Source of the DNA: Octopus bimaculoides
Lineage: Eukaryota
Direction: 5' to 3'
Length of the DNA: 33,972 nucleotides
Assembly (NCBI RefSeq): GCF_001194135.2
Contig: NC_068989.1
Coordinates: 82,575,454 to 82,609,425, forward strand
The position numbers were made by a program, and so were the translations under genes. The notes below the pieces were generated by a model, which did no database searches, was not told where the DNA came from, and was given only the letters and a program-made list of their open reading frames with translations. How positions within the stretch are numbered: the stretch's first letter is position 1; each line of letters begins with the position of its first letter. This document shows, in pieces, positions 1 to 33,972 of this stretch.

Positions 1-194
1 TATATATAAAGGGAGAGAGAGAGAGAGAGAGGTTATGAGAGGTAATGGTGTCAAGAAGACCCAATGGTGTCAGGTAATGTTGAGTAAGTGCTAAGTGCTA
101 TGGACAGACAATAGTTAAGCTCCAGGTTCGGTGATTATGCGAGTGAGGAATCCAACGTAGGTCATATATCAGCATGTTTATATATATTAAAAAA

Positions 195-366
195 TTTCAG
201 AATGAGATAAAAATCCAAGGCTGTGAAAGATTTCAGAACATTTATAAATAGAAGGTCTTACAGCTGTTTCCAGGATATTTTATACATATCCCGGAAACAG
301 CTGTAAGACCTATTTATAAATGTTCTGAATTTTTTCACAGCCTTGGATTTTTATCTCATTCTGAAA
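195..366. repeat. Fold-back inverted repeat (~84-bp arms, 7-nt loop)
   Basis: 195-278 is the reverse complement of 286-366 with a few mismatches and a 3-nt indel; loop tttatac. Confidence 0.95.
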
Positions 367-565
367 ATGTATATATATATATATTAGCAAATAAGATGGA
401 TAGACAGAGAGATCGATAGATAGATATAGAAATAGATATATAGATACGTATATAAGTATTAGTTTATTGGAAGCCGAGCCTTCTCCCACAACATCACTGG
501 ATTTCACATATCCGATTGTCACAGCAGACGGAACGTTTCCACGACTTATATATATATATATAATA

Positions 566-602
<37 letters not shown>

Positions 603-904
603 TGCACACACATATATATAAATGTATTATTAATAAATAGATTATAATATTAGTGGCAATTCAAACCGTGAACCGAACAGGGAAGTTTTAAAATCGTGAT
701 AGTACTGGAAAAGTTCCAGCTTTGCTAGAGATAAGAGTCAAATAGATAAATAAATATACACATATATGTATACACACACACACACACANNNNNNNNNNNN
801 NNNNNNNNNNNNNNNNNNNNNNNNNNNNNNNNNNNNNNNNNNNNNNNNNNNNNNNNNNNNNNNNNNNNNNNNNNNNNNNNNNNNNNNNGATGATGATAAT
901 AATG

Positions 905-938
<34 letters not shown>

Positions 939-996
939 ATGGTAATGATGATGATGATGATGATGATAATAATAGATAAAAAACAGATAAATTAAC

Positions 997-1063
<67 letters not shown>

Positions 1064-1115
1064 ACATGAAAATTCTAATATGATATCGTTCTATCGTTCT
1101 CTCTGTCTTTCGCAG

Positions 1116-1391
1116 CTATTGAATGCAAGTGTAGCACAAAAGAATGTCGCCAAGAACGAACAGAGAGCTGTACAGCAAAATATGCCTGTTACGTGGAAAT
1201 ACATGTCGACGATAACGGCTTACAGACAGGCTCCGTTCTAAGGGGTTGCATAGACACAAAAGCATCGCTACTCTGTGAGAACAGACGACCAGAAAATATT
1301 CGGATTAATAAACCTTGGCCCTATTTATATTGCTGTGAACAGGATTTCTGTAACCAGCAAGTCTTACCCACGCTGCCCAGCAACAATAAGA
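1116..1391 (+). CDS. BAMBI: BAMBI-like pseudoreceptor, ectodomain exon (three-finger/activin-receptor-type domain); penultimate coding exon
   Basis: Polypyrimidine tract plus cgcag acceptor ending at 1115; a|gtaagt donor at 1391/1392; both ends phase 1. Translation IECKCSTKECRQERTESCTAKYACYVE...RGCIDTKASLLCENRR...YCCEQDFCNQQ has 10 Cys ending in CC-x4-CN, as in type I TGF-beta receptor and BAMBI ectodomains. Confidence 0.9.
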
Positions 1392-1991
1392 GTAAGTACA
1401 TAGTTGATTTTATTTGTTTGTTATTATAGAGGAGAGGGTTGTACCAGAGAAACAGGGACCTACATGTTAAGAACTCACCATGACTTTCTTAAATATTTGT
1501 CGTTTTAGAAACAATTCACATAAATTACTACAAACTTTAATTGTAATATTTATTATGCTAGAAATAGCAATCAAATCGCACTCCCTTGTTTCTTAAATCG
1601 TACTCTCTATGTCGGTTCTAGTAACGTATCATTCTTTTTTCTAATGATGACAAGTTACCAGCTTCTCGCTCAACTCCTCTGGAGAAATGGATCTAGTGAG
1701 TGGTCTCCTTTGACACTTAACGCGGTGAAGCGTAGTCGAATTCCATACACACACGCACATACACACACATACACACATACACGCACACATACACATATGT
1801 AGAGAGAGAAAGAGAGGGAGAGTGAGGGAGAGAGTTAAATAAGATTCGGGTAAGAAACCTTGTAGAATGCTATGCAAAGCTCGTCCACAGTTAATGGCTA
1901 CCTGATGTCATCATGCAGTGGAAATGCTCCTGCTACTGGATATACATCAGGAATTCCAGGGTATCCGTAGAGTTTACATAAACAAATAGAT

Positions 1992-2157
1992 GATAGAAAA
2001 TGGAATGAATAGCAGTCTTCATTTTTGAATCTCTACAATTGTTTCGACACATTTTTACACCTGTAGTACACAACATCTCACCAATGTACCATTGCTGTAA
2101 ACATGTGTCGAAACAATTGTTGTGATTTAAAAATAAAGAACGTCGTTTATTCCATTT

Positions 2158-2163
<6 letters not shown>
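1992..2163. repeat. Fold-back inverted repeat (~60-bp well-paired arms plus an imperfect inner stem)
   Basis: gatagaaaatggaat...caattgtttcgacacat (1992-2052) pairs with atgtgtcgaaacaattg...attccattttctatc (2103-2163). Inner tttacac..gtaca / tgtac..tgtaaa extends the stem. Confidence 0.9.
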
Positions 2164-2240
<77 letters not shown>

Positions 2241-2500
2241 GTCTGTCTGTCTGTCTGTCTGTCTGTCAGTTTGTCTGTCTGTCAGTTTGTCTGTCTGTCT
2301 GTCTGTCTATCTATTTCTACATGCGCGAGCGCGCGTACGTGTATAAAGTGAGATAAAGAAATAAGGAAAAGCGAGAAAGCGGATGAGTGTGCGTGTAAGT
2401 GTGTGTAAGTGTTGTGTGTGAGAGAGAGAGGGAGAGAGCGATAGAAGGAGAGAGAGAGAAAGAGAGAGAGAGAGGGGGAAAGAGAGAAAGAGAGAAAGAA

Positions 2501-2534
<34 letters not shown>

Positions 2535-2734
2535 CGAAATAGAGAGAGAGCACGTGATTGGTTCTTTTTCATCGATTTTCTGAAAGGACAAAAGGCAAAG
2601 CTAACGACAGTAGGACTTGAATACTTGAATCCAGCGAGCAGAAAGCCGGAAGAAAGAGCTCAATTCATTCTACTCGACGTAATTTACGACACTGCCAAAA
2701 ATGGCCAAGTCACATTCTCTACCCCTCTAAATAT

Positions 2735-3215
2735 AAAACGAAGATATATTACCTGATGACAAATGTTGCCTTTGTGGGGCTTTTACTGAGACAATAAACT
2801 ACATTGTATCAACGATTTCTCACACTTATTTTAAAGCCACAATAATTATCAGATTTATTTTGACATACACTTAAACACCAAATTTTAGCTGCTGCATCGA
2901 AATTCTCTCTTAAACACATCTAAACTGGCGCCTGTTTTTTTAAAAATGTCATTGTGAGAATATTATCGAACTTTAACATAAAGATTCCGTATAATATGAC
3001 GTGTAATATGGCTGACATTGTTTATGGCAAAAAGCACAAAAACGTCTTGATTATCGCATTAGCTGCTCCAAATGACTATATAGTTGTGTAAAGACGAACT
3101 GAAAAACGAAGAACTATCAACTTAACTGTTGAACTAAAAACATTATAGCAGTTAACGAATGTTTTTATAATCGGATTTGTTATTGGTACCACTGGAATGA
3201 CACGGCAGCCATTTC
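2735..3215 (+). mobile_element. Degenerate RLE-type (R4/Dong-like) non-LTR retrotransposon 3' fragment in the BAMBI intron
   Basis: DDKCCLCGAFTETINYIVS (Zn-knuckle-like), then NMADIVYGKKHKNVLIIALAAPND..RRTEK..LTVELKTL*QLTNVFIIGFVIGTTG, matching the restriction-like endonuclease pattern RPDIV..IID.A.P.D..KE.EK..L..EL..LW..V.IIP.VIG..G. Contains stops. Confidence 0.7.
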
Positions 3216-3386
3216 TGTAAGGACATCGACATGTAAGGATAGTCATAGATGCCTTCCATAAAATAACAAGACAAGGGACTTTAATTAGATTTAAGACAGT
3301 AATCTCACCCGGTATTTGTTAATCTTGAACATTTATGCTACATTTTTATGTATGATTTTCAAGATGTCTTTATATGTATTTTACAG

Positions 3387-3916
3387 TTACGGTTTCAAGT
3401 CCAGCGAGTGGTAGACCCTCCACTGTCTACCCTATGTCCCACCTTCAAGCCGTTAGTCGTCCGAACACAAGGAGCGTGAACCCGATGTACATCGCTATAC
3501 CTTTGGTCGGAGTGTGCATTTTGTTGGCCCTGATAGTGTTCGCCCTTTACTTGCTTCGACAACGGACAGAATATAACAGTTTCCAGTCTCCTGCCTCCGG
3601 AGTCAGCAACCCCAGCTCAACCAATGACCATTTTGATGTCAATGGCATTCACAGAGGCAAACATTCAGTTATGGATTTACCTTCGCGAAATTCCAAGTCA
3701 CAACCTGCAGTTAATACGACGGAAAGCAGCACAGGCTGCGGTACTAGTGCCGCTGCGACGGCAGCTTCCGCCGTGGCAGCGGTGGCAGCAGAAGCTGCTA
3801 CTTCCGGTTCGTCATTGTCGAAATCAGTTTGTAATAACAGAGACTTGATTAGCCATTGTTCAGAAAGCGACAGATCATCGTCTGGTAGTGAAACAAAACT
3901 GTTTCTCCAGGTTTAA
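3387..3916 (+). CDS. BAMBI: BAMBI-like pseudoreceptor, last coding exon (stalk, TM helix, kinase-less cytoplasmic tail, stop)
   Basis: Open frame to TAA at 3914-3916. TM segment YIAIPLVGVCILLALIVFALYLLRQR resembles the BAMBI TM as I recall it (IAVPIAGGLILVLLIMLALRMLR). No kinase domain follows. Confidence 0.85.
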
Positions 3917-3964
3917 GACGTTATCAACTGCCGCAGCAGGAGACTCACTTCAAAAAATGTAAAT

Positions 3965-4440
3965 TTAAACAACAACAACAACAACAACAACAGCAGCAGC
4001 AGCAGCTATTACCACGATAACAGCTGTAACAACAACATTAACATATAATCTTAAGTGAAAAACAACAGCAATATTAAACAAAAATAATTGACAATATGAA
4101 CAAAAACAAAAAGGAAACAACATAATGTAAAATTTAAAACAACATTTAATTAATTAGTGAAAAAAAAACAAAACAACCACAGCAACACAAACAACAACAA
4201 TTTAAACAATGAATGGAGATAACAGAATAGCAACTAAAAACAAAAATAAAAGTAATGGAAACTATATCCACATTAACCACTACAATAGCTTCACCACCAA
4301 CAACAACAACAAACGCAATAATAACAACCACAACAACCACAGCAACAATAACAACAGCAATAACAACCACAACACCAACAACATAAACAAAACAATGAAC
4401 AACTATGATAAAATTTATAACAAAGGAGGAAAAAGAGGAA
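3965..4440 (+). repeat. (AAC)n/(AGC)n-rich low-complexity tract, probably the proximal 3' UTR of the BAMBI-like gene
   Basis: Imperfect AAC/AAT/AGC repeats immediately after the stop codon. Confidence 0.75.
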
Positions 4441-4485
4441 ACTGAATGATTTCATTTCATCTCTCTCCCTCCCTCTCTCACACAG

Positions 4486-4525
<40 letters not shown>

Positions 4526-4953
4526 TCTTCTTCTTCTTCTTTCACCCTCTCCCTCGCATNNNNNNNNNNNNNNNNNNNNNNNNNNNNNNNNNNNNNNNNN
4601 NNNNNNNNNNNNNNNNNNNNNNNNNNNNNNNNNNNNNNNNNNNNNNNNNNNNNNNNNNNNNNNNNNNNNNNNNNNNNNNNNNNNNNNNNNNNNNNNNNNN
4701 NNNNNNNNNNNNNNNNNNNNNNNNNNNNNNNNNNNNNNNNNNNNNNNNNNNNNNNNNNNNNNNNNNNNNNNNNNNNNNNNNNNNNNNNNNNNNNNNNNNN
4801 NNNNNNNNNNNNNNNNNNNNNNNNNNNNNNNNNNNNNNNNNNNNNNNNNNNNNNNNNNNNNNNNNNNNNNNNNNNNNNNNNNNNNNNNNNNNNNNNNNNN
4901 NNNNNNNNNNNNNNNNNNNNNNNNNNNNNNNNNNNNNNNNNNNNNNNNNNNNN

Positions 4954-4996
<43 letters not shown>

Positions 4997-6188
4997 GTAT
5001 GTATAGCTTCAATGTTGTGTCATATGTCAAAATACACACATACACACACACATACAAGCATGTCCACCTGTTTGTTTATCTAGCTCTTTATCTGTCAATC
5101 AATCAGTCAATCACTCAATCAGTCAAAGTATGTATGTGTATGTATGAATATATGCATGCATGCATGTATGTATGTATGTATGTATGTATGTATGTATGTA
5201 TGTATCTATCTATCTATCTAGCTCGGTGCTGTTATGCAGCAGACGTGCTGAATAAACAATTTATACCGAAGGAGTGATTGCAGAACAAGAAAACAAACAA
5301 ATTCTTGATGACTTAAGAGACCTTATTTAAGAATTTGCTTTGAATTTTATTGTCAGCAATTTCAAACCTATTCACTTATATTCGTTCTTATCAATAATTC
5401 GGAGGCGATACGTGAGAGACATCCCTTTCTGGTTTTCGGTGCGACTGAATATATATCTCTACGTTTCCAGCTCACTTCTGCGGTTTGGAGAAGGCGTCTG
5501 CCTTAAAGATTCTCAGATTCCCTGCGTTCTAATGCTTTGCCAAGAGAAAAAAAAATTTCTAGCATCTTTGTCATTGCTGAAATGCTGTATAAGGGTGTGG
5601 GTGGAATCTATTATTCTGGTGTTTAGTGTATCCTTTGGGTGATACACTATAAGTCACATGATACTGACCCAGTGTTTAATAAGCAAATCTGGCTTGAAAA
5701 CATATTCTTTTACTGCTACCAGGTCTATTGCTCTGATTGGACAGCATCTACGGTGGTAGGCTTAATGAACGTCCGTACAAGAGTATACAATAGGCATTAT
5801 CTCATTCTGTAGTCTCTTTTTGAAATTCTAAGGAGGAAGTTCAGTCGGCTTTAGATAGTTCCTTAATCGCTAGCAATACTAAGGAGGGCTCAAATAAACC
5901 CATTCCAAGCAAGTCCCTTGCATATCAGCGCCAGCGCCAGCACCCAGTGGTCGTTTGGCTGGTATTTCTTCCTAGAAGTAGGTTCGTCTTACAAACGACT
6001 ACTTGTATTTTTCCAGCGGACATCAGTCCAAGTTTTTGCACTCAAATCTCGCTTCCTCGACTTGGCAGCAACAAAGTTCCTTACAGCGGCAGTTATTAAT
6101 ATACACTTTTATTTCTCCGGTTTTCACTGATTCATGTGTTTCTATGATAAAAGATGTTTTGTCCCACTTATCTGCATATGTATATATA

Positions 6189-6315
6189 CAGGGTGTCCAC
6201 AAGGTCTGGGTACATGGAGTAAATAAAATCATAACATAAACAATTAAATATAAGAAATAATAATTTCCTGAAGTATGTATTAATACTCATGTACCCAGAC
6301 TTTGTGGACACCCTG
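6189..6315. mobile_element. Tc1/mariner-type MITE, 127 bp
   Basis: 28-bp TIR cagggtgtccacaa(g/a)gtctgggtacatg with 1 mismatch; TA on both flanks (6187-6188 and 6316-6317). Confidence 0.9.
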
Positions 6316-7997
6316 TATATAAAGTTAAAAAATGAGGGTATTACTATTACATACATTCCTTCATTCCGATCGTTTCAACAATACATGGTTCAGATACATC
6401 ACGAATATAAATAATGTACCAGAATATCAGAACCAATAATTGTTGAAGCGATTGTAATGAAGGAATTAATACCTCCGTTTATGGACTCGCTGCAATAACA
6501 CTCTGCAACTAACAAATACTTCCTGTAATGTCAGTTTGTGTATAACAGTTTCCTTTAAGAAAAACTGTCCATTTCTATGCACTCTGTTGCTAGCCAAAAT
6601 CCGCAGGAGCGTTGATTGAGGTGTCCGTTAGATTTTTAAATCCCAATAAATCTAACATATAAATTCACTTCAAGACTGTACTCCATCATGGCTGCATTCC
6701 AATGAATGAGACAAGTAAAAGATATATATATATATATAATACAAATAATATGTGAGTATATGCATATATACGTACATGTAGTACATACCTACATCTACAT
6801 GTATATATAGTTGCATATCTGGGTACAGGACGTCACAAGAAAACGTGGGCAAAATAAGAAAAAGGACATAAACAGAGCACAGAAAACACACAGGCCACAT
6901 AGAGAACATTTACTTCATCAGCTGCCACCATTCTAAAACTAAGCGTTTCGAAGAGTTACGGCAAGACGCATTGTTAGAATGGCTCTTCCCGCGGAAACAA
7001 ATTAAACTTGTAACGCGGAGGAATATAGTGGCGAACAGAAAACACGACAAGAAAACGAAACAGTGAAAATAAACAAGAAGGGCTATATATATATATATAT
7101 ATATATTATTATAAAATCTGGTAATTAATCATATATTAATTAATATCGATTAATTATCAGGAGGCCAGCACATCTAAAGAATCAAAGAGATTCAGAAATA
7201 GTATCTGCATATTAGATAGATAGATAGATAGCAAACATACCAACAAATACAGTCATAACGACATACATGCATATACATACACAGGATGTATGTATGCGGG
7301 TAGGTAGGTATGTTTGTGTATGTATGTGTCTGAATGTAAGTATGGATGTTTATATAAACCATGGACATACAAAAATACATATATACAGTATATATATATG
7401 TGTGTGTCTGTATAACATTACGTAATGTATATGTGAAATTGTGTTAATAAAAAATAAAAGGATGTATATATTTATATACGCTTGTTAATATAATATAATA
7501 TAATAGAAATCGGTGCAATTTTTTGAGTGTTTATATTGTTCATTAATGGATTAATTAGAGAAGAACGAGTAGCATCATTGAACCCTTCACAGATTCTTCG
7601 TAAATAATTGGAGGAAGGGACGAAGATACCCTCGGGACGGAGACCTAAATTAAATGCGTATAGCAGGGGTGGAGCTGGCCTAAGGACCGTGTGAGGGTGT
7701 TATACTGGTCAACAGATTAAGTCTATGCTTCGTGTATGTTAACTATGAAATACATGTGTGAGTGTGTATGAGTGATGTATATGTGTGCGGGTGTGTATAT
7801 AATTATTTATCTCTCTCATTCTCTTTGCTCCTCTCTCTCTCTATATATATAGGTGTGCGTGTACATGTGTGTGCGCGCGCGCATGTGTGTGTGGATATGT
7901 ATGTATGTATGATTGTATGTATGTAAGTATACATTCGCTCTTTTTTACCTACTACATGGCCACAAACATGAATCTATATCATTATATGTAAATGTAC

Positions 7998-8077
<80 letters not shown>

Positions 8078-8595
8078 TTTTATCTATATATGTATATACA
8101 TATATATATATCTGTGTGGGTGTGTACGCATGCATATATATATGTAAATGCACACATGCACACACACACAGAAAAAGTTGTGTGCGTGTGTGTGTCTATG
8201 TATGTATGTATGTATGCATGTATGTATGTATGTATGTATGTATCGCCATGATTGTTTCTGTTTCTCTGTATATATTTTATTTGTGTATAACAGTGTCATA
8301 CTTTTTATTGACACTAGTTGCTATATTGCTAAGTTTTTGTTGAAAATAAACCGTTTACCGCCATTTTGATTTAAACGTTGTTTTATATTCTTTTCTCTCT
8401 AAATCTCTGTATTTCTTGCTCTCTGCCTCTCTCCATACCTCTTTTTAGCCTGATTCTAATATGTTTAGCCAAAATTTTGAACTCTACTGGATGCGGTGAC
8501 AAATGCCAAGCCACAACAATCAACCATCTTATGTTCTAGGATCACCTCAAGTTTTATACCTCATGCGATAGTCAACTAGGAATAATTGTTTCCCA

Positions 8596-8994
8596 TTTTT
8601 GGCACAAAGCCAATCGATTAGATCGACTCCAGTACGCAACTGGTACTTAATTTATCGACCCCGAAAGGATGAAAGGCAAAATCGACCTCGGCAGAACTTG
8701 AACTCAGAACGTAAAGACAGACGAAATACCGCTAAGCATTTCGCCCGGCGTGTTAACATCTTATTTCTTTACTGCCCATAAGGGGCTACACACAGAGGGG
8801 ACAAACAAGGACAGACAAACGGATTAAGTCGATTGTATCGACCCCAGTGCGTAACTGGTACTTATTTAATCCACCCCGAAAGGATGAAAAGCAAAGTCGA
8901 CCTCGGCGGAATTTGAACTCAGAACGTAACGGCAGACGAAATACCGCTAAGCATCTCGCCCGGCGTGATAACGTTTCTGCCAGCTCGCCGCCTT
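8596..8994 (-). mobile_element. Two tandem tRNA-derived SINE copies (family A; 8596-8758 and 8759-8994) with different 3' ends
   Basis: Reverse complement begins aaggcggcgagctggcagaaacgtt... and carries a B-box-like gagttcaaattcc; the same family recurs about 15 times in the window. Confidence 0.9.
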
Positions 8995-9628
8995 CATGCT
9001 AAATATAGAAACAGAAAACAAGAGAATTACACCAAGTATGGATGTACAACTACTTAAGAATTAAGAAGGAAACAGAATATCACGCACACATATAAAAAGG
9101 ACTTAAGGAAGAATATTAGAGACGCAGTAAATATTATAGATGCTTTACATTGATAGTTAAAACGGTATTAAATGCATAAAGTAACCCAGCTACTTCTACA
9201 ATAAGCTACCGATATAATCTTCTCAATTGAGTGAATTAGCAAGGCTAGACAGGAAAACGGGAAAAATAATGACTGCATTAAGAATATACCACGAATATTT
9301 ATTACGAATACAGAGTGGTGGTGGTATTATGCAATTAGAAAATTATTACAAAATATCTGCTGTTAATCGACGAAAAATATCCAGTAAAGAAAATTGAAAG
9401 ACTAATGCTAGTAAATCACTTTACGACATGAACAAAGCAAGAAGTTATATAACTTTGACGAAACAAGAAAAATAAATCAAAAGCTGGAATATGAAACTGT
9501 TGTCTGAAAGATTGGAGAAACAATAACAGACGATCAATTTAATATTACTAGACATAAAATGAGATTAGAAAATATCATACTAACTCATCGGCAAAAGAAG
9601 CTTTAGCATAATCAGTATTTGTCTAGAG

Positions 9629-9950
9629 TAGTATTTCTCAACGGAGACCATAAGCCCCGTAGGGATCCATATAAGAATTTTGGGGTCCATGCAACGCAGT
9701 AGTTTTAAGGGTCCATGAAAATTTTTACTTTAGATGTATTTGTGGCAAGAAACAGCTAAATTTCTTTCTCTAACACTTTACATAGTTAAACTTACGCAAA
9801 TTAATGTGTGGAAAACAAAGTAGTAATTTTGAAATAAGTATCTAGAAGACTAGTTTTTAAACATCGAATGGCTACGGGGGTCCACCAGGATAAAATAGTA
9901 ATCAAAGGGGTCCACAGATGAAAAAATGGTTGAATGGTTAAGAACTGCTT
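9629..9950. mobile_element. Non-autonomous hAT (Charlie/MER5-like) element, copy 1
   Basis: Degenerate cagtggttctcaac-type TIRs; 8-bp flanks gtctagag/gactagac (6/8 match, NTCTAGAN-like); homologous in inverted orientation to 24716-25048. Confidence 0.8.
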
Positions 9951-10208
9951 GACTAGACTAAATAAAGTCGAAGTGTTTAATGAATATATTGTTTTGAGAA
10001 GTACAGGACAAAGTTGAAGCCAAAACGTTTTTTATCTCAACATAGGACCAATGTTTTCCTGCTAGAAAATAAAGAAAAATTAAAGAATCAGAATTAGTAC
10101 TGCAGATTCTATGAAGGTTGTAAAGAACCAATTACAATTAAAGAACCAAATACAAACCGACGTAGTAAACATGTGTAAACATGTAGACATTCAATCAAGC
10201 ATTGTCAC

Positions 10209-10345
10209 TATTTACCAAACCCTGGTGTGTTTCTACATAAAATTTTCGGTCTTCCAAAATGGTCCTGGTGTATAAGTCGGCCTCTCTTGTTTAGCTGTAA
10301 ATTGTCGTCTGAAAAATTTGACTCGTATACCTAAAAATATGACTA
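10209..10345. mobile_element. Degenerate TA-flanked MITE (Tc2/Kanga-like) splitting the LINE Zn-knuckle region
   Basis: Interrupts attgtcac|ttctggttgtcca (IV-TSGCP); internal ggtgtataagtcg and terminal gactcgtatacctaaaaatatg resemble CCGTATTT..GTATAAG-type ends. Confidence 0.45.
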
Positions 10346-10868
10346 TATAACTTCTGGTTGTCCAATGTTAGTGAACGCAGAGTGAGATGAGAAATTATGC
10401 CGGCGTTATAGTGTTCACTGGAAAGAGGTGGAACACTTACTAGAAAAAGTTTCAAATAATGATACAAGAATTATTCTGGTAAATACCAACTCAGGATAAT
10501 CAGCATATTGTCTAAGACCATCAGGAAGTGTCTTCTTATGTGTCTATCAGCCCCAATAAATGATAATAGAGTATAGCTGTATAGAAATGGAGACATTATC
10601 TGTAAATAAAGATCTAGAGATATAGCTAATCAGAACAAGAGACCAGAAAATAGAAAACACCTGTTATAATAGTAGATGTCTTAGGAGTGATTAAGGCGCA
10701 GAAGCACTCATTAGCAGAAGCACTCATTAGCAAAAGCCCATAACATACAGGAATTGAACTAAATAAATGACCTTGCAATCTATATTATGTTGAGTAAACT
10801 CAATACAATAGTACTACTGGTTATTATAGGCATATTACTAAAGCAGTGTCTCATGATTCATATATATA

Positions 10869-11166
10869 CGCCTATCCTCGTTCATCACGGGTGTTTGGTC
10901 TCGAAGATACTCTGCGTTAAATGATACAGTGATAGATGAATAATAGAATACATGGTGAAAATGGGTTTCATTTCGTGACCCTAATTTGTCCTGCGCAGTG
11001 TTGGTGGTCGCTGCGGTGCGCTTTTAAAGTCTAAGCAGAATCTTTGACTGATCACCGATCCAGGTTATAACAGATCAATTCGTGGTAAGCGTAACACGGT
11101 TCACAGTTGAGCATACCGCGTTATCCGGATAAGAGATAAATGAATCAGTGATAAACGAGGACAGAT
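10869..11166. mobile_element. Tigger/pogo-like MITE
   Basis: Imperfect inverted ends cctatcctcgttcatcac / gtgataaacgaggacaga in TA-rich flanks. Confidence 0.5.
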
Positions 11167-11498
11167 ATACAACATACTGAAAATAAACACTGTTAGGCAT
11201 TGTACATACATTCTGTGGAGTACTTTAAATACAAAAATAAAACATGATGCAAGACCTGATACACAGGTAAAGGAGTGCTAGAAGGAAGTTGTCGGAGTTG
11301 AAATAGTTAAATAGATATAACTGTATTTAATGTAGAATTGGTGTTATAGTAGTGAAATTCTTAAACAGATGAAAGAATATTAAGTTCAGAGAGAATATTA
11401 ACTTCAGGACCAAGTCCCATCAGGGGTTATTTACAATTCTCTCTCTAGACAGAATGTTTCACCCGCACAATTCACACAAACAAAACAAAACGTACACC

Positions 11499-11549
<51 letters not shown>

Positions 11550-11797
11550 CACCCTTTTTATCCTTGTAGTACACCATTTGGAAAATTGCAGGTTCAACGA
11601 GTGCCAGTCTTGTAAAGTACATAGACTTGGCGACGTGATAGCTAGTTTGTTTACCAGCAAACGGTATACGTTGATGATTTTTAATGAACGGAGGGAAGGG
11701 AATGGTGTCGGCAGCTTGTTCTCTTAATATTTGTTAGAATCAGAATAGTACATAAATGAGATTTCTCTGCTTTTGACGCCTTCATGGATTCTCTGTG

Positions 11798-12068
11798 TTG
11801 TAGCTGTGAGTTAAAGTTACAGCCTCATCACTTCGTGTTACATTGATTTTACCAAAGGATTATACTAAGAGAATACTTGACTGAGGAATACTCAACCACT
11901 TACATACAATTCCAATGAATTGTATTCTGAATTCTCGTCGTCATAAAGAGTGAAGAGACTTTCCACGGGTAACTCTTTGATGATTTTGGTATAATTAACT
12001 GAGTTAAAGAGTGTCGTGTCCCAGCTGCCAATCCATTTTCACTATGGTTGACTGCTTTTTCAAGGGTG
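11798..12068. repeat. Unclassified ~270-bp dispersed repeat, copy 1 (inverted relative to 21969-22236)
   Basis: Reverse complement aligns end to end with 21969-22236 with roughly nine of ten bases identical by eye. Confidence 0.9.
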
Positions 12069-12400
12069 CGAGTAGCATAGCAGTTGAGTATAGTGGCCTG
12101 AATTTATGTTGTAGTTTAGGAAGGAGTATATATGGGTTAGTGATGTCAAGTATTAGAATTCCTTGATTTATGGATGGTGTACATAGGATAGTGATGGTTA
12201 GGTTTGATGTCATTTCACTTGGGGTTTTATTGGGCTTTAGAATCGTTGCGGTTTTGTCCAGCTTTCAAATTGTAAGAATTCTGGAAGCGTTGGTAGATGT
12301 AGTGGCAAATGTTGGTGGATTAAATGATTCCGCTAAGCCCTTGTGATTTCTGTGTAACCCAGGTGATTTGGAATTCTTAGATCTTTTCCTATTGATTTTT
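12069..12400 (-). mobile_element. Degenerate non-LTR RT fragment (I/Jockey group)
   Basis: TI*KLDKTATILKPNKTPSEMTSNLTITILCTPS..LPKLQHKFRPLYST resembles W..A.I..I.KP.K.P....SYRPISLLC..QHGFR...ST. Confidence 0.6.
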
Positions 12401-12699
12401 GGATATCAGAAGTAAAAAAATGAGGATCAAGTCGACATGATTTATGTTGGTCTATGGACAAATTTCCCTAAAAGCTGTGCTACAGCTGTTGCAGGTATAT
12501 TAACTCTCGGAGACCTTACAAACCTCGTACTCAACAACGCAACTTCTGCAGCGCCATGACACGAAGGAAAAAGAATGCCTCTATGCATCACATACTCCGT
12601 AAGCTTTCTTCACATCTCAAACAGCAGCAGAATCTTCTTGTTCGTTGCCAGAACGTTCTCTACTAATTTTGCAGAATCCATTTTTTTTTCTCACTTCTC

Positions 12700-12954
12700 A
12701 ACTATGACGGTCCCGTGAGTAGCAGCACTCTTACAGAGAAACCTCCTGCATTTGCTACCTGCTTTACATCCTACGTAAATCTCCTTAAAATTTTGTCCTT
12801 TCTACTCCACTAGGCACATCTCATATACTCACATATTAAATGCAGAAAAATACCTCTGATTGCTTCAAGCCGTCAAGGCCACAGGCTTTGACAATGTCTC
12901 TTACATTACCTTCAAATAATACACACAGAAGCTAACAAGCTCTGAGGAGCATAG

Positions 12955-13047
<93 letters not shown>

Positions 13048-13900
13048 TTCTGTCTGCCTCTTTCTTTGTTTGTCTATCTATCTCTTTCTCTGTCAGTCTG
13101 TCTGTCAGTCACTTTCTCTGTCTGTCTGCCTGTCAGTCACTTTCTCTGTCTGTCTGTTTGTCTGTCTGTCTGTTTCCCGCTCTCTCTGTTTCTCTGTCTC
13201 TCTGTCTATGTTTGTCTGTCTCTCTGTCTCTGTTTGTCTGTCTCTCTGTCTCTGTTTGTCTGTCTCTCTGTCTCCCCCTCTCTCTCTCTTTCTCTCTCGC
13301 TCTCTGAATCTAGCTCAATCTTTGTAAATCCACCACATTGTATTCAGTTCTCAGAAAGGACACACCTATAACTCTACCAACTAGCGTCCCATTGCACTCA
13401 CCTTCAGCCTTTGAAATGCTTAAGAAGCAGCCATTACAAATCAATTTCTGCAACATCTTGAATCTCCCTCTCTCCTCTTTGAATACGAAAACGGCTTCCA
13501 AAAACCAAAACCCATTGAAAACCAACAACTATCAATTCTCTTCAAAGTTCAGGTAAGACATTCAACAGGGTACTTCGTCCGCATACCTAGGATGGTGCTG
13601 CTTCCGGATGCATTCATAAGAGGGACCACGTCTCCACAAGGTCACCCGACTGATTGGTATGAAATCATTAGCAAATACTCTCCAATCCCCGGTTCACAAA
13701 TATGCTGTGTCTCCTCTCTTTATCGTTTCTACAATGGTTTCTGTTCCCGGTTAGTCTCCTGGCGCCTCTATCCAAGAATCTGAATTCATTTTCCTTCTCC
13801 CTCTCAACATCCACATTGTTTCCACCCAAACATCCACGCTTCAGGTTCACCTTTAAACGACTACGGCCAAGCCTTTCTCCCCAGTGACTCCCCTTGGAAT
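12700..13900 (+). mobile_element. Degenerate CR1/Crack-group LINE ORF2 remnant split by a CT-rich microsatellite
   Basis: VKATGFDNVSYITFK before the microsatellite; QKGHTYNSTN*RPIALT..EAAITNQFLQHLES..EYENGF after it; ctcctggcgcctcta (LLAPL) in the QGS.L.P.LF region. Confidence 0.7.
12956..13302. repeat. (CT)n grading into (CTGT)n compound microsatellite
   Basis: Direct reading of the sequence. Confidence 0.95.
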
Positions 13901-14214
13901 TCTCACTTATTTTATACCTATAGCTATTTGAGCGCAAATGTTTAAGAAAAATATCGATTTCAGAGGGCATGTGGAGGTTACGGGATTCTTCTTTACCTCC
14001 AGAGCAAGGCCAAGAGAATGATGGGGAGATGGAATTTGCTCAAAATAAGGAAATCCACTAAACATACGAATTATAATAGAAAATAAAGTTGATAACATTT
14101 GTAAGACGTGTTGTTGTTATTGTTGTTGTTGGCGGTAGTAGTGGTGGTGGTAGTAGTGGTGGTGTTGGTGTTGGTGGTGCTATCGTTGTTGTATTGATAA
14201 TTGTAGTTGGTTAA

Positions 14215-14345
14215 ATCAGCTCAGTCAAGCAGATCAGCTATGTATGAAAGTCATACCAAGCGTGACGGAACCGTGTTTTCCATGGTAATAGTAAGACATG
14301 ACTCATGAGAGATGTAGCTGCTGTTTCCAGCAGTTCGAACAAAAT
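14215..14345. repeat. Fragment of a dispersed repeat (gctagaaatagc-type); related fragments near 1555-1600, 15145-15190 and 15315-15350
   Basis: gatgtagctgctgtttccagcag is a reverse-complement variant of ctgctagaaatagca..aaat seen at the other sites. Confidence 0.5.
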
Positions 14346-14601
14346 CATGGCGCCATTCACACACACAAAATACCTCTCTCTCCCTCTTGTCCCCTCTCTC
14401 TCTCTCATTGTGTGTGTGTGTGTGTGTGTGTGTTGTGAGAAGTGAGTTCTGATGTTCCATGCAGAATACTTCATTCACTCTACAGTAGCTTTTAAAATTA
14501 CACGAGTTCCCTCCCTTGTAAGAGAGCAAGGGACACAACTCGTATAAATAGTTTGAAAGTTGACAGTAACCATTATTTTATTTTACATCCTGAGAATAGC
14601 G

Positions 14602-14644
<43 letters not shown>

Positions 14645-14758
14645 AGAGAGAGAGACAGAGACAGAAAGAGAGACAGAGAGAGAGAGAAAGAAGAAGAGAG
14701 ACATGCAAATACGAATGGAGAGAAATAAGCAGACACAAGAGACGAAGAGATGAAGAAC

Positions 14759-14798
<40 letters not shown>

Positions 14799-14916
14799 TG
14801 GAGAGAGAGGGAGGAAGAGAGAGGGAGAGACAGACAGACGGACAGAGAAACAGACAAACAGGCAGGCAGACAGACAGACAGACAGACAGAAGACAAACAG
14901 ACAGACGGAAGACAGA

Positions 14917-14952
<36 letters not shown>

Positions 14953-15446
14953 GGACGGACAGACAAAAGACAAACAGACAAACAGACAGACAGACAGACG
15001 GAAGACAAACAGACAGACAGAGACTGAGTGACAAACAGAGATGGTGAGAAGGAAGAGGATTATATCTTAGATAATCTTAATCCACCTGATCCTGTCACAA
15101 CGTTAGAAACTAGAATCGCCAAGTGAGCCTTTGTGCGGTAGTTTACTCTGCTAGAAATAGCACTAAAATATCCCTCGAATCACACTCTGTCAAGATTAGA
15201 TGATATCGATGAAGACGTTCCGACGGACTGGCCATTGCAGGAATGTCTAAATGGATCGAAACTGACTTGCTATTAAACAACGAAATACAAAGGAAACCGA
15301 AATAGGTTACTGGACCTGTTAGAAATAACAGTTAAATCTCTTTAAAATCGCTCTCTGACATCTTTAACAAGAATGGACACTTTCGTCTCGTCAATGTTTG
15401 TTGGATGAAGAAAAATGGTGGAACGCATTTGAGCAGAGGTCAAACA

Positions 15447-15484
15447 ACGACGACGATGACGACGACGACGATTGCAACAGTAAT

Positions 15485-15565
<81 letters not shown>

Positions 15566-15581
15566 CGCTGCTGCTGCTGCA

Positions 15582-15631
<50 letters not shown>

Positions 15632-15648
15632 AACTGCTGCTGCTGCTG

Positions 15649-15716
<68 letters not shown>
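15447..15716. repeat. Compound trinucleotide microsatellite (ACG)n-(TAC)n-(TGC)n-(TAC)n-(TGC)n-(TAC)n
   Basis: Direct reading; it explains the poly-S/T/Y/C ORFs in the track. Confidence 0.95.
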
Positions 15717-16196
15717 GTCTGTATGAATTTGTAGTATAAAGATGCAGAGAATCATGTGGCTATCACAGAAAGCTTCTCTACCGGACTCGACTAACAGTCC
15801 ACATGGTTATTCAATGGTTATTCAATGCAGAAAAGTGTAATGTAGAGTGTTCAATGCACCTGAAATTTAGAAGTTCTAATCGATGAAACCAGAAAGCATA
15901 AGAGGTGAATATATATTTATCTAACCTCTTGATCAGCCTTAGAATTACGGCCGTTTTGCAATCTTCTTCATCTAACATTAGTTTCAATGAGGAAGGAATT
16001 ATGGTTACGTGTTTGCATTAATATGCATGTCCAGCATAGTACAATTGCATTGTATATTCACAAATCAATGCGAATAAGGAAAGTTAGCTCATCAGATCAC
16101 CAGAACATCAGGGTCACGCCAACGGTTCAGAGTTGAATAGTATAGACACACGCACGCACGCACACACGCACGCACGCACGGACGCACGCACGGACG

Positions 16197-16233
<37 letters not shown>

Positions 16234-16713
16234 ACACCCCCACATGCGCACGCACGCACAGACGCACACGCACACCACACACACACACACACAGATATAT
16301 ATCCATACACACACATATATACATTTATATCCATACATTCATACATATATACATATATACACATGTGTTTGTGTGATATCTATGTGTATATGTATGAATA
16401 TGTGTGTGTGTATGTATGAATGTATGTATCTGTGTGTGCGAGTGTATTTTTGTGTTTGTGTTTGTCCCGAACACAGCTTAACTATCGATGTTGGTTTGTT
16501 TATATCTTTCGCTTAGTCGCCCCCCCCCCACCCTCAAATGATTAGCTGACCCTGGCAAGAGTGCTCTTGATCAGTGTCCTTGGTCGTAGAACTGTTGAAT
16601 CAGAACTAATCAACAACCTTCTTTCTTCGACCTCCATCTCGCCAGCCTCGGCCTTTTGGAACACACTTCCATCAATTATTTTATAAGGAAGGGAAATATT
16701 ATCTGCAGGAGTA

Positions 16714-17082
16714 AAGGCAGTGAGGTGGCCGAAGCGTTAGCACGCCGGGTCAAATGCTTAACGGTACTTTGTCTGTCTTTACGTTCTATGTTCAAATTCC
16801 GCTGAGGTCGACTTTGCTTTTTATCCTTTTGAGGTCGATAAATGAAGTGCCAATTGCGTACTAGGCTCGATCTAATCGACTGGCCCGCTCCCCCAAAATT
16901 TCAGGCCTTTGCCTAGAGTAGAAAAGATTCTTTTGAAGGCGGTGAGCTGGCAGAAACGTTAGCATGCCGGGCGAAATGCTTAGCGATATTTTCTTTGTCT
17001 TTATGTTCTGAGTTCAAATTCCGCCGAGGTCGACTTTGCCTTTCATCCTTTTGGGGTCAATAAATTAAGTACCAATTGCGTT
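16714..17082 (+). mobile_element. Two head-to-tail family A SINEs (16714-16926; 16936-17082, 3'-truncated)
   Basis: aaggc.gtgag.tggc.gaa.cgttagca.gccggg heads, gttcaaattcc B-box, and tail gcctagagtagaaaagatt. Confidence 0.9.
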
Positions 17083-17557
17083 CTATAATTTCGCATAAAT
17101 TTAAATACTGAATTAATTGTTAAAGTTATTGTTGACTAGATGATAAAAGGAATATTTGGCTTTTAGTAAGTTTAGTAGCCAACATCAGTTTTTGAATCAA
17201 ACGTTGGTTTGAATCAACTATAGAAACTAAATCGTATAAATGTCACGATAAATAATTTAAGCACGGTATAAACAGACATAAATTACTCTCAAGTGTCACC
17301 CCACTCGATTAAGTAGAATCCGTTTGTGAATGTAGCTTTAGACTTTCAGTATCTTGTCAATAGTTAAGGACGATCATAGCTGGGATACCATCAAAACAAA
17401 CTCTCGAGAAATATATATAAACAGTATCCAAAAATTTTATAAAATTTTCAAGGGAGACTACTCTGTAAAATATTTTACAGTAGTGTCCCTTGAAATTTAA
17501 AGCGTATTTCTTTTCATATATATAGACGAGAAATATATATATATATATTTTCATATA

Positions 17558-17759
17558 TACTCTTTTACTCTTTTACTTGTTTCAGTCATTTGACTGCGGC
17601 CATGCTGGAGCACCGCCTTTAGTCGAGCAAATCAACCCCGGGACTTATTCTGTGTAAGCCTGGTACTTATTCTATCGGTCACTTTTGCCGAACCGCTAAG
17701 TTACGGGGACATAAACACACCAGCATCGGTTGTCAAGCAATGCTAGGGGGACAGACACA

Positions 17760-17809
<50 letters not shown>

Positions 17810-17974
17810 CATATATACGATGGGCTTCTTTCAGTTTCCGTCTACCAAATCCACTCACAAGGCTTTGGTCGGCCCGAGGCTATAGTAAAAGACACTTGCC
17901 CAAGGTGCCACGCAGTGGGACTGAACCCGGAACCATGTGGTTGGTAAGCAAGCTACTTACCACACAGCCACTCC
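17558..17974 (-). mobile_element. Full-length tRNA-derived SINE (family C) with an internal (TA)/(TG) microsatellite and (GTAAAAGA)n tail
   Basis: Reverse complement: ggagtggctgtgtggtaagtagcttgc..ggttcagtccc head through aaatgactgaaacaagtaaaagagtaaaagagta tail. Confidence 0.9.
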
Positions 17975-18226
17975 AATAGATGAGAAATATATATATATAT
18001 ATATATTTTCATATATATAGATGAGAAAAAAATTCGATCAGCTGAGATTACTCAAGCAATTAGACGAAGTGATTCAAAGCTAAAAGCAGAAATTTCATTC
18101 TAAGATGCTGGATGTGAATTTTATTTTGAGTCACAACGCATCATTAGACAATGTGTTGTCCAGCTGACGGAAGAATGAGGAAAAGGAGGCAGCTATGGCA
18201 AACTAATGAGAAATATTGAAGTACGT

Positions 18227-18520
18227 GAAGGCGCGTGGATTAGTGGTGAGGGCATTCAACTCCCGGTGACACGTTGTGTCCTTGAGCAAGGTACTTTATT
18301 TCACGTTGCTCCAGTCCACACAGCGAAAATGAGTAGTACCTCTATTTCAGAAAAGGGTCAGCCTTGTCACATTCTGTGTCACACTTAAGTTCCCAGTGAA
18401 CTACGTTAAGGGTACGCGTGTCTGGGGAGTGCTCAGCCACTTGGACGTTAATTTCACGAGCAGGCTATTCCGTTGATCGGATCAACTGGAACCGTCATTG
18501 TTGCAACCGACGGAGTGCCA
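18227..18520 (+). mobile_element. tRNA-derived SINE (family B, variant 1)
   Basis: Degenerate tRNA-like head, central gttgtgtccttgagcaagg, and a 3' end gttgatcggatcaactggaacc..aaccgacggagtgcc shared with 21282-21660. Confidence 0.85.
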
Positions 18521-18934
18521 GAACTTCCGTAACCATCAACATCAATACTACAATCGACAAACTGGGTTTCACAAAAAACCGAAAGGAAACTTCCTGTGAC
18601 CTCTTCAACAACGAGGAGACGGCGTGGGATGGAGGGTCACGGAAAGGAACTGTTAATTAGAAAATTACCATTACAAATTCTAAATGGAAGTGCGATAGTT
18701 GGGAAAACATTTCAGAAATCTACCCTGCAGTTTGTACACATGCATATAGACATAAATGTATATGAATATTTACACATGTATAGAGCAGAAACATGTAGTT
18801 ATGTATACATATACACATGTAGGCATGTATATCGATGACTATATTGTTTATACACTTATACGCACGTAGATATACGAACATATGGGTGAGTACATTCACA
18901 CACTTGTTCGCATACAAATGTGTGGATATGTACG

Positions 18935-19343
18935 AGCGTGGCTGTGTGATAAGAAGCTTGGGTCGTAACCACATGGTTCTGGGTTCAGCCCCATAGCACA
19001 ACACTCCTCTAGCCCCGGACCGACCATAGCCTTGAGAATGCCTTTGGTTGACGGAAACTGAAAGAAGCTTCGTCGTATACACACACAGAAACGCGCGCTC
19101 ATACACACACATACACACACACACACACAGAGACAGAAGTACTTACGGAGATGACAATTCTTCTCTTAATATAAACGCTATGGATACTATGGAATTTCAG
19201 ATCAATATCTAATGACAGGAGTGTTTACACTGTACGATGACATTTGCTAGCTAATAACGGTGGACGAGCTTTGTATAGCATACTAAAACGTTTATACTCA
19301 AATCTTATTCAACTGTGTGTGTGTTTGTGTGCACGCACCTGCA

Positions 19344-19406
<63 letters not shown>

Positions 19407-19445
19407 ATGTTTGTCCCCACCACTGCTTGACAACCGGTGTTGCAT
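18935..19445 (+). mobile_element. Diverged, 3'-truncated family C SINE with an expanded central microsatellite region
   Basis: gctgtgtgataagaagcttg..ggttcagccc..gacggaaactgaaagaagc and tgtccccaccactgcttgacaaccg match the 17558-17974 family. Confidence 0.75.
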
Positions 19446-20030
19446 TCGAGACACGTCCAGTGTGGGTAGGGAGCAGTGGTTAAGGATGTGATGGCGATGG
19501 TTTTTCTGGCCTGTCTGCGTTGCTCAGTTACTGCAATTCTATTGACTTCGAAGGTTTGCAATCTCTGGTGGACAGCAGATCACCAATTGCTTCTGTTCTC
19601 AGCTATCTACTCCTATGTGACACAGATTATACAGAAGGCCTTCAGAGAAGCTTTAAAAGTATCTTTGAACAGTTTTTTCCTGTCTCTGCTGGAAGCGTTT
19701 GCCTCGTTGCCGTTCGCCAAACAATAGTTTCTATGCAGATTTACAAATATGCAAATATACTTACACGTCCAACTACTGTCCATCGCTAGCGATCTCGAAT
19801 AACTGCTTCAATAGTCTCTTTAATAGCTGCTTGAATAATCCCAGTTTATCGGAAGACAATTCTTTAAGGAATTATGGGCGTGCATTAATTTATATTTTTC
19901 TCTATCTTTTTGCTGTCCATATAGTGCAGGTGAGGCGACTAAATTTGAGAGTGCAGAGTCCACTTAGACAATCTTTCAGATGACTCCCAGCTAACAAACA
20001 TCACTCAACACACCTATCTATTTTTTTTTT
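19446..20030 (-). mobile_element. Degenerate RTE-clade LINE 3' end
   Basis: KLLFGERQRGKRFQ..LFKDTFKASLKAF..NRSNW*SAVH..FEVNRIAVTEQRRQARK..TCLECN matches RTE C-termini. Confidence 0.75.
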
Positions 20031-20097
20031 CTGTTATGTCTGCTGAAGCGGTCTTCCGTACTTGCTAATCCTGTTCGCCACAACATGTCTCTCTTGA

Positions 20098-20315
20098 AAG
20101 GTAGTGATCTGGCAGAATCGCAAGCACGCCGGGTGAAATTCCTAACAGTATTTCGTGCGTCCTTACAATCCGAGTTCAATCTCCGCTGAGGTCGATTTTG
20201 CCTTTTATCCATTTGGTGTCGATTAAAATAAGTACCAAAAGAGCATTGGGGCTGGTATGATCGACTTATCCACTTCCACGAAATTGCTGGTCTTGGGCCA
20301 AAGTATGAAACCGAT
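20098..20315 (+). mobile_element. Family A SINE
   Basis: ctggcagaatcg..gagttcaatctccgctgaggtcgattttgcc..gaaattgctggtcttgggccaaagtatgaaacc. Confidence 0.85.
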
Positions 20316-20319
20316 ATCT

Positions 20320-21100
20320 CACTGTTGGGCACCATGTCTCTCAAGAGGATTTTCGTTCCAGGCAACATGTTTATCCAGTCTTTCCATTCTACCGTTACCT
20401 TTTTCCATTCGTACATTTTACTCCCAGGTGTTTAAGATCGTGTTTTTAGGCCGTCCTTGATTCTCTTTTAAGCTTGCTTTGTCAACGTTTTCCAACAACC
20501 AGATTGCTATACAAAAGCTCTTTTGAATGTTGGACATTGTTCACCCACACAACACGCCCAACCCAGTACATTTGACTGATAAAAGATCTCTGATTCAACT
20601 AGAAAACACTCAGCTCTTTCGAGTACGTAGGTGTCTGATGTTAGGGACAACAAATTGAAATTGAATATAGATTTCATATTAGTTCTAGTGAAATTTCTCA
20701 GTCATCTTCAGGTGTCGACTGTATGTTGTCCACATCTTGGACGAATGCAGGAAGACCGTCAGAAAAAGTAGTCATAATTCGAATAGCGATACCCCGATCT
20801 GACCACACTAGTTTATTTTTCATTTTTCAAAGGCTGTATAACCCTTTTTGAATTTGTGAGTAAATTTCTGCATCCAGGATTCCATTTCTTACCAAGGTTT
20901 CAAGATACAGCAATGTACCCTCAATTTCTAATCTAAACCTCATCTACATAGATGTTTAGTTCACTGTAGGACTTGCCCCGGGCAGGTATGAACATTACCT
21001 TTGCCTTAAAGGTTTTTGTGAAATCCAATGCAACCATTGTAGTCAAGAATAACCCCTTTTTGAGGTATAGGGAGTTTCCGGTTTGAGTGACAAAACTATC
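20320..21100 (-). mobile_element. Degenerate RTE-clade LINE ORF2 C-terminal fragment
   Basis: KVMFIPARGKSYSELNIYVD..NGILDAEI..VWSDRGIAIR..WVGRVVWV..SKELLYSNLVVGKR; cf. RTE KTEVM.QP..LD.EI..VW...GI..RW.GHV.RM..PK.LLYGEL..GKR. Confidence 0.8.
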
Positions 21101-21281
21101 AATAACTGCACAAAATACAAGTATACCTTAACTTACGTTGTTAATTGATTCCAAAATTGGTAGCTTCACTCGTTTTTTTAGTAGCTTCACTCGTAAAACG
21201 AAGTAACACGAGAAGAGATTTTAAAAACTTTATTGGTTTACATATGTTTTAATAAATGTTTTCTATATATTTTCTACATGT

Positions 21282-21660
21282 GGAGGCGCAATGGCCCAGT
21301 GGTTAGGGCAGCGGACTCGCGGTCGTAGGATCGCGGTTTCGATTCCCAGTCCGGGCGTTGTGAGTGTTTATTGAGCGAAAACACCTAGAGCTCCATGAGG
21401 CTCTGGTAGGGGCTGGTGGCGAACCCTGCTGTACTCTTTCGCCACAACTTTCTCTCACTTTATCTTCCTGTTACTGTTGTACCTGTATTTCAAAGGGCCG
21501 GCCTTGTCACACTCTGTGTCACGCTGAATCTCCCTCAAGAACTACGTTAAGGGTACACGTGTCTGAGGAGTGCTCAGCCACTTGTACGTTTATTTCACGA
21601 ACATGCTGTTCCGTTGATCGGATCAACTGGAACCCTCGTCGTCGTAACCGACGGAGTGCC
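21282..21660 (+). mobile_element. tRNA-derived SINE (family B, variant 2), near full length
   Basis: ggaggcgcaatggcccagtggttagggcagcggac..ggtttcgattccc (A and B boxes); 3' ~180 nt shared with 18227-18520. Confidence 0.9.
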
Positions 21661-21968
21661 AATCATCATTTTCCACAAAGGATGGATTTTTAGGTGCATT
21701 TTAATGCTTATGGCTTTAAATATGTTTGCTGAGATCGACGTTAAATCGAATAAATCGACTGAGTTCGAAGTTCATTTGTTTCAATTAATTTCTTAAAAAA
21801 AACAAAACGTTATAATATTGAAAATGACGTAAGTCGAAGCGACATATGTTGAGGTATTCCTCTCTTTGTCGAATAAGTTTTAAATGCTTAGGACTTATTA
21901 AAGTTGTTCTCTCTTCTGAAACAAAGATCTCTCCCATTATTTTAAAGCTTAGCTGGATACCAATGTCA

Positions 21969-22236
21969 CACCCCTGAAAAGCAGTAAACCATAGTGAAAA
22001 TGGATTGGCAGCTGGGACACGACAATCTTTAACTCAAGTGATTTCACCAAAATCATCAAAGAGTTACCTGTGGAAAGTCTCTTCACTCCTTATGACGACG
22101 AGAATTCAGAATACAATTCATTGGAATTGTATGTAAGTGGTTGAGTATTCCTCAGTCAAATACTTTCAGTATAATCCTTTTGTAAAATCAATGTAACACG
22201 AAGTGATGTGGCTGTAACTTTAAATCACAGCTACAA
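21969..22236. repeat. Unclassified ~270-bp dispersed repeat, copy 2
   Basis: Reverse-complement match to 11798-12068. Confidence 0.9.
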
Positions 22237-33549: not shown

Positions 33550-33972
33550 TTCATAATAATAATCCGTTTAATAATCTGAATGGAGGCAATGCAAGCGGAG
33601 ACTAAAGAAACATAATTAATAACCACACAAAATCCAATATATATGCATATTCTTCTAAGTTAATAAAATCGATATAAAAATTCCAAATATATAAATATAA
33701 AAATATATAAATATATATAAATATGAAAATACAAATAAATGGATAAATATCGATATGATACATAAAACAGTGAATTTTAAATTTAAAAGTTACAATACAT
33801 TGGTGTAATAAAAATTTGATACAATAAAACATTAAGAAGACGTACTAAAATACCACGAAAATATTACAAAGATTTAAAAGTTCCATCTACGAACCGTTTC
33901 AGAGATGTGCCAAGTAACGTTACTTGGCACAACAACTCTAGTCTGTATTTTATTTGAGAGTATTGTTAATAT

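What the first reader, a model, noticed from the sequence alone, without database searches (positions are those of the whole stretch)
3839..3916. BAMBI-like tail ends in a type I receptor GS-domain-like motif
Seen: the last residues are RDLISHCSESDRSSSGSETKLFLQV*. Known (sequences from memory): type I receptors have [24 protein letters not shown] (TGFBR1) and [22 protein letters not shown] (BMPR1A), where type II kinases phosphorylate the S/T residues and the LP dipeptide binds FKBP12. DRSSSGSETKLFLQV (3869-3913) aligns without gaps to [15 protein letters not shown]. All five S/T phosphoacceptor positions are kept (S,S,S,S,T), Leu is kept and Pro becomes Phe. RDLI (3839-3850) matches the KDLI helix with a short insertion. 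The stop falls just after the GS box, before the kinase domain would start. BAMBI is normally described as lacking both GS and kinase domains. Inference: this may be a pseudoreceptor that retains a phosphorylatable GS decoy, acting as a substrate trap for type II receptors or a phospho-dependent Smad dock. It may also be a molecular fossil of BAMBI's origin from a type I receptor. The terminal -LQV could double as a PDZ ligand. Short Ser/Gly motifs can match by chance, so conservation is decisive.
Basis: partly seen in the sequence, partly recalled or inferred. Interest (0 to 1): 0.75.

Follow-up and report, generated by a model that had tools for sequence, protein, structure and literature searches.

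The report
Conserved serine-rich tail of spiralian BAMBI
The octopus BAMBI pseudoreceptor ends in a serine-rich 17-residue motif that is almost unchanged across molluscs, annelids and ribbon worms, so it is surely functional, but every test for it being a type I receptor GS domain failed or was only marginal.

Summary
Window 3839-3916 (+) reads RDLISHCSESDRSSSGSETKLFLQV*. It is the end of the last exon of a BAMBI orthologue.

[DE]-x-[ED]-R-S-S-S-G-S-E-[TS]-[KR]-L-[FL] closes the protein in all named cephalopods, a chiton, gastropods, bivalves, annelids and nemerteans. Among three cephalopods, 6-12 of the 14 motif codons differ, and every change is synonymous.

The GS-domain reading is not supported:
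- Pfam TGF_beta_GS gives no hit at E<=10. Genuine GS peptides cut at the same point score 35-43 bits.
- A GS HMM built here gives 1-4 bits, and 1.5-7.5% of shuffled tails do as well.
- hhalign gives P=0.08, and pairwise shuffle tests give p of about 0.006-0.09.
- No tail has the Leu-Pro dipeptide.
- RDLI is found only in octopods.
- Vertebrate, ambulacrarian and arthropod BAMBIs lack the serine cluster.
- AlphaFold2 predicts a disordered tail.

Best reading: this is a spiralian-specific, probably phosphorylated short linear motif on a disordered pseudoreceptor tail. It resembles a GS box in pattern only. A decoy-substrate role remains possible but untested.

The parts
1116..1390 (+). Ectodomain exon of the BAMBI orthologue. 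It encodes the type I receptor-like cysteine-rich domain ending in the CCEQDFCN cysteine box.
   Evidence: Acceptor cag|CT at 1115/1116 and donor A|gtaagt at 1390/1391. Pfam Activin_recp E=8.9e-6 on the spliced product. A profile of mollusc orthologues hits BMPR1A/1B ectodomains in the PDB.
1391..3386 (+). Intron in phase 1, between the ectodomain exon and the last exon.
   Evidence: The gtaagt donor and ttttacag acceptor give ...SNNK-I-TVSS..., identical to predicted protein P0001.
3387..3916 (+). Last coding exon: stalk, transmembrane helix, whole cytoplasmic tail and stop codon.
   Evidence: Open frame to TAA at 3914-3916. Same end in O. vulgaris, Argonauta and transcript contig L001.
3485..3556 (+). 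Transmembrane helix (MYIAIPLVGVCILLALIVFALYLL).
   Evidence: AlphaFold2 helix at residues 130-160 of P0001, pLDDT up to 96. This block is invariant across molluscs.
3740..3808 (+). Ala-rich insert found only in octopods (GTSAAATAASAVAAVAAEAATSG), in the disordered tail.
   Evidence: Present in Octopus and Argonauta only. It is the best chance match to the GS region within the octopus cytoplasmic domain.
3839..3850 (+).
   Evidence: Present only in octopods. Other cephalopods and molluscs have KINRC/KVNRC here.
3863..3913 (+). Conserved spiralian BAMBI C-terminal motif, ESDRSSSGSETKLFLQV. The clade consensus is [DE]-x-[ED]-R-S-S-S-G-S-E-[TS]-[KR]-L-[FL]-x-x-[VA].
   Evidence: Invariant or nearly invariant R, S, S, G, S, E, K, L, F in 17 mollusc proteins and in 32 aligned tails from three phyla. 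Only synonymous codon changes among three cephalopods. Coil with pLDDT of about 50.
3914..3916 (+). Stop codon TAA.
   Evidence: Similarity to the orthologous DNA drops to random immediately after it.

Best explanation
The finding is the C-terminal short linear motif of the octopus orthologue of BAMBI, the kinase-less BMP/activin pseudoreceptor. The protein has a type I receptor-like ectodomain, one transmembrane helix and a cytoplasmic tail of about 110 residues that is predicted to be disordered. In spiralians the tail varies freely, apart from a juxtamembrane stretch and the last 17 or so residues: [DE]-x-[ED]-R-S-S-S-G-S-E-[TS]-[KR]-L-[FL]-x-x-[VA]. This block has been held almost unchanged since before molluscs, annelids and nemerteans split.

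Shown: it is coding, it is present in transcripts of orthologues, and it is under strong purifying selection. Also shown: it is not a GS domain by any sequence test, and it is absent from non-spiralian BAMBIs.

Inferred: it arose or was elaborated in the spiralian stem. It probably works as a phosphorylation-dependent docking or decoy site. The reasoning is that BAMBI sits in complexes with constitutively active type II and type I Ser/Thr kinases, and the conserved serines are framed by conserved charged residues (R, E, K) and a hydrophobic end. That pattern is typical of a kinase-substrate or phospho-reader motif. The similarity to the GS box ([13 protein letters not shown]) is best treated as pattern-level analogy, not as membership or demonstrated descent.
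For: **Identity of the gene**
- Pfam Activin_recp matches the spliced product.
- BLASTP gives E=2e-18 to starfish 'BAMBI homolog' and 7e-9 to the human-type BAMBI cluster.
- A profile of mollusc orthologues hits BMPR1A/1B ectodomains only.
- NCBI names the scallop orthologue BAMBI homolog.

**Conservation of the motif**
- All 18 mollusc hits end in the motif, with R, S, S, S, G, S, E, K, L, F invariant.
- There are 43 distinct motif-bearing tails among 240 profile hits.
- Named carriers outside molluscs are Owenia, Paralvinella, Lineus and Tubulanus.

**Purifying selection.** 6-12 of 14 codons differ among window, L001 and L002, and none changes an amino acid. Similarity is lost right after the stop.

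**Transcription.** The full ORF lies uninterrupted on a 1335-nt Logan contig from run SRR27666085, whereas the genomic gene has introns.

**Disorder.** AlphaFold2 predicts coil with pLDDT 37-52 for the whole tail.

**Not a GS domain.**

**Lineage restriction**
- Vertebrate tails are ..LSLVHWGMY[SGTR]GHGKLEFV.
- Hemichordate and starfish tails are ..GDPYI.EKFFNSV, and arthropods end ..YDNK[LM]AVVS and variants.
- hhalign finds no similarity between spiralian and vertebrate tails (P=0.21).
Against: - No experiment or phosphoproteome was available, so phosphorylation and the binding partner are inferred.
- The GS resemblance is nominally better than shuffled controls (p of about 0.01). hhalign's best local match of the tail profile does land on the GS box. 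The motif also ends where the GS box ends. Descent from a GS box therefore cannot be excluded.
- About half of the motif-bearing proteins come from unnamed ENA/Logan contigs. A carrier outside Spiralia could be hidden among them.
- No amphioxus, xenacoelomorph, priapulid, bryozoan, phoronid or flatworm BAMBI was identified.
Confidence: 0.6

Rival explanations
1. First reader's hypothesis. The tail is a retained, truncated GS box inherited from the type I receptor ancestor of BAMBI. It acts as a GS decoy: type II receptor kinases phosphorylate it, which traps them or creates a phospho-dependent Smad dock.
For: - There are 7-8 identities in 15 ungapped residues to real GS boxes, and all five S/T positions are occupied.
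- Pairwise shuffle tests give p of about 0.006-0.035.
- The best local match of the tail profile in hhalign is the GS box.
- Forward tails score 5-8 units above the reversed sequence in six of the seven molluscs tested, and 4 in scallop.
- In short mollusc BAMBIs the motif lies about 40 residues after the membrane, similar to the GS box in receptors.
- BAMBI's ectodomain is derived from a BMPR1-like receptor.
- BAMBI is known to join receptor complexes (Onichtchouk 1999, as cited in PMC8753366).
Against: - Pfam TGF_beta_GS gives no hit at E<=10 in any BAMBI tested, while truncated true GS peptides score 35-43 bits.
- The GS HMM built here gives 1.1-4.1 bits and aligns only SSSGS.
- The residues invariant in receptors (SGSGxG and L-P) are replaced by conserved E, T, K and F/L. 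No tail has Pro.
- RDLI is found only in octopods.
- The serine cluster is absent from deuterostome and arthropod BAMBIs.
- Other BAMBI segments match the GS box as well or better by chance: gastropod GSGLPLY, hemichordate SHSGLHRMMHRT and the octopus Ala-rich segment.
- The tail is predicted to be coil, not helix-loop-helix.
Confidence: 0.2
2. The motif is mainly a trafficking or turnover signal. A phosphorylatable serine/acidic cluster is followed by K-L-[LF] and a hydrophobic C-terminus. This could be read by clathrin adaptors (a dileucine-like motif with Ser/Glu at -4/-3) or by a PDZ protein. It would control surface level or lysosomal delivery of the pseudoreceptor.
For: - The one feature shared with some other phyla is a Lys followed by hydrophobic residues at the extreme end: KLEFV, EKFFNSV, NKLAVVS.
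- Annelid and nemertean tails read SE[TS]KLLMKV, with a Leu-Leu pair three residues from the end.
- The tail is disordered, as sorting signals are.
- From memory, not checked here: vertebrate BAMBI is reported to be degraded through lysosomes or autolysosomes.
Against: - The C-terminal residue is not fixed. It is V, A, S or T in gastropods, bivalves lack the last two residues, and arthropod BAMBIs end in S or T. That is poor for a PDZ ligand.
- Molluscs have L-F, not L-L.
- The most constrained positions are R-S-S-x-G-S-E, not the hydrophobic end.
- No motif library or experiment was applied.
Confidence: 0.13
3. The motif mimics the R-Smad C-terminal SSXS phospho-acceptor (R-C-S-S-x-S in Smad2/3, recalled from memory). 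It would act as a pseudosubstrate for type I receptor kinases that heterodimerise with BAMBI.
For: - R-S-S-S-G-S contains S-S-x-S preceded by a conserved Arg.
- BAMBI is reported to associate with type I receptors.
- This is a lead from memory, not a tested similarity.
Against: - The motif is not at the very C-terminus, as it is in R-Smads.
- Searching the PDB, which includes Smad MH2 chains, with the tail or its profile gave no hit at E<=10.
- Like the GS match, it is a short low-complexity resemblance.
Confidence: 0.05
4. The GS-like string is a chance low-complexity tail with no function of its own.
For: Ser/Gly-rich strings match GS boxes easily, as the gastropod poly-Gly-LPLY and the octopus Ala-rich segment show.
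Against: The motif is nearly invariant across three phyla, and codon changes are exclusively synonymous. That rules out a neutral sequence.
Confidence: 0.01

Closest known systems
[quoted passage not shown]
   Same: It has a type I receptor-like cysteine-rich ectodomain, a single transmembrane helix and a short cytoplasmic tail with no kinase. The last exon encodes the transmembrane helix and the whole tail. The window protein matches named BAMBI homologues of starfish and the human-type vertebrate cluster by BLASTP, and NCBI names the scallop orthologue a BAMBI homologue.
   Different: The vertebrate tail (..LSLVHWGMYSGHGKLEFV) has no serine cluster. Pfam BAMBI_C matches mollusc proteins only weakly and only over the transmembrane region (profile positions 32-79). 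The spiralian ERSSSGSETKL[FL] end has no detectable counterpart in vertebrates (hhalign P=0.21).
[quoted passage not shown]
   Same: Both carry a run of Ser/Thr around S-G-S followed by Leu-x-Leu-x-Val, with 7-8 of 15 residues identical. In short BAMBIs the motif lies about 40 residues after the membrane. The protein ends where the GS box ends.
   Different: There is no HMM match. The SGSGSG glycines are replaced by conserved Glu and Lys. There is no Leu-Pro. The preceding L-x-D-L-I helix is not conserved. No kinase follows. The tail is predicted to be disordered. Phosphorylation is untested.
Phospho-regulated C-terminal short linear motifs of single-pass receptors (serine clusters followed by hydrophobic or dileucine ends)
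   Same: It is a short block in a disordered tail. The serines are framed by charged residues and followed by a hydrophobic terminus. The flanks diverge freely while the block stays fixed.
   Different: It does not fit cleanly any consensus I can name (PDZ classes, [DE]xxxL[LI], DSGxxS, 14-3-3 mode I). The partner is unknown.

Membership tests
TGF_beta_GS domain (PF08515) | Match to the Pfam GS HMM at or above the gathering score (21.3 bits) | tested here: not met
   No hit at E<=10 for the window tail, the whole exon, the spliced protein, 17 mollusc proteins, or annelid, nemertean, human-type, hemichordate and starfish BAMBIs. Control: true GS peptides truncated at ..LLVQ score 34.9-43.5 bits.
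TGF_beta_GS domain (PF08515) | SGSGxG core | tested here: not met
   S-G-S-G-x-G is invariant in 18 of 18 receptor fragments. The tails have S-G-S-E-[TS]-[KR], with Glu at 90% or more and Lys/Arg conserved.
TGF_beta_GS domain (PF08515) | Leu-Pro dipeptide after the SG repeats (FKBP12 contact) | tested here: not met
   L-P is invariant in receptors. None of the 43 distinct tails has Pro there; they read K-L-[FL].
TGF_beta_GS domain (PF08515) | Preceding helix motif L-x-[DE]-[LM]-[IL] | tested here: not met
   RDLI/KDLI occurs only in Octopus and Argonauta, with a longer spacer. Other molluscs have KVNRC/KINRC, and annelids have Y-P-D-C.
TGF_beta_GS domain (PF08515) | Profile-level similarity to the GS region | tested here: inconclusive
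   hhalign's best match falls on the GS box, but with P=0.082 and probability 0.7%. The GS HMM built here gives 1.1-4.1 bits, equalled by 1.5-7.5% of shuffles. Pairwise tests give p of 0.006-0.09.
TGF_beta_GS domain (PF08515) | Helix-loop-helix fold packed on a kinase N-lobe | tested here: not met
   A stop codon follows the motif and there is no kinase. AlphaFold2 predicts coil at pLDDT 37-52, though a low-confidence model is weak evidence.
TGF_beta_GS domain (PF08515) | Phosphorylation by type II receptor kinase | not testable with these tools
   Needs a kinase assay or phosphoproteomics.
BAMBI | Type I receptor-like ectodomain with cysteine box | tested here: met
   Activin_recp E=8.9e-6. 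The profile hits BMPR1A/1B ectodomains. CCEQDFCN lies at the exon end.
BAMBI | Single transmembrane helix followed by a short tail with no kinase | tested here: met
   Helix 130-160 at high pLDDT. There are about 110 residues to the stop and no kinase family in Pfam.
BAMBI | Sequence relationship to named BAMBI proteins rather than signalling receptors | tested here: met
   BLASTP E=2e-18 to Patiria BAMBI homolog and 7e-9 to the human-type cluster, covering ectodomain and transmembrane helix. The mollusc profile retrieves the termite, starfish and scallop proteins that NCBI names BAMBI homologues.
BAMBI | Pfam BAMBI (PF06211) / BAMBI_C (PF19337) above gathering score | tested here: not met
   None for the octopus protein. 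Hits in other molluscs are weak and below threshold: BAMBI_C in 16 of 17 with best E=0.0023, over the transmembrane region only. The models are dominated by vertebrate sequences.
BAMBI | Inhibits BMP/activin/TGF-beta signalling | not testable with these tools
   Needs reporter or embryo assays. In Lingula, bambi is reported to be BMP-induced (PMC13121700).
C-terminal PDZ ligand | Fixed hydrophobic C-terminal residue with a class-defining -2 position | tested here: inconclusive
   -LQV in cephalopods and -MKV in annelids fit class II. But caenogastropods end -LQA/-LQS/-LQT, bivalves end -LFL, and arthropod BAMBIs end in S or T.

The most novel reading that the evidence does not exclude
Spiralian BAMBI carries a substrate mimic for TGF-beta family receptor kinases at its C-terminus. 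This could be a surviving, truncated GS box or a convergent copy of one, and it also contains an SSxS pattern. The pseudoreceptor would then inhibit signalling by soaking up or occupying the type II (or type I) kinase, not merely by lacking a kinase. This would be a mechanism not described for vertebrate BAMBI.
Probability: 0.17. Interest if true: 0.7.

Novelty: new variant of a known kind. Interest (0 to 1): 0.4.

Why it matters
BAMBI is a BMP-induced feedback inhibitor used in dorsoventral patterning, and its cytoplasmic domain is needed for inhibition. How that domain works is poorly understood. Reviews and mollusc papers simply say it lacks GS and kinase domains (PMC5569090, PMC10728939).

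In spiralians the cytoplasmic domain is free to vary, apart from a juxtamembrane stretch and this 17-residue end. The motif therefore marks where the function sits. It also gives a small, testable handle: a peptide, S-to-A mutants and a tail deletion, usable in oyster, Owenia, Crepidula or Lingula embryos.

If receptor kinases phosphorylate it, a new inhibitory mechanism for a pseudoreceptor would follow. If not, it is still an unannotated, ancient linear motif that current Pfam BAMBI models miss.

Tried and rejected
- **PDB searches with the tail.** Neither the tail alone nor a 32-tail profile gave any hit at E<=10. No GS-kinase, Smad or other chain is retrieved.
- **Whole-BAMBI profile against a GS plus N-lobe profile.** The top hhalign match was a gastropod poly-Gly/LPLY insertion, not the tail. 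I rejected it as evidence and kept it as an example of chance matches.
- **Vertebrate C-terminus as a GS relic (ILSLV....SGHG against LKDLI....SGSG).** It looked attractive in some fish (score 35, p=0.001). It is not significant for human, shark or Xenopus (p=0.07-0.75) or in hhalign (P=0.35). Rejected.
- **Spiralian and vertebrate tails as homologous.** hhalign gives P=0.21. Not shown.
- **beta-TrCP-type degron (SSGxx[ST]) and 14-3-3 / basophilic-kinase site on the third serine.** Rejected because that serine is the most variable position of the cluster: S, N, A, Q, L, T or C.
- **Search for exon 1 in the window, using the MSSIT start of the O. vulgaris model.** No match. The Argonauta gene spans about 93 kb, so exon 1 is outside the window.
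- **Bacterial promoter/terminator scan of the 3' flank.** Irrelevant for a eukaryotic gene.
- **Naming ten further motif-bearing proteins.** All come from ENA or Logan and carry no names.
- **Onichtchouk 1999.** The paper could not be read. [quoted passage not shown]
Full report
**1. What is in the window**

The window is repeat-rich cephalopod genomic DNA with many assembly gaps. Two exons of one gene lie on the + strand.
- Exon 1116-1390 has acceptor cag|CT and donor A|gtaagt. It encodes a cysteine-rich ectodomain ending in CCEQDFCN.
- Exon 3387-3916 has acceptor ttttacag|TT. It encodes a stalk, a transmembrane helix (3485-3556), a cytoplasmic tail of about 110 residues, and the stop TAA at 3914-3916.

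The phase-1 join gives ...SNNK-I-TVSS.... The spliced 267-residue product is 98% identical to a predicted Octopus vulgaris protein and 75% identical to one from Argonauta hians. Both have the same C-terminus. The signal-peptide exon is not in the window. In Argonauta the gene spans about 93 kb.

**2. The observation**

The sub-coordinates are also right. Against real receptor sequences fetched here, the ungapped alignment gives 7-8 identities in 15 residues. These sequences include BMPR1-type ...[19 protein letters not shown] and TGFBR1-type ...[22 protein letters not shown].

**3. The gene is a BAMBI orthologue**

- Pfam finds the Activin_recp ectodomain (E=8.9e-6) and no kinase.
- A profile of 17 mollusc orthologues hits only BMPR1A, BMPR1B and ACVR1 ectodomains in the PDB.
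- BLASTP to the starfish 'BAMBI homolog' gives E=2e-18. BLASTP to the human-type BAMBI cluster gives 7e-9 over ectodomain, transmembrane helix and juxtamembrane region.
- NCBI names the scallop orthologue a BAMBI homologue.
- The vertebrate-trained Pfam BAMBI models do not reach threshold on mollusc proteins. BAMBI_C aligns only over the transmembrane part.
- AlphaFold2 gives beta strands in the ectodomain and a confident transmembrane helix. The whole cytoplasmic tail is coil at pLDDT 37-52.

**4.

All 18 homologues found by the first search end in ...C[ST][DE]SERSSSGSE[TS]KLF[LI](Q[VA]). They are two octopods, three unnamed proteins closest to the octopod ones (presumably other cephalopods), a chiton, eight gastropods (two of them unnamed but gastropod-like) and five bivalves (three of them unnamed). 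Bivalves stop at ...KLFL. In the 17-sequence alignment the only invariant blocks are the cysteines, the transmembrane region and S-x-R-S-S-S-G-S-E-x-K-L-F.

A profile search of 1.84 billion representatives gave 240 hits. Among the best 150 listed, together with the first search, there are 43 distinct motif-bearing tails. A second widespread form ends [DE]-[CS]-[ED]-R-S-S-[SN]-G-S-E-[TS]-[KR]-L-L-[MVA]-K-V. Its named carriers are the annelids Owenia and Paralvinella and the nemerteans Lineus and Tubulanus. Lingula has only a degenerate remnant (..SIQSDCRLLV). Across 32 aligned tails, the Ser of G-S-E is invariant. R, S, S, E and L are 90% or more conserved.

At the DNA level I compared the 14 codons R..V among the window, an intronless RNA-derived contig (L001, run SRR27666085) and the Argonauta genome (L002). 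They differ at 6-12 codons, and every difference is synonymous. Similarity disappears immediately after the stop. The motif is therefore coding, is present in a transcript of an orthologue, and is under strong purifying selection.

**5. Restriction to spiralians**

- Vertebrate BAMBIs (112 of the 118 newly retrieved clusters; three others are starfish proteins and three end aberrantly) end ...LSLVHWGMY[SGTR]GHGKLEFV or close variants. The single Ser is not even conserved.
- Hemichordate and starfish proteins end ...GDPYI.EKF[FL].SV(xV).
- Tick, spider, sea spider, millipede and termite proteins have no serine cluster. One unnamed arthropod-like group ends ...YDNK[LM]AVVS.
- The only feature shared with some other phyla (vertebrates, ambulacrarians and part of the arthropod-like proteins) is a Lys followed by hydrophobic residues near the end.
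- hhalign finds no similarity between spiralian and vertebrate tails (P=0.21).
- BAMBI is reported to be bilaterian-specific (PMC7535936). No outgroup exists other than the receptors themselves.

One gain in the spiralian stem is more parsimonious than losses in chordates, ambulacrarians and arthropods. Sequence decay is easy, however, so loss is not excluded.

**6. Is it a GS domain?**

Pfam:
- Pfam TGF_beta_GS returns nothing at E<=10 for the tail, the exon or the spliced protein. It also returns nothing for 17 mollusc proteins, or for annelid, nemertean, hemichordate, starfish and human-type BAMBIs.
- As a control, genuine GS peptides cut at exactly the same place (...LLVQ) score 34.9-43.5 bits against a 21.3-bit threshold. 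Truncation does not explain the failure.

GS HMM built here:
- I built it from 26 distinct real GS regions and ran it with all filters off. It gives the window tail 1.1 bits, and 377 of 5000 shuffles do as well.
- Without the composition correction it gives 4.1 bits, and 74 of 5000 shuffles do as well. It aligns only SSSGS.

Profile-profile comparison:
- I compared 32 tails with a GS plus N-lobe alignment.
- The match has P=0.082 and probability 0.7%.

Pairwise BLOSUM62 scores:
- They are 25-29, with p=0.006-0.035 against shuffled tails.
- With the whole cytoplasmic domain as search space, p=0.001-0.09 for molluscs, 0.08 for the two annelids, and not significant for nemerteans.

Residue-level comparison:
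- The residues that never vary in receptors are the glycines of SGSGxG and the Leu-Pro. In the tails they are replaced by residues that are themselves conserved: Glu, Lys/Arg and Phe/Leu.
- No tail has Pro.
- RDLI occurs only in octopods.

**7. How easily GS-like strings arise**

Other, clearly lineage-specific BAMBI segments match the GS region as well or better.
- A caenogastropod poly-Gly run ends in GSGLPLY (score 33-37). It is hhalign's top hit for the whole protein.
- A hemichordate segment SHSGLHRMMHRT scores 35, p<0.001.
- Some fish C-termini score 35, while human, shark and frog do not.
- In the octopus itself an Ala-rich insert scores 30, against 29 for the tail.

In caenogastropods the better 'GS core' and the C-terminal motif coexist, so they cannot both be the relic. 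This calibrates the nominal p of about 0.01 for the tail. It is a lead, not evidence of homology.

**8. What the motif most likely does**

Shown: it is a strongly constrained block at the end of an otherwise fast-evolving, disordered tail of a pseudoreceptor.

Inferred: it is a short linear motif read by another protein. The pattern of constraint is R-S-S-x-G-S-E-[ST]-[KR]-L-[FL], that is, serines framed by fixed charges and a hydrophobic end. This suggests a kinase-substrate or phospho-reader site.

[quoted passage not shown] The nearest Ser/Thr kinases are therefore the receptor kinases themselves. A decoy or pseudosubstrate role is the most economical mechanism, and it covers both the GS-like and the SSxS-like readings.

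I give about 0.6 to 'a spiralian-specific phospho-regulated docking or decoy motif that is not a GS domain'. Within that, roughly one third goes to the receptor-kinase decoy version.

Alternatives:
- A true GS relic or type II kinase trap: 0.2.
- A trafficking or PDZ-type signal: 0.13. It is weakened by the variable last residue and by the fact that the serine block, not the hydrophobic end, is most constrained.
- An R-Smad SSXS mimic: 0.05, a lead from memory only.
- A beta-TrCP degron or a 14-3-3 site centred on the third serine is unlikely, because that serine is the most variable.

**9. Comparison with what is known, and novelty**

The literature read here states that BAMBI, including mollusc BAMBI, lacks a GS domain (PMC5569090; PMC10728939). 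By sequence criteria that remains correct.

I found no description of the conserved spiralian tail motif in the papers searched. The search is limited to open-access text. The original BAMBI paper could not be read.

The gene is a new member of a known family. The tail motif is a lineage-specific variant feature that current domain models miss. I therefore rate it 'new variant of a known kind', of moderate interest.

**10. Limits**

- There are no phosphorylation, binding or functional data.
- About half of the motif-bearing sequences are from unnamed contigs.
- Several phyla were not sampled.
- Shuffle-based p-values ignore the local clustering of Ser/Gly in real disordered sequence, so they overstate significance. 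The comparison with reversed sequences only partly corrects this.

Noticed in passing
P0008, P0011, P0013, P0018, P0021 (caenogastropod BAMBIs), about 43 residues before the C-terminus: A poly-Gly run ends in G(S)GLPLYHHHHHCDC. 'GSGLPL' matches the GS-box core better than the C-terminal motif does (score 33-37 against 29), and hhalign picks it as the top match. It is lineage-specific, so probably a low-complexity expansion. It coexists with the conserved tail motif.
   Followed up: partly
P0040 (Glandiceps), 16 residues before the C-terminus; P0070, P0294, P0321 (starfish), about 26 residues before the C-terminus: Hemichordate SHSGLHRMMHRT resembles GS [12 protein letters not shown] (score 35, p<0.001 against shuffles). 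Starfish share [TA]GLPxxxxRG at the equivalent place, with the same G-L-P-4-R spacing as the GS box. This may be chance or a separate remnant.
   Followed up: partly
L002 3001-96547 (Argonauta hians genome): The orthologous gene spans about 93.5 kb. A 397-residue MFS_1 transporter gene lies on the opposite strand inside it (72912-74105). This explains why the signal-peptide exon is not in the 34-kb window.
   Followed up: no
P0001 (Octopus vulgaris predicted protein), N-terminus: The model starts MSSIT-IECKC with no signal peptide, whereas Argonauta has MHQAGILYLCGLFSLNLPLYTAA-IECKC. The O. vulgaris 5' end is probably mis-modelled. No matching mini-exon is in the window.
   Followed up: partly
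window 3740-3808: An Ala-rich insert (GTSAAATAASAVAAVAAEAATSG) lies in the cytoplasmic tail of Octopus and Argonauta only. The octopod tail is about twice as long as in other molluscs.
   Followed up: no
P0007, P0010, P0012, P0016, P0017, P0034, P0043 (bivalve and bivalve-like BAMBIs): Bivalve proteins stop two residues earlier (...SETKLFL*), and caenogastropods end in A, S or T instead of V. The extreme C-terminal residue is therefore not the constrained part of the motif.
   Followed up: yes
window about 3970-4007 and throughout (e.g. 790-900, 4560-4960, 22800-23100, 23400-23860, 25700-26550, 29850-30600, 31700-31950): A (CAA)n(CAG)n microsatellite lies directly after the stop codon. The window also has many runs of N (assembly gaps) and abundant di- and tri-nucleotide repeats. 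No other convincing gene was seen in 4.5-34 kb by ORF listing.
   Followed up: partly
P0021 (446 aa) and P0036, P0058, P0068, P0092 among the profile hits: Several hits have two matched stretches or are much longer than BAMBI. These may be tandem or fused gene models or paralogues.
   Followed up: no
P0121, P0144, P0147, P0148, P0161 among the profile hits: A group of BAMBI-like ectodomain proteins has a transmembrane helix almost at the C-terminus and only about 10-15 cytoplasmic residues (...CYVITRFLRSNPY...). Their taxa are unknown. They may be a separate tail-less pseudoreceptor family.
   Followed up: no
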